The translations under genes and the position numbers were made by a program. 64,000 nt of DNA. Origin: a virus. Under the pieces are notes generated by a model. The model was not told the origin of the DNA and did no database searches. It was given only the letters and a program-made list of their open reading frames with translations. The stretch spans positions 4,337 through 68,336 of the IMG/VR virus record IMGVR_UViG_3300009104_000016, one strand, 5' to 3'. Shown piece by piece: positions 1-64,000 of the stretch. Each line of letters starts with the position of its first letter. Within the stretch, counting starts at the first letter, position 1.

Positions 1-747
1 TCTAACCTTTCGGCAAATGTGGATTCCGTATACGAAGGAAGCTACCTGCGAGTAGGCAGCGACTTTCGTAGAGTAGCTCTGTTCAGCGGAACTACTGCTT
101 ATTTGACGGCACCCTGGCAACACGCTTCCGAAACGAGCGCGTCCATGACGCTTTACCATTCTTGTCACCGTCTGGATAGGGAAGTAATAGACGTGGAAGG
201 AGCTCCCGAGGCAGTAGGCTTCGGGCCACTTTCAGCCATCAGCTCACCAGAGCAGGAAGTACGTACACGAGCCTCCTATGCGTACGACTTTGCACCTTCC
301 CCGGGGATGTCCGGAGTACTCCCTTCCATAAAATACAACGGCAACGACTTCCAAATAGACAACCCTCTTTTCTATTACATCGACAACTCCGATCTTCTCC
401 ATTCTTCCGATAGTTCGGATCTGGCGAGTGCGGATGCCACCGCTGTTCGTTGCCGCTTCTCCGTATACCCTCTCCCCAGGGAGGATGTGTCCATAAGGTT
501 GAGAGCTAATATACTCCCCACGGAACTTACCAACGACGGAGACAGAGTCCGTCTCCCGGGTAACGTAACTTGGGATATCATGTTCCCCATAGCTCAAGCC
601 AAGCTGGCTTTGACGGATCCTAGGTACAACGGAGACAACAAGGAAATGATTCGGGAGTCGGCGAATGAGGCTAAGATGCGTTTGAATACCTTGAGCAATC
701 CCCAGAAACAAAAGACGTTCCGTATGAAACGTCGAGCGGGTTGGTGA
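1..747 (+). CDS. Virion structural protein, 5'-truncated (possible head-tail adaptor / tail tubular protein A)
   Basis: Frame is open from base 1 to TGA at 747. It is the first of a tightly packed run of + strand tail genes. Function is inferred from context only. Confidence 0.55.
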   Translation, partial: SNLSANVDSVYEGSYLRVGSDFRRVALFSGTTAYLTAPWQHASETSASMTLYHSCHRLDREVIDVEGAPEAVGFGPLSAISSPEQEVRTRASYAYDFAPSPGMSGVLPSIKYNGNDFQIDNPLFYYIDNSDLLHSSDSSDLASADATAVRCRFSVYPLPREDVSIRLRANILPTELTNDGDRVRLPGNVTWDIMFPIAQAKLALTDPRYNGDNKEMIRESANEAKMRLNTLSNPQKQKTFRMKRRAGW

Positions 748-748
748 T

Positions 749-2041
749 ATGCCCAGCGACCTCAAGATTAGACCTATAGGGCGTCCCCAAATAGGGGAAG
801 ACAGCGCTCTTGGTTACCGAAAGCTTACTCGAAGATACGCAGTCGAAGGTCCTCGCGTAGCCAAAGACCAGATAGGCGATAGGCAAGTTCATGCAAGTTC
901 CGACTTGTTCAGGAAAGTAGGCGAGGTTGACGAAGAGTTCGATGATTTCTTTTTAGTAAACCAACAAGTGGAGCCTTCCGCTTCCGTAGATAAAGCCCAT
1001 CTTTCGCGCACCTATATACAATTTAGAAACTCTTGGTTTGGGGAAAGCATATCGGAGAATAGAGATCTTCGAAGATTATCCCGCCGCTATATGGTCCTGA
1101 AGCAAGAGGAATCGGAACTTCCAGCCAAGGCTCAAGGATTGGGATATCCCAGCGCCTCTTGGTTGCGGCATCCCTCCAGCTCCAACTTCGATCCTATGGG
1201 TAATTCCACGGAACCTTGGGATATGAAACCTTCCATGATCCAAAGACCGGATCCCCTCTCCGATGGTGTGTTGAACGCAGCGGCGAACCACCCGTATGGA
1301 AGCGCTACTGCTACCCTCGAGAGTCTTTTACTTAGCTCTCAATATACGCAATCCAGTAAACTTTGGTCTTGGGTGGAGGGGAGTGCGCAGGTAGATACTT
1401 CAAATCCGGGCTTCGACGTATGGAATGTGTCCTGGGTGGCTCCTTCCGCAGGTTACTGGGCCTCCGGCTCGGCGGCAGGCGGGGGTGATAACCCGATTAT
1501 AGTATACTTCAGCCAAGACGGATTGAAAATAAGGCCCGTGACTTCCGGAAGTTTGAAGACCGTGGCGAATTTTACTTTCTTTTACGTGGGACCTGCTCTC
1601 CCTCAGGCGTTGGCGGGGCTCGGAGGCAACTCTATACCGTATGTTTCCTTTGATCTTAAAATGTTAAGCGGAAGAGAGGGAAGCGGAGGCATAACACGCG
1701 TGTTCAAGAACGCCGTGTTCGACTACGCCAATAACACCAAGGCCACTATGGATTGGGACGGCCACCAAGTAGCTGCAAAATCCGGCTATGGCTATGGAAG
1801 CGGAGATCTAATATTTAATTTCGACGCAGGCCCTCCTGTATTAGGTACGGGAACTGTCCCTCAATGGACTAAGACCGTGAGGTATCAAGGGCGCGAAATG
1901 ACGACTGTCGCCGGTATCATTTCATGGAGCCACCTTTACCACGAAAACACTGCCGGGAGTAATCTAATCAGAACGGCTGTTTCGCCCGTTCATTCCTACA
2001 GGGGGAATCACATATGGCGGATCAGCTTGACCTATGGTTGA
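749..2041 (+). CDS. Putative tail/virion structural protein (430 aa)
   Basis: Long ORF starting 1 nt after the upstream stop. Gly/Ser/aromatic beta-rich C-terminus. Confidence 0.65.
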   Translation: MPSDLKIRPIGRPQIGEDSALGYRKLTRRYAVEGPRVAKDQIGDRQVHASSDLFRKVGEVDEEFDDFFLVNQQVEPSASVDKAHLSRTYIQFRNSWFGESISENRDLRRLSRRYMVLKQEESELPAKAQGLGYPSASWLRHPSSSNFDPMGNSTEPWDMKPSMIQRPDPLSDGVLNAAANHPYGSATATLESLLLSSQYTQSSKLWSWVEGSAQVDTSNPGFDVWNVSWVAPSAGYWASGSAAGGGDNPIIVYFSQDGLKIRPVTSGSLKTVANFTFFYVGPALPQALAGLGGNSIPYVSFDLKMLSGREGSGGITRVFKNAVFDYANNTKATMDWDGHQVAAKSGYGYGSGDLIFNFDAGPPVLGTGTVPQWTKTVRYQGREMTTVAGIISWSHLYHENTAGSNLIRTAVSPVHSYRGNHIWRISLTYG

Positions 2042-3119
2042 TCAAAACCCAGACCCTTTCGAATTCGATAGGCTCAAGGACGAGGTAAAGAATTTATCTC
2101 GCGAAGTCGAGGAGTTGAAAGACTCCGCAAAAGAAGAGAGCCAAGACGATTCCGGACTGACGTACGATACTCCCCCTTTTCAATCATGGGGGCGAGCGCC
2201 CGTAGTGCACTACCACGGAGATCTCAACGCGAGCGCCAAGACATTTAACGGAAACGTTACCCCGACAATAGACGATTACGCTGCTTTGAGAAAAGCTTTC
2301 GAGGCCTACACTCTCAGCGCATACACGTCAGGTATAGACGTTCAGCACGGAGATACGATCGTAGGGACGATAGGAGACAGCGGCGAGACCCGCGTTTACT
2401 GCCTAGTAACTTTCCTCGATACGGCAGGGCTTCAACCACAAGCAGGTTACCAAGTCGACGGAGGACTCCCCTACAAAGGACAAGCCTTTTGGAGCTATCA
2501 CCTATGGTCCTCATCTGCTGGCGAAGGATCCGATTGCGAATGTACTAGCTTTCCTCTCGCAGGCTCCTCGTCTAAGGCAACGGGAGACTGCTATTCCTTT
2601 GAAGTACTAACCGACCTTGGTACTCAGAGCGGCGGCAGTGGGGTAGCAATCAATCTGGTGCCGAAGAAACGAGTCGTGAAGGTAGATAAGTGCGGCAATA
2701 TCGTGGAAATCGGAGCACCTACCGATGATACGCCCATACCAATCCCTTGCTGTGAGGGAGGAGAACCGCTTCCACCATGCGCAACAGCAGATCCAACTTT
2801 AAACGGGTATGAGTGGCCTGCGCAACTTACCGTTGAAACCGACGACCTCCCGGGATGCACGACGGATAGCGGAATACCCAACACTCTTGTGCTAGATCCA
2901 TTCGGCTTATGCCGTTACGTTGACGCCTCACTCACCAACAACTTTATAGTGGCTCCAGATCCTGCTAATGACAGGTGGCGTATACCCAGCGCCGGCCGGG
3001 ATTGGCACAGCGGTGGCGAAGTGTTGGTTAAAGCGGGGCGGGGCAGCCCAAAGGGCGAATATACAGCTCCCGGGCAAGGAGCATGCACCGGCGAAACTTT
3101 AAAAATCACCATATCATGA
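2034..3119 (+). CDS. Cys-rich putative tail fibre/adhesin protein (361 aa)
   Basis: N-terminal coiled coil (LKDEVKNLSREVEELK) and many Cys. The C-terminal domain ending PKGEYT...KITIS resembles that of 3274..5244. Confidence 0.6.
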   Translation: MVDQNPDPFEFDRLKDEVKNLSREVEELKDSAKEESQDDSGLTYDTPPFQSWGRAPVVHYHGDLNASAKTFNGNVTPTIDDYAALRKAFEAYTLSAYTSGIDVQHGDTIVGTIGDSGETRVYCLVTFLDTAGLQPQAGYQVDGGLPYKGQAFWSYHLWSSSAGEGSDCECTSFPLAGSSSKATGDCYSFEVLTDLGTQSGGSGVAINLVPKKRVVKVDKCGNIVEIGAPTDDTPIPIPCCEGGEPLPPCATADPTLNGYEWPAQLTVETDDLPGCTTDSGIPNTLVLDPFGLCRYVDASLTNNFIVAPDPANDRWRIPSAGRDWHSGGEVLVKAGRGSPKGEYTAPGQGACTGETLKITIS

Positions 3120-3277
3120 GCGAAACTCCAAAGAAGCAACAGTCCAAGGGACTGGGCGACACAATTAAGAAGATCACCGACAAGATGGGAGTCAAGCAAT
3201 GCGGGGGATGCAGAAAGAGACAAAATAAACTCAACCGGTTGTTTCCATACAAACCTAAGCCTAAGGTAGAGGAATGA
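3116..3277 (+). CDS. Small basic CxxC protein (GLGDTI...CGGCRKRQNKLN type, common in environmental phages)
   Basis: ATGA overlaps at both ends (3116-3119 and 3274-3277). 53 aa. Confidence 0.75.
   Translation: MSETPKKQQSKGLGDTIKKITDKMGVKQCGGCRKRQNKLNRLFPYKPKPKVEE
3232..3267 (+). promoter_or_regulatory. Late-promoter motif: CAACCGGTTG overlapping -35 (TTGTTT), 17 nt, then TAAGGT
   Basis: One of six copies of the palindrome. It ends 32 nt before ATG 3274. Confidence 0.55.
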
Positions 3278-5244
3278 GATGGTTTCGCGTACCAGCTTTT
3301 ACGGGCATCCAAGCCGCAGCCGATGACGCCGATCGGGGTACTCTTCGTATTTGCGAAGGCTGTCTTCCTCTAGGGCCGGGGGGACTGCGCTCGGCGCCTG
3401 TTTGGGATGCGGTGGGAACCGCCGATAATTTGTCGAGTTCGTCTTGGAATTATCTTTCCGGGTCTGATGACGGCAAAGGAAACTCTGTAGTATGGGCAAG
3501 CCGTTTCGGCGAAGTTCATGATGTAAAGGTATTCTCTTCGGCAAATACGGACCTCGTCCTTTTGCCGGCAGGTTACGGCGTATCCGTAGGATCTCTGTAC
3601 CAGCAAGACAAGGCTTGCATGTCTGCGATAGGTAACCGAATGGTAGCCTTCGGAGATGGATCCGCTGAAGCTCTTTCGGCTGGTAAGGGACCTCCCACCG
3701 CTATTGTACAGATAGCTCCCGATAATAAGATATACCACCAAGAGTACTCTCGCTTTCCCAATTGTAAGTTTTATATACAAGGGCCCCGCAAGACCTTGTT
3801 CGCCTCAGGTAACAAGAACAACCCCCTGAAAGTATATATTTCGGAACCTGCCGGGCTGACGCAGCCGCACAGGGACTCGCTTTACTCATCCGAGGCCACG
3901 GGCAGCGTTGATCTTTTGATGACGGATGCTTCCGAAATAACGGCTCTCTCCTCTCTCGGCAATAACGTAGCCGTTCATACCGACGCAGGTATCTTTCTAC
4001 TATCCCCATCCAACCCTGACCAAGCAAGTTCCGGTTACAGGGTAGAGCAAGCACCTACTTCCGTAGCCTCGGCGGCCGTTAACTTGCAGGTGGTAGCCGG
4101 GGAAGACGGAACCCAACCGTACTATCTCGGTTTCGACGGACAGATCTGGAAGGATCCGGCTGGGCCCGGAAGTGAACAGAAGCATACTTACGCAGACCCC
4201 GTACAAGCTTCGGCGAAAGCCAAAGGACGCTGGGATGTAGATCATCCTATTGACCTTTCGGATTCGTTCTCCGCTTACGAGCCGGAGACGGGAATGTACT
4301 GGGTGTATATGAAAACCAAGGAATGGGAGGAATACCAAAGTACCCTCCCACCCAGCGTACCTGGGTCTATCTCTGCCGTAGCAGCTCCGGGAGCGCCCTC
4401 CACGATAAGCGCAGCCCTCCCTCCACAGGCCCCTTCGGGGATATCCGCACTGTCTTCTCCCGGAAAACCTTGGCTGGTATCCGCCTTGGCGGAACCGGGG
4501 GCACCTTCTTCAATTTCTGCTACGGTCGTTGGGGGTACGATCGTGGCGCCGGGGGCGCCTTCAGGTATTAGTGCTCTTGCACAACCTGGGGCGCCTTCCG
4601 GCATTAGTGCTCTTGCACAACCCGGAGCACCTTCAAGCATCAGTGCCGTGCTTGCGACACAAGCGCCGGGAGCTCCTTCTAATATCTCTGCCTTGGCGGA
4701 ACCGGGAGCTCCCTCGGCTATCTCTGCCCTGGCGGAACCGGGAGCACCTTCGAATATTTCGGCAGTACACCAAGTACAGGTACCGGGAGCACCTTCTAGT
4801 ATCTCTGCCTTGGCGGAACCGGGAGCTCCCTCGGCTATCTCCGCCACATTCCAGTGCGACGCCGCCAACCCATGCGACGTAACGGCATCCAACCCAGCTA
4901 CGGTAAATGTGAACCTTACATGGTTGACAGTATCCGCTACAGGCACGCTCATCTGGCAGGGCAACAACCCATTCGGAGCCACTTGGGGGCACGGAGGCTG
5001 GGAGGGCACTCTAAACATAAATACCGGAGGAACCCATTCCTGCATATTGGAACCCGTGCCGCAAGTGGGGCAACAAACGTTACTGAAAATCTCTTTCGCT
5101 ACTGGCGGCGGCGGCGTAGCTTGGAAGACTCTGGTCAAGGACTGGTCCGGCGTTCCCAATAACTGCGCTGCCCTCCGCTGCAAACCCTACGGAACTTACA
5201 CTTTAACTGAATTTAATATCAACTACGTCGCAATAGTGTCTTAA
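3274..5244 (+). CDS. Tail nozzle/stabilisation-like protein, N-terminal half, with 13 PGAPSxISA repeats and a Cys-rich C-terminal domain
   Basis: N-terminus MRWFRVPAFTGI...LRS and propeller-like strands resemble podovirus gp10/tubular-B proteins. The domain stops at YWVYMK, just before the repeat array. Confidence 0.65.
   Translation: MRWFRVPAFTGIQAAADDADRGTLRICEGCLPLGPGGLRSAPVWDAVGTADNLSSSSWNYLSGSDDGKGNSVVWASRFGEVHDVKVFSSANTDLVLLPAGYGVSVGSLYQQDKACMSAIGNRMVAFGDGSAEALSAGKGPPTAIVQIAPDNKIYHQEYSRFPNCKFYIQGPRKTLFASGNKNNPLKVYISEPAGLTQPHRDSLYSSEATGSVDLLMTDASEITALSSLGNNVAVHTDAGIFLLSPSNPDQASSGYRVEQAPTSVASAAVNLQVVAGEDGTQPYYLGFDGQIWKDPAGPGSEQKHTYADPVQASAKAKGRWDVDHPIDLSDSFSAYEPETGMYWVYMKTKEWEEYQSTLPPSVPGSISAVAAPGAPSTISAALPPQAPSGISALSSPGKPWLVSALAEPGAPSSISATVVGGTIVAPGAPSGISALAQPGAPSGISALAQPGAPSSISAVLATQAPGAPSNISALAEPGAPSAISALAEPGAPSNISAVHQVQVPGAPSSISALAEPGAPSAISATFQCDAANPCDVTASNPATVNVNLTWLTVSATGTLIWQGNNPFGATWGHGGWEGTLNINTGGTHSCILEPVPQVGQQTLLKISFATGGGGVAWKTLVKDWSGVPNNCAALRCKPYGTYTLTEFNINYVAIVS
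4351..4845 (+). repeat. Coding repeat array: 13 x P(G)APSxISA, mostly 36-nt units
   Basis: Counted directly in the translation. DNA units such as atctctgccttggcggaaccgggagctccctcggct recur. Confidence 0.95.
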
Positions 5245-5246
5245 TA

Positions 5247-5282
5247 CAACCGGTTGAAAATCACCATAAAAACTAGGAAATT
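5247..5282 (+). promoter_or_regulatory. Late-promoter motif: CAACCGGTTG / -35 TTGAAA, 17 nt, then GAAATT
   Basis: Lies in the 44-nt gap before the stand-alone FN3 gene (ATG 5289). Confidence 0.65.
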
Positions 5283-5288
5283 CTAACA

Positions 5289-5573
5289 ATGGCTACAGTA
5301 AATATACAATGGAATGTCGGTACGGGGACCATAGACAATTATGAGCTCTTCTGGAAGGTCGATGCAACTCAAGCTAATAAGGACAACGGCTTTGACGCAG
5401 CGGGAGGCGGCACTTTAATAACCGTCGCTGGGAATGCTAACACGCACACGCATGCTAACGCTCCCGATGGCTCTAACATTTCTTATTGCGTTCGCGCAAA
5501 GAACTCAGCGGGTGAAAGTGACTTCGCTTCAGGCGACACTGCAGGGAAATCTGACACCGTAACGACTCCTTAA
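5289..5573 (+). CDS. Stand-alone FN3-like domain lacking strand A
   Basis: VNIQW (B strand Trp), YELFW (C strand Tyr), ISYCVRAKNSAGES (F strand Y.VRA.N..G.S) and TVTTP (G strand). Only 3 residues precede strand B. Confidence 0.8.
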   Translation: MATVNIQWNVGTGTIDNYELFWKVDATQANKDNGFDAAGGGTLITVAGNANTHTHANAPDGSNISYCVRAKNSAGESDFASGDTAGKSDTVTTP

Positions 5574-5595
5574 CTCCCGGTGACGGGGCCTTACC

Positions 5596-7692
5596 ATGCC
5601 ACCAGGCGCTCCCTCGGGGATCAGTGCATGCGTTAGCCAGCCGATCACTGTTACAAACGCCCCGGAAGGCTCGCTTAACGGGACTTATCAATTTGACGCT
5701 GTTACCGATGCTTGGGTTAACCAAAACAACGTACAGTGGTCTATCCAAAAAGTATGGTGGGACGCCAACGCCTTGGGCACGGGCAACGCTGCCGGCAATT
5801 ACTGGACGGTAGTATTTGATCCGGATGCGGGGGTAGCTCCTCCTCCCGGGGCTATACCCATAGGTAAACTGTGGTACCCCACTTTAATCGATGACCCCTT
5901 TCCGGGCAGCACCGCTCAAAACAATGGGTGGTCCTTCATCAACGACAAGCACGCGAATCGGTGGCCTTTTTACCCCAACCATAAGGTTTTAGTGGAAAGG
6001 TTCGACGCTTCCAACCCCCCTCAATTCATAGATTCAGTTGAAATCGCTGGAGATATAGAAAACGACGGGGAATGGGCGGACACTGTTCTAGGTTCGCCAC
6101 CCTCCATGGCGGAAATCTTTCGGGCGGCTATGTGGGAATTCGGGTCACCTAAATGCTACTCGTTGACCGCAACGATTCCCCAATTTAACCCGCACGGCAG
6201 CGTTTTCCTGCCCAGTTATCAAACGTCCGCAGCCGTAGGTAGTATTAATCCAGTGGGTTCATCCAACGTAATGCTCGGAGGCTGGAACAGTTCGAATGCA
6301 GGCGCATGCACAGCCCAAAGCTTAAACGATCTTTGGGGCAATTCCGCCAACTCCTACGATAACGGGGGCGTCAAGATGGACTACACCCGTACGTGGAATG
6401 ACGGGACAACCTATAATTTCAAGCTCACCCTACAAGAGCCTTTCAATCTACACACGAATCGTCCGTTCAACTACCTAATGTTCGGCGATACGAACGACGT
6501 GGTCGTAATGAACAAGGTGGCCACGGCATTCCCGTACCCCGGCGGTAAGTGGAGTGCTCCTTTTATGTACATAGCCTCCGCTTTGGAAGCTTCCGTGGCG
6601 TGGGACTTCTCCATCGGACCTCTCGCCAACAGTCCCTGCCCTCCCTCAGAGGGGTGGTTCGGGGTGGGGAATATTCCGGGGGTTCCTTCTAATATTTCCG
6701 CCGTCACCACTCCGGGAGTACCCTCCAACATTTCCGCCGTCACCACTCCGGGAGTACCCTCAAATATCTCTGCTTCCCTCGACGTAGGGGGCGTACCCGG
6801 GGTACCCTCCAACATTTCCGCAAGCGTTCTGCAAATACCGGGAGCTCCCTCAAGCGTTTCCGCTTCTTTAGCAGTTACAGTACCTGAAGCGCCTTCCAGT
6901 ATTTCGGCAAACCTCGTCACAATCCCGGGGAACCCCTCCAGTATTTCCGCAAGCTTAGTGGCAGGCGCAGTACCGGGAAACCCCTCTTCCATTTCCGCAA
7001 CGGTTGTAGAGAGGTCGTACACGGGGCGAACGCGTCCCCCAAAATACATGGGTTTTGCGTACAGCGAAATGAATCAAGAGCTAGCGGGACCGTTCTCTCA
7101 TGAAAACCTCACTGCGCTGACCTCCATACAGAACCAGAGCAACCTGCTTTGCGTAACGGAAGAGCAAGAAATCAAAAAAACCGACCTTAGGAACTACCGA
7201 GATCGCGACTTCCCCGTACCTCCATCCCTTTGGGGAGACCTCCTTACACAACCGTCAGGAGATGATTTCGTGGTGGGCAACCCAGACGGGGCTTTCATGT
7301 ACCGGGGGAGACACATATCTTCGCCTTTCGCAGATCCCGTTATGGGCGTAAACACCATAACAAATCCTTACTTCTTCACTGATGCTTACTTAGCCGTAAC
7401 CGAAACAGCGTGGATGCACTTAGGTAACGAGCACAATAATAAGCAGATACACAGGATAGACTATAACTTCTCAAAGAATTCCTTCGGCCACCTCTGGGCC
7501 TACGTTCAATCAGATTCCGAAAAAGGAAAGATCAGCGGGCAGTACAAGGGGTTGATCAAGGAAAACATGAGAGTGTTCACTAATATTCGCGGGAGAAGAT
7601 TCCGGGTAAAAACCTTCATTGTTTCGCATAAGGATCATCCGTGGAATCTTCGAGAGATGGCGGTAGGTCATCTGGTAGGTAAGTCGTTTTAG
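5596..7692 (+). CDS. Protein with an N-terminal PGAPSGISA, a beta-rich cargo region, 8 more repeats, and the C-terminal half of the nozzle-like protein
   Basis: C-terminal KYMGFAYSE...GPF, ETAWMHLGNEHNNKQIHRI and IRGRRFRVK resemble the end of gp10/tubular-B-type proteins. Confidence 0.65.
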   Translation: MPPGAPSGISACVSQPITVTNAPEGSLNGTYQFDAVTDAWVNQNNVQWSIQKVWWDANALGTGNAAGNYWTVVFDPDAGVAPPPGAIPIGKLWYPTLIDDPFPGSTAQNNGWSFINDKHANRWPFYPNHKVLVERFDASNPPQFIDSVEIAGDIENDGEWADTVLGSPPSMAEIFRAAMWEFGSPKCYSLTATIPQFNPHGSVFLPSYQTSAAVGSINPVGSSNVMLGGWNSSNAGACTAQSLNDLWGNSANSYDNGGVKMDYTRTWNDGTTYNFKLTLQEPFNLHTNRPFNYLMFGDTNDVVVMNKVATAFPYPGGKWSAPFMYIASALEASVAWDFSIGPLANSPCPPSEGWFGVGNIPGVPSNISAVTTPGVPSNISAVTTPGVPSNISASLDVGGVPGVPSNISASVLQIPGAPSSVSASLAVTVPEAPSSISANLVTIPGNPSSISASLVAGAVPGNPSSISATVVERSYTGRTRPPKYMGFAYSEMNQELAGPFSHENLTALTSIQNQSNLLCVTEEQEIKKTDLRNYRDRDFPVPPSLWGDLLTQPSGDDFVVGNPDGAFMYRGRHISSPFADPVMGVNTITNPYFFTDAYLAVTETAWMHLGNEHNNKQIHRIDYNFSKNSFGHLWAYVQSDSEKGKISGQYKGLIKENMRVFTNIRGRRFRVKTFIVSHKDHPWNLREMAVGHLVGKSF
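6676..6999 (+). repeat. Coding repeat array: 8 x PG(V/A/N)PS(N/S)ISA
   Basis: Seen in translation, including VTT-PGVPSNISA twice. Confidence 0.95.
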
Positions 7693-7999
7693 GAGGCCTA
7701 CCCGGCTTCTTGCGGTTGAAGAAACCCCCCTTACGCAACCGGGATCTGACGGTCTCCTCGGACACGGAGAGCAAACGCGCTATGGTTCCGGGATGGTATC
7801 CTTCCTCGAACCGCGCGTATATGAAACCCTCATACAGCCGAAGCCTCGTTCTAATTCTACGTTGATCGTGGGCGAAAAGGTAATTCTTGGACGAAGGTTC
7901 TGGCGTCTCATCTACAATATCTTCCTGTAAAGGCTCGGAGCCCAAGGCTCCTCGGACTTGTTCTTTAGTCAAGCCCAGCTTCGTCAAGATGTCGCTCAC
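7616..7999 (-). CDS. HTH DNA-binding protein
   Basis: GYHPGTIARLLSVSEETVRSRLRK HTH. GTG start at 7999 is coupled to the upstream TGA. It overlaps the convergent gene by 77 nt. Confidence 0.7.
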   Translation of the reverse strand: MSDILTKLGLTKEQVRGALGSEPLQEDIVDETPEPSSKNYLFAHDQRRIRTRLRLYEGFIYARFEEGYHPGTIARLLSVSEETVRSRLRKGGFFNRKKPGRPPKTTYLPDDLPPSLEDSTDDPYAKQ

Positions 8000-8241
8000 A
8001 CCTGAACCGCAGAAGCTTCCACTATACGGGGAGGCCAAGCTACAGCCCCCATGGTAGACAGCTTGGTCTTCTTCCCGAAGTCGAACTCTATCTCAAGGTT
8101 TACCTTGACCGCTTCGCCCGATTCTATGGCACACAAACGGATTTGAGGTATGAGTTGGTCCACTACTTCTATGGTCTGTTGGCAAACGAGATCAAGAGTT
8201 TCCTTCTCTATGCCTTTCTGGTCTTCTAGCCATTCTTTCAT
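7996..8241 (-). CDS. Hypothetical protein
   Basis: Probable ATG at 8241 (MKEWLEDQ). Packed in the minus-strand operon. Confidence 0.65.
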   Translation of the reverse strand: MKEWLEDQKGIEKETLDLVCQQTIEVVDQLIPQIRLCAIESGEAVKVNLEIEFDFGKKTKLSTMGAVAWPPRIVEASAVQV

Positions 8242-8255
8242 AAGCCACAATAGGG

Positions 8256-8723
8256 TTAAATGTCTAAAGGGGTGGCGCCCCTCCCGAAAACAGACCAACG
8301 TTCCCTGTACTTCTCGTACTTACCTCTCCTCCCTGCTATATGGGGGCGAAGCGACATGTTGGTTCCTGTAATTTGACCCACGGGAACTAGGTACCACGCC
8401 TTCTCGTCGATCACGTAAGCCGCAAGAATATCCACGATAGAATCCCTGAGATGGACCCTGCGGTTCTTGCACGTGGCTATGATCTTGTACGAGTAGTCCT
8501 TGCGACCGGCACGGGAGAGACTTCTGTACCCTATAACCTTCACTTGCGTGACCCTACACCTGCCGTTTGCAGGGTTCATGACGACCAGATCGTGACACGG
8601 AGGGTCTCCGTCGGGGGTGTGCGGCACATATCCCCGAGCCATACAAGCGAAACGGAACAGGACCTCACCGGCCTGCCCCTTAGGTTTCGAATGTTTATTG
8701 TTCTCCCAGCCTAATGCGGCCAC
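8256..8723 (-). CDS. PD-(D/E)XK endonuclease (PDDEXK_5-like)
   Basis: GQAGE...HDLVV...VTQVK...VDILAAY...WYLVP pattern. Confidence 0.8.
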   Translation of the reverse strand: MAALGWENNKHSKPKGQAGEVLFRFACMARGYVPHTPDGDPPCHDLVVMNPANGRCRVTQVKVIGYRSLSRAGRKDYSYKIIATCKNRRVHLRDSIVDILAAYVIDEKAWYLVPVGQITGTNMSLRPHIAGRRGKYEKYRERWSVFGRGATPLDI

Positions 8724-8740
8724 CTGACTGATACGCCCCC

Positions 8741-10828
8741 CTATTCAGAAGTGATTATCCACTTGTTAGTTCCTTTTTTAGGAGACCTCCTTACCCAAGG
8801 GATCCCCTTATCGTGTAAACTCCTCAAACCCCACCCCAGTTTCTTGGGGGTCAAGTCCTTGATGAGGACTCGGGTTCCTTCCATGCGATCCAACTTAACC
8901 AGTAACTCGGAGGCAGTGAGCTCCTCTTCCTCCAGTTCGTGCTTGTCCAACCACTTCTCTCTGAAGATTTGAAGGATCTCCGCAATGTGTGCGTAGCTGG
9001 CATCCGCCAACCATATAGCCTCGATATCCTTGTTCAAGTAACTCTTGACCCCGAAACGGTTCTCCCGAAGCTCGTCGGGCACGCTGGAATTCGACAGGTA
9101 TCGAGCGAAGTACGGAAGCTCTTTGCTTATGGTAGCCGTGAACCCCGGGAAGAAGTCCTTGAATTTCCTGCACTTGAAAATCATCAGCTTGTCCCTGACG
9201 GACATCTCCAAATCCGGGAGAAGCTGCAGAGAAGTGGCGTCTTGGTTGAGCGTCACACTGATGCGTCCCCGCCACCTCACCCTTCCGGGTTTCTTGAACT
9301 TCCCGTTCACGCTGAACTCATCGTTGGCTACGAACTCCTTGATCTTGGAAGTGAAGGCAACTCGGGCCTGCGCGTTGGCGGTAGGAGCTTCATCATCGAC
9401 GGTGAGCATCCCGAACTCGAACAAGTAGTCGTTGAAGTCCGTCTTCGAGCAGAGGTACTCGGAAGCTTTTATATGACCCCCGAAGAGGTTCCCGAGAATC
9501 TGCGTATTCCAAAGAGTCTTACCGCAATTGGGAGGCCCCACCAAAAACTGGGCATGCCCTGAGGAAGGGTTCCCTTCGCTGGCATTCCGGTACGCCCATC
9601 CCAGCCACGCCAGTTCATACTCCAGTTGCTCTTCTCCGAACATCTTCTCAGCCCAGTCGGCTATGGTAGGGAAGCCCTCACCCCACTCCCCTTCCCCGTC
9701 AGCGGGGGCTAGGGTGGCTACGGTGGAAGTGTTGAAGTATCTCTTGTTGGAGAGGTTGACTATGTTTTCCTTGATGAACACGAACGGAACCGCAGCTTCC
9801 ACGCGTTTCTCATTGTGTATTTGGAACAACGCTCTCTCAACTTCAGAAAGGTTTTCATTTCGTCCTCTTCGATTGTCCAGACCCGACCTAGCCCTGAGAT
9901 CTAGAGTGGCTTCCTCCTTGTTGGCAGCTAGAAAAGTGTCGTTGTCCATCCGCACGAAATACTGCTTACCATCGAACCAGTATCTCTCGATGGCTGCGCC
10001 TATCCTGCCTACCTCGAAATCATTAACGAACCGATGACCGAGAATTTCCGACCATGAAACGAAGGGTTGAGGGCCTGTGAAGCATTGCATACCTTCGGGC
10101 CTGACCACCGCAGCCGTTGGGTTGTCTGCGGAGGGGTCCCAAAATCGGGTACCTCTAGCTCCTTCTTGGAAAGGCCCAGTCCAAATACCGGGGTACTGTT
10201 CTTCTATGCCCTCCCTGATGTGACCCAAGTCTATAGCGGTGCCTGCACTTGCGAAATCCGTGGGCTTGGATGTTTCGTATTGCCAATAATGCAAGGCGGC
10301 AAGCGGTATGCGGTTTTGGCTGACCCTCTTCCAGTTCTGGCCAATGGCAAAATAGCGTTGGTGATCGGTGGAGCCTTTGTCTAGGTCTACCCCCAGCTTC
10401 GAGCCCTTGATCTCAAGCATAACCCTTTTCATGAACTCCTTGGCGGATTTCTCGCCGTGGTACATGACGGGTTTCTCAAACAACCACAGAGCGTGCACAC
10501 CTCCCGAGTACGATTCCGAAACATAGTTCACGGGGTACTCGCTCTTTTCCAGTGAACGTTCCACAACCGAGTCGGGAGTTTGTTCGGCGTCGTAGTCGCA
10601 CACAATCCCGTGAATGAAATGAGGCGCGTTGTTCGCACCTACCCTCTGATGGGGATCGAGCCCCTCGTACACACTGAAGAAACAGTATTCCGTATCAGGT
10701 CGCGTACTCCATTCCTTGTAGGCCCGAGTGTTCTCGAAGTCAGGAAGATGGAAGGGAGGGAGGTCCCACAGAACCCTCTTCTCTACCAAGTTAGCCTGTA
10801 GATTGGGAATCGTGAAAAGCTCACTCAT
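8741..10828 (-). CDS. AEP-type primase fused to SF3 (D5/DUF5906-like) helicase
   Basis: IVCDYD and SYSGGVH primase motifs. GPPNCGKT Walker A and VDDE Walker B. Start set at MSELFT. Confidence 0.85.
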   Translation of the reverse strand: MSELFTIPNLQANLVEKRVLWDLPPFHLPDFENTRAYKEWSTRPDTEYCFFSVYEGLDPHQRVGANNAPHFIHGIVCDYDAEQTPDSVVERSLEKSEYPVNYVSESYSGGVHALWLFEKPVMYHGEKSAKEFMKRVMLEIKGSKLGVDLDKGSTDHQRYFAIGQNWKRVSQNRIPLAALHYWQYETSKPTDFASAGTAIDLGHIREGIEEQYPGIWTGPFQEGARGTRFWDPSADNPTAAVVRPEGMQCFTGPQPFVSWSEILGHRFVNDFEVGRIGAAIERYWFDGKQYFVRMDNDTFLAANKEEATLDLRARSGLDNRRGRNENLSEVERALFQIHNEKRVEAAVPFVFIKENIVNLSNKRYFNTSTVATLAPADGEGEWGEGFPTIADWAEKMFGEEQLEYELAWLGWAYRNASEGNPSSGHAQFLVGPPNCGKTLWNTQILGNLFGGHIKASEYLCSKTDFNDYLFEFGMLTVDDEAPTANAQARVAFTSKIKEFVANDEFSVNGKFKKPGRVRWRGRISVTLNQDATSLQLLPDLEMSVRDKLMIFKCRKFKDFFPGFTATISKELPYFARYLSNSSVPDELRENRFGVKSYLNKDIEAIWLADASYAHIAEILQIFREKWLDKHELEEEELTASELLVKLDRMEGTRVLIKDLTPKKLGWGLRSLHDKGIPWVRRSPKKGTNKWIITSE

Positions 10829-10976
10829 CTTCTGGTGTCTCCTCTTCTTCGGATACGCGTTTCCACTCAAAAGGGTAGTCGAAATTGTTGTTCTCGGGAT
10901 CGTCCCAAAGTCTCGCCAGCTCAAGGCACAGCTCTACTTCCATGAAATCTATTCCATCCGCTTCTATCATCACCAT
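10821..10976 (-). CDS. Small acidic protein (51 aa, MVMIEADGIDF...), not in the ORF track
   Basis: Read manually. It fills the pol-primase gap and its stop overlaps the primase start region. Confidence 0.6.
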   Translation of the reverse strand: MVMIEADGIDFMEVELCLELARLWDDPENNNFDYPFEWKRVSEEEETPEDE

Positions 10977-11017
10977 GTGTATTTAAATGTTGTATAAGGT
11001 AACACCGAAGGCAAACA

Positions 11018-12925
11018 CTATTTAGTGTACACCTTTGAAATCTGAGCTTCCGCCCGTAGGGGGAAGTCAGAAGCCCACGAAGGGGGCGTGCACATCAATC
11101 TCGTAATCCGCTCTGCCTCTTCTTCCGCCTCGTCCTCGTTGACGGCTATCACCACCTCGTCGTGCACATGCATAGCTACCTCGTACCCTGCGGAATCCAG
11201 ATTCAGGATAGCTTCGAGGAGGAACTCCCGCGCATTGGCCTGAATCTCGTTCTCGAAAAGCAGGGGCCCGTGCACCGACAGCATCCGTCTCTTGGCCCCC
11301 ATCTGGGACTTGCAACTTATGCCGTAAGTCTCCGGCCTTATGGAAAAGAACTTCAGGAACCTGCCCGACATCAGAGGGAAGGTGTACTCCCCGGCCTTGG
11401 AAGCCATTGCCTTCTTGAGGTTGCTCCCGTGTTCTTTCTGACGCCCCTGAATCAACGGATTGGACTGACGGAAATCCGCCACCTGAATGTAGGCATTGAC
11501 CCACAATCTTTTCTCCTCGGGACTGATGTTGGGGAAAGCGTTGGCTTTGCCGGGATGGTACTTCTCGTTGAAGTCCAGAAACCTCAGGGCATCCGCTCGG
11601 CTGTACGGACGGTCCAGTACCTCGGCCATCCCGAAGTTCTTGACGGTCTGTAGAAACTTCTCCCACCCGGCTCCGTAACCCAATGCGAGCACACGAACTT
11701 TGGCGAGCAGGTAGAGCCCCGGATCGTCTTCCTTCAGGTTGCCCCCCGTCCACCCCATAGTGGCACGGGCATGAGCTTCATAAATGTTAACCCCCTCATA
11801 CAGATAATCGAGCGTTCTCTGGTCTTCCAGAAGATAGGCTATGGTATAGGGCTCGATGGAAGTGAAGTCCGCAATCACCCATGTCTTCCCCTCGGGAGCT
11901 TCGATGAGGGAACGGATATCCACTCCGTACATGGCGGAACGTGGTATGTTTTGTATGTTATTGCCCGCATCCCCGCTGAACCTGCCGGTGTGCCCTCCGA
12001 AATACTTCAAGTTAAAGGGGATCGTTCCATCCGAACGCAGCCGAGACTCGAAGGTGCGGAGGCGTTTCAAGTGGGTGTTCATCCTCTGGTAGTTCTGCAT
12101 GGAGTACACGAAAGGAAGGGAGTCACCGTGTTCCCTAATCCATTTCTCGAAGTCAGGGTTGCCCTTGGCTAACGATTTGGGAGGCTCTATACCCCGCTTT
12201 CGACACTCCAGAGCCAGTGCCTTCTTTGAGTATATGACATAGGGTTTCTTCGTGTCGGGATCTATTTCCTCATGCCAAGGAAGCTCGGCTCTAGCGGCAA
12301 ACATCTGCCTTTCGAGATCGTCTATGCCCCTAGTAAGACTATCTTCGTTGATAGGCAGACCGCGCATACCCATAACGCGGTTAATTTCACTGAGCCGAGC
12401 TTCCTTGTCAGGCCAATAAGGCCGGCATTTCTTGTAAAGTTCCCAAGTAAGTTTCGAGTCATCGAGACAGTACTGCAGAAGTTCCTTGGCCTTGTCCTCG
12501 GCAATGGCATCATCCCACGTCTTCCCCTTCATCCAATTTCGGATATCCTTGGACACTTCCTTGCCCAAACAATACTTGGACGCCCCCGCCAAAGTCCTCT
12601 GGTAGTGGAAGTAAACCGCCAAATCGGCGGAACACTCCCACCCCTCCACGGTTTCGGCTATCTTTAAAGGGACTATTCCCTGCTCTACCAAACTCTCAAA
12701 CACCACTTGATCGAAGCTGGCGTTGTGGGCTACCAAAGTATGCCCCTTGATCTTCTTCCACGGAGCGTCCTTGGGGTGCCCCACCCACTCCAGCTCATCG
12801 TTCACCAGTGAAACCATGTAGGCTTCAAAGTCCGGGTGTCTGCAATAAGCGTGAGCCCCTAGGGTGACGACCGAACAGGTCTTGTCGTAATACGTCTCAA
12901 AGTCGATGACGGTAATCTTATTCAT
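11018..12925 (-). CDS. polA: DNA polymerase family A with 3'-5' exonuclease
   Basis: DFET and AHNASFD exo motifs. Motif A ADFTSIE, motif B KVRVLALGYG, motif C HVHDE. Confidence 0.95.
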   Translation of the reverse strand: MNKITVIDFETYYDKTCSVVTLGAHAYCRHPDFEAYMVSLVNDELEWVGHPKDAPWKKIKGHTLVAHNASFDQVVFESLVEQGIVPLKIAETVEGWECSADLAVYFHYQRTLAGASKYCLGKEVSKDIRNWMKGKTWDDAIAEDKAKELLQYCLDDSKLTWELYKKCRPYWPDKEARLSEINRVMGMRGLPINEDSLTRGIDDLERQMFAARAELPWHEEIDPDTKKPYVIYSKKALALECRKRGIEPPKSLAKGNPDFEKWIREHGDSLPFVYSMQNYQRMNTHLKRLRTFESRLRSDGTIPFNLKYFGGHTGRFSGDAGNNIQNIPRSAMYGVDIRSLIEAPEGKTWVIADFTSIEPYTIAYLLEDQRTLDYLYEGVNIYEAHARATMGWTGGNLKEDDPGLYLLAKVRVLALGYGAGWEKFLQTVKNFGMAEVLDRPYSRADALRFLDFNEKYHPGKANAFPNISPEEKRLWVNAYIQVADFRQSNPLIQGRQKEHGSNLKKAMASKAGEYTFPLMSGRFLKFFSIRPETYGISCKSQMGAKRRMLSVHGPLLFENEIQANAREFLLEAILNLDSAGYEVAMHVHDEVVIAVNEDEAEEEAERITRLMCTPPSWASDFPLRAEAQISKVYTK

Positions 12926-13083
12926 GCGTTAACTAGCTCTTTTATGTTGGGTCTAGTGTTGGCTCCTCTTCGGCGCAACCACCTGTAGTAGCCGTTGCGG
13001 CTGACCCCTTGGATCTTACAGGCTTTAGTTATGTCCACGTATTTCGCCAGTTGATGCACCCGTTTGAAATCTTCCGTTTTCAT
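12922..13083 (-). CDS. Small HTH protein
   Basis: ITKACKIQGVSRNGYYRW HTH. ATGA overlap with polA. Confidence 0.7.
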   Translation of the reverse strand: MKTEDFKRVHQLAKYVDITKACKIQGVSRNGYYRWLRRRGANTRPNIKELVNA

Positions 13084-13121
13084 ACTCTTCTTAACGAGGG
13101 GCCGGAGCCCCTCAGGTTGAT

Positions 13122-13853
13122 TCAGGAAGTGAAGTCCGACAGCCACTCTTGGAACTCCGGAGAGTTGGCTTCACCCTTCTTGACGATGGGCACGAAGGTC
13201 GTGTTGCCAGTCTTGAAGGCTCTTTTCTCAGTCGTGAGCTTGAAGCTGCCCGTGGCCAAACCCTTTCGGTAGTAGGTCGCGGCGGCAGAGATCAAGTCCG
13301 TGGCGGCGGAGAAATACGCAGTGTTGCGAAGCTTCCACCTTGCGAAGGCGTAGTTCTTGCCGTCGTGTTCAAACGGGAAGAACGAGGGATCGTCGCCATC
13401 TTGGCTGACTGCGATCAACGCATCCGCCATAGGCTTCCACGTAGGAGCCACCCTCTCACCGTCGTCGCCCGTAGTCCACCCCAGCGTACCTCCGAGGTCG
13501 AGGACTTCGGCCTTGGTGTTCACCAGACGGGGAATCTCATCCACGCCCCAAGGCAGGTTCTCTTCGTAGAGTTTGGCGAGGCGCACTACCGTAATGTCGG
13601 CAGGTTGCTCCAATTTATACTCCCCGTCCAAAACGAGATCGCCCTTGTTGAGGCCCTCGATATCGGACAGCTTACCCATCCCCGAGACGATCTGAACCAG
13701 AGGAAACTTAATGTCCTCGGAGTCGATGTCTCCCGTTATGCCAGCACCCGTAGGTCTAGGTATCGCGAGCTCCTCTGCGGAAGCCACGATGTCTTTGGAG
13801 GTTACGACCTCCGCGTTTTCTTCTATCTCAGCAGTTAATGATGTCTTAGCCAT
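13122..13853 (-). CDS. Putative ssDNA-binding/recombination protein
   Basis: Acidic 243-aa protein with EDIKFPLVQIV...KGDLVL, located between nuclease and polA as SSB-like genes often are. Confidence 0.55.
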   Translation of the reverse strand: MAKTSLTAEIEENAEVVTSKDIVASAEELAIPRPTGAGITGDIDSEDIKFPLVQIVSGMGKLSDIEGLNKGDLVLDGEYKLEQPADITVVRLAKLYEENLPWGVDEIPRLVNTKAEVLDLGGTLGWTTGDDGERVAPTWKPMADALIAVSQDGDDPSFFPFEHDGKNYAFARWKLRNTAYFSAATDLISAAATYYRKGLATGSFKLTTEKRAFKTGNTTFVPIVKKGEANSPEFQEWLSDFTS

Positions 13854-13903
13854 TAGTCTTTTTGTATTTGGTTGTACTTATGTATGCCGACTGTACGTCA
13901 GCT

Positions 13904-14779
13904 CTACGTTAGGTTTCTCTGCTTCCTCAGATAAGGAATCAGAAGTTGATCGTCGTCCTCGGGAACCAGATCGTTGCGCAGCAACTCGGCTTCGATCCGT
14001 GGACGGGCTTCCTTTTTCTCCCCGACGGGCAGCTTCTGGGCATACGCCTTGGCTATGTCGGTGAGGGAAGCCTTGCAGATTGACATGAATTCCTCGGGGG
14101 TGAAGAAGTCGGAAAGTGCGTTGTACACTTCCTCCATTTCTTCCCCCTTGAACTTAGCGGTGGGCTTGCGGTGGAGCACGGAGTAACCCGGGATATCCTC
14201 GCCCTCTTGATGGGCCATGCGAAGAGCCTCCCTACGAACCTCCTTGCCCCAATTCTCCACCACTCCACTGACCTCCAGCATCTTGGCGATCATGACGGGG
14301 TCATCAATAGCCATAGGGTTGAGGTTATCCCACAACGCCACCTCAAAATTGTCAGTACCTTGGGCGTACTTCTTGGCGAGGGGCAACAGCTTGGACTGCA
14401 GGGCCGGACAAGTGACGCGACTACCGCAATACTTGCAAGCCTCGGTGTTCGTTATAAGCTCGGTCTTGGCCTTGGCCCGTGTGACTATCAACTCTACCCG
14501 CATGATGATGTAGTCCATGTCGGGTTCCCTGTTGAAGGTATGCACGGTAACCTCGTCTCTCCGTGGCAGGATGAACCTGACCGTGACGGTCTTGGCCCAC
14601 TGGAACTTCTGGAAGCAGCCTAAGGCGTAAGCTTGACCCTGTATATTGATCTCGGCATCGTCGACGGGGTTGTACCCGAACTTGTAGTCGAGCATCTCCA
14701 CATGTTCCCGTTCGGGGAACTCAGCCACTACGTCGGCCGTTCCGAAGATATTCTTTGAAGAATCTATTGAAGTTGTCAT
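13904..14779 (-). CDS. Cas4-like/DUF2800 PD-(D/E)XK exonuclease, C-terminal part
   Basis: FGTADVV...DYKFG...QGQAYALG and CKYC...CP. Own ATG at 14779. Confidence 0.85.
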   Translation of the reverse strand: MTTSIDSSKNIFGTADVVAEFPEREHVEMLDYKFGYNPVDDAEINIQGQAYALGCFQKFQWAKTVTVRFILPRRDEVTVHTFNREPDMDYIIMRVELIVTRAKAKTELITNTEACKYCGSRVTCPALQSKLLPLAKKYAQGTDNFEVALWDNLNPMAIDDPVMIAKMLEVSGVVENWGKEVRREALRMAHQEGEDIPGYSVLHRKPTAKFKGEEMEEVYNALSDFFTPEEFMSICKASLTDIAKAYAQKLPVGEKKEARPRIEAELLRNDLVPEDDDQLLIPYLRKQRNLT

Positions 14780-14927
14780 TGTATTGGAATTCGTAGATGG
14801 GGATGAGCTTCCGTTCGGAACCGTCCACGCAGGTTGCGAAAAGAAACTCTCCCTCGCTAACCCCGTCGACCAGTACGACATCACCCGTCAGCAAGAGCTT
14901 CAGAGGAATCGATTCCTGAAGTGTCAT
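14721..14927 (-). CDS. Small ORF inserted in the split nuclease (68 aa)
   Basis: Overlaps both nuclease halves in a third frame. Coding status is uncertain. Confidence 0.4.
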   Translation of the reverse strand: MTLQESIPLKLLLTGDVVLVDGVSEGEFLFATCVDGSERKLIPIYEFQYNDNFNRFFKEYLRNGRRSG

Positions 14928-15189
14928 AGTTGATCACCATCTTCAGTTCGCGGTGTACTTCTGCGGCCTCTGCGGTCACTGAGTTGGCGTAAGCCAAGCA
15001 TTTGCGGACGAGCGTAAGCTGATCGGAATCGAGCCCTCCCAAGTCCCCCGTCTCGCACGCTTCGTGCAGACGTGTTCCCTCTATAGCCACGGGATGCGGC
15101 TCCTCGTCGTTGGAGTTCCGAAACCCCGGACATATCTCAATGTACTTGAGAGTGCTCGGGCCGAACTTATGGTGAGCTTCCTCGGTCAC
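14881..15189 (-). CDS. Cas4-like/DUF2800 exonuclease, N-terminal part
   Basis: HHKFGPSTL...CPG...EGTRLHEACE is the typical N-terminus. GTG start overlaps the upstream TGA. Confidence 0.8.
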   Translation of the reverse strand: MTEEAHHKFGPSTLKYIEICPGFRNSNDEEPHPVAIEGTRLHEACETGDLGGLDSDQLTLVRKCLAYANSVTAEAAEVHRELKMVINYDTSGIDSSEALADG

Positions 15190-15428
15190 GGCTCCCTCCT
15201 TCCGCTGCTGACCTGATGCAGGTAATCCACGGGCCGAAGATTCAGGGACTTTGCCCGCATCTCCACCCAACTTTGGTCGTAGTTCCCCGTCCGAATGTCC
15301 TCGGCCGAGGGTCGGGCAAATTCGCCCAAGGGAAACCTCGGGTCACCGTTGCATTTGAAAGGGGAGGGGTGGTGAGGGCATCCGCACAGCAGGAGCGCGG
15401 TAACTATCATAAGAGTGGCTGACGTCAT
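15186..15428 (-). CDS. Small protein with lipoprotein-like signal (LLLCGC)
   Basis: Hydrophobic N-terminus ending in a lipobox-like Cys. Coupled overlaps at both ends. Confidence 0.6.
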   Translation of the reverse strand: MTSATLMIVTALLLCGCPHHPSPFKCNGDPRFPLGEFARPSAEDIRTGNYDQSWVEMRAKSLNLRPVDYLHQVSSGRREP

Positions 15429-15673
15429 GACTCCTCCTTCCAGCCCTCGGGATCCATCCCGGATTTGAAATCGACGATGTCGCCAAGGAAATCGTAGGTG
15501 CCCCCATCGCTCGGCTCGGCATCCTTCTCCTTCTCCGTCTGCTCACGGGTGAGCCTTTCGGTAATCTTGTCGAGCTTGGTGATCGCCCGACGTACCTCGG
15601 TCAGCTCCTCGCTGCATTCCATGATGGCGTTCTTCAACGCCAATATCTCGTGTGCATACTTCTTCTCAGTCAT
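15425..15673 (-). CDS. Small coiled-coil protein
   Basis: Heptad pattern and coupled overlaps. Confidence 0.7.
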   Translation of the reverse strand: MTEKKYAHEILALKNAIMECSEELTEVRRAITKLDKITERLTREQTEKEKDAEPSDGGTYDFLGDIVDFKSGMDPEGWKEES

Positions 15674-15986
15674 CGTTTCCCTCCTTTACATGTCTAATCG
15701 CCATCACGGCGCATATCTCGAACAGATCGTTTATCATGCACTGCAAGTGAGCCATGAACTCCACCATGCAGGCCTTGTAGAGAACCTCGGGAGCTACGTC
15801 TGAAAACTCGGGAAGTCCCGCCTTCGATTCCATGGAAGCGTTTATTACACTGCTCACTTGTTGAGCGGCACTGTCGAGACGCTTCCTCATCTCGGGCGGT
15901 AACTCCGAAAAACTGGAGAGACCTTTAGCTTTTTTGAAATCGAAGGGGATATCCCCGTTCTTGTCATCTGCGAATCTGTATCCCAT
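15666..15986 (-). CDS. Hypothetical protein
   Basis: TAATG coupling to the helicase stop. Confidence 0.7.
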   Translation of the reverse strand: MGYRFADDKNGDIPFDFKKAKGLSSFSELPPEMRKRLDSAAQQVSSVINASMESKAGLPEFSDVAPEVLYKACMVEFMAHLQCMINDLFEICAVMAIRHVKEGNDD

Positions 15987-17335
15987 TACAATATAGGGTT
16001 AAGCTCATCATCGTTGATGAGATCTAGGTTTCGTATCTTCTGCCGAACACGCTGGCATACTCTTTCCTCCACCGTATCTGCGGCGAATACTATGCGTTGA
16101 ACGCTTTTGGATTTTGCTCCGGCTCTGTGGACTCTTCCCAACGCCTGCTTCAAATCGATAGCCGAGAACGTTGGAGAAATTATACTTACACGGGAACGCT
16201 TGCCGTCCGTGTCGTGGAGGCTGATGCCCAACCCCCCTGCTGAAATAGTGGACACGCAACAGAGCCAAGGCGAGGTGCCGAAACAGGCAACCGCCATTTC
16301 CCTGTCCTCCTCGGAGTCTCCTCCCTTGATGGTGACGCAACTCGACTTCCCCGATTCCTCCACCAACTGCACGACCTTGGAGAGCGTCTCCCTGAAGGAA
16401 ACGAACACGGCTACCGCATGTCCTTCCCCAATGGCGTCCAAGGTTAGATCGGCAAAGAGAGGAGCCTTGAGAAGCTCTACCCTCTGCCGTGCCCTGAGTT
16501 GCTTGGTAAGGGGGTTGTCGGGATCCACGTCGTTGGCGGCTCTCTCGTCGACCTCCTTAAGTTCCTTGTAGACCTTGTTCACCTCCTCTGGCTCACCTAC
16601 CGCATAACTCTGGGGTATGATGAGGGTCTCCGGAAAATCGGGAATGTCCTTGGTACGCAGACGCGAACCCTTCTCTGAATATATCTGGTCGTGGAGCTTC
16701 CTCAGGTAAAGCTTCTCCCCCACGAAGTCCAACCCTCCGAACTGCCCCGGAACGCAACCGTTGAGACGGCACCACCTCCACCAATCGGTACCCCCGTGGA
16801 GACGCAGGGCGAAACCCAGAGCCTTCATCTCGGTAGGATCGGTACAGGAGGTGGCCCCGAGAAGAAGCATGGGGCGACCGTCCTCAGCCGCTGCCATGAG
16901 CATGCGAGAGTTCTGCGACGAGGGGCTCTTGCACTTGTGATCCTCGTCGAAGATCAGGAGGATGCCCCCGTAACGCAACTGCCACTTGTACTTCCGACCC
17001 TTCTTCTTTAAGAAGTCGGTGTTCCCCGTCTTGAGCTTCTCGTAGGTGAAGACGAAGGGCTCCTCCACATTGGGGAAAAACTTGGCGTACCATTCCTTCC
17101 ACGCAGGAACCACGGACTTGGGGCATATGACGAAGGGAGTCAGGGACAGGCGGCGGGCGGTTTCCAGAGCGACCACGGTCTTCCCCGTACCCGTATCCGA
17201 ACCGTCCTTGGCAACACCGTGAGTTTCGATGGAGTGTGCCAGTGAAGCACAATGGTCTTCCTGCCAAGGGTACAGGGCTGGCGGCAGGGGGTTGCCGGTG
17301 CTTTGTCTGATCACCCCCTCTATGGTCACAGGCAT
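15986..17335 (-). CDS. SF2 (SNF2-like) helicase
   Basis: DTGTGKT, DEDH, GAT, GGLGISL and QALGRVHRAG motifs. Confidence 0.92.
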   Translation of the reverse strand: MPVTIEGVIRQSTGNPLPPALYPWQEDHCASLAHSIETHGVAKDGSDTGTGKTVVALETARRLSLTPFVICPKSVVPAWKEWYAKFFPNVEEPFVFTYEKLKTGNTDFLKKKGRKYKWQLRYGGILLIFDEDHKCKSPSSQNSRMLMAAAEDGRPMLLLGATSCTDPTEMKALGFALRLHGGTDWWRWCRLNGCVPGQFGGLDFVGEKLYLRKLHDQIYSEKGSRLRTKDIPDFPETLIIPQSYAVGEPEEVNKVYKELKEVDERAANDVDPDNPLTKQLRARQRVELLKAPLFADLTLDAIGEGHAVAVFVSFRETLSKVVQLVEESGKSSCVTIKGGDSEEDREMAVACFGTSPWLCCVSTISAGGLGISLHDTDGKRSRVSIISPTFSAIDLKQALGRVHRAGAKSKSVQRIVFAADTVEERVCQRVRQKIRNLDLINDDELNPIL

Positions 17336-17619
17336 ACCCTACCCCTCTCCTCTTCCGCACCCCTGTCGCGCAGGTTCTGTATCATCGACACGGCGTCTTC
17401 CACCGATATGCCGTCGTCCTTGAACACCTTCTTCAACTTGGGGTAGAGACGCATGAGAGCCTTCTGTTCTATCTGACGCACACGCTCACGCGTGACCCCC
17501 ATCTGGACGGCGATCTCATCGAGGGTGTAGCTTCTTCCGGGTTCGGCATTGTCCGCAAATTTCTGCAACCTCTGGTCGGCTTCGGTGGGTTTGGCGAAAT
17601 CAGCCGAAGACGGATTCAC
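17326..17619 (-). CDS. Sigma-70 region 4-like HTH protein
   Basis: YTLDEIAVQMGVTRERVRQIEQKALMRL closely matches the RpoD region 4.2 pattern. Probable GTG start at 17619. Confidence 0.85.
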   Translation of the reverse strand: MNPSSADFAKPTEADQRLQKFADNAEPGRSYTLDEIAVQMGVTRERVRQIEQKALMRLYPKLKKVFKDDGISVEDAVSMIQNLRDRGAEEERGRVCL

Positions 17620-17794
17620 TGAGCTTGTTCGCGTACTCTGCGATTTTTTGGAGGCCTTGGTCGGGAATTTCGCGGGTTGTGAAACGCCGCTTACACTTAT
17701 GGCATCGGCGACGCCTGCGGGTGTGGGCTTGGTTTTTGCCGGTGCGGGTTTCGAGGGTTTTGCTTTTGTCATGATCACAATAAGGACATCTCAT
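17600..17794 (-). CDS. NrdR-like zinc-ribbon protein without ATP cone
   Basis: MRCPYC...ETR...RRRRRCHKCKRRFTTRE is the NrdR N-terminal signature. Confidence 0.85.
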   Translation of the reverse strand: MRCPYCDHDKSKTLETRTGKNQAHTRRRRRCHKCKRRFTTREIPDQGLQKIAEYANKLSESVFG

Positions 17795-17847
17795 TAAAGT
17801 AGGGGAAGGGAGTTGAGAGTATCCAATCCTGTATTAGATAAGTGTAC

Positions 17848-17876
17848 AAGGTATACACGTGCGACACGGAATGCAA
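17848..17876 (-). promoter_or_regulatory. Sigma70-like promoter TTGCAT-17-TACCTT
   Basis: In an AT-rich gap upstream of the NrdR-like gene, with an A-tract UP-like element. Confidence 0.5.
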
Positions 17877-17984
17877 GTTTTTTTGTAAACTTTTTTAAAA
17901 AATTTATATCGTTGTCCCATAAGGACTTACGACACTTTCGGGGTGTGGGCTTCAGGAAAGTTACGGAAAGTTCCGGAAAAAGAG

Positions 17985-18215
17985 TCAAGTGTGCGTCAAC
18001 TTTTTAGTAAACTTCTCGTTCACCTTGAGGGAGTACAGGTAGAACCACAAATCCATGATCTCGTCGGCGATGGCATCGAGGTGCTGTTCGTAACTCATCT
18101 TGCTCAAACCGCGCGAACCGTCGGGGTTGTGTTCGGCTATGCCTGCGTCGAACTTAGCCCTCGCCTTCTCGGCGAAAGCCCTCAGTGCCTCGTCTCTCAA
18201 GTCCTCGTCGCTCAA
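17985..18215 (-). CDS. Small all-alpha NTP-pyrophosphatase (MazG-like) protein
   Basis: KFDAG...HLDAIADEIMDLWFY (E..D...Y pattern). Confidence 0.55.
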   Translation of the reverse strand: MSDEDLRDEALRAFAEKARAKFDAGIAEHNPDGSRGLSKMSYEQHLDAIADEIMDLWFYLYSLKVNEKFTKKLTHT

Positions 18216-18397
18216 CCGGCTTCCCTCTTCACCTTCTCTACCACGATATGCTTCAAGCCTATGCTGAAGTAGTCCAGCTCGGAAGCTTCCCTCCGGCCTA
18301 TCTCCACTATCTTCTCGGCGAGATGTTCGGGCATCTCTATGTCCAACGTCTCGGCTCCGCTCTCCTCCAGCTTGATCTCGTTTTTATCTTCGGTCAT
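18212..18397 (-). CDS. Hypothetical protein
   Basis: MTEDKNE start is coupled by an ATGA overlap to the resolvase stop. Confidence 0.65.
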   Translation of the reverse strand: MTEDKNEIKLEESGAETLDIEMPEHLAEKIVEIGRREASELDYFSIGLKHIVVEKVKREAG

Positions 18398-18870
18398 GTC
18401 CTCGCGTCTCTTATAGGGTTCTGCGTTCTGTGCCACCAGTCGAGTATCAACAAGGCATCGGCTGTGGCTAAAGTTATCTTGAGTTCCGGGTACAGGCGGC
18501 AGGCGTGGCTCTTCAGTTTTCTCTTCCTCGGGGCTCCCGTGAGACCCCGAAGACCCTCAAGTCCCGCCTGCCATTTCTGGGGTTTCACCAAGTGAAGTGG
18601 GAACTTCATAGCCATGAGCACACCGGATTCAAAGCCGTAGTTGTACCCCAACTTGAAGGCTGAACTGGAAGGTATGTTGGCCCCGGTGTAGGGGGGAATG
18701 GACTCGATGACCGCATCGGTTTCCGCCGGATCCATGCCGCCTACCACCTCCATAAACTCCGTCTCGGTGAAATGGGTGAACCCCTTGAGGGTTATGCCAC
18801 CCTTTCTATACAAAGCCACACCCCCTTTTTGACCGGGGTCTACGGCTATGACGTTTCGTGGAAAGGGCAT
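18394..18870 (-). CDS. RuvC-like Holliday junction resolvase
   Basis: IAVDPGQKGG, VIE, SAFKLG.NYG, VKPQKWQ and ADALLI motifs. Confidence 0.9.
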   Translation of the reverse strand: MPFPRNVIAVDPGQKGGVALYRKGGITLKGFTHFTETEFMEVVGGMDPAETDAVIESIPPYTGANIPSSSAFKLGYNYGFESGVLMAMKFPLHLVKPQKWQAGLEGLRGLTGAPRKRKLKSHACRLYPELKITLATADALLILDWWHRTQNPIRDART

Positions 18871-18873
18871 AGG

Positions 18874-19086
18874 CTACAGGCGAGGCGGCTCCGGTGGTTT
18901 CGTGGACACCTCCGGGTCTTTTTTACGAGGTGCGTAGAACCTACTGGGCCCGGAACCGCCTACCTGATTCTTTTTGACCGGGGGAGATCTGCGGACGGGC
19001 CGGGCGGAAGCACCGCATACATGGCAACTCCTTGGAGAGAATACAAACCTCCACAGTCGCTTAAGTTGGGCGAGCAAACGTTTCAT
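18874..19086 (-). CDS. Small basic hypothetical protein
   Basis: In operon position. Contains CHVC. Confidence 0.5.
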   Translation of the reverse strand: MKRLLAQLKRLWRFVFSPRSCHVCGASARPVRRSPPVKKNQVGGSGPSRFYAPRKKDPEVSTKPPEPPRL

Positions 19087-19102
19087 GTCAACATACCTTT
19101 CT

Positions 19103-19294
19103 TTAAGAAGACGGGCGCGCGCGTTCCCTCCGAGCCTTGCGTCTCTTCATTTCCCTCGAGATAGCCTCTCTGGCAATCTGAGACGGAGTCGAATGAACCC
19201 TGCGAGCTTCCTCTTGGAGCTCATCCCTCATACCTCCGGCGAGGCGGATGTTGAGCTGGCACGGGAAGGAGATTTTAGCGGAGACGCCTTTCAT
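19103..19294 (-). CDS. Ribbon-helix-helix (CopG/Arc-like) regulator
   Basis: QLNIRL...RDELQEEARR...TPSQIAREAI. First gene of the leftward operon. Confidence 0.75.
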   Translation of the reverse strand: MKGVSAKISFPCQLNIRLAGGMRDELQEEARRVHSTPSQIAREAISREMKRRKARRERARPSS

Positions 19295-19305
19295 AGTAAC
19301 TAAAC

Positions 19306-19334
19306 GTAATACACGTATCGGGCGTGCTTCTCAA
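19306..19334 (-). promoter_or_regulatory. Sigma70-like promoter TTGAGA-17-TATTAC of the replication operon
   Basis: Directly upstream of ATG 19294. Shares ACGTGTAT with the promoter at 17848-17876. Confidence 0.5.
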
Positions 19335-19526
19335 GTAAAAAGGGAAACTACAGCAAAACGCTTATGATGAACCCAAAGGTCTTCAGGAACTTGAACTCGG
19401 GCAGGCGAAGGAACTCCAACGCAGACCGCAGGCATTTCATGGAAAGGGCACTACTCCTAAGCCGAGCGTACCCAACGAATAGTCTGTTATTCATACCACC
19501 CAAATAGACCCAAGAAGAGGCAAAGG

Positions 19527-19563
19527 CAATGGTGCTCAATGGTGCTCAATGGTGCTCAGTGGT
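19527..19563. repeat. 10-bp tandem repeat CAATGGTGCT x3 plus a partial copy
   Basis: Read directly. Confidence 0.9.
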
Positions 19564-19600
19564 ATTCATGGCGGTAGGGAGTCCAGAATCCCGTAGCCCC

Positions 19601-19710
19601 TTTTGGGACCTTTTGGGGTCTTTCAGGGTTTTTTGGGGTATTCTAGGGTCTTTTGGGACCTTTTGGGACCTTCTAGGGTTTTGCAGCCCCTTTTAGGGTC
19701 TTTTGGGGGT
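19601..19710. repeat. Eleven degenerate 10-bp units (TTTTGGGACC / TTCTAGGGTC consensus)
   Basis: Exact 10-nt phasing of T-tracts and G-tracts. Confidence 0.85.
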
Positions 19711-20110
19711 GGGACGCCAAAAACAAGAAACATAACAAGAAGTCATAAGCGGCTGGGCGGCAAGAAGTTCGGTCCTTTCTTATTGTTTTATTGTTTTTTA
19801 TACATATGTATAAGTAAAAGTAGTATATAATAGGCAGGGGGCAGGGGCCCCACCCCCAGGGCACCCCGGGGGCACCAGGGTTAGGAAACGAAAAACAACA
19901 AGAAAACACTAAAAATATTTGTAAGTCTTTGGTAGGTATTTGTTTGAGCCACCGTGTTTGCTTTATTGTTTCGATTCGAGTCTTGTTTCTGCTGGAGAGT
20001 TTTTATTTTTCTGTTTTGTCTTTTAGATTTTGTGTAATTTCAAAACAGGTATTCTTTAATGTTTTGACGGGCTCAGCTCGTTTTTTGGTGTTTCGGCGGG
20101 TTGGCGGCGT

Positions 20111-20144
20111 TCGGCGCGCACCTACCAGCATCGGCGCGCACCTA
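20111..20144. repeat. Direct repeat TCGGCGCGCACCTA x2 (20-nt period)
   Basis: 20111-20124 and 20131-20144, at the strand-skew inversion. Confidence 0.9.
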
Positions 20145-20280
20145 TCAAAGGGCCCCCCGCCGCCCCCGCCACCCCGCTAGATTGAAAAAAAAGAAAGGGA
20201 ACAAATAAGGGTAGGGAAAAAGGAGGAACAGAAAAAGATCCCAAAAATTCCTCAATACGCAATGTCTAAAATCACTCCCT

Positions 20281-20508
20281 ATGGATGACCCAACCGACTT
20301 CGTGTATGAGAACAAACGAAACTACTGGCTGTCCGTTGTCAACGGCACTTCTCCCAACTGGCATCCCAACCGAGTTCCTGCAGCTCTCGAAATGCTAAAG
20401 TTGATAGAAGAAAGTAGTGTCCCCTGCAAAAACTGCGGATCTAAAGAGTGCTACCACGAAAACAGCTACTGTGCTAGTTGTTTGCGAGCTCTCATGTTCT
20501 GGCCGTAA
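20281..20508 (+). CDS. Small zinc-finger protein
   Basis: CKNC...CASC. First gene of the A-rich block. Confidence 0.65.
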   Translation: MDDPTDFVYENKRNYWLSVVNGTSPNWHPNRVPAALEMLKLIEESSVPCKNCGSKECYHENSYCASCLRALMFWP

Positions 20509-20586
20509 GGCTATCACCGGCCAAATTGGCTGGCTCCCTTATCTTTTCTGACTAAAACCAATAAATACGACAATAATAATAATACT

Positions 20587-21204
20587 ATGAAATTCTTAAA
20601 CTATTCTCCTTTAACGGAGATAATTGAATTCAGGCCTGTAGAGACAACTGCGGAGTCCTATATAACACCTAACATGTTAAAAATTAGCTACGATCTCCCA
20701 GAAAGAGGTCCTCAAGGCGAACACGGCCCTCTTGCCGACGAGATCGGAGGGTACGACCCCGACGAAATATGGCTGACGAACACAAGCGGGAGTTTTCTAG
20801 CCCAATACTCCACGAAGGTGGAAAAGCCGTACATTCGGCATCTTAACAGTACCTTCGAAATAATCGCAAGAATTCCGGGACGTCAAAAAGGATCTAACGG
20901 CTGGGAATTTCCGGAGGATGAAGCAGCACACCCACATTGGAAAACACTAAGAGCCGGTACAGCTGTTGCTAAGTCGAACTCAGCATACATTCTCACCCCC
21001 GGACAATTCATAGCATGGGTCAATAGTGCCGCCATAGAAGCGGGCTATTGCGAAAGCATGCACAAATACAAATGGAAGAAACCAGTTTTTCCTCAATACG
21101 AAACCTTCTTACAGGAACAGTACTTTCCTGAAGGAGAAGACGGGATTGAGATTTATAACCGTTTTCTCTTCAAAAAATTGGGGATAGAATATGAGCAATT
21201 TTAA
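20587..21204 (+). CDS. Hypothetical early protein
   Basis: 205-aa ORF with an A-rich leader. Confidence 0.7.
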   Translation: MKFLNYSPLTEIIEFRPVETTAESYITPNMLKISYDLPERGPQGEHGPLADEIGGYDPDEIWLTNTSGSFLAQYSTKVEKPYIRHLNSTFEIIARIPGRQKGSNGWEFPEDEAAHPHWKTLRAGTAVAKSNSAYILTPGQFIAWVNSAAIEAGYCESMHKYKWKKPVFPQYETFLQEQYFPEGEDGIEIYNRFLFKKLGIEYEQF

Positions 21205-21227
21205 GCTAAAGCATAACATAAAATAAG

Positions 21228-21536
21228 ATGAAACTATCCGATAAACTTAAAGGAGAAGTGATTCTCGCACTCAAAAAACGAGAATTCCCTCGTGAATTGA
21301 TAGACAACTGTATCAATGAGCAAGAAGATATCAGCCAAAAAGCACTCCTACTCGGCATAATCCAATTAGGTGCCCAGTTTGGAGGTTTCATGGGAGGTAT
21401 GACTGAAGACAAATTATGGCTCATTTGCAATACCATGCAAAACACCCCAAATGGCTTGTTAGTCTCGAAATTCTTCGCACTCGGTTGTCATATAGCAAGA
21501 TGTAAATGCCCTGAAATGAATGAATACTTAGGATGA
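21228..21536 (+). CDS. Hypothetical early protein
   Basis: 102-aa ORF in operon. Confidence 0.65.
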   Translation: MKLSDKLKGEVILALKKREFPRELIDNCINEQEDISQKALLLGIIQLGAQFGGFMGGMTEDKLWLICNTMQNTPNGLLVSKFFALGCHIARCKCPEMNEYLG

Positions 21537-21569
21537 ATACTTAGGATAACTCAAAACAAAATTAAAACT

Positions 21570-22256
21570 ATGAAAGAAAAAATCACAAAAGATGTCATTG
21601 ATACAGACACCCCTCTGGGGATAATCCTCTCCGTCTATTGGGACAGAGCCGAGAAAATGGCCACCATGAGACCAGATCATCCATTCCACAACACGGATAC
21701 ACTAGAGCACACGAGAAGAGTAGTGCAAGCCTCTCAGCTACTCACCAGTAGACTCGAGCTTCCACCACGCGAAGCGATCAACCTGCGGATAGCCGCAATA
21801 GCCCATGATCTAGGCAAAGTCGAAACATGGAATCCAGAAGGAAGCCCGTGGTTCAAAGGCCACGAAGCCGTTTCCGCCGATCTGATGATCGAAAAAGGAT
21901 TCTCGCCTACCTGCGACATAGTCAATGCCGTTAGACACCACGGCAAACTTCAAAACTTCGACCAATTCGGCGACAAAGCCCGACGCAAACTACTCGATAA
22001 AATACAAAACCTGAAGCTGTTTATCATGCTCCAAGTTTGCGACGCCGAAGGCTTCTCTCCTTACGGAAGAGAAAAAGCCAGAAACCAGCTTCAGACGTTT
22101 ATAGACTATGTAGAAAACGAACATATCACCCTCCGCAATAGTCTTATAGACCCTCTTGACGACTACGAGGTAGCCCAACTCGATAATTGTTGGCTTTGGC
22201 TTGAGACATTGTGCTCGTACTATTCAGAAAACAACTACCTCTCCCCCGACCAATGA
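21570..22256 (+). CDS. HD-domain phosphohydrolase (CCA-adding/poly(A) polymerase C-terminal type)
   Basis: HPFH...LEHT...AAIAHDLGK...FKGHE...VRHH...CD motifs. Confidence 0.88.
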   Translation: MKEKITKDVIDTDTPLGIILSVYWDRAEKMATMRPDHPFHNTDTLEHTRRVVQASQLLTSRLELPPREAINLRIAAIAHDLGKVETWNPEGSPWFKGHEAVSADLMIEKGFSPTCDIVNAVRHHGKLQNFDQFGDKARRKLLDKIQNLKLFIMLQVCDAEGFSPYGREKARNQLQTFIDYVENEHITLRNSLIDPLDDYEVAQLDNCWLWLETLCSYYSENNYLSPDQ

Positions 22257-22840
22257 GCACGGAAGTAATTAAAATCGAGGGGAAGGAACAAAACATCACA
22301 GTCAAACCCATAACCTTGTTATATGACGGGAGCTATGGGACGGCGAAAATCGAACCTCCTGATGAATACATAACCGTTGACTGCAGTCAACTGGTTAATA
22401 AATACCACGAACTTGATGATGAAGCTATCGAGTTTTGGATCACGCAACCCATGTTCCTATACATGTGGACTACCATGTGGGGTCATAACATCGCTAAGAA
22501 AACGGAATTCGCTACAGTACACTGCTTGCCAGAAACTGCAGAAGAATTCAATGATCAAGCAGCTAATGTCAAACATGTATTCAGCATGTTGGCAGCGTTG
22601 ATCAACGCCCATGCAATCGCCATAGTCAGTAAGCGAAAGGTTTACTTGAAATACCCAGAACTTGGACTACACCCCGGAGTTCAAGCAAACCTCGCCGAAA
22701 TACTTATCTTGCTAACGCACGGAGGTTTTCCTCCATACATTGTGGAAGCAAGCAATCCAAACAAACACACGCCCGAGTTTAAAGGCAAGAAGGGTGTGAA
22801 AACAATAATAGAACACATAAAACACCGTAATAACAGCTAA
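22253..22840 (+). CDS. Protein with degenerate ABC-ATPase Walker B/D-loop segment
   Basis: VYLKYPELGLHPGVQANLAEILI resembles hhEEPE.hLHP..Q. No intact Walker A is seen. Confidence 0.55.
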   Translation: MSTEVIKIEGKEQNITVKPITLLYDGSYGTAKIEPPDEYITVDCSQLVNKYHELDDEAIEFWITQPMFLYMWTTMWGHNIAKKTEFATVHCLPETAEEFNDQAANVKHVFSMLAALINAHAIAIVSKRKVYLKYPELGLHPGVQANLAEILILLTHGGFPPYIVEASNPNKHTPEFKGKKGVKTIIEHIKHRNNS

Positions 22841-23169
22841 TGTATATAGTAAAAAACGATAAAGATAATACTGATAACACCAACAACGCCAAGAGTTCAT
22901 TTAAAGAGCTCCCAACACCAAGCAAAGCCTCTTGTGACTTCACAACAGGAGCTCTGTTTTGGGCTTTTTCGCAAGCCCGAGACGCTACCGTTGACGAACA
23001 CACTAAAATCGAAGATGTGTTTGATAACACAGCGTACCACTTCTTCGCCGCCATGACGGAAGCCTTCTTCATCAGCAAACTCGAAGATGATACGGCTGCA
23101 CTAGAAAAAGAGGCCAAAGGATTATCGGAAAAATTGATGCAGCTCAAAAAAGAGTTAAACATCGAGTAA
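22840..23169 (+). CDS. Hypothetical protein with C-terminal coiled coil
   Basis: TAATG coupling. Confidence 0.7.
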   Translation: MYIVKNDKDNTDNTNNAKSSFKELPTPSKASCDFTTGALFWAFSQARDATVDEHTKIEDVFDNTAYHFFAAMTEAFFISKLEDDTAALEKEAKGLSEKLMQLKKELNIE

Positions 23170-23230
23170 TCGCCGTTCCTGAGCAAGAACTGAAAAGGCT
23201 CCTTCTTTAACCTAAAACTAACCTATACTT

Positions 23231-23425
23231 ATGAAAGAAAATCAAAAAAGAAAAGACCCCAGAGTCGCAGACTTGGAGTCATTTGCAAACAAATACCCTA
23301 CAGTTATAAAAATGCCGTCTGGGAAAAAACTTGTTAAACCAGACGCTGAAGTATTAAACGCCGCCAAAAGACTGGAAAACTTCCTTTCCAACAAAGCCCG
23401 AGGAGGTCACCCATGGAATTGGTAA
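23231..23425 (+). CDS. Small hypothetical protein
   Basis: 64 aa with an A-rich leader. Confidence 0.6.
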   Translation: MKENQKRKDPRVADLESFANKYPTVIKMPSGKKLVKPDAEVLNAAKRLENFLSNKARGGHPWNW

Positions 23426-23529
23426 AATTAAGAGCGATTCTACGAAACCTCGTTAGAGTCTGCATTAACCCTTTCCTCTCACCCAAACACCAAATCCGAA
23501 AAGTAATCGGAATATACAAAATTAAGTAA
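23413..23529 (+). CDS. Small basic protein (38 aa, MELVKLRAIL...), not in the ORF track
   Basis: AGGAGG 6 nt upstream. Ends 1 nt before the next ATG. Confidence 0.5.
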   Translation: MELVKLRAILRNLVRVCINPFLSPKHQIRKVIGIYKIK

Positions 23530-23530
23530 A

Positions 23531-24460
23531 ATGAGAATTAAACAAATCATCACACACCCCGGAGCCGCACACAGAGACGATCTGCTCGCCACCGCCATCC
23601 TACTGGCAAATTGCTCCGGATATCCACCTATCATACGAAAAGAGCCAACGGCTAGCGAGCTTACAGATCCCGAAATAGCCGTAATAGATGTTGGCAGATC
23701 TCACGATCCCGACAAACTAAACTTCGACCATCATCAATTTCCACGAGATGGGATCCCGACCTGTGCCTTAAACCTAATCACACAGCATTTAGGTTTAGAG
23801 GAATCTTTTAAATTAGCAAATAGTTGGTATGACCTTACTGCAGTCGTTGACTGTAAAGGCCCCAACTACGCTAAAGACTGGCTGGGTTTACCGAGCTTAG
23901 GTTCGTTTTTTCAGATGTGCTCACCTGTTGAAAAATGGTTACTACACCTCTTCCAAGCTGCAAAGGTGATATTCCCGGAACATCAAAGAAAAGCCATAAG
24001 CACTTACTTAGTAAAGAAAAATACCTTCCCCCAAACCACTGCACATTTTCTTTACGAGGCCCTCATGAATATGGGAACCCATATGACGGACCTAGCTCAA
24101 GAATACAAGGAACGATGGGATGTACTACCTGAAATAGAATCAGTAGATATACCAAATTCGGGTTTCAAGTTCTTCGATGCCAGACGCTTTGAAAAAAGCG
24201 ACAACCCAACGCTAGGTTTAAACAACTACATCAGCAGCTATAGACCTGAATGCGTAGTTTCAATAACCCAAGATGAAAGGAATAAAGGATATCAAATCTA
24301 CCGCATGAACGACCATTCAGCGATAGACTTAACCCTTTTGGATAACGACGACCGGATTCTATTCACGCACCCGGGAGGTTTCGTTGCCAAAACAAAAGAC
24401 CAGAACTTAACCGACGAAGATGTTGGTGAATTAATATCGATGGGAGTTAAACGCCTATGA
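23531..24460 (+). CDS. MYG1-family (DHH-like) hydrolase/exonuclease
   Basis: THPGAAHRDD, VIDVG, NFDHHQ and FTHPGGF motifs. Confidence 0.85.
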   Translation: MRIKQIITHPGAAHRDDLLATAILLANCSGYPPIIRKEPTASELTDPEIAVIDVGRSHDPDKLNFDHHQFPRDGIPTCALNLITQHLGLEESFKLANSWYDLTAVVDCKGPNYAKDWLGLPSLGSFFQMCSPVEKWLLHLFQAAKVIFPEHQRKAISTYLVKKNTFPQTTAHFLYEALMNMGTHMTDLAQEYKERWDVLPEIESVDIPNSGFKFFDARRFEKSDNPTLGLNNYISSYRPECVVSITQDERNKGYQIYRMNDHSAIDLTLLDNDDRILFTHPGGFVAKTKDQNLTDEDVGELISMGVKRL

Positions 24461-25035
24461 AGCCTGTTGGCCAGTGGGAAAAACACCAAGGTAGACGCGA
24501 TCTAGCAGAGTTATTAGACGACATTAAACGAAAAGATGTCCCCCTCAGTGGGGATATCCACGTCAATATTCCCGCTAATCGCCTACACCTACTATGTGCT
24601 TGTCTTAATACACTCAGCTACAAACTGAGCAAAGAAGATAAGCCTTTCATTCCCGCACAAGGGAAGAAAAATGCTAACCACAGCAAGCAAGACGGCTTGT
24701 TAGAAATCGCAAATCAAATCAAAAACGCAATTAGCAATGATAAACTCAAATCCATTCACGGACAACCCGTTCACGGAAGAAACGAAAACCGAGGAGGGGA
24801 CGCAAACATCCCTGTTCCCCACAAAACCGGAGGAACAAGCCTCAGTAGTATTGGAGGAAACTCCGGAGGAACAGAACACCCAACAGGAACTCACAGCGGA
24901 ACCGTTGAAGAACAACTCCGGCAGGGTAAATCTGTTGCTTGGGCCACAGGGACGACTAGTAAACCTGAACCAAATGGAGACGTACGCCACACCGAGACCT
25001 CAAGGGCCTCAACACACGCCGATACATCCGATTGA
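24457..25035 (+). CDS. Hypothetical protein (3' part overlaps the next gene)
   Basis: ATGA-coupled start. The second half is low-complexity and overlaps 24737..25687. Confidence 0.5.
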   Translation: MKPVGQWEKHQGRRDLAELLDDIKRKDVPLSGDIHVNIPANRLHLLCACLNTLSYKLSKEDKPFIPAQGKKNANHSKQDGLLEIANQIKNAISNDKLKSIHGQPVHGRNENRGGDANIPVPHKTGGTSLSSIGGNSGGTEHPTGTHSGTVEEQLRQGKSVAWATGTTSKPEPNGDVRHTETSRASTHADTSD

Positions 25036-25687
25036 CCACCTCTACACACCTATCAAAAACGAACTCACAAACTTTTACTGGGAAGTAGAAGAAGAGTTCT
25101 TGGCCATGGATGATGTAAAGCACACCCAAATCTTGATGTTCCACATCAGAGACACGATAGAAGAAAAAGATGGATATCGATACTTCGGAGACGAAGCTAA
25201 AACCACCATAGCCATCATCAACAACAATATCAAAAAGGGAAGAGTAGTCGCATATTCAGGGGTACAAGAAATGATATGCATGAACCATTCGGCCGACGGC
25301 GAAGTATGCATGGCACATGTACATAAAAAGAAAATCCTAGAAAGGCTGCAGCAAGAAATCCCAAGATGGATATCACAGCTAAGAGGTTCCATAGTAGATA
25401 AAAGGAGAAGACGCCAACATCTAAAAAATCACATACTGGAAGACAACTCGGCGAAAGCTCTGCTGTTCGACGCCGCCCGTGACAAAAAGAATGGTATTAT
25501 CAAACCCTCCCGTATGTTCAATATCTATGGCGAGTTCAAGAACCCAACGGAAGCACACAACGCCCCGCCAAACTCGGCCTTCCTTATGGAACAAGCAATG
25601 ACCCGGACTGCCGGTTTCACAGCAACTGATCTATTAGGGAAAACTAATAGAATTTGTGCTTTTATTGATGAAAAAACAGGTTTCTAA
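24737..25687 (+). CDS. DUF932-like protein
   Basis: TP...HTPIHP, IAIINN...SGVQEMICMN...HVH pattern. Start is uncertain. Confidence 0.6.
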   Translation: MINSNPFTDNPFTEETKTEEGTQTSLFPTKPEEQASVVLEETPEEQNTQQELTAEPLKNNSGRVNLLLGPQGRLVNLNQMETYATPRPQGPQHTPIHPIDHLYTPIKNELTNFYWEVEEEFLAMDDVKHTQILMFHIRDTIEEKDGYRYFGDEAKTTIAIINNNIKKGRVVAYSGVQEMICMNHSADGEVCMAHVHKKKILERLQQEIPRWISQLRGSIVDKRRRRQHLKNHILEDNSAKALLFDAARDKKNGIIKPSRMFNIYGEFKNPTEAHNAPPNSAFLMEQAMTRTAGFTATDLLGKTNRICAFIDEKTGF

Positions 25688-26543
25688 CGAGGCTCTGTTA
25701 AAGTTCGGGAAAGGGTCGGCTAAATTAGCTGACCACATCCTGCACTTTAGCATCCCTACAGGCTTCAGCTGCACTAAATTCGCTCGCTCATGTCTCGCAT
25801 TTGCCGATAAAGATTCCGGTAAGATAAAACGCGGACCCGATTCAGAATTTACATGCTACTACGCAAGCTTAGAAGGTTTGTACCCTTCCGTTCGGAAAAA
25901 CTCTTGGCATAATTGGGAACTATTAAAAGACGCCAAAACCACCAACAAAATGGCATCTCTAATTCAAAAATCCCTAATTCCGTTAGTATACAAGTACCAC
26001 AACGAGCACTTAAACTTCCCAACTATACGCATACATGTCGGCGGTGAGTTCTATTCTCGGAATTACTGGAACGCTTGGCTCAAGGTAGCAAGAGAACTGA
26101 CGCCCATTAAATTCTACGCCTATACTAAGGCAATTAGTTATTGGGTTCGCTCAGAAATTAACAGTGAAATTCCCGACAACCTGAATCTAACTGCATCCTT
26201 CGGGGGCTTACACGACGCAGAGATAATCGAATACGGTTTGAAATATAACAAAGTAGTTTTCTCAAAAGCCGAAGCCGCTGAACTAAAACTACCGATAGAC
26301 CACAATGACTGGTACGCACATACGGGTACCGTTAACTTCGCTTCGCTCTTACACGGAGTTCAAGCAAAAGGCAGCAAAGCTTCAGCCGCCATATCTAAAC
26401 TCAAAAAAGAAGGATTTACTGGATATGGGAAGAATAAAGACTATTCCACCGCCAACCCGGCTCTCCTTGAACAATGCTATAAATGGCATAAAAGAATCGG
26501 AAATAGCGAAATACAATCAATATTGGAACAGCTTGCTGCCTAA
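25668..26543 (+). CDS. Gp88-like (radical SAM-related) phage protein
   Basis: GSAKL...FSIP.GFSC...C...CYY, RIHVGGEFYS, FYAYTK and NLNLTAS motifs. Confidence 0.8.
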   Translation: MKKQVSNEALLKFGKGSAKLADHILHFSIPTGFSCTKFARSCLAFADKDSGKIKRGPDSEFTCYYASLEGLYPSVRKNSWHNWELLKDAKTTNKMASLIQKSLIPLVYKYHNEHLNFPTIRIHVGGEFYSRNYWNAWLKVARELTPIKFYAYTKAISYWVRSEINSEIPDNLNLTASFGGLHDAEIIEYGLKYNKVVFSKAEAAELKLPIDHNDWYAHTGTVNFASLLHGVQAKGSKASAAISKLKKEGFTGYGKNKDYSTANPALLEQCYKWHKRIGNSEIQSILEQLAA

Positions 26544-27084
26544 AACCGAAAAAGAAGTCCTTGAAAGAATAGCTTTTGCAATTCTATCAGTGCACACCGC
26601 ATGGACCGCAAACATACGCCAATACCGTAACATTCAAAATGTAGACTGGATAGAAAAACCCATCTACATACTCGAAGCTCTCAAACAAGGAGGCGGTATG
26701 TTCCACCAAAAAACAAAAGCATTACGAGAACTTCTTGTAAACCGGAAACACTACCTCCCTCAACCAAAAGAAGATTGGTTCCAATTCAGAAACAAACTTC
26801 TCAACATCCCACACTTGGGATTAGCAAAATCCAGTTTCGCAGCCGAACTGTGCTGCCCCACTACAACCGCTCTACATCCCGTATGTCTAGACACCCATGT
26901 ACTCGGGTGGTGCGGTTACAAAAGCCGTAACGGTAAACTCAAACCAGAAGAATACAAAACTATCGAAAAAGCATTCGACAACATCTGTGACGACAGACCT
27001 ACATTCATTATCCGCAACATCCTGTGGGACAAAGTTCAAAACAAAAATTCAGCCCGTTACTGGGCCCATGTTCTAGAACAATGA
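26425..27084 (+). CDS. HhH-GPD-type DNA glycosylase-like protein (OGG/AP-lyase-like)
   Basis: FAILS, NIPHLGLAKSSF (HhH with Lys) and VCLDTHVL. Confidence 0.8.
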   Translation: MGRIKTIPPPTRLSLNNAINGIKESEIAKYNQYWNSLLPKTEKEVLERIAFAILSVHTAWTANIRQYRNIQNVDWIEKPIYILEALKQGGGMFHQKTKALRELLVNRKHYLPQPKEDWFQFRNKLLNIPHLGLAKSSFAAELCCPTTTALHPVCLDTHVLGWCGYKSRNGKLKPEEYKTIEKAFDNICDDRPTFIIRNILWDKVQNKNSARYWAHVLEQ

Positions 27085-28139
27085 AAACAATAATTACTCA
27101 CGATAGTATAGTTATATTCGAAAACGACGGAGAAGTACGAATCATTCCTCGTTCAGATCCTAATTACAACGCTCTTGCCAATGGCATTATAGGCAACAAC
27201 CTAGACGAAGAAGCCATCAACGATTTAGCAGACCCTTCTGCATATTTAGATAAAGCTTCCGACGGTAAGTTACGTTTTCAAGATGAAATCCCGCAGCTAA
27301 AGCAAACCGACGGCACGTGGATAAACATACCAAAACAAACCCACGACAGGCTTATGCACTTCATTCAAGAGCGTAATCCCTTAAACCCGTTCATACACTT
27401 CCATGAACACCTACAGAAGAACCCAAGTTTCAACAGCAGAGAACAGTTGTTTAACTTCATAGACGACCGCAACATGGCCGTTACACCTTCAGGGGAAATC
27501 TTCGGCTATAAAGGAGTACAATCCGATTATTGGAGCCATCACGGAAACCAGAATACCAAACTAATCCAAGGAGTGACAGATGGATTCGGCCGAATTCTCA
27601 ATACCGTTGGTTCAACGATTGAGATGGAACGAAGTCAAGTTGACGACAACCCCGATCATGGGTGTTCTGCTGGACTCCACCTCGGTACACACGCTTACGC
27701 CAATAACTGGAGAGGAGATGACGGAAGGTTTATGTTGGTTACTTTCAACCCAGTCGATGCAGTATCCGTTCCCAACGATGGGTTTGAAAAGTTAAGAGTA
27801 TCCAAATACACAGTAGTAGCCGACATCACGGAAAACCCCCATGCTTTGACTCTTCCTTGTTATACGGTAGAAGGAGAAAAAATAGAAGCCATCGAAAAAG
27901 CTCAAAACATAGAAGGAGTCAATTTCTCAGACATTGACCCAAAACTTCTAAAAATACTCCAAGCTAAATTGAAACTCTCCGTGGCCTTAGCAAAAGGAAA
28001 GTCTCCGAAATTGGAAAAATTCTTAGTCAAACACGACATAGATATCGCAGACATAGGGGAAGTGCTTGAGGACAACGCATATGTAGACCAAGGAAGGATC
28101 AAAGCCTTCCCTTTCGATCAAATGCCTCACAATAATTAA
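27081..28139 (+). CDS. rIIB: rIIB-like protein
   Basis: NPS...QLFNF...TPSG...GYKGV...MERSQVDDNP..GCSAGLH...NPVDAVSVP.D...KLRVSKY is the rIIB signature. Confidence 0.9.
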   Translation: MKTIITHDSIVIFENDGEVRIIPRSDPNYNALANGIIGNNLDEEAINDLADPSAYLDKASDGKLRFQDEIPQLKQTDGTWINIPKQTHDRLMHFIQERNPLNPFIHFHEHLQKNPSFNSREQLFNFIDDRNMAVTPSGEIFGYKGVQSDYWSHHGNQNTKLIQGVTDGFGRILNTVGSTIEMERSQVDDNPDHGCSAGLHLGTHAYANNWRGDDGRFMLVTFNPVDAVSVPNDGFEKLRVSKYTVVADITENPHALTLPCYTVEGEKIEAIEKAQNIEGVNFSDIDPKLLKILQAKLKLSVALAKGKSPKLEKFLVKHDIDIADIGEVLEDNAYVDQGRIKAFPFDQMPHNN

Positions 28140-28198
28140 CTAGTATATCAAAGCCGGCACATCAGCTGGCACACTCTCTAATTTAAGGAACAATCATA

Positions 28199-30484
28199 AT
28201 GTTATTACAAAATTCAGCCAAACCTATCCTAGAATCTGAAGATTTCGAAAGTATTGAATTCGATTTCGATAAAAAATCAAAACATATAATCACAGACATC
28301 TTGTCCAACAGGATGTACAGCTATAAGGCTCGCTCGATACTAAGAGAGTACGCAGCCAACGCTCAAGACGCCAATAATGTTAACCCCAAACTTAAAGACA
28401 AAAGAATACATGTGAAACTACCCACCTTCTCTTCTCCTTTTCTAGAGATAAGAGATTTCGGTTTGGGTATGACGCATAAAGAAGTAGCGGAAACCTTCGT
28501 AAAATACGGAGCCTCCACCAAAAGAGAATCCAACGATCAAATAGGAGCCCTAGGCATGGGCGGAAAAAGTTTCCTATGTATGGCTAAACAAATGGTTGTG
28601 ATCTCAAAAACGGAAAACACTACCACCACCTATGATTGCGTGCTTAACGAGTTTAAGTTACCCACCCTCAAAGTCATAGATTCATCTCCTAATCCAAACC
28701 CCAATGACACAGGAGTTCTTATTAAGATACCTATTCAACAAGACGACTGCCACTCCTTCGAAAGAGAACTAGACCTCTTTTCTCACTGGTCTCCCGAACC
28801 TCTTGTGAAAAACTATGAAATACCAGCCACTCCTATTGCAGAAACCGATCACGTAAATGTTGAGGGACTGGGTTCTATCAAATACCACATACGAGGAGGC
28901 GACGAAAGTAGAGTTACTTCTTTAATTATCATGGGAGGCGTTCCTTACAAAACATCTCATAACGAGTTTAGGAAAACTTCAGATCAAGACTTCTGGGGCC
29001 CTCAAGGAAACTTTATAGTGCACGTCCCCATCGGAGCCGTATCAGTCACTTCCTCAAGAGAAGCACTTGAGTATGACGAACACACAATTAAAAACCTAAC
29101 CGCAATATCTCGAGAAATAACCAATAAAGCAGTTAACAACATCCTCAATAAGTTAAGCGAATTCGATAACTTCTTAACAGCCGCCAAATATTACGACGGC
29201 TTAATTGGAAATCTCAGCGCTCCCGTCAGAACAGAACTTAAAAACTCAAAGCCCAATTTCAAGGGCATGAGACTGGACGTCCACCTTAACCCACCAACAG
29301 GTGAAGCGACTCTCTACTTATTCACATGGAAAAAGACATGGTACAGCGGCAGTGACAAAGAAAAAATTCAAAAAGACAAAGCCAGAGGCCTAGCCTTCGC
29401 TGATTCAGAATTCTACTCACATATTACCGAAGCAGAAGATGAAAACGGAGACCCTCGCATATCCCCAACAGTATATAGAAGAGCTAAAATAAGACTTCAA
29501 GCCAACGGCGAGCTTGAAAACGTCTATGTACTCGCAGGTACTCAGGAAGAAATAGACGAAGCCAAGAAAAACCACGACTTGTGGAACAATCTCAATATTG
29601 AAAGCGTATCTACAATCCCGTTACCCAAGATAGTTCGCCAAAACAAAAATGGTGACACAATATCAGCAGGCCCTACAGGTTTAGCCTTTAAGCTAAATCC
29701 CTTCGGCTCGAGTAAAAACGACATCTTCGAAATTCCCGAAGAAGACAACCTACTCGACAGAAACGAAAATGTCATATACATACCCATACATTCAAAAAAA
29801 CCTTACATAGATACCCCCGGTGATTGGTCAATGGAAGACCTTAAGAAAGATCTAACTTGTTACCTACCGTTGCTAAGGTATGAAATAAATGCAGGTACCA
29901 TCGATTACCCATCATTGGAGTTCTCCAGTTCCCGAAAAAACTCCCCTTTTTGGGTAATATCCAAAAGATTACTGTCCAACCCACCTAATAATTGGGTTAG
30001 CTGGCACGATTGGAAAAAACATAAACTACAAGATGCTTTACGGAATCTTCAAGATCTCCTCGCATATTCTGCTTGGCAAGAACTGTTCCACGGATACAGA
30101 AGTGACGAAATTCGAGCACTAGGCTCTCTGCTACGCCCACTAGATGAATTAAGATATGAAAACAAACTGAAAATCATCAATTCAATGGGCAGCCTAGCAC
30201 CTCTCAAAAATTTAATCTTTGAGGGAGATAGAGAGGAAGAGCTTAAAGCTTACTACAACACCTTCATAGAAATCTACTCCATGTATCCTATGCTTAACTT
30301 GAGGAACAAAGCAGATGTCATAAACGATATTCTTGAACCACTGGCTAAAAGCGTAATAAAAAGCTTAAACGAAAAACCAATACAAAGAGCCGTTTTGCAT
30401 TCTATTACCGCAGGCCAAGACAGGTATACAATTACAGAACCTAACTGGGTACAAGTTTGGAAAACACTTAAGCATCTTCTTTAA
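28199..30484 (+). CDS. rIIA: rIIA-like protein (GHKL ATPase N-terminus)
   Basis: MYS...REYAANAQDA, IRDFGLGM, YGASTK...IGALGMGGKS and SREAL.Y motifs. Confidence 0.9.
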   Translation: MLLQNSAKPILESEDFESIEFDFDKKSKHIITDILSNRMYSYKARSILREYAANAQDANNVNPKLKDKRIHVKLPTFSSPFLEIRDFGLGMTHKEVAETFVKYGASTKRESNDQIGALGMGGKSFLCMAKQMVVISKTENTTTTYDCVLNEFKLPTLKVIDSSPNPNPNDTGVLIKIPIQQDDCHSFERELDLFSHWSPEPLVKNYEIPATPIAETDHVNVEGLGSIKYHIRGGDESRVTSLIIMGGVPYKTSHNEFRKTSDQDFWGPQGNFIVHVPIGAVSVTSSREALEYDEHTIKNLTAISREITNKAVNNILNKLSEFDNFLTAAKYYDGLIGNLSAPVRTELKNSKPNFKGMRLDVHLNPPTGEATLYLFTWKKTWYSGSDKEKIQKDKARGLAFADSEFYSHITEAEDENGDPRISPTVYRRAKIRLQANGELENVYVLAGTQEEIDEAKKNHDLWNNLNIESVSTIPLPKIVRQNKNGDTISAGPTGLAFKLNPFGSSKNDIFEIPEEDNLLDRNENVIYIPIHSKKPYIDTPGDWSMEDLKKDLTCYLPLLRYEINAGTIDYPSLEFSSSRKNSPFWVISKRLLSNPPNNWVSWHDWKKHKLQDALRNLQDLLAYSAWQELFHGYRSDEIRALGSLLRPLDELRYENKLKIINSMGSLAPLKNLIFEGDREEELKAYYNTFIEIYSMYPMLNLRNKADVINDILEPLAKSVIKSLNEKPIQRAVLHSITAGQDRYTITEPNWVQVWKTLKHLL

Positions 30485-30500
30485 CCCAAAACTCGCTCTT

Positions 30501-30575
30501 AGGAGAGTGGGTCAAAACTGTCTACGATTAAGTCTCATCCCTTTGTACTTAATTACTGACTAGGCCCACTCTCCT
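30501..30575 (+). other. Extended intergenic RNA hairpin
   Basis: AGGAGAGTGGGTC/GGCCCACTCTCCT outer stem with nested GTC/GAC and ATTAAGT/ACTTAAT. Confidence 0.6.
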
Positions 30576-30602
30576 TCCTTTTAATACTTATCTATATCAA
30601 AA

Positions 30603-31025
30603 ATGAAAGACTGTAATCCTAATAATTATAATCTCGTCTTCAAAGAATCCAAAAGATTTACAACAGCCAAAACACGTGAAGAGTGTTGGAATCGTTTTCC
30701 TACAATTAAATATAAAACAATTGGAGAATTGAGCCAAATAGTTCGAAATGAACCCCATCTCCACGACAAATGGGTAACCACTCTCGAAAGAGCTGGTATA
30801 AACTTCAGATATCTAAGCAAACACCACGTCAGTCCCTACATCAGCTTTTGGCACGACCCGACGCCAACTAGATGCTACTCAGGTCACAATCCCCCAACCC
30901 ACTCCCTGTACACAGGATCAGGTTTGTTCCAAGGCCACGCATGCATAAAAAGCTTAAAAACATTAAGCGACTTTCTCGTTAACTACGGAGAGCAATTGCT
31001 GCATAGCTATGAAACTCCACGCTGA
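30603..31025 (+). CDS. Hypothetical early protein
   Basis: 140-aa ORF. Confidence 0.65.
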   Translation: MKDCNPNNYNLVFKESKRFTTAKTREECWNRFPTIKYKTIGELSQIVRNEPHLHDKWVTTLERAGINFRYLSKHHVSPYISFWHDPTPTRCYSGHNPPTHSLYTGSGLFQGHACIKSLKTLSDFLVNYGEQLLHSYETPR

Positions 31026-31251
31026 TGTAATAGACATAAAACCCCAAAACCACGCATCCAATCCCGTTACACCCTCCAAACCACTTGTAACATGCGAAAC
31101 ATGTCAAGGATCGGGACTGGAACAATCGCTCCACTTTAAGTTAGGAGCTTATCTGTCGCACGAATACTGGTGTGCCCACCCTAACACAGTCAGCACAACG
31201 CCGACACAATGTGAATCTTGTGGAGGTACAGGTGTACATATACTACGATGA
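31009..31251 (+). CDS. DnaJ-type CxxCxGxG zinc-finger protein
   Basis: CETCQGSG and CESCGGTG. Confidence 0.75.
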   Translation: MKLHADVIDIKPQNHASNPVTPSKPLVTCETCQGSGLEQSLHFKLGAYLSHEYWCAHPNTVSTTPTQCESCGGTGVHILR

Positions 31252-31478
31252 CAGATAAACATAATGGAAAATGGAAGGCAGCTAAACGCCATGAAATGGA
31301 AAAACTCCCAGATTGGATCGAAGACCATTACCTCGAAATAAACCTAGATCCCTATATCCGTTTCATAGCCCCCGACCCTCTAATCGATACGCTGAAACAT
31401 GAACCCGACACACATGAGGTATTTAGAGACCTCTTCTGCATACATTCACATCTCTATAGAGACCAAGATGAATTATGA
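31248..31478 (+). CDS. Hypothetical protein
   Basis: ATGA-coupled start (MTDKHNGK). Confidence 0.6.
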   Translation: MTDKHNGKWKAAKRHEMEKLPDWIEDHYLEINLDPYIRFIAPDPLIDTLKHEPDTHEVFRDLFCIHSHLYRDQDEL

Positions 31479-31551
31479 AACCATATTGGACTGGGCATGG
31501 GTCTTGATTCTCCTGTTCTTGACCATGCTCTTCTCCTACCTGATCCACTAA
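31468..31551 (+). CDS. 27-aa single-TM peptide MNYETILDWAWVLILLFLTMLFSYLIH
   Basis: Read manually. Overlaps the upstream stop and ends 3 nt before a terminator. Confidence 0.5.
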   Translation: MNYETILDWAWVLILLFLTMLFSYLIH

Positions 31552-31554
31552 ACC

Positions 31555-31594
31555 AGCCCGCTTCATGCTTAATCAGTGTGGAGCGGGTTTTTTT
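31555..31594 (+). terminator. Rho-independent terminator ending the early block
   Basis: AGCCCGCTTCATGCT-taatc-AGTGTGGAGCGGGTT followed by a T-run. Confidence 0.85.
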
Positions 31595-31603
31595 ATGTTT
31601 TCA

Positions 31604-32194
31604 ATGCCCTCTGACATTCATCTATCAATCCTACGGGCTTCCCTTTTGAAGTTTCATATAAAAAAAGAAAGAGAACAAACTTGTATGGCTAAATTAATAG
31701 CTCAAGGAGACGCAACGGCTCCGTTTCTAAAGTCCGTTGCAATTATTAACGCTAGGATCGATTCTCTTCGATTCGTGGTTGATGCGTCGGCGTCCGTGTT
31801 AGGATACCAAGCCCGCTTCGCTAACATATTAGACGGGTCTCCCGCCTTCATGGTAGCTGGTAATTACGAGTCAGGAGAGCGTCTCGACCTGTCCTCTGAG
31901 GATACTATGTCAGTACTCCGCACGATGCTTCGTGGTTGCAAGATCAAGAACGACGAACTCGAAGAGTTAAATACTCTGATAACGGATCTATCGAATGTTA
32001 CTCCGTTGGCATTAGATAGTAAATCGTTTGGGCCGCCAATGGGCAAGTTCTACACTACTGGGTTTACAGAAGCGATAAAAAGCTTACTCGAAGCCCAAAA
32101 GGAACTTGTAACATGGCGACTGACGCCGATTGAGACCAAAGATCCGCACCATGTTTATGTGGATTTCGTATCCGACATGGATAGCGACTTCTAG
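31604..32194 (+). CDS. Hypothetical helical protein
   Basis: ORF between two terminators. Start is uncertain (31595 or 31604). Confidence 0.65.
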   Translation: MPSDIHLSILRASLLKFHIKKEREQTCMAKLIAQGDATAPFLKSVAIINARIDSLRFVVDASASVLGYQARFANILDGSPAFMVAGNYESGERLDLSSEDTMSVLRTMLRGCKIKNDELEELNTLITDLSNVTPLALDSKSFGPPMGKFYTTGFTEAIKSLLEAQKELVTWRLTPIETKDPHHVYVDFVSDMDSDF

Positions 32195-32213
32195 AAGTTT
32201 TTGACTTCTGGGT

Positions 32214-32247
32214 GGGCACCTCGCCTACGGGGGTGTCCTTTATTTTT
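32214..32247 (+). terminator. Rho-independent terminator
   Basis: GGGCACCTC...GGGGTGTCC followed by TTTATTTTT. Confidence 0.7.
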
Positions 32248-32284
32248 GTTGAAAATGCCTTAAAATCCTCTTTTAATCTTCCGT

Positions 32285-32529
32285 GGGGCTTGGGGAAGCC
32301 CGCCATAGCTAATCCCAGAACTCCATAAAGAGGTACGGGGGGAGATGGGATGCGGACTATTCGTCCGCCAGTCGCCAGACCTTAGTCCTTAAGCTTCAGG
32401 CACATAGGTTTCAATCTTGAAATCTGATACCCGAGTATCTCCCTTTTGCGGCTGGCGGTCTGGCGGCTGGGACTGCGTCCTACCCCATCTCCCCCCGTAC
32501 CTCTTTACTCCATTCTGCGATTAGCTATG
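32285..32529 (+). ncRNA. Candidate structured non-coding RNA (long closing stem, branched apex)
   Basis: 24-bp perfect IR 32326-32349/32484-32507 plus further stems. TTGAAA-17-TTTAAT lies upstream at 32249-32277. Confidence 0.55.
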
Positions 32530-32573
32530 ACGATAGAAAAATATAAGGGATCCCTTTGTGCCGGGAAGTTATA

Positions 32574-32608
32574 CAACCGGTTGCCTGGGGTACCGTATTT
32601 GATACGTT
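32574..32608 (+). promoter_or_regulatory. Late-promoter motif CAACCGGTTG / TTGCCT-16-TACGTT
   Basis: At the head of the late block (ATG 32642). Confidence 0.6.
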
Positions 32609-32641
32609 TTTACCATTTAGGGAACCCGTATTTAAAAAATT

Positions 32642-33712
32642 ATGGACTTAGGAAGCTTCAAAAAGTGGGCCATGGACGCCCCAGCTCGTCGGAAACAGTT
32701 TAGAGATACGCTTTTTCGTGGGAGGTACGCCCCCACGCAGCAGCAGACTGCCGCCGGCACTCGATACCAATCGCCGGAGACTTTAAAAAAGATAGAAGAG
32801 GCTAAAAAGAAGGCGCAGGCTGAATACGACCGTCCCGCACCTTACGGGTACACAGCACCCGACGAGAGAGCTTTTGCGGTTAACGATGCACGCCCGAAAG
32901 AGGGTTTTATAACAGACCCTGCCTTACCTCGGTATCAGGAAAATGCGCAAACTCCCGGTTACGACGGTGTCCAGAGTCCGCAATTCATGCATAATCTTCA
33001 AAACGAGAGGAGAGCAGCCGATAACTCCCCCATGCCCGTAGATCAGGAAACGAGCCTCCAGGATCACTTCGACGCCACAAATAGAAAGTTTGGTAACGAG
33101 TACTACAACGAGCCCGGGACTTCTCCAAAACCAATTGCGCAGGGCCAGCTTCCCGTTTTCACTCCTTCTGAAGACCCCCTGTCGGGTGGTGGGAGTGGCG
33201 TAGAAGGTCTAGATTTAGGCGCTTTAGGTATACCGGCCCCTAAACCCGCCCAAAGCCCGCAACCGGGGAATGTAACGGGTAACCCCTACCAAAATTTGCT
33301 AGATAAACCTTGGTCGGACGAGGGAGCGACGGCAGATCCTCAATCGGTAGTGCAGAATAACTCCCTGCCAGGCCAAGCAGGCGGCGCCGACGCCTTTAAT
33401 GCGCGAGTTAATGCTTTAAAACAGCAAAATGCAGGCGCTTTGAAGCAAAAACAGGAACAACCGCAGGTAATGGCGGGTAGACCTCCCATTGCTCCCCCCG
33501 TTCAGCAGCAACAACCCCCCTTGGGTATGCCCGTAGCCCCGGAAAACCAAGAAGACTGGGAGAAAAAGAAAAATCAGCCCGTTGTACAGGGCCCCCAACT
33601 GCCTAAACCAGGGTTTCGCACCGGAAAACCGCAAGCTGGCCCCAATAGCGGAGACCCTAATAGAAGGCTGTTCCAGAGTCACTGGCAGCAGGGAGTGCGG
33701 AGACCTGTTTGA
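32642..33712 (+). CDS. Pro/Gln-rich low-complexity protein (possible internal virion protein)
   Basis: 356-aa disordered-looking ORF downstream of the late motif. Confidence 0.65.
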   Translation: MDLGSFKKWAMDAPARRKQFRDTLFRGRYAPTQQQTAAGTRYQSPETLKKIEEAKKKAQAEYDRPAPYGYTAPDERAFAVNDARPKEGFITDPALPRYQENAQTPGYDGVQSPQFMHNLQNERRAADNSPMPVDQETSLQDHFDATNRKFGNEYYNEPGTSPKPIAQGQLPVFTPSEDPLSGGGSGVEGLDLGALGIPAPKPAQSPQPGNVTGNPYQNLLDKPWSDEGATADPQSVVQNNSLPGQAGGADAFNARVNALKQQNAGALKQKQEQPQVMAGRPPIAPPVQQQQPPLGMPVAPENQEDWEKKKNQPVVQGPQLPKPGFRTGKPQAGPNSGDPNRRLFQSHWQQGVRRPV

Positions 33713-33763
33713 AGCTGGCTCTGTTAAATTTTCCGCCTATAACCACATAAATTTACGTATACT

Positions 33764-34648
33764 ATGAAATTCACGGCCTTCCTTTTGTTTATATCAACAT
33801 CCGTGCTCATGGCGGCACCCAAAGTGGCCGAGCATCTTCAGGACATATCCGTCACTATTAAGGCAGAAGACCGTTTCTCACGATCCGAAGGCTCCGGGGT
33901 CCTCATCATACGTAAAATCGACGGAGAGGACGTTACCTTCGTATGGACCGCCGCTCATGTGGTTGATAACCTGAGAAGCGTAAGAGAGGCCATAGACGCC
34001 AAAGGCAGTTCTCGGAAGGTCGTGGAGTTTAAGGATGCCAAGGTAGTTAAGGAATTGGTTGAAAGGGGTCGTCGAGTAGGCGAAATAAAGATGGACGCGC
34101 GCGTAATCAAGTATTCCGACTACGATGACGGCCACGACCTGGCGTTATTGATGGTCCGGGCCAAGGACTACGGCAAGGCGGGAGCTGAGTTCCTTATGGA
34201 GAAGAAGGACGACGTGGTCCCGATAGGTACCGAATTGTACCATGTGGGTTCCCTATTGGGTCAAATGGGCTCCAATTCCATGACTTCTGGCATAATAGCC
34301 CAGGTCGGCAGGACTCACGGCAAAGTGGAGTTTGACCAAACTACGGTTACGGCGTTCCCGGGCAGCAGTGGAGGAGGCGTATATTTGAAATCGGGACAGT
34401 ATGTAGGGATGTTGGTGCGGGGAGCCGGGGAAGGTTTCAATTTGATAGTGCCTATACGCAGAATGTATAAGTGGGCTTCCGAGAACGATATAATGTGGAG
34501 TCTGGACCCCAAGGTGAAATCTCCCACTATGAAAGAGATTTTGAGCATGCCCATTGAATCCGAAGCCCTGAAGGAGTCCAGTTCCGGTGACGATGACAAA
34601 TCCGTTGAATTTCCGTTTTTAATTAGGGAAACCACCATAGGAGAATGA
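33764..34648 (+). CDS. Trypsin-like serine protease with signal peptide
   Basis: WTAAHVV, HDLALL and PGSSGGGV catalytic triad. Hydrophobic N-terminus. Confidence 0.9.
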   Translation: MKFTAFLLFISTSVLMAAPKVAEHLQDISVTIKAEDRFSRSEGSGVLIIRKIDGEDVTFVWTAAHVVDNLRSVREAIDAKGSSRKVVEFKDAKVVKELVERGRRVGEIKMDARVIKYSDYDDGHDLALLMVRAKDYGKAGAEFLMEKKDDVVPIGTELYHVGSLLGQMGSNSMTSGIIAQVGRTHGKVEFDQTTVTAFPGSSGGGVYLKSGQYVGMLVRGAGEGFNLIVPIRRMYKWASENDIMWSLDPKVKSPTMKEILSMPIESEALKESSSGDDDKSVEFPFLIRETTIGE

Positions 34649-35046
34649 AGAAATCCTCCAAGAAGTTAAGGGAAGACGTACATAAGTTCATAGAGGAGGA
34701 CGACTACGCGAAAGCCGTGGACTGTCTTCGTCAAGGTATGAAAGCCCATCATGTCGTGAGAAGGAGTAGAGAGGACGGTGAAAGGGGTGTCGACTATGAG
34801 GAAGTGCCCGATCACGGCGTTCGCTTGACCAGCGCACGGCTTATGTTGGAGTACGGCTTCGGTAAACCGGCTACACGCCACGAAATTGCCGTTTCCGACA
34901 ACACGCAGAAGGCGGCGTCTCCCAAGGAGATTATGGAGAGACTTCGAGATTCGGGCCAGAATTTAGCGGAAATCATGGATGTTTACACAAGCTCGGTACA
35001 GGAAGCTGAAATTATAAAGCCAAAGGAGTTGATAAACCATGGATAG
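34645..35046 (+). CDS. Putative terminase small subunit
   Basis: PDH.VRL.SA..L.EY.FGKP helical motif, upstream of terL. Confidence 0.5.
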   Translation: MKKSSKKLREDVHKFIEEDDYAKAVDCLRQGMKAHHVVRRSREDGERGVDYEEVPDHGVRLTSARLMLEYGFGKPATRHEIAVSDNTQKAASPKEIMERLRDSGQNLAEIMDVYTSSVQEAEIIKPKELINHG

Positions 35047-35437
35047 TCCAGACCCGCTAAATCTCTTACAGTTATTGCAAGCCGCTTTTGAGGAAGGGAA
35101 TGCTACTAACATTAGACAGCTTCAGGGTGAAATCAGAAAGCTTGGCGTGGAACTCCCTCCCGAGCTCGCGTCTGATCCTGGAGATGATAACTCATACACC
35201 AATCCCGACGGCTATGCAGGCGAATACCGTTATTACGACGTAGAGCCCGTATCTATGCCGAAGAAGCCCGTTGCCGGGGAAAATCAACGTGGGGAGGGCG
35301 CAGCTGCAGCCGCAAAAGATGCGGCGCAAAGGCAGTACAACCGCTCCCTCGAAGTGCAGAAGGCCATAGCCGATGAGCAAAAGATGTACAACGAGGGGGT
35401 GCGGAGCGGCACTGGCAACCACCCTCTAAATCGATGA
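35039..35437 (+). CDS. Hypothetical protein
   Basis: Coupled overlaps. Confidence 0.65.
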   Translation: MDSPDPLNLLQLLQAAFEEGNATNIRQLQGEIRKLGVELPPELASDPGDDNSYTNPDGYAGEYRYYDVEPVSMPKKPVAGENQRGEGAAAAAKDAAQRQYNRSLEVQKAIADEQKMYNEGVRSGTGNHPLNR

Positions 35438-35634
35438 GTGAGCACGACGAATATTTGAACAGTCTGACACCGGTTCAGCGGCAATACCTGAACGAGGTGA
35501 TGAGCGTATTCATGCGCTGGTACGAGGAAAGCGACATGGAGGACGAGGAAATGGCCGACGTGGCCTCCTACGCCGTCGATCGCTTCTTCGGGATGGATGT
35601 GGATTTCTCCGCCGATTTTGGTTTCGAGGAGTAA
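35434..35634 (+). CDS. Small acidic protein
   Basis: ATGA and TAATG coupling. Confidence 0.7.
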   Translation: MSEHDEYLNSLTPVQRQYLNEVMSVFMRWYEESDMEDEEMADVASYAVDRFFGMDVDFSADFGFEE

Positions 35635-35759
35635 TGTGGGACCTGGCATCGATCAAGAAGATGAATACGGACGCCGAGATCCGTAAGCGGGTGGAACGTG
35701 CCCGAGCGCTCAACAGGGTCAGGAAAAAGGTCAAAAGTCAAAAGTCGAAGGGGGAATGA
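35634..35759 (+). CDS. Small basic protein (41 aa, MWDLASIKKM...), not in the ORF track
   Basis: TAATG start. Its TGA overlaps the terL ATG. Confidence 0.65.
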   Translation: MWDLASIKKMNTDAEIRKRVERARALNRVRKKVKSQKSKGE

Positions 35760-37537
35760 CCGAGTCGAACGACCAAGAACAATTGGCCGATCTCATACGG
35801 ATTGATCCCGAGGTCTGGTTCAGCACGTTCGGGGTAATCAAGGACAAGCGTGGCAAGGACATCAAGCCCGTGCCGAACGTTTTGCAGAAGCGTATGTTCG
35901 AGCATTACCGCAAATGCCAAGTGGAGAGTAAACCTTGCAAGATGGTGATCCTGAAACCCCGGCAGAAAGGGGCTTCCACTTGCGCTCAAGCCCTGACCTA
36001 TCACCATATGAGGAAGCACCCCAATTTGGCGGGTTCTCTTATGGGAGATATAGCGGGTACTTCAGACAAGGTTTTCGAGATATACCGGAGATACGCGGAG
36101 AACGACCTGTTTCCATGGGATGAGAGCGGCGTAAACCTAGCGGATGGCGGGAATTTGGCGGATGCCATTAAGTTAGTCACCGACAGCAACTACGGCAAAG
36201 AGACCGCCGGTTCCAAGAATGCGGGCCGAAGCGGAACGATCCAGGTCGGCAACATGACTGAGGTTGCCTTCTGGCCCATGGCCGGGGAAAGAGACCCCGC
36301 TCTCGGTTATCTCCAGTCTCTTTACGACGAGGACAACATTTCATTAGTAGTTGCGGACTCCACTCCCAACGGGCCCAGCGGCTGGTTCTACAATACCTGG
36401 ATACAGGAGAATGAATGGGCCAAGATATTTGCCGCTTGGTTCGAATTCGAGGATTCAGTGATTCCTTTCCGCGATGCGTCGATGAAACAGGATTTTATCG
36501 ACACGTTGACCGATGATGAGAAGTCTGAAGTCGATCGCTTCGACGTATCCATGGAGCAGCTTCATTGGCGCAGGAGGGTGTTGCAGGACAAATGCAACGG
36601 TGATATCAGCAAATTTCGACAGGAATACCCCTCCGATCCCGAGGAATGTTTCCTCATGTCCTCGCGCCCGAGGTTCCATATACAGGTTCTCAAGGAAATG
36701 AGCGAGGCGGCGGAGGGTCAGAAGTACCGGCAAGGCACCTTGACTCTCCAAGATGGGAACCGAGCTAGCTTTCTCCCCGATAAAGCAGGAGGCTGGAAGG
36801 TATACAACGAACCCATGCACGACGAGTCCTACATTATATCCGTGGATACGTGCACGGGAGAGGACCAACAGGTGCAAGGTTTGGCGGCGGATCCCGATTT
36901 CCACAGTGTTCAGGTCTGGCGGCAGGGGTTTACGGACCACAGAGGAGACTGGCATGTGTCCAGACTGGTGGCTTTGCATCATTCCAGAATAGACATAGGC
37001 GTCTTGGTGGAGGAGATCGAAGCAGCCGCGAGGTGGTATGGAGGCGCTTTTATCGTTCCCGAGGTTAATAACAGCGGGTTGGCTCTGGTCAAGTATTTGA
37101 TCGACCGAGGTTTGCACGTTTACCGCAGACGCAAGATCAATGATTCTACGGGAATGGTGGAGAAGAGCTTCGGTTGGTCTACCGATAAGGTGACGCGGAA
37201 GACCGTGATCGACCATATGGCTTCCGAGATTATGGATAAGAACATCGATATACCCGATAAAGATGTTTTGAAGGAGATGCGGGTCTTTGTTGTAAACGAC
37301 AAGGGTAAGCCCGAGGCGGCGCCGGGCCACCACGATGACCACGTTCTCGCCGCAGCTATAGCTTTATACAATATTGAACAGGCTTCCAAGTATCGGGAGG
37401 CCAAGAAAAAGGAAATTTCAGTGAGGATGCTAAGGAAGAATCCTTCCCTCTTATGCCCTGACGGCTTCATGAGAGTCCCCCTTAGCGCAATAAGCAAGAA
37501 ATACAAGCGGTTGAGGGGGAAGACGCTGTCACGCTAA
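35756..37537 (+). CDS. terL: Terminase large subunit
   Basis: LKPRQKGAST, TEVAFW, DSTPNG, FRQEYP, ISVDT, EVNN.G and HDDHVLA motifs. Confidence 0.95.
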   Translation: MTESNDQEQLADLIRIDPEVWFSTFGVIKDKRGKDIKPVPNVLQKRMFEHYRKCQVESKPCKMVILKPRQKGASTCAQALTYHHMRKHPNLAGSLMGDIAGTSDKVFEIYRRYAENDLFPWDESGVNLADGGNLADAIKLVTDSNYGKETAGSKNAGRSGTIQVGNMTEVAFWPMAGERDPALGYLQSLYDEDNISLVVADSTPNGPSGWFYNTWIQENEWAKIFAAWFEFEDSVIPFRDASMKQDFIDTLTDDEKSEVDRFDVSMEQLHWRRRVLQDKCNGDISKFRQEYPSDPEECFLMSSRPRFHIQVLKEMSEAAEGQKYRQGTLTLQDGNRASFLPDKAGGWKVYNEPMHDESYIISVDTCTGEDQQVQGLAADPDFHSVQVWRQGFTDHRGDWHVSRLVALHHSRIDIGVLVEEIEAAARWYGGAFIVPEVNNSGLALVKYLIDRGLHVYRRRKINDSTGMVEKSFGWSTDKVTRKTVIDHMASEIMDKNIDIPDKDVLKEMRVFVVNDKGKPEAAPGHHDDHVLAAAIALYNIEQASKYREAKKKEISVRMLRKNPSLLCPDGFMRVPLSAISKKYKRLRGKTLSR

Positions 37538-37540
37538 TGT
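37504..37540 (+). promoter_or_regulatory. Late-promoter motif variant CAAGCGGTTG / TTGAGG-18-TAATGT
   Basis: Inside the 3' end of terL, ahead of ATG 37550. Confidence 0.6.
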
Positions 37541-37549
37541 TTACGCACT

Positions 37550-39940
37550 ATGTCTAGATATCTTGAATCTTTGGGTAGGAACGCCAGGGGGCTCTACCAT
37601 ACACTTCGTAAAAACAAATCGCTCAAGGAAATTGACGATTACATGGATCGTATCAATCGAGGCGGTGGTAGCGGAGTTATAGATTTTGCTGCGGACATGT
37701 CGGGTATTCCCGACCTCTATACGGCGGTTAAACAAGGCGCGCATATTGCGGATGACGTTTTTAGGGAAGGTAAGGAGTACGGGGAAACCGGAAGAGAGGG
37801 TGCTTTTCATCGAGGTTTGGCGGGAACGGCTCTGACCTTGGCACCTATTCCCGGTTTAAAAGCAGGAGCTAGGGGCGTGAAGTCCCTGGGTAATATGGGG
37901 AAAAAGCTAAAACCCAGCGATAGTATACAGATAGGAGCTCCGGTTAGAGGTAGTAAGCGGCATAAGTTGCAAGAAAATTTGAAAGACAACACCTTCGACA
38001 AGCGAGCTCATAAAAAAATGGGCAAGCTAATAGAAGATGAAAAACACCTAGAGAAAGGTAGAAAAGCCTATGGAGCTCTTCGCGGGAAATACGCAGACGA
38101 AGGTTTGCAAATGCCCGGCAAGTTCTCTCCAGGTTTCATGAGAGGGCGAAAAAAGGCGGCCACTAACACTTTGAGGGCTTACGACAAATGGCAGAACAAA
38201 CTGGCAAAAGGCCCTCTGCGTACCCGCCTGGAAGATGCCAGCGGGGATACGGCTTTTCGAGCCCTTCGTGGGAAGGGAGACGCAGGTTGGACTACTATGC
38301 CCGGCAGACCTTTAGGTAGGTTAAGTGATTACGCGGGGGGAATTCCGGGGCTATCTCCGAAATGGTGGGCCCAAAGCCCCATGAGGTCCCTCAAGACTCT
38401 GGGTAAGGACACAGGCAGGGACTTTGACTCGGAGTACAACCCCTTCTATGTGGAAGATCGTCCGGATCCGTCCGAAGGAGCCGATGTCGACGGAGCTCTG
38501 GAGCCCTACATAGACAAAGGATTTGAGAAAGTTCGGGAAGCCATAGAGGCCGCGAACGCTGAAGAAGGTCTGGAGGGACTCACGGGCGAGATCGGCGGCC
38601 AGGGCAACGAGACCTTTACACCTGCCCCTGGAACGTTTACCGTTCCCGCAGGTGAAGAAGGACAGCCAGGCACGGGCCGGTTTGTCCAAACAGCTGAAGG
38701 TCCCATGTGGGTGCCCAACGACCCTAACCGCCCGACAAGGGAAGGACCTGGTCCCTCGGATGTAGTTCCAACTACTTTGGCCAACCCGCAGAGGAGGGGC
38801 GGTTCCAGGAGAAGGCGGAATGAAGCGGAGCTAGCGGAAGCCGCTGCCGAAGCTACGGGTTTTAACCCCCACGATAAACCCATGCATGTCTTTAACGAGC
38901 GTGGACGCTTGGGGGATGGCGTAGTCAACAGAGACGAAATTGCAGAATATGAACGTAAGAGAAAAGCGTTCAGAAACTCAATAGACGATATGCGTATGTC
39001 CGATGACAGGGACATGCACATGATTAACGTCAACAGAGACAGGGCGGCTAGAGGCTTGTCTCCCATTTCCGAGGAAGACTACCGAGCTGCTACACGTGCC
39101 GATTCCGAAGCCCGACACCAAGAAGCCCTTAAAACTCCTCGAAATTTCTCCATTGACGACCTTAGTCCCAGGCAACGGCATAAGCTTTGGGCCGCTAACA
39201 AGGTATCGGCAGAGAATCCTATTACGGACCCTCGCCATTTAGCCATGCAGAGAGCCATGGAAGAGGGAGAAGAGATGGCCGACGAATGGGAAAACCGTAA
39301 GCCGGAACCCGAACCCGAATTTGACTTCGAGCCTGTAGACCAAGGCCGAGACCTGACTTCACAATTAACGGCGGCTAGAGGCCAGACCCTGGAAGGTGAG
39401 CAAGCGATTCCAAAGGAGAATGTGCGGATTACGGAAATAGGAGATATACCAGAACCTCAGATGGAGATGTCCACGGAAGAATATAACGACATGTTCCGGG
39501 ATGACGAAGAAGCCGCTGCAGCTTCTGCCGCAGAGGAGGCGCTATTGGGTTTTGAAATACCCGAGATGCTAGGGGAGAACACCCTGGCAGATTTGGACTC
39601 TTTACGGAACGAGCTGGATCGTAATCCTAAAATGCAAGCATTGGAAGGTTTGGACCGCCTCAAAAACATACTTCCTCCCGAAGAACTGGACAGCGTCCGC
39701 TCAGAAGAAGAAGAAGAAACTCTCCCCTTCCGCCCGACTAGGGAAAAGATCTTTAACACCTCCGGTGGAGGTGCTATATCTATGGGGGAAGAAGACGCGT
39801 TGTGGAACAGATTACTACACGCAGCTCGCGGCACGCACGAATTTGGACTGGATCAAGTGATAGCCGAGCTTCCGGAGCCTATGAGAAGCAATGCTGCTCA
39901 AATATTGGAAAACGAAGGCATAGAAGCCTTTCTTGATTAA
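37550..39940 (+). CDS. Putative internal virion/ejection protein (796 aa)
   Basis: Basic N-half, acidic C-half and a Gly-rich hydrophobic segment. Precedes the giant protein. Confidence 0.65.
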   Translation: MSRYLESLGRNARGLYHTLRKNKSLKEIDDYMDRINRGGGSGVIDFAADMSGIPDLYTAVKQGAHIADDVFREGKEYGETGREGAFHRGLAGTALTLAPIPGLKAGARGVKSLGNMGKKLKPSDSIQIGAPVRGSKRHKLQENLKDNTFDKRAHKKMGKLIEDEKHLEKGRKAYGALRGKYADEGLQMPGKFSPGFMRGRKKAATNTLRAYDKWQNKLAKGPLRTRLEDASGDTAFRALRGKGDAGWTTMPGRPLGRLSDYAGGIPGLSPKWWAQSPMRSLKTLGKDTGRDFDSEYNPFYVEDRPDPSEGADVDGALEPYIDKGFEKVREAIEAANAEEGLEGLTGEIGGQGNETFTPAPGTFTVPAGEEGQPGTGRFVQTAEGPMWVPNDPNRPTREGPGPSDVVPTTLANPQRRGGSRRRRNEAELAEAAAEATGFNPHDKPMHVFNERGRLGDGVVNRDEIAEYERKRKAFRNSIDDMRMSDDRDMHMINVNRDRAARGLSPISEEDYRAATRADSEARHQEALKTPRNFSIDDLSPRQRHKLWAANKVSAENPITDPRHLAMQRAMEEGEEMADEWENRKPEPEPEFDFEPVDQGRDLTSQLTAARGQTLEGEQAIPKENVRITEIGDIPEPQMEMSTEEYNDMFRDDEEAAAASAAEEALLGFEIPEMLGENTLADLDSLRNELDRNPKMQALEGLDRLKNILPPEELDSVRSEEEEETLPFRPTREKIFNTSGGGAISMGEEDALWNRLLHAARGTHEFGLDQVIAELPEPMRSNAAQILENEGIEAFLD

Positions 39941-39948
39941 GGGACGGC

Positions 39949-42900
39949 ATGGCGTCAGAGTTAAATCTGGGCTCCGTTGATTTTGCGGAAAGTCCCGTGG
40001 AAAGTCCCAGCTCCCCGGGAGGGAAACCACGGGAATTCGAGCAGTACGAGAGCTTCAAGCAGGAGGGGGACTTCCTGGAAGACAGGGTGGGAGACCACAA
40101 GACGCTGAGCTCCAGCCTGAAATCTCGACGCGGGAAAGTGTATGGTAAAATACAGAAGGTTATGGAGAACGCCAATGATGGCTACTTCATGGGGGAAGAC
40201 GAGGTGGGTCCCGAGGAGTGGTTAAAATCGGTAGAAGGCTCCTCTTCTTATAAAAACAATAAGGAACTTCGCAGTTATCTGGATACGCTTAAGGGCTTTG
40301 ACGACAAGATTGGCAAGCATGATCTTTTAGCTGAAAAAGCTTTCGCGGAAAGAGATGCGCATCTGTTGGAGGCTACGAGTATTCCTACGCATTTCCAAAA
40401 ATCGTACGAGGACTGGCAAGACGAGAGAACAAAAGCAGGCAAGCAAAGAAAACCTCTAGACCCCGATGAGTTACATGCGTTTCTCAACACGTTTACCCCC
40501 TTTTACGAAGAGCCCAAGTTTAACTTTAGAGGTCGCTTGGAGAATGCGGAAGCCGTGGATCCTCGCTTTGCGGGGGACTACCGTAAGCCTAAAAGGAATT
40601 TTACCACGGGTCGCGTGGAAGACCCCGCCATGGATGTTATGCGGGGGCGTATGGCCAAAGCTTTGGCCGGGGATATCCAAGGTTTTCTCAGCTACAGAAA
40701 ACAAGCGGAAAAGAACGACAAACTCAGGGCCCGAGGTTTTGAGTTTGGAAGCGGGGGCACCGCAGACCTGAAGCATCCCTTCGAACTCTCTCGCAATGAA
40801 AGAGAGATACTAGATAAGGAGGAAGCAAAGAATCTTGGGTTTAAGTCCTACAGGGGAATCCCTTTGGATGATGCTTTCGATAAAGACAACGTGGCGCATG
40901 CGGGTGAGTTGGAGTCGGCACGGATGATGCGTTTAGTCTTTGCCAGCAATTTGGCATATAAAAAAGCTTTTGCGCAGTACATGAAGGATCTCGCCAACAA
41001 GGCGGATCTTGAGGAAGCTTCGGCTAAGCTGCAGATAGCTCGAAGAGCTCGTGAAGGAGCGATTCAAAAAGCCATAGGCGCGGGTTTTGCAATGGAGGTG
41101 CTGAACCGTGCGGAAGATCGAGGTCTTTTTGGCCAAGCTTTTAACGCAGTCAAGCAAGCGTGGAAACAGGGGCAAGGTTTAGGAGATGCAGCTCTTCTCT
41201 TTGAGCAGGCCGGAGTTACCGGTGGGTTCGGTATCGATGAGATGATCGGCGGAAAGATCGACCAGGAATTTGCAGAACAGTTGGTTGAGGTAATGGAACA
41301 GGCTAAGGAGGGGGGCACCACCGAAAGTTTGCAGGACTACTACCGAGAGATACAGGAAAACGAACCTGAGAACTTGGGAGAAGCGTTTGGACAGTTGATT
41401 AACAACCCTGCAGCTGCTGCGCAGTTATTCGTACAGTCGCTTTCCATGTACTTGCCGCCGGTATTCAGCTACGGACTAAAGACAGTTCCCGCAGGAGCTG
41501 CCGCCGGTCTGGTCGCAGGAGGGGGAGCAGGTGCGTTTAAAGGGGCCGGTTATGGACTGCGCTCGGCTTTTCCGATTGCCTCGTTCTCTCTTTCGTATCT
41601 CGGTAAAATTTTCGAGGACATGGAAGAAATGGGGATTGACACTAACAATCCTCGAATTTTGATGCAGGCGTGGAACAGCCCGGCGGTTATGGAGAAACTC
41701 CGGGTAAAGGCGGCCAAGTACGCGGGTGGCGTTTCAATGTTTGATGCCGTGGGTGCGCTAGGTGCAGGTAGGATAGGAAAAATTCTAGACGGACCTACTA
41801 AATTCATAGGTACGTCAGTTCTGCCCAATAGCCAAAAGATGGCTACTTTCTTGAAAACCGGGATAAAGACCGGCGGGGAAATAGGCTTCGGAGCGGGGAC
41901 GGGTATGCTTGGAGATTACGTAGGCCAGAAGTGGTCGAACGATCCCGGGGAGAAAGTCGATCTTGCCTCGGTAGCTGCCGAAGGTTTGCTCGAAGTAGGC
42001 CCTCATGTCGTAACGGCTCCTCTGGAAATGGCCAGAGGTATATGGGGTAAACAGCCAAAATTGAACCCGGACGGCACGCTTGACGAAGAGGTCGAAACGG
42101 AAGATACAGTTGAGATATCCAAGAGCGAGACGGCACCTGACCCGCGTTCGATAGGAAATACACGTAACCTGAAATGGCGAGGACAGGAAGTTCCAGTATT
42201 TAACTACGCCAGCGAAACGGAATTTACGGAAGGGTTGCGCCAAAAGGCGGAGGAAAACGGAATCTCTATGGACGACTCGGAGCTAAAAGCTACTGAGTTT
42301 TTGGCGAGCGGTTTATTTAATCCGGAAACGGGGTCTCACGGAACAGATCTAAATATAGCGTGGATAAATAAAAACGATGCGAAGGCGTTGTTCCCAAAAT
42401 CCAACCCCCTTCGATCGGCTTACACTCCACATGTCGGCGAGCAAAACAAAGATTCCGTTATCTTTATAAACATAGACGGCGTAAAGGAAAGGCAGAAACG
42501 TGGTGATGCCGGTGTCTTTTCCACGCTTCTCCATGAATCAGCCCATTTCGCCCACGACTTCATCTACGGAGATGAAGAAATAAGCGTATTTTGGGACGAA
42601 GTCGGGCAAGAAGACCGTCAGAAGATGGCCGCCGTATACGCGTCGTCTGGCCGAGCTTCGTCTGTAAACGATTTTAAAGACGCTTTCGATAACCAAGAAG
42701 AGGCTGAGCAGGCTCTAGCGATCTACGACGATTTAATCAATGAGAAAACCGGGGTAAAGTTGAGAAGAGAGTGGTTCGCGCATCAGGTCACTCGAGTATT
42801 GAAGGGGGAAAAGCTTCGAAACAATTCTTTGCAGAAGTTGATACAGGACTTTATAGAGCATCTGAAGAAAGCCGTTCAGTTCCTCATGGACGGAGGCCAA

Positions 42901-45900
42901 GGATCCGAAGTTGGTTCCGGGATAGAAGACAAAGAACTCGATGCTCAATTAGAGCGCTTTATCTTGGAAAGGTTACGGCCTGGTCTTGATTTTGAAGGTC
43001 AAAATATAGGCAATCAAAGGGTTGGCCTGGCTGCAGCTGGGCAATTTCGTTCAGCCGTTACAAGAGATAAAGAGGAACGAGGCCAGCTTGAGCACATAGT
43101 TAACCAATTTATAAACAGGCAACAGGGAGGGAAAGCGGTATCTGATAGTGCGACCCTGAAAAGAATAGCCGATACTCTCGGTTTAAAAGAGAAGTCGGAA
43201 CTGAAGGAAGTGGTGGCTCTTATAAAGAAGCACCGTTCCGCTTTGGCTAAGGCGGAGACTAAAGAGCAAGTGGAGGCTGCTGAGGAAGCGTACAAGAAAG
43301 GTGGAACTGCGCTCTTGCGGGTTAAGGATCAGGCTAAGAAAGCTCACGCGAGGGCGAAGACGGAAGCCGCAAAGGCGGCGAAAAGCGCCGAAGATAAAAA
43401 GAAGTGGGCCGGTGACGCGGCGAAAGAGGCAAAGGAATGGGATTTTCAAGGATCTTCGTTTATAGATTACGCGCGAAGTAAGGGAGCTGACACTCCCGAG
43501 AAAGCTTTTAGATTGCTGTTCAAGCGCCTTAGCGGAAGATTCTACTACAAAGAGGATGCCAATACTGTTGCAAACCCTTTTATAATACAGCAATGGTCGG
43601 GAGTGGCCCTTGAGAAGCTGCAGACAGAAGAAGGTAAAAACAAAAAGAAGGGGGACACTTTTGGGTTTGAAATTCCCATAGATAATTTAAAGTTGCCAAA
43701 GCTTACAAAAGATACTTTCTACCAAGCGAAAATCGGGGGCGGGCATGGTTACGTAGTGTTTAAGGTAGCCGATGCCAAGTCTACGGATAAGAAGGGAGTA
43801 CTTGAAGTCGAAGCTACCGTTGAGCAACTTTTTGAGAACAAAGAAATCGGAACTTGGCTGCAAAAGGCGGCCGCCAAACTCAAAGAGCCGTTTAAATCCG
43901 CACCCAAAGCCAAACCCAAAACCGAAGCTGCATCGAAAGACGACGCCGATCCTGACGACGATGACCCCCCTCCTGGAGGAGGCGGGGGACGTGCTTCCGG
44001 CGACAGCGGATCGGCAGATGGTACAACGCCGGACGAGAAAGGTTCGGGAAGCCCTCCCGCCCCTGCTCCTAAGAAGGGAGCAATGCCTGGCGACGCACTG
44101 GGGAAGAAAGCCGCCGTCAAGGCGGCTTCTTATTCTGAGGAACCTCCGGTTAGAGAAGATGAGGATATATTCAAAGCTCGAGAAGAAGAACTCGACTATA
44201 CGGCGGGACAGAGAGTAGCTCTGCGAAAAGCCGCCGAGATGGTAGAAGGTAAAACGGGAGAACTTGTAACGGCTGGTTACGCGGGAACGGGTAAAACCAC
44301 CATCATGGAGAACATAATCCGGTATGCCTTGGATAAAGGAAGAGACGTAGTGGTTCTAGCCCCCACTTATAAGGCCTTGTCGAACATAAATAAAAGCATA
44401 GGAAAAGAACTACAAGATAGGATTAGCTCGGAAACAGTCCAGCAGGCTACGCAAAGATGGGATGACCGCCAGAAGAAGACAATCTTTGGGTTAAACGGAG
44501 AGATAGTATCCCCCAATTCTCTTGTACTGGTGGATGAAGCTTCCATGTTGTCCAACTTCAACTACGAGCATTTGCAAAAACACTCTTCCGTACTTTATTT
44601 CGGGGATGGCTTTCAACTACCTCCCGTAGGCGGCGATAATCAAGTAATGCAAAATCCGGACGTTACTCTTACGGAAGTTAAAAGGCAGAGTCTGAAGTCC
44701 AATCTTTTCTTGTTTCTCACCGCTTTGCGTAGCTTGGCTACGCCTAAACTGATTAAACCTCATATAGATATCCAGAAACCTGGAGATCTTGATTTTAAGC
44801 CGGCGGATGGTGATTTCAAAAAAGAACTACAAGCCGTTTTCAAGAAATGGTTCCAGGGGGGTAAGAGAGAAGAAGACTCCGTAGTAGCCATATGCCATAC
44901 TAATAAAAACAGAAGCATACTTAACCAAGGCGTACGGAAGGCTTTGGGCTTTAAGCCAAACACTTTGAACGAGGGTGAACAGCTTCTCGTGTTAAACAAC
45001 GGCATACGCTACACCAATTCCGAAACTTTAAATGTTACTTCGGCCTCGGTTATAGACTCGATAGATAAAGAAGCCTTAGCGCTGCGTTATAAGTCTCGTT
45101 ATGCAACAGGAGACGACGCGGGAAAAGAGCTGTCTCCCGAAAATTACGATTTTTACGAAGTTACCTCAGACGTAGAAGGGTCTGCCGTTACCACGACGCA
45201 TCTAGTTATATATGATACGGCTAAAGTGGGCCAAGCCAGTTTTGAACTGGGCGGGGTGTATACGGAAAATTGGGATGCTCTGCCTTCTAACATGGTTAAA
45301 ACTCCAGAGCGGGAAAATGCTCCGAAGGAACTAGCCGACAATTTGTACGTTAGTACGTACGGCTATGCTTTGACTGCGCATAAGGCGCAAGGTTCCCAGT
45401 GGAATACCGTTTTCGTATACCCGGATGTTCGTATAAGCGAAAAAGATTCCTCGGGAAAGTGGCGCGCAAAAGAAGAAGAACAAGCTCGCTGGCTCTATAC
45501 GGCGATGGGCCGAGCTCGAAAAAGAGTAGTTCTCACTAACACAACGGAACCATATGCACCTTTTAGAAATGCAGCAATCCCCAGCAAAGCTCAGATAGAA
45601 GCTCTTGCTTCACCGCCCGAAGCCGCACCCGAAGCCGCACCCGAAGCCGCACCCGAAGACGCACCCGAAACCAAACCCGAAGCCGCACCCACCGAGCCGG
45701 AGAACGAAGTCGATCCCCTGGAACTCGAAAAACGGGACGGCCTCCAGTACTTCGAAGGAAAACCCTTCACGGGGGTTGCAGTATCAAAACTCAATTCCGG
45801 GGCGAAGCTGTCGGAAGCAACCTACAAGAACGGCAATTTGCACGGCCCGCAGACCTTTTGGTACTCGAACGGGCAGAAGTCGTCGGAAACAAACTTCAAG

Positions 45901-48900
45901 GACGGCAAGCGGGACGGGATTACGACAAGGTGGTACGAGAACGGGAAGAAGGAGTACGAATACAACTACAAGGACGACGACTTGCTTTCCATAAAGGAGT
46001 GGGACGAAAAAGGCACGCTAACCGAAAACAAACGACTTGACAAACCCGAAGCCGAGCCCGAAGCTCCAAAGTCGAAGGCCGAGGGAGGTGTACCCACCCG
46101 TATTCATGACACGCTAGAAGCTGCAAACGCCGCCGTAGGGGAGCTGAAGGGGGCTCAGTTATTCGACGGCAGTAACTACATAGTGTCGGATGATTTACGT
46201 CCTTTCGTAGTAATAGACATAGAGGGGGTCAAAGTCGCTTTTTATCTCTCTTCCGGGATGGGGGGAAAAAAATTATCGAAGCCGGGGCATTGGTTCCCGG
46301 TTCCCGGCATGTCTCCAAATGGAAGGTGGCTTAACAAGGGGAGCGACTTCGACTTATCCGTATACTACGGATCCGATAAGCTGAAGAAGGTAGCCCAGGA
46401 GTTAGATGCTAAAATAGGTAATATAGGGTCCTTAATAGAGTCAGCCCTTCCTATGGCTGGTAAGGACCCTGTTGAGTCGGAAGATGTTAATAAATGGATA
46501 ACCAACCATCCTACGGTTAACCGGGAAGCGTCCAAGAAAGTTGCTACGAACATAAACAGCATGTTGGGAGCGTTGGGTGAACCGGCGTTTTACGTAAAGG
46601 AGGGAGGGGCCACCACAACTAGGTTAAAACCCGAAACCAAACCCGAAGCCAAACCCAAAGAAGAGACTATATCTGAACAGGACGTCCTGGATTCCCTTAT
46701 GTCGGGAACTCCCGAAAAGAAGGAAGACCACGACCCCATCATTTATGCACTGCCGCCCGACCCTACTTCGGAAGACAAGCTCCGCTTCGCGGGTAACCTT
46801 ATGTCCTTGGCGGGCAAGGACGGGAAAGAGAAGCTCTCAACTCTAGTTAACGCTTTAACCGTAGCAGGAAATCTGGGCTATGAATACGTACTGAAGGACA
46901 GCACTCTTTGGACAAGCAACGGAGTGCTTACGGTAGTGCCTCCCGAAGAACTGGGGACCAATCCCTTGGAGTTCTTCGATAGCAGTCCTAACTTTAGAAA
47001 GACAGACAATAAACCCGAAGATCGTAAACGCAACTCCATTAAGAATTTGCTAAAGGCGATCATCAATATAGATGCTTTGCGCGAGCTGCCCATACAGCAC
47101 GATTTTCTTTCCTACGACAACTACCAGGGATCTCTCAAGAAAGAACTGCAGCAATTGCAGCAAGCTGCTAAAAACACGAACGAGGTGTTGTCGATACTTC
47201 GAGACGCGAAAGCGTATCGCCTTACCCACGACCAAGCTGTTCCGGACGAGGCGTATTTACGCCAGCTGCGAAAGCGTATTGAAAAGATAGACCCTTCAGC
47301 CGTAGCTCTTTTGAAGGACTCGTCTCTAGGTCTGCCCCCTTCCGTAGTAACAAGGGCAAAGGAAATAGCTGAAGAAAAGAAAACATTACTTTCTAAGATA
47401 AGCCCCGAAAGGCGATCTTTAATATTTAAACAGGCGGTCAACCAAGCCCTGCGAGAGCGTGCTGATGCCAGGCGGCAGGCGGGAGGCGGGAGGAGCTTAG
47501 CCTTTCATTCCGGCGGAGCCGAGGGCACTGATTCCTGGTTCTTCCGTCTGGGCCGGCTTTTCGGAATAGAACAGGTACACTGGGGGTTTGCGTACAATAA
47601 GAAAAGCGGTAAGTGGCTCGAGGAGGATAAATCGGAAAGAGGGGGCCTCAAATCCGAGGAGCATGAGCTGATAGATTGGCAGTGGGACGGATACGGGTAC
47701 GGAAACAAGTGGTTGTTGGAGCAGGCGGTACAGGCTTACAATGCCGCTTTGGATATGCAGAAGAAGTGGTCTCCTTTTGCACGTCACGATTCCCAGTTAC
47801 GGATTCTCACTAATGACCAAGGGCAGCCTATGAGACGGATGCCTAACGGCAATCTGGTGGCTCTGAGACCTCCTGGAGATGGTAGACCCGGTGACCGACT
47901 AGTGGTCGAGAGAACTCTTGACAAAAAACTCCCCTCTCGGGTGGAAAAGCTTAAGCTTAGAAACTACTACCAGATACAGAACACCAATTCCTTTGGCCCT
48001 CTTGAAGGCAAGCGCACAAGCTTATGGGCCAATGACGGGGGGCAAAAACCCTGGTTGCACTTAGTTAACGAAGTTATTGCGGTGGTAGGTAGAAACAATG
48101 AAGGCGGCTTCTCGTCGGGCGTGCGGGAAATACCCGAAGGTTCAAAAGATAACGATTGGAAAGTGCATATAGATGAGTTCAACGTAAAAGCCCGCGATTT
48201 CGATTCCTCTTTGCCTGCGGATTACGATCTTTCCATTTGGCAACACAAGAAAACATTGCAGGAGGAAGAGAAGAAGGCGTTCAACAAGAGTCTTCGAGAC
48301 TTCAGCCGCCGTGTACGCCAAGTCAATTATATTGACGGGGGTTCGGGTTTCGCTGTTCAAATGGCTGTCATGGAGTGGTTCCGCACTCAGTGGCGACGCG
48401 ATCTGTCTCAGCCCCAGAAGAAAGAGAACCAGGCCGATGAAACTAGTTTTCACGTATATAACCAGTCGGACAATCAGTGGTATACCCTGGACAAGAAACC
48501 TTATCCGTATACCAGGGGAGGAGCCGCGTTGACGGGAGTGGAGCTAGAGTGGGTTCCCATAGATACCGAAAACGCAAAGCTTACTCTGTCTTTGGAAGAG
48601 GGAGCGAGGTCCGCTATGATAGGTACGCGAGATCTGACGCTAAGCGGAAGGCGGGCCATGGAAAAACTTCTGGCTGATTCTTTTCCCGATTTTGCGGAAG
48701 ACTTCGAATACCTACAGGGGTTCGACGAAGAATACGGCGGTATACTGTACAAGAACCTGTACACCCCGCAAGGAGCTATCGCCAACCTGCAAGAGGAGAT
48801 GAAAATGCTCCATCAACTTCCTTTCCTCGAAGGTGGGAAGTCTCTGACACATTACGATAAATTTTTAAGACTGCCCGGGGATGCCGTATTGGAGGGAGAT

Positions 48901-51900
48901 TTATTTTTACCCGGAGGATTGTTCGAGAGCACTCTCGTGAACAGCATCAACATAAACGGGAAAAAGATCACGTACGGACAAAAGTTCAGCCTGTCTCAAT
49001 TAGCGGAATCCAAAGGCGGGATTTCCATGATCGAGCGGATTGAGAAGAACCTAAAAAAGCGGTTGGATAAACTGGTTGAACTGGGACAGGAAGTGAAATT
49101 CGCCACCGAGCATGAAAAACTGTACGACTTGTATAACCAGATTCAAGCTTTTAAACAGTTCTATGTTTTCGAAATGACAGACACAGCAGGGGACCGTATG
49201 GGACCTCTTGCGTCTTTGTCGAAAGAAGAAATCGAAACGCTGGCGATTGCTATAGATATGTCGGGCAAGAGGGGGTGGTCCTCGAGTCAGCGACAAAAAG
49301 ATCAATTGATCTCAAGTTCTCGGAATCCTAATTTGGTAGATGCCGTAATTTATAATTTATTGAAGGCGGCGTACGACACGAAGCTGATAGATGGAGAGCA
49401 GGGGCTTACGAGACTGTTTAAAGAATGGTCTGATGAAGTGCAGCGAAACCCGGAAGGCGAACTGGCTGAAATTTTAAAACTTTCCACCCGAGCCCCAATG
49501 CTTCTTTCAGAAGAAGCTTTAGCGGAGCTGAGCCCCAAGGGCGAGGGAACGGGAGGTACTTGGGAGAAAACTCCCGAGAATGAGATATATCAAACGCAAG
49601 GTGTTGAAGGTATCCGCCAACTACGAGTCCAAGGCGTAAAGGCAACGCACTCTATTAACCCCCTCGTAGATCCTCCTGGTAATCTTTTTTCGGAAACGGA
49701 CGAACTTCCCCTAGGAAAGATACCCCCAACCGACGAAGAGCTGAAGGCAAAAGGTGCCACCCCCTCCTCCGTTACTCGGAAAATAAAAAAGGAGAGGGGG
49801 GAGAAAGACGGTTTCAAGGAAGAAAGCTTCCTCGGAGGTTTCCAGAGGAAAGAGGGAGAGGTTGTAGAAAGTTACGAAGATTATGCAGACAGAAGAGACG
49901 CGGAAAGGCGAGAGCGCGACAAGGTATATCCCGAGCAGAAACAGCGCAAGTCTGTAAAGGTAGCTAAGGGGAAACAAGAAGTCACTCCCGAATACAGCGT
50001 ACCCGAAGATACCACAGTACTTCCTGAAGACTCGATGATCCGGAAAATGTTGGATCGAGAATTCCCTCTCGAGTTAGTTCAGCATTATATAGATATCGGG
50101 CTTATACCGGATTCGGATCTAAAGGAGCTTGCTAAATACACAGCCGAAGCGGAGAAAGACCCTAATCTTACCAAAGACTGGAACCAGAAAGATTTCCAAA
50201 GATTAGGACTGGAAAACGCAAGAAAAATTTTGATAAGGCAAATGCTTCATTACTTTAGCGGAGGTGGGCGTCCCAAAAGACTTTCCTCAAGTACTACGGG
50301 TTTGGCCAGCTTCGAAGAACATTTGTCGGAAGCTCTAGAGGAGCTTTTAGCTTTTAGAGAAACGTCTTCTCCCGCCAGAGCAGAGGCAATCGCTCTGGAG
50401 GAAAAACTCAAAGATTGGCGCACATCCATAATCGCTGCCCGAAGTTTTTTCAGTGATTTGCTAAACGCCGAAGATATCCCCGAGGGGCGTAAACCTCACC
50501 CTGTGCTGGACACTCCCATCTTCTTCAAGAGAAGCCCCGATCCCAACAAGTCTAACGCTTCTATATTGGAGTTTCTGCCCGATGGTTACGAGATACTGGA
50601 GAAAGAGTTACAGGAGAGGACGGAACTTATAGAAAAAATACGTAAAAGCCTACGAGCTGTAGAGAACGATATCCGAACCCAAAAAGACCCTAAACATAAT
50701 ATAGGTGTTTTACATGCACTTCGAAGGAAACTGCACCGTACTGACAACGTTCTAAGTTCGCTAGAAGAAAAGACTACCAAAATAAGTCCGAGAATACTGT
50801 TAAACCAAATTCTCAATTTCGGAGTTACAAGAGCTTTCGGGGAACATAAAACCGATACAGTGGCCCTTGATCCCGCTACGGAGAACATGGAACAACTGGA
50901 CGTAGGCGATCCGTTCCACGATAATCTTTTCGCCCTTGTCCGGTCTTTATCCGAACCCCTACCAAAGCCAGAAGGACGGAAAAGGACAGCCAGGGAGCAG
51001 GAAGAAATAGATACATGGGTACGTAAAAACAAAGAGCGTCTCCGCAAAAAGTGGAAGGACGGTATCCTCAAGTTCGAGGATGCGGCCGCGCGTTTAACCA
51101 GCTCCAGTGGAGCTAATATTCGAAAAGAGGTTTTCGGGCACCTACTAACTCAATGGCTGGGCGCACCTGATATTGCGAGAAACAAAAACTACCAAAAGGT
51201 TATGGAGGCCCTCTTTGAAAACGCTGCCGAGGACTCGTCCGGCACGGCAAAGGTGGACCCTATGAAGTTGGAGAAGGAAGAAGCGTTAAGACTTCTTATT
51301 TCGTTGGCCTATGGGGAGGTAGATATAGACGGCAACCCCGTCCAACATTTCGATTTGGATATGAACATAAGCCCCGACCATTCGCGTAGCAGTGGTACCG
51401 TTTCTCCCGAGGGGGACATAATAGAGCGTAAAACTTTGAAAGAAGAAGGTTCCGATTCCGACTACTTCAACCCAGAGGCTGATCACGATTCCCCCATATT
51501 CAAGACTTCTAGCACGGACCCTGTTCGCAAAAAAGCGGAGGCCCGAAGAGAAAAGGCTTTGGCTTCCGATATGAAGTTTACGCGAGCAATAGTTGACCAA
51601 TTTCCACATGTTTCGCATTGGTGCGCAGGCGTTATGCAAGGGCTGCACGATCGAGGGCAGCTCTCGTCCTTAAAAGGGCATCAAGTAGACGACCTTAACT
51701 TTATCCAAAAAATTAGACTGTATTTCGGGAAGACGGGAGATCAGTTAAAAGAAATCCAGCAGCAGTACGAGAACCCTGTGCTTGAGCTTTTAAGCAGCGC
51801 TAAATTGAAGGATCCGTTAGGTACTTTTGGAGACTACCTATATGCAAGATACGCACCTGTGCGAAACCGCAACATGCGAGAGCTTCGCCGTAAGTCCGGA

Positions 51901-54519
51901 TTGCCTGTAGATGAAAACACAGATTACTCGGGGCTAAAGCCGGAAGATCGCCGAAAGATTCTCAAAAATTTGGATAAACTTAGCGCAGAGCAGAAAACCT
52001 TGATTAAGAAAGCCGTCAAGTTATTCGATTCCATGAACAAGAGAAGCCTGGATCTTCTGGCCGCAAACGGTGTGTTAGGTAAAGACGCCCTGGGGAGGAT
52101 AAACAAGCATGCGAGAAACGATAAAAATGAATGGGTTTGGGCCCCCCTTCGAGGTGTTGACGATGCGGAGGTGAACACAGAAGATGGTAATGTTTTCGGA
52201 GGGTTTCTTAAAAATCTTTTGGAGTTGGATGGGGGGCGTATTCTTGAAGAGCCAAGCGGCACCGGTACGGGGGCCGGCTTCTCAGAGAACAGTAGAGATT
52301 TCGTATTAGCAGCAGCTAAAGGCAGGTATTCCCAGGCCGAGTCGCGTAAGATTTTCGCATATGCCTTGAAATCGGCAGCGGAATCTGTAATCAGATCCAA
52401 TAAAAACGAAGTATCCAACAGCGTAGGCGCAGCTTTAAGAGTGGCTTTTTCGCAAGGAGGAGATAAGTATTCTAAGGTTGCTCAAGTAATAGATCCCACT
52501 CTTGCCGAGGATAAAGAAAAGTTTTTACGTAAAAGGGAAGTAGCCGTTTTCAAGAATGTAAACGGCAGACAGCAAAAAGTCATAGAAGTCGTAACTGAAA
52601 ATCTTCTTGATAAAACTGAGTTGGTTTTGACTTATAGGCAAGAGGGGAAACCTATTCACATACTATTTGAGGATTCCCACCTAGGTAGGATGCTTGTAAG
52701 GCAGTTAAAGAATGCCGACAACGTCAGTTTAGGCCCTACGGCGGCTAAGTTTAAAAATCTAATGAGTTTCTTCGCCAAGGTCTATACGGTATTCTCTCCC
52801 AATTTCATGGTATCCAACATGAATCGAGATTTGCTCATGGCCTACTTTACCTTAAAGAGCTCCGAAGACACCAAGAAATTTGCCCGAACTGTTCTGAACC
52901 CCGTCAATATAGCTCAAAACATTGCCGCGATGTATAAGGAGTCTCGAAGAGAATCCAAGGGGTCTCAAGTTCCTAAGGAATTAAAAGCGCGTCTACTCGC
53001 CGCAAAAGCAGCAAATCTTAAAGGTCTTTCTCTAGCGGAGTTTGCGGATGACTTGGAAATAGCCCCCTTGCTTTACCAGCAAGCAGGCGGTCGGGTGGCT
53101 TTCTTCGGGATTGAAGATGCTGAGCAGAGAGCCGCCAACCTTGCCAGACGTGTCAATAAAATGGGGAAGACGGGAAAAATACCTAGCAAAGCCTCTTTAA
53201 AAGATTTTATAGCCTTTATTCAAAACCTTAATACTGGAGTAGAGAATGGGGTACGACTTCAAGTTTTCAGGGAAGCGATTCGAAACGGGATGTCTCTGGA
53301 AAAAGCAGCTGGACTCTCGCGTGACGTAACCGTAGATTTCAACCGGAAGGGCAACTACACTAACATAGTCAACACTCTCTATTTGTTTTTCAACGCGAGC
53401 GTGCAGGGCAACTACAAGCTCCTTCGAGCCTTCTTTACGGAGAGAACCGCCAAACAAGCGGGGGCGCTTGTAGGGCAGTTTATAGCAGCAGCCGCCGTGT
53501 ACTCTTTTATTTCCAGACTGTGGGCCGGGGAAGACGAGGAAACCGAGGAGAACCACGTTGACCGTTTGTCGGAGTACGAGAGAAACCATCAAATACAGTT
53601 ATGGCTGGAGCCCGGCACGGGGAAGCATCTTAAAGTACACATTCCGTACGGCTTAAACACTCTGCTGAGCTTGGGACGCCGAATAGGTGACGTAATGTGG
53701 AACACCATTCATGGGAAAGGAGGGGCTACTCCCATCGAAGCTTCCATCGGATGGCTGTCCAATGCGCTTGACGTGTTTAATCCTTTGGGAGCTGCGGGCC
53801 ATCCGTTGATATCCGCTACTCCACATCTGGCCCGGCCCTTGGTGAATATGGCGGGGCCTCAAGTAAATTTCATGGGCAATCCGATATATCCCGACAATTC
53901 CTTTTCTGAGAAAACGGAGGCGCATCAACACTTTAGCAGCGTCAATCCTTTATCCCGGGAAGCGGCTCAATGGTGGAACAGACAGCTGGGTGGTGATCAA
54001 TACCACCCTGCTTTTGGGGGTTCTACCTTTACCTTTTCCCCTGAAACCTTGGACGAGTTGGTTAATTTCATAGGGGGTGGCTCCGGGCGCATGATATGGC
54101 AGAACCTGGGCAGTACGTTACGACCGCAAGAACGGGAGTTCAAAACTTTACTTAAAGACCTCCCTGTTCTTCCGGTGTTGTATCGACACGGTACCGAAGA
54201 CTACAATCTGGACAGACGCTACTTCAAGTTGCTTAAGGGGATAGATGCTAGGTATAAACAGTATAACCTCTACAAAAGCCAAGATCCTAAGCAAGCAATA
54301 ACCTACGCTAAGGAAATTAAACCTTACCTACAGCTCAAAGGCTTTTCGGACAATATAGGGAAGCAGAGAAAATATTGGCAGCGCAAGATAGATAAAATGA
54401 CTAAAATGAAAGCATCCCCTGAAAAAATGCAACGGATTGAAAAGCAAGCGGAAAAAGATCAACGTAAGAGCAAGGGAAGGCTTCTCGCTAAAGCGAGACA
54501 GCTGGGCATTTCACCATGA
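39949..54519 (+). CDS. Giant polyvalent virion (ejected) protein, 4856 aa: zincin HExxH, RecD/Dda-like SF1 helicase, MORN-variant, SLOG-like and LPD38-like domains
   Basis: LLHESAH (~42532). GYAGTGKTT/VDEASML/GDGFQLPPV/TAHKAQGSQW/YTAMGRA (44.2-45.5 kb). WYENG.K repeats (45.7-46.0 kb). FHSGGAEGTD...RNYYQI...GGSGFAV...IGTR (47.5-48.7 kb). LFFNASVQG...NFMGNPI (53.3-54.2 kb). Confidence 0.85.
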   Translation: MASELNLGSVDFAESPVESPSSPGGKPREFEQYESFKQEGDFLEDRVGDHKTLSSSLKSRRGKVYGKIQKVMENANDGYFMGEDEVGPEEWLKSVEGSSSYKNNKELRSYLDTLKGFDDKIGKHDLLAEKAFAERDAHLLEATSIPTHFQKSYEDWQDERTKAGKQRKPLDPDELHAFLNTFTPFYEEPKFNFRGRLENAEAVDPRFAGDYRKPKRNFTTGRVEDPAMDVMRGRMAKALAGDIQGFLSYRKQAEKNDKLRARGFEFGSGGTADLKHPFELSRNEREILDKEEAKNLGFKSYRGIPLDDAFDKDNVAHAGELESARMMRLVFASNLAYKKAFAQYMKDLANKADLEEASAKLQIARRAREGAIQKAIGAGFAMEVLNRAEDRGLFGQAFNAVKQAWKQGQGLGDAALLFEQAGVTGGFGIDEMIGGKIDQEFAEQLVEVMEQAKEGGTTESLQDYYREIQENEPENLGEAFGQLINNPAAAAQLFVQSLSMYLPPVFSYGLKTVPAGAAAGLVAGGGAGAFKGAGYGLRSAFPIASFSLSYLGKIFEDMEEMGIDTNNPRILMQAWNSPAVMEKLRVKAAKYAGGVSMFDAVGALGAGRIGKILDGPTKFIGTSVLPNSQKMATFLKTGIKTGGEIGFGAGTGMLGDYVGQKWSNDPGEKVDLASVAAEGLLEVGPHVVTAPLEMARGIWGKQPKLNPDGTLDEEVETEDTVEISKSETAPDPRSIGNTRNLKWRGQEVPVFNYASETEFTEGLRQKAEENGISMDDSELKATEFLASGLFNPETGSHGTDLNIAWINKNDAKALFPKSNPLRSAYTPHVGEQNKDSVIFINIDGVKERQKRGDAGVFSTLLHESAHFAHDFIYGDEEISVFWDEVGQEDRQKMAAVYASSGRASSVNDFKDAFDNQEEAEQALAIYDDLINEKTGVKLRREWFAHQVTRVLKGEKLRNNSLQKLIQDFIEHLKKAVQFLMDGGQGSEVGSGIEDKELDAQLERFILERLRPGLDFEGQNIGNQRVGLAAAGQFRSAVTRDKEERGQLEHIVNQFINRQQGGKAVSDSATLKRIADTLGLKEKSELKEVVALIKKHRSALAKAETKEQVEAAEEAYKKGGTALLRVKDQAKKAHARAKTEAAKAAKSAEDKKKWAGDAAKEAKEWDFQGSSFIDYARSKGADTPEKAFRLLFKRLSGRFYYKEDANTVANPFIIQQWSGVALEKLQTEEGKNKKKGDTFGFEIPIDNLKLPKLTKDTFYQAKIGGGHGYVVFKVADAKSTDKKGVLEVEATVEQLFENKEIGTWLQKAAAKLKEPFKSAPKAKPKTEAASKDDADPDDDDPPPGGGGGRASGDSGSADGTTPDEKGSGSPPAPAPKKGAMPGDALGKKAAVKAASYSEEPPVREDEDIFKAREEELDYTAGQRVALRKAAEMVEGKTGELVTAGYAGTGKTTIMENIIRYALDKGRDVVVLAPTYKALSNINKSIGKELQDRISSETVQQATQRWDDRQKKTIFGLNGEIVSPNSLVLVDEASMLSNFNYEHLQKHSSVLYFGDGFQLPPVGGDNQVMQNPDVTLTEVKRQSLKSNLFLFLTALRSLATPKLIKPHIDIQKPGDLDFKPADGDFKKELQAVFKKWFQGGKREEDSVVAICHTNKNRSILNQGVRKALGFKPNTLNEGEQLLVLNNGIRYTNSETLNVTSASVIDSIDKEALALRYKSRYATGDDAGKELSPENYDFYEVTSDVEGSAVTTTHLVIYDTAKVGQASFELGGVYTENWDALPSNMVKTPERENAPKELADNLYVSTYGYALTAHKAQGSQWNTVFVYPDVRISEKDSSGKWRAKEEEQARWLYTAMGRARKRVVLTNTTEPYAPFRNAAIPSKAQIEALASPPEAAPEAAPEAAPEDAPETKPEAAPTEPENEVDPLELEKRDGLQYFEGKPFTGVAVSKLNSGAKLSEATYKNGNLHGPQTFWYSNGQKSSETNFKDGKRDGITTRWYENGKKEYEYNYKDDDLLSIKEWDEKGTLTENKRLDKPEAEPEAPKSKAEGGVPTRIHDTLEAANAAVGELKGAQLFDGSNYIVSDDLRPFVVIDIEGVKVAFYLSSGMGGKKLSKPGHWFPVPGMSPNGRWLNKGSDFDLSVYYGSDKLKKVAQELDAKIGNIGSLIESALPMAGKDPVESEDVNKWITNHPTVNREASKKVATNINSMLGALGEPAFYVKEGGATTTRLKPETKPEAKPKEETISEQDVLDSLMSGTPEKKEDHDPIIYALPPDPTSEDKLRFAGNLMSLAGKDGKEKLSTLVNALTVAGNLGYEYVLKDSTLWTSNGVLTVVPPEELGTNPLEFFDSSPNFRKTDNKPEDRKRNSIKNLLKAIINIDALRELPIQHDFLSYDNYQGSLKKELQQLQQAAKNTNEVLSILRDAKAYRLTHDQAVPDEAYLRQLRKRIEKIDPSAVALLKDSSLGLPPSVVTRAKEIAEEKKTLLSKISPERRSLIFKQAVNQALRERADARRQAGGGRSLAFHSGGAEGTDSWFFRLGRLFGIEQVHWGFAYNKKSGKWLEEDKSERGGLKSEEHELIDWQWDGYGYGNKWLLEQAVQAYNAALDMQKKWSPFARHDSQLRILTNDQGQPMRRMPNGNLVALRPPGDGRPGDRLVVERTLDKKLPSRVEKLKLRNYYQIQNTNSFGPLEGKRTSLWANDGGQKPWLHLVNEVIAVVGRNNEGGFSSGVREIPEGSKDNDWKVHIDEFNVKARDFDSSLPADYDLSIWQHKKTLQEEEKKAFNKSLRDFSRRVRQVNYIDGGSGFAVQMAVMEWFRTQWRRDLSQPQKKENQADETSFHVYNQSDNQWYTLDKKPYPYTRGGAALTGVELEWVPIDTENAKLTLSLEEGARSAMIGTRDLTLSGRRAMEKLLADSFPDFAEDFEYLQGFDEEYGGILYKNLYTPQGAIANLQEEMKMLHQLPFLEGGKSLTHYDKFLRLPGDAVLEGDLFLPGGLFESTLVNSININGKKITYGQKFSLSQLAESKGGISMIERIEKNLKKRLDKLVELGQEVKFATEHEKLYDLYNQIQAFKQFYVFEMTDTAGDRMGPLASLSKEEIETLAIAIDMSGKRGWSSSQRQKDQLISSSRNPNLVDAVIYNLLKAAYDTKLIDGEQGLTRLFKEWSDEVQRNPEGELAEILKLSTRAPMLLSEEALAELSPKGEGTGGTWEKTPENEIYQTQGVEGIRQLRVQGVKATHSINPLVDPPGNLFSETDELPLGKIPPTDEELKAKGATPSSVTRKIKKERGEKDGFKEESFLGGFQRKEGEVVESYEDYADRRDAERRERDKVYPEQKQRKSVKVAKGKQEVTPEYSVPEDTTVLPEDSMIRKMLDREFPLELVQHYIDIGLIPDSDLKELAKYTAEAEKDPNLTKDWNQKDFQRLGLENARKILIRQMLHYFSGGGRPKRLSSSTTGLASFEEHLSEALEELLAFRETSSPARAEAIALEEKLKDWRTSIIAARSFFSDLLNAEDIPEGRKPHPVLDTPIFFKRSPDPNKSNASILEFLPDGYEILEKELQERTELIEKIRKSLRAVENDIRTQKDPKHNIGVLHALRRKLHRTDNVLSSLEEKTTKISPRILLNQILNFGVTRAFGEHKTDTVALDPATENMEQLDVGDPFHDNLFALVRSLSEPLPKPEGRKRTAREQEEIDTWVRKNKERLRKKWKDGILKFEDAAARLTSSSGANIRKEVFGHLLTQWLGAPDIARNKNYQKVMEALFENAAEDSSGTAKVDPMKLEKEEALRLLISLAYGEVDIDGNPVQHFDLDMNISPDHSRSSGTVSPEGDIIERKTLKEEGSDSDYFNPEADHDSPIFKTSSTDPVRKKAEARREKALASDMKFTRAIVDQFPHVSHWCAGVMQGLHDRGQLSSLKGHQVDDLNFIQKIRLYFGKTGDQLKEIQQQYENPVLELLSSAKLKDPLGTFGDYLYARYAPVRNRNMRELRRKSGLPVDENTDYSGLKPEDRRKILKNLDKLSAEQKTLIKKAVKLFDSMNKRSLDLLAANGVLGKDALGRINKHARNDKNEWVWAPLRGVDDAEVNTEDGNVFGGFLKNLLELDGGRILEEPSGTGTGAGFSENSRDFVLAAAKGRYSQAESRKIFAYALKSAAESVIRSNKNEVSNSVGAALRVAFSQGGDKYSKVAQVIDPTLAEDKEKFLRKREVAVFKNVNGRQQKVIEVVTENLLDKTELVLTYRQEGKPIHILFEDSHLGRMLVRQLKNADNVSLGPTAAKFKNLMSFFAKVYTVFSPNFMVSNMNRDLLMAYFTLKSSEDTKKFARTVLNPVNIAQNIAAMYKESRRESKGSQVPKELKARLLAAKAANLKGLSLAEFADDLEIAPLLYQQAGGRVAFFGIEDAEQRAANLARRVNKMGKTGKIPSKASLKDFIAFIQNLNTGVENGVRLQVFREAIRNGMSLEKAAGLSRDVTVDFNRKGNYTNIVNTLYLFFNASVQGNYKLLRAFFTERTAKQAGALVGQFIAAAAVYSFISRLWAGEDEETEENHVDRLSEYERNHQIQLWLEPGTGKHLKVHIPYGLNTLLSLGRRIGDVMWNTIHGKGGATPIEASIGWLSNALDVFNPLGAAGHPLISATPHLARPLVNMAGPQVNFMGNPIYPDNSFSEKTEAHQHFSSVNPLSREAAQWWNRQLGGDQYHPAFGGSTFTFSPETLDELVNFIGGGSGRMIWQNLGSTLRPQEREFKTLLKDLPVLPVLYRHGTEDYNLDRRYFKLLKGIDARYKQYNLYKSQDPKQAITYAKEIKPYLQLKGFSDNIGKQRKYWQRKIDKMTKMKASPEKMQRIEKQAEKDQRKSKGRLLAKARQLGISP
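45616..45690 (+). repeat. 12-bp coding tandem repeat CCCGAAGCCGCA (PEAA linker)
   Basis: Three exact and three variant units. Confidence 0.95.
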
Positions 54520-56561
54520 GAGACACCAATTTAAAGCTTTCGAAAAAGCAAGAAGAAGATCTGATCAAGTACGCTCTTGACCGGCTCAAGGAACTCGAGG
54601 CCGATAATCTTGAGAGGATAGACTCCGACAAGCTGTCGTGGAAGGTTTACGAGAATGACCGCTCGGATCGGCTAGTGAACGATACGATATTCTCACAATC
54701 CAACGTGCCCATCCCCCTGACACCGCTTATCGTAGATCATTTTCTCGCCAGAGCGGAAGACGATATAACGGGAACCGCTCCCTATTTCAGGTTCGAGGCT
54801 CAAGGTCCCCAAGACGAAGCTATCGTCAAGTCCTTTGATAAATATTTCAATTGGAAGCTGGATAAAAAAGCACGCACGCGCGAGCGTCTCGAGGAAAGCT
54901 ATCTCCATATTTTCCTGCAAAGGGCGGCGGTCTTTAAGGCGGTTTACGAAGAATCCAGCTCGGTTTGGTACGATTACGAGCGGAATGCGCTGTACGATAC
55001 GGTCGAGGAAGATTTCGTCCGAACAATGGAAGGAGAGTACGTTCTTGAGGGCGAAGCTCAGTTTGAGCCTATAACAGATCCTATGACGGGAGAGACCGTA
55101 ATGTCCATGGTGGGGGAGCCCGGCATAGAGGCAGTACCCGGTCGTCATGATTTCGTCCCCCTGCCGGAAGGAGTGCCCACTCAGTTGATCAGGTATAGAG
55201 GACCCCGCTCCGTAGTCGTAGACTCCGATCGCTTTCTCTGCCCCTCCAATGTAGAGCACATCGAGGAAGCTGACTGCTTGGTGGAATCTTACGACAAGGA
55301 TTTGAACTGGTGTAAGAAAATGTTCCTGGAGAGAGAATGGCTTTCTTACGAAGATTTCCTCCAGAAAATAAAGAAGGACGCAAATCCCAGAACCAAAAGC
55401 GAGAACAACAAGGAATACAGGGAGAACCTCTCCTTCGACGATGAGGAAAACCCAAAGGTCCAGATCAAGGAATTCTGGTTGAAGAGAGATGTCCTGGAAA
55501 CAGGAGAGCCTCAGGATTTTTGCGTCTTCATAGACCCGGAAACCGAACAGGCCGTTTACTACGAGTACGTTGCGAAAGTGACTCCCGACAATAAGATACC
55601 CTACTCTTGTGTTTCCATAGGCAGACAAAGAAACAGATGGTGGGGACCTTCCCTCCCTGAGAAGGTTCGCGTATACCAAGAGTATCTGGACAAACAATTT
55701 AATTCACAGTCCTACCGGAACGAAATGGCCGCTAATCCAATAGTGGGGGTAAACCCTAATTCCGTGGAGGACGAGCCGGACGAGATAGAACTTTACGCAG
55801 GCAAAGTCTTTGAACTGAAGGATCAACATAAAATGGAGGACTTCATGACCTTTGCGGTAGTCCCCAATGTTGATACCAAAACTCAGGAACTTATAGATTT
55901 TGTCTTCGGCATGGTCCAGTTATGGCTTGGAGTAAGTAACCTTGCTCAGGGGGATTACCAGGCCTTGACTCCGGCAAACACAGCTACCGGAGTTGAGGCC
56001 ACCCTGAGAGAAGCCTCCAAAATAGGCAGACGTTGGATGCGTCGGGTTGTAAGAGGTTTCGAGGAACACTTGACTAAGCTCGTAAAGATTTCCATGGCTA
56101 CTCTCGAAGAGCCCGAGATCTTTGAATATATGGAAGGAGACGTAGCCAGCTTTGGCGTGATCACTCCCGAAATGGTAGAGAACCTGGAGACCGATGCCAG
56201 AGTAATTCTGTCGCAGAACCAAGATCAGAGAACTCTCGAAAAAGCCAATATGGCCCTGCAGACGCAGGAAAGATACTTTAACTACGCACCTGAAATCCGC
56301 CCGTGGGTACGACCACTACTTGTTGAAATTCTCGCCGCTATGGGGTATGAGAAGATAGACGAGCTTCTTCCACAGGAAGCACCGCAAGACCCTAGGGCTG
56401 AAGCCGAGATGATGAAACTCATGGCCGATGCTCAAGGTACTGGGGGAGGCGGCTCCGGTGGGGCGGCTCCTCCTAAGCAGGATTCAATAGGACCTGCCGT
56501 GGAGGGAATGGGCAATTCCAATCCACAGGGGCAAAATCAATATCAACAGCAAACAGGATAA
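54516..56561 (+). CDS. Portal protein
   Basis: 681 aa. FSQSNV, WWG.SLPE...Q..L, and GVSNLAQG...TATG pattern of podovirus-type portals. Confidence 0.85.
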   Translation: MRDTNLKLSKKQEEDLIKYALDRLKELEADNLERIDSDKLSWKVYENDRSDRLVNDTIFSQSNVPIPLTPLIVDHFLARAEDDITGTAPYFRFEAQGPQDEAIVKSFDKYFNWKLDKKARTRERLEESYLHIFLQRAAVFKAVYEESSSVWYDYERNALYDTVEEDFVRTMEGEYVLEGEAQFEPITDPMTGETVMSMVGEPGIEAVPGRHDFVPLPEGVPTQLIRYRGPRSVVVDSDRFLCPSNVEHIEEADCLVESYDKDLNWCKKMFLEREWLSYEDFLQKIKKDANPRTKSENNKEYRENLSFDDEENPKVQIKEFWLKRDVLETGEPQDFCVFIDPETEQAVYYEYVAKVTPDNKIPYSCVSIGRQRNRWWGPSLPEKVRVYQEYLDKQFNSQSYRNEMAANPIVGVNPNSVEDEPDEIELYAGKVFELKDQHKMEDFMTFAVVPNVDTKTQELIDFVFGMVQLWLGVSNLAQGDYQALTPANTATGVEATLREASKIGRRWMRRVVRGFEEHLTKLVKISMATLEEPEIFEYMEGDVASFGVITPEMVENLETDARVILSQNQDQRTLEKANMALQTQERYFNYAPEIRPWVRPLLVEILAAMGYEKIDELLPQEAPQDPRAEAEMMKLMADAQGTGGGGSGGAAPPKQDSIGPAVEGMGNSNPQGQNQYQQQTG

Positions 56562-56888
56562 CTATCGTGGCCGTTTACAAGCATCAAAAAATGGAAGACC
56601 TTAACCAAAGAGGCCACAAAGTTTGGGAGACAGCAGGCGCGAGAACCACGAGAAGCTCCCGCAATAGCGGTAAGTTTTTCGTTCGCAAGGTGACTGGATT
56701 GAGAACCCGCGTAAGACTTGGCGCGAACTTCACGACCGCCGAGAGGATCTTCTCCCCTAATATGCCTTTCGGAGCAGCCAAAGGCACCATCTACGCAGGC
56801 GGGACCATCGGCCGCACCAATATGAGCGTGGGCAACAAGGACGGGATAAGACTTTGGTACTAATTCAACAGCAAACAGGATAACTATC
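56543..56888 (+). repeat. 24-nt direct repeat TCAACAGCAAACAGGATAACTATC (56543-56566, 56865-56888)
   Basis: Each copy directly precedes the start codon of a paralogous gene. Confidence 0.95.
56567..56863 (+). CDS. Small basic virion protein, paralogue of the N-terminus of 56889..58088
   Basis: SRNSGKFF...GLRTR...PFGAAKG vs SRNGGKYF...GLRSR...PFGAPKG. Confidence 0.75.
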   Translation: MAVYKHQKMEDLNQRGHKVWETAGARTTRSSRNSGKFFVRKVTGLRTRVRLGANFTTAERIFSPNMPFGAAKGTIYAGGTIGRTNMSVGNKDGIRLWY

Positions 56889-58088
56889 ATGGCTACATAC
56901 ACACACAACAAAATGGCAACTAACGCCAACAAAGGGCACCGCCGCTGGGGTCACATCTCCGGCGTAGTAGGTAAGGAAATCAGCGACAAAGACCGCCCCC
57001 GACGTCGTTCTCGCAACGGCGGCAAATACTTCACGCGATTCGTGGACGGTCTCCGTTCCCGGTTTAGGGCTTTTGCGATAGCCATGGACGTGATCAACAA
57101 CCGAGGCGTTCCGAGGCAGCGGAAATACCCAACGATCAAGAGGCTGATTAGACTCAACACCCCCTTCGGAGCTCCCAAGGGAATGACGTACGACGGGCAG
57201 TCCGTAATGCGCTCCAACAAAAGCGCAGGCGACAAGACTCTTATCCGGGTAACGGAGCCAGCGGTCCTGCCATTGGCCGCCGATTTTTCGGGAGTTCCAC
57301 TTGCCGGGAATATGCCGCTTACCGTGGTATTCACCAATACTTCGACGAACGCCAATACGTATCTTTGGGAGTTCGGAGACGGCAATACTTCCACAGCTAC
57401 TAGCCCGACACACACATATACCACCGATGGGCCTTTCGAGGTGAAGTTGACAGCGACGGGAGCGGGAGGGGCGACGGATGTCAAGATACGCAGCAATTAC
57501 GTTACGGTCACCAATCCGAAATTCTCCATAACCCTAAAGTACGATTATTCTGAATCTCCGGGCGGTGCTTGGGTAAATAATCACACACGCGCTCAGGAAT
57601 TTAGTATAGCCTCTATGGGCCAATCCGATGTTGAGTTCTACGTAATAGGCACAGGACACCCGCACACCCATGACTACGTTCAGGAAAGAGCACGGGTTAG
57701 GAACCTCTCCCTCATTGATGCTCAGGGCAGGGAGGAGGTGCTCGTCATGAAGGCATACCTCCAAAACGTAGGAGAATTCAACGCGAATAACCATCCCCGA
57801 TGGCAATATCATGGACTGGGCCACGCGAATAACGGCGCGGTATGGAATGCCGCTGGTTCAAATAACGGGCTGAACCACCCTCTTGTTAAATGGCGATCCG
57901 ACACTGCGTTTGACGGACTCGGTCACAGCTTCCCCGCAACAATGCGGACAATGGGTAACGGGGGTACCGGTACCGGTTCCGGGGGTAACGGAACTGCCGT
58001 GGGCGCCCTTCTTGCAGTCCTCGTGGATCTACCGGAATTCGAATTGATAGACCCCACCGACCCGTCTCTAGGCTGGAAGTTCAAATGA
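56889..58088 (+). CDS. Basic N-domain + PKD domain + C-terminal beta domain (decoration protein)
   Basis: ADFSG.P..G..PLTV.FTNTS....YLWEFGDG.TST..SPTHTY is a PKD domain. Confidence 0.85.
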   Translation: MATYTHNKMATNANKGHRRWGHISGVVGKEISDKDRPRRRSRNGGKYFTRFVDGLRSRFRAFAIAMDVINNRGVPRQRKYPTIKRLIRLNTPFGAPKGMTYDGQSVMRSNKSAGDKTLIRVTEPAVLPLAADFSGVPLAGNMPLTVVFTNTSTNANTYLWEFGDGNTSTATSPTHTYTTDGPFEVKLTATGAGGATDVKIRSNYVTVTNPKFSITLKYDYSESPGGAWVNNHTRAQEFSIASMGQSDVEFYVIGTGHPHTHDYVQERARVRNLSLIDAQGREEVLVMKAYLQNVGEFNANNHPRWQYHGLGHANNGAVWNAAGSNNGLNHPLVKWRSDTAFDGLGHSFPATMRTMGNGGTGTGSGGNGTAVGALLAVLVDLPEFELIDPTDPSLGWKFK

Positions 58089-58960
58089 CCGACATAGTAA
58101 TATTCGATCAGCTCACGAACCAAGAAAGGACAACGATATGAAAAGACCACCACCAAAGAGCTTAGGTGATCGGGTTTTGCCGTGGTATAAAGGCCCATTC
58201 CTGCGAAGAAAAGAATTCTCCCTTCGCCGACGGCGCCCCGAGTGCCATTTCAAGTCGGTTCGCCGGACCCCCGACGTAAGCGAGCGGGCGTGGGGCGCAA
58301 CGTATAACGACGGCTGGGTGAGCAAGAATAAGCGGCATGCGGGCAGACCCGAAGCGAGAAAGGCGTTTTTTGGAACCTATCCAGGGGCCTTCTCCCAAGC
58401 CGTCGACCGAGAATATCGGCATAGGTATGATCCGAAGCATGCCCGCCCGGAGTGCAACACTCTAACGACTCCCGACCCCGACGTCACCTTCCAGCTGCAG
58501 ATCGATTACCAGATGAACGGTGCTAGAACGCAAACGTTTAATCTGAACACCAATAACATGGGGAGCGTGGAGGAGAAGATAATCAGAACGAGTGCGAATT
58601 CCGCAGGCGTAAACAACCCGACGACGACATTAGGTCAAGACTTCAAAATCACGGATCAGGCCGGAGAGCAGCGAAATGCCGTCCTTACGCCCTATACCGA
58701 CGCCAATGACCCGCTTTGCGTGTCCGACCCCGCTCTATTAGCGTGGTTGGCCTCCAACGACTACGTTCACAATGCATTCTACGGCTCCTCCCAGTTCGGG
58801 GGGCCCGTGGTAAACAAGACGCACAGACAACTCAAGTCCGACACCATCCTTGACGCATCCAAAAAATACCAACTGCTCGTGAAAATCCAGCTGCCCGAGT
58901 TTATGATCGACAGTCAAGGCCGCTTTATCTTCAAACCGTGACCGACATAGTAATATTCGA
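58086..58960 (+). repeat. 22-nt direct repeat TGACCGACATAGTAATATTCGA (58086-58107, 58939-58960)
   Basis: Duplicated 5' end of gene 58938, flanking gene 58138. Confidence 0.95.
58138..58941 (+). CDS. Basic N-domain + C-terminal domain shared with 56889..58088
   Basis: ITDQAG...VLTPY, KSDT.LD and LPEF.ID...FK match LIDAQG...VMKAY, RSDTAFD and LPEFELID...FK. Confidence 0.75.
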   Translation: MKRPPPKSLGDRVLPWYKGPFLRRKEFSLRRRRPECHFKSVRRTPDVSERAWGATYNDGWVSKNKRHAGRPEARKAFFGTYPGAFSQAVDREYRHRYDPKHARPECNTLTTPDPDVTFQLQIDYQMNGARTQTFNLNTNNMGSVEEKIIRTSANSAGVNNPTTTLGQDFKITDQAGEQRNAVLTPYTDANDPLCVSDPALLAWLASNDYVHNAFYGSSQFGGPVVNKTHRQLKSDTILDASKKYQLLVKIQLPEFMIDSQGRFIFKP

Positions 58961-59228
58961 CCAGCTCGCCGACATCAAGCGGCTCACGAACGATGAGGCT
59001 TTTATCCATCTTGAGAAGCGCTTTCAAACGGAAAGGGGCAGATACCTCGCGAAGATGCTCGATCCCAATGCGACCACGGAAGAAACTCTTGGTAACAAGG
59101 CCGTCGTTAACGCGCTTGAGAAGGTATCTCCTATGGCTCTCGCGGAAACAGTCCTCAAAATCGAAGTGAAAAATCGTAAGATCTCCCATCCCGAAATGTT
59201 TAAGGTACGTAAAAATGCAACCGGTTGA
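58938..59228 (+). CDS. Small helical protein typical of post-portal position
   Basis: GTGA coupling. 96 aa. Confidence 0.7.
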   Translation: MTDIVIFDQLADIKRLTNDEAFIHLEKRFQTERGRYLAKMLDPNATTEETLGNKAVVNALEKVSPMALAETVLKIEVKNRKISHPEMFKVRKNATG

Positions 59229-59253
59229 GCCTCTTGGCTAAGTCCTGGATATT
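59218..59253 (+). promoter_or_regulatory. Late-promoter motif CAACCGGTTG / TTGAGC-17-GATATT
   Basis: Overlaps the stop of 58938 and precedes TTG 59263. Confidence 0.6.
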
Positions 59254-59262
59254 AAAAGAGCT

Positions 59263-59430
59263 TTGAGCACAAAAACCACAGACCATATACGTTGGGTTCG
59301 ATTAACCTTATGGAACGATATATGCGGGGTACTCGTACCTGAACTGACGCCTGCGACACGTAATGGAGTCCCGCACAGGCCTCCGCATCCTCTCTGGTTG
59401 GGAGGAAGACCTGTGCCTATTAAAAGGTAA
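59263..59430 (+). CDS. 55-aa protein (MSTKTTDHIRW...), not in the ORF track
   Basis: TTG start after the promoter motif. TAATG coupling to 59430. Confidence 0.55.
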   Translation: MSTKTTDHIRWVRLTLWNDICGVLVPELTPATRNGVPHRPPHPLWLGGRPVPIKR

Positions 59431-59690
59431 TGGCTAATGTACGCACAGTCGCTCATAGGATTTTCAACCGCACCAAACCGGTCTTCCGAATTGTCGCGGG
59501 CAGCAGCATCGTCATGGCGAACCGCCTATGGAACGCCCGTTACGGAGGGGCTCCAAGTGCGGGACCTCCCCCTCCTTCCCCTACGCCTCCTCCCACGCCT
59601 CCTCCTCCCCCGGGTCCCACCAACGCCTTAACCACTCAAGCTGGAGACTTTCTAATGACCCAAGCCGGCGATAACCTAGTATTTGCATAA
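59430..59690 (+). CDS. Small virion protein with poly-Pro linker and LTTQAGDFLMTQAGD tail
   Basis: The L.T..GD.L repeat is common in phage fibre-associated proteins. Confidence 0.7.
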   Translation: MANVRTVAHRIFNRTKPVFRIVAGSSIVMANRLWNARYGGAPSAGPPPPSPTPPPTPPPPPGPTNALTTQAGDFLMTQAGDNLVFA

Positions 59691-59693
59691 GAC

Positions 59694-60509
59694 ATGGCTA
59701 GTAAAAAAATAACCGAACTTGACCCCCTTGGCACCAAACCCAGCGATACCGACCTCTTGGTTGTGGTGGATTTAGCCAACAACAAGACCAAAAAGCTTCA
59801 GGTCAATAAAGCCATGGAAGCGGCCCCCGTGCAGTCGGTCAATGGCGCTGACGGCGCTGTCACCTTCGATTACGTCGAGAGCATCAACGGCAAGAAAGGG
59901 GTCATCCCGTTGCTTAAGCTGGCTGACATAGAAGACTTGCTCTCCGAGCTTGCCCGAATAGAGGCCAAGATCGGGGGTGGAGGAAAAGTCAAACCTTTTG
60001 CCCCGCCCGAGGCAGCTATAAACATTACGACCACCCCGCCGACGTCCTCGCCGACCACGTTTTATTTCGGGACGGATCTCGCCATGGACGATACCGGGAC
60101 CGTCGCCAAACAGGCAAGCAACGGCGCACAAAAGAATATCGTGGCTTGGGACTGGACGATTCCGCTGACCGGGGGAACCAAATACGCAAGCGACAACGTG
60201 ACCCACACGCTTCCAGCGGGGAACACGAACGAAAAGAGCCGCCCATTCACTATCGAATTAACCGTAACGGACAACGCCAAATCGGCGAGCAACAACCAAG
60301 ACGCTTACAACGAACAGGGAACCGTCACGAAGACAATAACTTTGGTACCGGCCCCGCTGGAAGAACCAAAAAACCAAACCATTCAAATCATGTTGCTCAA
60401 CGCCAACTTCAATCCAATTTTAAGGGCCCCCAAAGTGACGCAAGCCGCCGTCCAATGGGAAGACTTCAACGCTTCTCCTAATATCCACGTCTGGAATATT
60501 TACAATTAA
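59694..60509 (+). CDS. Fibre/decoration protein with PKD-like domain
   Basis: KKITEL...DLLVVVD N-terminus, V.S(V/I)NG repeats, IVAWDWT and IELTVTDN. Confidence 0.7.
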   Translation: MASKKITELDPLGTKPSDTDLLVVVDLANNKTKKLQVNKAMEAAPVQSVNGADGAVTFDYVESINGKKGVIPLLKLADIEDLLSELARIEAKIGGGGKVKPFAPPEAAINITTTPPTSSPTTFYFGTDLAMDDTGTVAKQASNGAQKNIVAWDWTIPLTGGTKYASDNVTHTLPAGNTNEKSRPFTIELTVTDNAKSASNNQDAYNEQGTVTKTITLVPAPLEEPKNQTIQIMLLNANFNPILRAPKVTQAAVQWEDFNASPNIHVWNIYN

Positions 60510-60521
60510 CCAATCAAGACC

Positions 60522-62171
60522 ATGCCAGCTCAAGTAACCATATCATTTGATGACGAAAACGACGGACCGGGCGCTAACTCAGAGGACGGTTTCGTCGTAC
60601 TGCGCAAAACAGGGAACGATCCGTGGGACGCTGCGAACGGCATACCGACGTCAGGCGTTACCGTAACCGACGTTCCGGGCGCCGACCATAACCCTTCCAA
60701 TTCCCATACGGACAACACCATTCAGCCGAACCTGAACTATTTTTATCGGATAGTCTATTACCGAGGTACTGCCTGGAGTACGGCGACCGAAAAGAAAGCC
60801 GGGTCCTTGGTGGGACCCGTCCGAGTACCCGGCGCCGGTGAACTGGGGTACCCCAATAACCTCCCTGATGATAATTCTGGCGTGACTTACTCTCTTACTC
60901 ATGAGCCTGTTTTCCACTACGATGCCAGAGAGCACGCGGAAGCGCGAAACTACCTCGGAACCGAACCGCTTTGGGCTAAGATCGGCGGGGATCTTACGCC
61001 GGGGGAAAGATTACCCAATAAGGCCGATACTTACGCCAACAATAATCGGCCCATAGGGGACAAGGTAACCGATGTCGTAGTTGAGATGCCTTCCTTGTAC
61101 CAATGGTCGCCTGATTCGGCGAACGTAGCTCCGATTCCAGTTTTGGGGGACAGGCATACGACAGAGTTTACTTTAGGCGCCAGCTCCAGTATCTACAATA
61201 TGCTCAAACCCTCTTCAAAAGACGGGTTCAACAACACGTTAAATCAGAAATTCTCTGCGATCGTTAACCCGAACAATAACGACTGCATATATTTCAGCGA
61301 GGGCGTATCCATGTTTGTGGTACTGTCTCAGGCTAATATAAACCATACCGCACACCCCTACCCACCGCCGCATAGCAACCCCCGCTTGGCGTTTAAGGAT
61401 ATATCTTCCAATAACGACCACGACCAGAATGGACTGTCGTGGCTATTTAACCTATTCCGTAGCCCCTACGTGAGAACGTACCAATGGGCCGATGCCGCCG
61501 AATACGCAAACTCAACGCTGGCATTGTACGACTGGGCTTCGGGGTCCGACGTCAAGGAACACCACGGTGCTCTTTTCGACGACGGTGGCGGCATTAACCG
61601 CACGCCGTTTAACAGCAATGGTCACACATATAGAGAAGCCCACATGTACCAAGGGCTGAGATACTCCCATTACTACCCTTCGGAACATTCACTAATCGCA
61701 GGCGTCGTTGGGGGCACCTACTCAACTGCCAGCATAAGCCCCCTAGAAAACTATCTTAAGTTCACGCCCGGTGAGGATTTCCCCCATCCGATGTTGTCGA
61801 GCTCTTCTAACGCTACGGACAACCCCGCCCCCATGAATATTCTTTCGTTCATCCACCACGGGGACGACCCGGGGGGTGCGGGCAACAGAAAAGGGCAAAT
61901 AAAAGGTTGGATCAACGGGGGCGGGCCCGCGTTTGAACAGGTCAACCCCTCCACGTTTATAAATGTAGCAGGTGCCCAACACCCGAGTATAATGCCCGTA
62001 ATAAACCCATCTACCTTCAATTTCTTTACGGGCAACGCGAACATAGCGGAAATACTGTTTTTCGACAAGGCGCTCGTGAAATCTGATTTTGACAACATCA
62101 CCGCATACTTGGAAAACCGCTACGCCGGTTATCTGAATACGCAAACCGGATACACGGGACAATTCGCATGA
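60522..62171 (+). CDS. N-terminal FN3 lacking strand A + LamG/ConA-like lectin domain
   Basis: VTISFDD...NSEDGFVVLRK...HTDNTIQPNLNYFYRI is FN3 strands B-F. FHYDA and IAEILFFDKAL....I.AYL..RY mark a LamG-like fold. Confidence 0.7.
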   Translation: MPAQVTISFDDENDGPGANSEDGFVVLRKTGNDPWDAANGIPTSGVTVTDVPGADHNPSNSHTDNTIQPNLNYFYRIVYYRGTAWSTATEKKAGSLVGPVRVPGAGELGYPNNLPDDNSGVTYSLTHEPVFHYDAREHAEARNYLGTEPLWAKIGGDLTPGERLPNKADTYANNNRPIGDKVTDVVVEMPSLYQWSPDSANVAPIPVLGDRHTTEFTLGASSSIYNMLKPSSKDGFNNTLNQKFSAIVNPNNNDCIYFSEGVSMFVVLSQANINHTAHPYPPPHSNPRLAFKDISSNNDHDQNGLSWLFNLFRSPYVRTYQWADAAEYANSTLALYDWASGSDVKEHHGALFDDGGGINRTPFNSNGHTYREAHMYQGLRYSHYYPSEHSLIAGVVGGTYSTASISPLENYLKFTPGEDFPHPMLSSSSNATDNPAPMNILSFIHHGDDPGGAGNRKGQIKGWINGGGPAFEQVNPSTFINVAGAQHPSIMPVINPSTFNFFTGNANIAEILFFDKALVKSDFDNITAYLENRYAGYLNTQTGYTGQFA

Positions 62172-62419
62172 AATACTTAGTAAAAGACAGCCTAAAAGAA
62201 GCGGAAGCTGCGTCCAAAAAGCTTTTGAGGCTCCTGCCCGACTTTCCAAGCTCGTGGGCGGGTGCGCTCTACTCCTCACCACGAGAGTTACAGAACGGCA
62301 AGTTCGCCTTATCTGTTCACCTAGAAGGCCCTTTCAGCCTAGAGGGGTTAGTCAAGGAAAAGGATTTAAAGGAGCTTTCGGCGGAAAAAGACTTTAAGCA
62401 CGAAGACCCCGATGGGTGA
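62168..62419 (+). CDS. Small hypothetical protein
   Basis: ATGA coupling. Confidence 0.7.
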   Translation: MKYLVKDSLKEAEAASKKLLRLLPDFPSSWAGALYSSPRELQNGKFALSVHLEGPFSLEGLVKEKDLKELSAEKDFKHEDPDG

Positions 62420-62642
62420 CCTGAAGGTATTCAACAAAGCTACGTTGGACGATGTGCCCGACGCTCTCGATACTTCGGGAACCGAGACCAATACCGTAGG
62501 TGAGTTGATAGAGAACCTTCAATCGAAGGTAGATACGATTATCCAGGGTGCCCCTGAGGAAATGGACACTCTTCTCGAAGTCAGTAAAGAGCTTGACGAT
62601 GACGCATATCAGGAATTCCTGACAGCGCTTAACGGGGGATGA
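62412..62642 (+). CDS. Small fibre-associated protein (GAP..DTL.E motif)
   Basis: IIQGAPEEMDTLLEVSKEL motif of phage fibre shafts. Confidence 0.7.
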   Translation: MGDLKVFNKATLDDVPDALDTSGTETNTVGELIENLQSKVDTIIQGAPEEMDTLLEVSKELDDDAYQEFLTALNGG

Positions 62643-62962
62643 TCCTCCGGATAGAGGCTCCCTTATCCGAGCCTCCATCCACACCCGTAGTCTTTCGTGA
62701 TACGACGCTCTACGCCTCTATGTGCAGGTTCGATGTGTTGGTAGAGTGCGCAAAAGGAACTCGTTCTCTATACTGGAAATGGTTAAAGCACTACGGGATT
62801 CACGATTACGTAGAACAGTTGATTCTACAAGGAGAAGAAGGGGGCGGTATTAGTATAGGGGTTAACCGTTGCACTATTAACGTAGACAGGCTAACTCCCG
62901 AAAATTTAAATTTTGTGGTAGGGCGTATACAAATGTTTACTCCGCCGAATCCGTGGAAATAG
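62639..62962 (+). CDS. Hypothetical protein
   Basis: ATGA coupling. 107 aa. Confidence 0.65.
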   Translation: MILRIEAPLSEPPSTPVVFRDTTLYASMCRFDVLVECAKGTRSLYWKWLKHYGIHDYVEQLILQGEEGGGISIGVNRCTINVDRLTPENLNFVVGRIQMFTPPNPWK

Positions 62963-63146
62963 TTCTCCAAGTTCCTGCGCTTATGTGGATGTAAAGTTTG
63001 TTAGTGTCAGTTCCCAAGGCAAGGGTTCCCGATGCATCGCTTGTGCGTGCTAATATATTGGTCTCCGAATCCACTATCTTTACCAGCCCCTTGTTATCGC
63101 TAATCTTATTTTTAACATCTGTTCCGATCTGTTCGAGAATGTTCAT
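62937..63146 (-). CDS. Small fibre-like protein (N-terminus paralogous to 63478)
   Basis: MNILEQIGTDV vs MANILSQIGTAV. GTLALGTDTNKLYI....W is a fibre motif. Confidence 0.7.
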   Translation of the reverse strand: MNILEQIGTDVKNKISDNKGLVKIVDSETNILARTSDASGTLALGTDTNKLYIHISAGTWRTISTDSAE

Positions 63147-63325
63147 TTAAAAGGCACCCCCAAACTTTTCTCCACATCGGTAGCGAGATAACGGATTACC
63201 CGTGCGTTGATTTTTTTCTTTCGCCAGCCATAACTTTTTGCCCAACGCCTTACAGTTCCGGCGCTTACGTCCATCCGATCTCTGATGGCACGTGGCGAAA
63301 GATACCTTAATTCTGCCTTCCCCAT
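63143..63325 (-). CDS. Excisionase/MerR-like HTH protein
   Basis: YLSPRAIRDRMDVSAGTVRRW...RVIRY...DV. Confidence 0.8.
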   Translation of the reverse strand: MGKAELRYLSPRAIRDRMDVSAGTVRRWAKSYGWRKKKINARVIRYLATDVEKSLGVPFK

Positions 63326-63379
63326 TTGGGGAGAAAAGCGTTAAGTTCCGCTTTTGTCAATTCAAATTTGAAATAAATA

Positions 63380-63416
63380 CAACCGGTTGAGGGCTGGGGG
63401 CACTTAGTGGCATCTT
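63380..63416 (+). promoter_or_regulatory. Late-promoter motif CAACCGGTTG / TTGAGG-18-CATCTT
   Basis: In the divergent intergenic region before ATG 63478. Confidence 0.65.
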
Positions 63417-63477
63417 ATATGAAACGCTACCTGAAGATGGTCGGAGGGTAGTTTTAAATCCGCAAAAATAATCACTC

Positions 63478-64000
63478 ATGGCTAATATTCTCTCACAAAT
63501 AGGTACCGCAGTCGCCACCAAGGTGTCAGGTCTGCAAAGTCAAATCGACGGCAACGATACAGACATCAGCTCGCTGCAAAGCGACGTATCGACCGCGCAA
63601 TCCGATATCACGTCGAACTCTACCGACATATCGACCAACTCAACGAACATCAGCACCAACGCATCCGCCATCGATACGGTTGAAGCGTCCGCAGGTTTGA
63701 GCGCCGCCGGTGCCTACACCGCCAACGGGGCCACCAACTACTTGACAGGCGTTGCCACGTTGAAGGCAGCTGACGAAGCTCTCGACTCTCAAGTCAAGGT
63801 CAACGCCGACGATATCTCCACCAACGGCAGCAACATCAGCACGCTCCAGTCGGACGTGTCCTCGGCCCAATCCGATATCACCAGCAACGACAGCGACATC
63901 TCCGACTTGCAGACTCAAGCCGGTTCGATCGCTTCCGACGGTAACAGCGCCACCTTCAGCGGCAATCTCTCAGCCGCCGACTTGACGCTCTCCGGTGATC
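63478..64000 (+). CDS. Coiled-coil fibre protein, 3'-truncated
   Basis: MANILSQIG... is open to the window end, with DISSLQSDVS.AQSDITSN heptad repeats. Confidence 0.8.
   Translation, partial: MANILSQIGTAVATKVSGLQSQIDGNDTDISSLQSDVSTAQSDITSNSTDISTNSTNISTNASAIDTVEASAGLSAAGAYTANGATNYLTGVATLKAADEALDSQVKVNADDISTNGSNISTLQSDVSSAQSDITSNDSDISDLQTQAGSIASDGNSATFSGNLSAADLTLSGD

What the first reader, a model, noticed from the sequence alone, without database searches (positions are those of the whole stretch)
3274..7692. Candidate split-FN3 (donor-strand) scaffold system on the phage tail
Seen: 22 copies of P(G)(A/V)PSxISA, with 13 at 4351-4845, one at the start of 5596 and 8 at 6676-6999. Between the arrays, a 94-aa gene has FN3 strands B-G but begins only 3 residues before strand B. 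Known: tandem FN3 domains usually begin with a PxAPxNLxA-type A strand after a ..VTT G-strand end, and two units here read VTT-PGVPSNISA. Inference: the repeats are free A strands that complete the headless FN3 in trans, so the tail protein acts like a scaffoldin loaded with many subunits. The headless gene has its own late-promoter motif (5247), as expected for a subunit needed in high copy. I know of no description of this in phages, but could not search.
Basis: partly seen in the sequence, partly recalled or inferred. Interest (0 to 1): 0.92.

Follow-up and report, generated by a model that had tools for sequence, protein, structure and literature searches.

The report
Strand-less FN3 beads on nozzle ropes
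An uncultured podophage splits its tail nozzle protein into two genes, each carrying a string of 12-residue peptides that match the missing first strand of a small fibronectin-type protein encoded between them; this is most likely a new variant of the recently solved rope-and-bead phage fibres, but binding has not been shown.

Summary
ORF A (3274-5244) has 13 P-x-x-P-S-x-I-S-A units and ORF C (5596-7692) has 1+8. ORF B (5289-5573, 94 aa) is an FN3 fold that starts at strand B.

The surroundings change the picture. A and C are the two halves of one tail protein: relatives encode it unsplit (581 aa), and its N-half models as a beta-propeller closest to podophage nozzle chains. The arrays sit exactly at the split point.

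The layout is conserved. Among 40 distinct related loci, 30 have 5 or more units, and 20 of those have a strand-A-less FN3 gene directly downstream. 27 of 28 such small ORFs begin at strand B. In cis-FN3 relatives, the piece B lacks is a 12-13-residue P-A-A-P-x-N-L-T-A segment, which matches the unit in length and consensus.

Cryo-EM of phage A1002 (PMC13730344; also GP4 and VP1) shows a split nozzle with a rope that docks many small fibre-protein dimers by beta-sheet augmentation. Those beads (Pfam Gp80) are unrelated to B, so this is a new variant of a known kind.

Trans binding remains unproven; my one complex prediction gave no answer. The scan noted the same kind of system earlier on other DNA (e1-6172119).

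The parts
3232..3241 (.). Palindrome CAACCGGTTG, promoter-like motif 42 nt before the start of A
   Evidence: 5 copies in the window. This copy and the one at 5247 lie at the same distance from a start codon.
3274..4323 (+). Gene A, aa 1-350: N-half of a split nozzle-type beta-propeller tail protein
   Evidence: Homologous to aa 1-347 of the unsplit 581-aa protein of L008/L009. AF2 pLDDT is 73-91 for aa about 41-250. The top five VIA hits are podophage tail/nozzle chains, Z 8.4-9.7.
4351..4845 (+). Array 1 ('rope' 1): 13 units, mostly 12 aa, P-G-A-P-S-x-I-S-A plus a 3-aa linker
   Evidence: pLDDT is 25-45 in the monomer model. The units reported by HMMER align to the strand-A segment (profile positions 2-20) of a cis-FN3 profile, with non-significant scores.
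4846..5241 (+). Gene A C-terminal distal domain (aa 525-656) with four conserved Cys
   Evidence: Alignment A4. Low-confidence beta model. Replaced by unrelated domains in relatives.
5247..5256 (.). Palindrome CAACCGGTTG, promoter-like motif 42 nt before the start of B
   Evidence: CAACCGNTTGA is conserved at the same distance before B in 19 of 21 distinct spacers of other phages.
5289..5573 (+). Gene B: 94-aa FN3 domain lacking strand A (candidate 'bead')
   Evidence: Family alignment A6 of 22 sequences all begin M-A-x-[VI]-x-L-x-W.
5602..5628 (+). Single unit PGAPSGISA at the N-terminus of C (absent from the L001 and L002 homologs)
5629..6675 (+). Gene C N-terminal distal domain (aa 12-360)
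   Evidence: Alignment A2. No Pfam or PHROG match for the whole C protein. Absent from relatives with a bare 220-aa C-half.
6676..6999 (+). Array 2 ('rope' 2): 8 units P-G-[VAN]-P-S-[NS]-[IV]-S-A
7030..7689 (+). Gene C, aa 479-698: C-half of the split nozzle-type protein
   Evidence: Alignment A3 has 73% mean column identity. Homologous to aa 362-581 of the unsplit L008 protein.

Best explanation
A and C are the two halves of a split tail-nozzle protein. At the split point each half carries a 'rope': a string of 12-residue units that are FN3 strand-A segments. B is the matching 'bead', an FN3 body (strands B-G) that cannot close its sheet alone.

Most likely each unit lies against strand B of one copy of B as its missing first strand. 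Many copies of one 94-aa protein would then turn a floppy peptide into a rod of FN3 domains that projects the distal domains (A's C-terminal domain, C's N-terminal domain) from the tail. That makes it an FN3-based variant of the rope-and-bead chain-like fibres solved in A1002, GP4 and VP1.

Shown: the gene anatomy, the fold of B, the split, the conservation and the adjacency. Inferred: binding in trans, one bead per unit, and virion location.
For: 1. B is an FN3 without strand A, and it cannot be longer.
2. The missing piece equals the unit. Of 673 cis FN3 domains closest to B, 419 have P..P..h.[AVTS] starting 12-13 residues before B's Met position. The consensus is P-A-A-P-x-N-L-T-A-T-A-G, the same length and pattern as PGAPSNISA-LAE.
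3. The system is conserved.
   - L001 and L002 have the same three genes at 36-45% identity.
   - 27 of 28 distinct small B-like ORFs begin at strand B. In 20 of the 30 loci with 5 or more units, B lies directly downstream of the array gene; the stop-to-start gap was 32-55 nt in the 21 adjacent spacers of the first census.
4. The four array-bearing records without an adjacent B that were at least 55% complete do have a headless FN3 elsewhere. In L072 it sits next to another array protein with about 13 units.
5. Across lineages the units diverge but keep P, N/G, a hydrophobic residue and A in register. Complete FN3 domains occur in line within some arrays.
6. The array has no confident structure of its own in a monomer model, pLDDT 25-45.
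7. A and C form a split nozzle. There is an unsplit 581-aa homolog, and the propeller N-half is nearest podophage nozzle chains.
8. There is an experimental precedent. In A1002 a nozzle-rope protein docks 11 dimers of small fibre proteins, each forming an augmented beta-sheet with the rope. The paper numbers the bead genes between the two nozzle halves (PMC13730344, sections 9 and 11).
9. Geometry, from general knowledge: 12 extended residues span about 40 A, roughly the length of one FN3 domain.
Against: - No binding evidence of any kind was obtained here.
- 10 of 30 array-bearing loci have no adjacent B, and 2 of 10 array-poor loci do. L017 has a bare N-half, then B, then a protein of at least 880 aa (cut by the contig end) with no visible array in the first 660 aa shown; L036 is the other.
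- B-family genes occur in 8 of the 10 records searched, whatever their arrays. Genome-level co-occurrence therefore does not discriminate.
- The adjacency statistic (Fisher 0.025) ignores relatedness. The unit detector gives 13 of 197 control ORFs a chain of 5 or more.
- Single units are too short to score against a cis-FN3 profile. They get negative bits, and shuffles reach up to 3.8 bits.
- AF2 folds B alone with pLDDT 79, so the model gives no sign that it needs a partner.
- The known beads (Gp80 family) are dimers of another fold, so the precedent covers the architecture, not the FN3 chemistry.
- Covariation between unit and B amounts to one lineage: Ile in the units and Ile in strand B, in the window only.
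Confidence: 0.55

Rival explanations
1. Single-site joint or cap. B, and larger proteins that begin with the same headless FN3, dock at only one strand-A-like peptide, for example the N-terminal unit of C or the last unit of an array. The rest of each array is a flexible spacer.
For: - In L076/L079 and L078, fibre proteins with a single strand-A-like motif near their C-end are followed by 417- and 459-aa proteins that begin with a headless FN3.
- In L056/L057 the headless FN3 heads a 733-aa protein.
- B occurs beside a bare N-half in L017.
- C of the window begins with one unit.
Against: - A plain spacer would not need to keep P, N/G, the hydrophobic residue and A in register over 8-22 copies in lineages that otherwise diverged.
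- The N-terminal unit of C is missing in L001 and L002.
- The solved precedent loads every site of the rope.
Confidence: 0.2
2. Self-assembling stalk. The arrays pair with each other (A with C, or between the six neighbouring subunits) into a beta-structured shaft. B is an independent accessory, for example an Ig-like adhesion or decoration domain.
For: - Both arrays leave the core at the same split point.
- Short pseudo-repeats with conserved Pro/Gly and hydrophobic positions are typical of viral fibre shafts (general knowledge).
- Arrays within one genome resemble each other more than arrays of other genomes do.
Against: - Copy numbers of the two arrays differ: 13 vs 8 in the window, about 12 vs 2 in L001, 17 vs 9 in L002.
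- Many relatives have an array only on the N-half gene and a bare 220-aa C-half.
- Complete monomeric-type FN3 domains lie in line within some arrays.
- This reading gives no reason for B to lack exactly the segment that the units resemble.
Confidence: 0.12
3. Evolutionary remnant. The arrays are collapsed leftovers of a former tandem FN3 region (strand A joined to the end of strand G, as in 'VTT-PG..'). B is a six-stranded FN3 that is stable by itself. Their resemblance is historical and not functional.
For: - Units such as PGVPSNISA-VTT look like strand A plus the end of strand G.
- In-line complete FN3 domains in relatives show that cis forms exist.
- AF2 folds B alone.
Against: - Remnants should decay. 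Here unit number varies widely (2 to 22) while the motif stays under constraint in lineages where B proteins are only 19-28% identical to the window's B.
- The start of B at strand B is kept in 27 of 28 distinct ORFs.
Confidence: 0.08

Closest known systems
Chain-like (rope-and-bead) fibres on the split nozzle of Pseudomonas podophage A1002, and the related fibres of Ralstonia phage GP4 and Vibrio phage VP1. Source: PMC13730344, of which I read the abstract, sections 9, 11 and 12, and passages. The GP4 and VP1 papers were not seen; the GP4 paper is not held.
   Same: - The nozzle is divided into two polypeptides that rebuild one beta-propeller.
- An extended rope attached to a nozzle half offers many serial docking sites.
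- Small separately encoded proteins dock by beta-sheet augmentation.
- By their gp numbers (gp39-gp42), the bead genes lie between the two nozzle halves.
- A distal Ig-like domain ends the rope.
- The window's N-half model is nearest to podophage tail chains, including GP4's (8jov_A, Z 7.9).
   Different: - Beads there are 140-171-aa proteins of Pfam family Gp80 (PF23140) that act as dimers.
- B is a 94-aa FN3 unrelated to gp80 (hhalign probability 0.2%).
- PF23140 is absent from this genome.
- The paper's text mentions neither FN3 nor repeats. Here the rope is an evident tandem array of FN3 strand-A segments.
- Both nozzle halves carry a rope here.
- Docking here is only inferred.
Donor-strand complementation in chaperone-usher pili (general knowledge; no paper read here)
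   Same: An Ig-like subunit lacks one edge strand, and another polypeptide supplies it.
   Different: - There the missing strand is the C-terminal G strand. It is donated by the next identical subunit, which gives a homopolymer, and a chaperone and an usher are needed.
- Here the missing strand is the N-terminal A strand.
- The donors are serial copies on a separate scaffold protein.
- No chaperone is evident.
Tandem beta-zipper of bacterial fibronectin-binding proteins on fibronectin F1 modules (recalled; no call)
   Same: A disordered array of short repeats adds one beta-strand to each of a row of small beta-sandwich modules.
   Different: - There the modules are complete and covalently linked, and the peptide is an extra strand.
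- Here the modules would be free subunits that lack a native strand.
N-terminal strand swapping in the consensus FN3 scaffold Tencon (PDB 4m6a; title seen only)
   Same: It shows that strand A of an FN3 can be supplied by another chain. 4m6a_D aligns to B from its residue 15, Z 9.0.
   Different: It is an engineered protein forming a reciprocal dimer swap, not a scaffold with many donor strands.
Cohesin-dockerin scaffoldins of cellulosomes
   Same: One scaffold protein with many serial sites is loaded with separately encoded subunits.
   Different: The sites there are folded cohesin domains that bind dockerin domains. There is no strand complementation and no relation in sequence or fold.

Membership tests
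Fibronectin type III domain (Pfam PF00041), for B | Sequence match to the family profile above its curated cut-off | tested here: not met
   Pfam fn3 gives 18.4 bits against a cut-off of 25, E 0.0025. However, a profile of 250 cis FN3 relatives gives E 7.6e-12. The B-family profile hits titin and other FN3 chains down to E 2.9e-17.
Fibronectin type III domain (Pfam PF00041), for B | FN3 beta-sandwich fold | tested here: met
   AF2 pLDDT 78.9. All listed Foldseek hits are FN3 domains or FN3-containing proteins, probability 0.99-1.00. VIA Z 8.3-9.2 over 71-77 residues, rmsd 2.0-2.9.
Fibronectin type III domain (Pfam PF00041), for B | Seven strands, including the N-terminal strand A | tested here: not met
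   The model has six strands, the first at aa 2-7. In the listed single-domain, 1-based-numbered chains the first 14-16 residues are left unmatched. B covers profile positions 19-101 only. The frame is closed 4 codons upstream.
Rope-and-bead chain-like fibre on a split nozzle (A1002 / GP4 / VP1) | Nozzle beta-propeller rebuilt from two polypeptides | tested here: met
   The unsplit 581-aa homolog equals the A N-half plus the C C-half. Bare N-halves of about 355 aa and C-halves of about 220 aa exist in relatives. The propeller model has nozzle-chain hits at Z 8.4-9.7, but generic propellers follow at Z 7-8. Physical re-association was not tested.
Rope-and-bead chain-like fibre on a split nozzle (A1002 / GP4 / VP1) | Extended rope attached to a nozzle half with several serial docking sites | tested here: inconclusive
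   Arrays of 13 and 8 units start at the split point and have no confident self-structure. That they are docking sites is inferred.
Rope-and-bead chain-like fibre on a split nozzle (A1002 / GP4 / VP1) | Bead protein of the Gp80 family (PF23140) | tested here: not met
   PF23140 has 0 matches in the own genome at E <= 1. B family against GP4 gp80 gives hhalign probability 0.2%. GP4 gp80 itself matches PF23140 at E 6.5e-41.
Rope-and-bead chain-like fibre on a split nozzle (A1002 / GP4 / VP1) | Beads bind the rope by beta-sheet augmentation, many per rope | not testable with these tools
It needs biochemistry or cryo-EM.
Donor-strand complementation polymers (chaperone-usher type) | Subunit lacks a strand that is supplied by the next identical subunit's extension | tested here: not met
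   B has no extension. Its 94 aa are strands B-G only. The candidate donor strands are on A and C.

The most novel reading that the evidence does not exclude
A natural split-FN3 tag-and-body system. A 12-residue strand-A peptide, repeated 22 times on the two halves of a split nozzle, may template one copy each of a 94-aa strand-less FN3. The phage would then build two long FN3 rods per nozzle subunit from about 36 nt of DNA per bead position instead of about 270 nt.

The same strand-A / headless-FN3 cut also serves in related phages as a plug-and-socket joint that hangs larger tip proteins on fibres (L079, L078, L056). It would be a widespread, modular assembly grammar of uncultured podophages, distinct in fold from the Gp80 beads solved so far.
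Probability: 0.5. Interest if true: 0.75.

Novelty: new variant of a known kind. Interest (0 to 1): 0.6.

Why it matters
If the beads do load onto the units, this extends the rope-and-bead principle, known so far from three cultured phages with one bead family. It would reach a second, unrelated bead fold and a large group of uncultured podophages: 62 loci were found in one scan, and the core family has 137 or more protein clusters.

It would also be a natural example of non-covalent fragment complementation of FN3 by a 12-residue peptide. FN3 is widely used as an engineering scaffold, so this could serve as a peptide-tag and binder pair.

It offers an explanation for three things:
- how small genomes build long appendages cheaply;
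- why the split point of the nozzle is a hot spot for swapping distal domains, which is relevant to host range;
- what the many unannotated small 'FN3-like' ORFs in phage tail modules may be.

It also gives annotation rules. The N-half and C-half genes should be read as one nozzle, and the arrays as ropes.

Tried and rejected
Complex prediction.
- Input: B as partner, with A aa 455-656 and C aa 1-480.
- Verdict: 'no answer'. The three runs scored 0.34, 0.40 and 0.50. Partner-replaced controls scored 0.00 and 0.00. The control with chain 2 replaced scored 0.51.
- The score is therefore not specific by the tool's own mark. I use it neither for nor against binding.

Frameshift or read-through fusion of A-B or B-C: rejected. 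B's frame is closed from 5277 and C's from 5584.

A's extreme C-terminal strand as the fixed donor of strand A for B: considered. It is not supported by conservation, because the C-ends of the N-half genes differ completely among B-containing loci.

Sigma-70 consensus promoter at 5247: the scan found no site there, and it found 3 sites against 3.6 expected in the region.

HMMER scoring of single units against a cis-FN3 profile: registers agree, but bits are negative and shuffles score as high. I did not use it as statistics.

Covariation between unit and B: only one lineage-specific coincidence.

Searches that gave little:
- The search for homologous proteins with B found 1 near-identical hit. 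With the C alignment it found only the window's own proteins.
- The exhaustive profile search with B was swamped by giant multi-FN3 proteins. Only 2 of the 150 listed were small.
- Phage isolate collection: no match for 8 kb of DNA, the A N-half or B.
- PDB sequences with the unsplit core: nothing below E 0.097.
- PHROGs: nothing for A, C or the unsplit core.

RNA evidence: no RNA holder was listed, and read laying was not run.

Literature.
- Searches found no paper describing FN3 strand complementation in phage fibres.
- Only PMC13730344 describes the rope-and-bead architecture.
- The GP4 paper (J Mol Biol 2023) is not held, and I did not try to fetch the VP1 paper.
- The bead fold of A1002, GP4 and VP1 was not compared with B in 3D. 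It did not appear among the 50 rows shown, which is no evidence of difference.

Full report
**Setting.** The window is bases 4337-68336 of a single 68,336-bp virus record rated 100% complete. It carries an SU10-type portal (54516-56561), a family-A DNA polymerase and a 4,856-aa ORF. The finding lies at the end of the + strand structural block, next to the oppositely oriented replication genes.

**Observation.**
- The three ORFs exist: A 3274-5244 (656 aa), B 5289-5573 (94 aa) and C 5596-7692 (698 aa).
- A regular-expression count gives 11 strict and 2 degenerate units in A (nt 4351-4845). It gives one unit at aa 3-11 of C and eight at aa 361-468 of C (nt 6676-6999).
- Only two other loose matches occur in six frames of the 64 kb.
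- At DNA level the arrays are 36-nt tandem repeats, 69-90% matching.
- B cannot be extended. Its frame opens at 5277 and C's at 5584, so there is no frameshift or read-through fusion.

**B is an FN3 without strand A.**
- Pfam fn3 aligns aa 3-78 to profile positions 15-76 of 84, below the curated cut-off.
- AF2 gives pLDDT 78.9 and six strands, starting at aa 2.
- Every listed Foldseek match is an FN3 domain or FN3-containing protein, but none reaches E <= 0.001.
- VIA-align gives Z 8.3-9.2. B residues 1-85 align to residue about 15-17 onward in the listed single-domain, 1-based-numbered FN3 chains.
- I then took the 148 multi-FN3 proteins closest to B and located 673 cis domains. Of these, 419 carry P..P..h.[AVTS] starting 12 or 13 residues before the position of B's Met. 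The consensus is P-A-A-P-x-N-L-T-A-T-A-G.
- So B lacks exactly a 12-13-residue piece. The window's unit, PGAPSNISA plus a 3-residue linker, has its length and pattern.
- A profile of 250 complete cis domains aligns B to positions 19-101 (E 7.6e-12). The reported units align to positions 2-20, but single units score below zero and shuffles do as well, so only the register is informative.

**A and C are halves of one protein.**
- Two viral contigs (L001, L002) have the same A-B-C layout at 36-45% identity.
- L008 and L009 encode a single 581-aa protein. It equals A's first 350 or so residues joined directly to C's last 220 or so residues. It has no units, no B and no middle domains.
- The core family is large: 137 clusters were found. 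They include unsplit forms of about 580 aa, bare N-halves of about 355 aa, and N-halves with very different extensions.
- In the AF2 model of A, aa about 41-250 are confident. They form a beta-propeller whose five best VIA matches are podophage tail or nozzle chains: Pa223, Carin-1, SU10, LME-1 and the crAss001 muzzle, at Z 8.4-9.7. Generic propellers follow at Z 7-8.
- The arrays begin exactly at the split point. In the monomer model they have pLDDT 25-45.

**Census.**
- A scan with an N-half alignment gave 62 loci.
- I removed duplicates (identical first 300 aa) and loci with a truncated N-half gene or less than 400 nt downstream. That left 40 distinct loci; some near-duplicates such as L039 and L044 remain.
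- With a 22-sequence B profile, 30 loci have 5 or more units after the split point. 20 of these have a small headless FN3 gene directly downstream, and 22 have one somewhere in the locus.
- Of the 10 loci with fewer units, 2 have an adjacent one (L017, L036).
- Fisher's test gives 0.025 but ignores relatedness. The unit detector of 197 control ORFs.
- 27 of 28 distinct small B-like ORFs start at strand B.
- The stop-to-start gap before B is 32-55 nt and holds CAACCGNTTGA in 19 of 21 distinct spacers. In the window the palindrome CAACCGGTTG occurs five times, and 42 nt before the starts of both A and B.
- Units differ by lineage but keep Pro, N/G, a hydrophobic residue and Ala in register. Some arrays contain complete in-line FN3 domains.
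- Many relatives have an array only on the N-half gene, then B, then a bare 220-aa C-half.

**B elsewhere.**
- Five array-bearing contigs without an adjacent B were searched whole. Four have a headless FN3 elsewhere. The fifth record is 23% complete.
- In L072 the headless FN3 sits next to a 304-aa protein with about 13 units.
- Five contigs with unit-poor or unsplit N-half genes (0-5 units each) were also searched, and four have B-family matches.
- In L076/L079 and L078 these head 417- and 459-aa proteins. Each is encoded right after a fibre protein with a strand-A-like motif near its end.
- So the headless FN3 is nearly universal in this phage group, and it may also act as a single joint.
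- L017 shows B with no array in the sequence held.

**Prior art.**
- An earlier scan note on another genome (e1-6069182) cited PMC13730344, which I read.
- In phage A1002 the nozzle is split into a nozzle-rope protein (gp39) and a nozzle-base protein (gp42).
- GP4 and VP1 have similar chain-like fibres. The text mentions neither FN3 nor repeats.
- GP4's gp80 defines Pfam PF23140. It is unrelated to the B family (hhalign 0.2%), and the window's genome has no match to it.
- The architecture is therefore known. The FN3 bead and the strand-A rope are not described in what I could search.

**Verdict.**
The split of an FN3 into a body gene and arrays of strand-A peptides is real, conserved and gene-linked. 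Loading of many beads per array is the most economical reading (0.55), but it is unproven.
- The system is a new variant of the rope-and-bead fibre on a split nozzle.
- The same kind of system was noted earlier by this scan on other DNA (e1-6172119). I did not check that report.

Noticed in passing
window 3232, 5247, 32574, 59218, 63380: The 10-bp palindrome CAACCGGTTG occurs five times in 64 kb, all in front of + strand genes. The related CAACCGNTTGA is conserved about 40 nt before B in 19 of 21 spacers of other phages. It is probably a phage promoter or regulator site.
   Followed up: partly
L076 (1475-3, minus strand) with L079 (1728-478, minus strand); L078 (3128-1731 and 1725-349, minus strand): Collagen-like fibre proteins carry a strand-A-like motif near their C-end. 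Each is followed directly by a 417- or 459-aa protein that begins with a headless FN3. This is a possible plug-and-socket joint between fibre proteins.
   Followed up: partly
L072 1501-1830 and 2024-2935: In genomes where B is not beside the nozzle genes, it lies after a portal-like gene and a 96-aa ORF. It is directly followed by a 304-aa protein with about 13 PAxGPTGLGASV units.
   Followed up: partly
P0185, L012 and L021 N-half gene extensions: Some ropes end in a domain with a zincin-like H-E-L-x-H motif, so a protease-like distal domain sits at the end of the array.
   Followed up: no
L001 5938-8136 (C homolog, aa about 440-500): Most of array 2 is replaced by Asp-rich D-x-D-x-D-G-type segments that look like calcium-binding repeats.
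   Followed up: no
window 4846-5241 and 5629-6675: Four Cys are invariant among the three A sequences in A's C-terminal domain (aa 528, 534, 631, 636). C348 at the end of C's N-terminal domain is invariant among the three C sequences, and the Cys near the N-terminus (aa 13) looks conserved but was not aligned by MAFFT. Disulfides are possible.
   Followed up: no
window 3083-3277; L036 10634-10957: A small ORF with a shared G-D-T-I-K-K-x-T-D-K-x-G-x-K-Q-C-G-G-C motif precedes gene A in the window. In L036 it precedes the FN3-like ORF.
   Followed up: no
window 4351-4845 and 5304-5306: The window is the only one of 22 lineages with Ile at the buried unit position (11 of 15 units). It is also the only one with Ile instead of Leu in B's first strand (TVNIQW). 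This is a single possible compensatory pair.
   Followed up: partly
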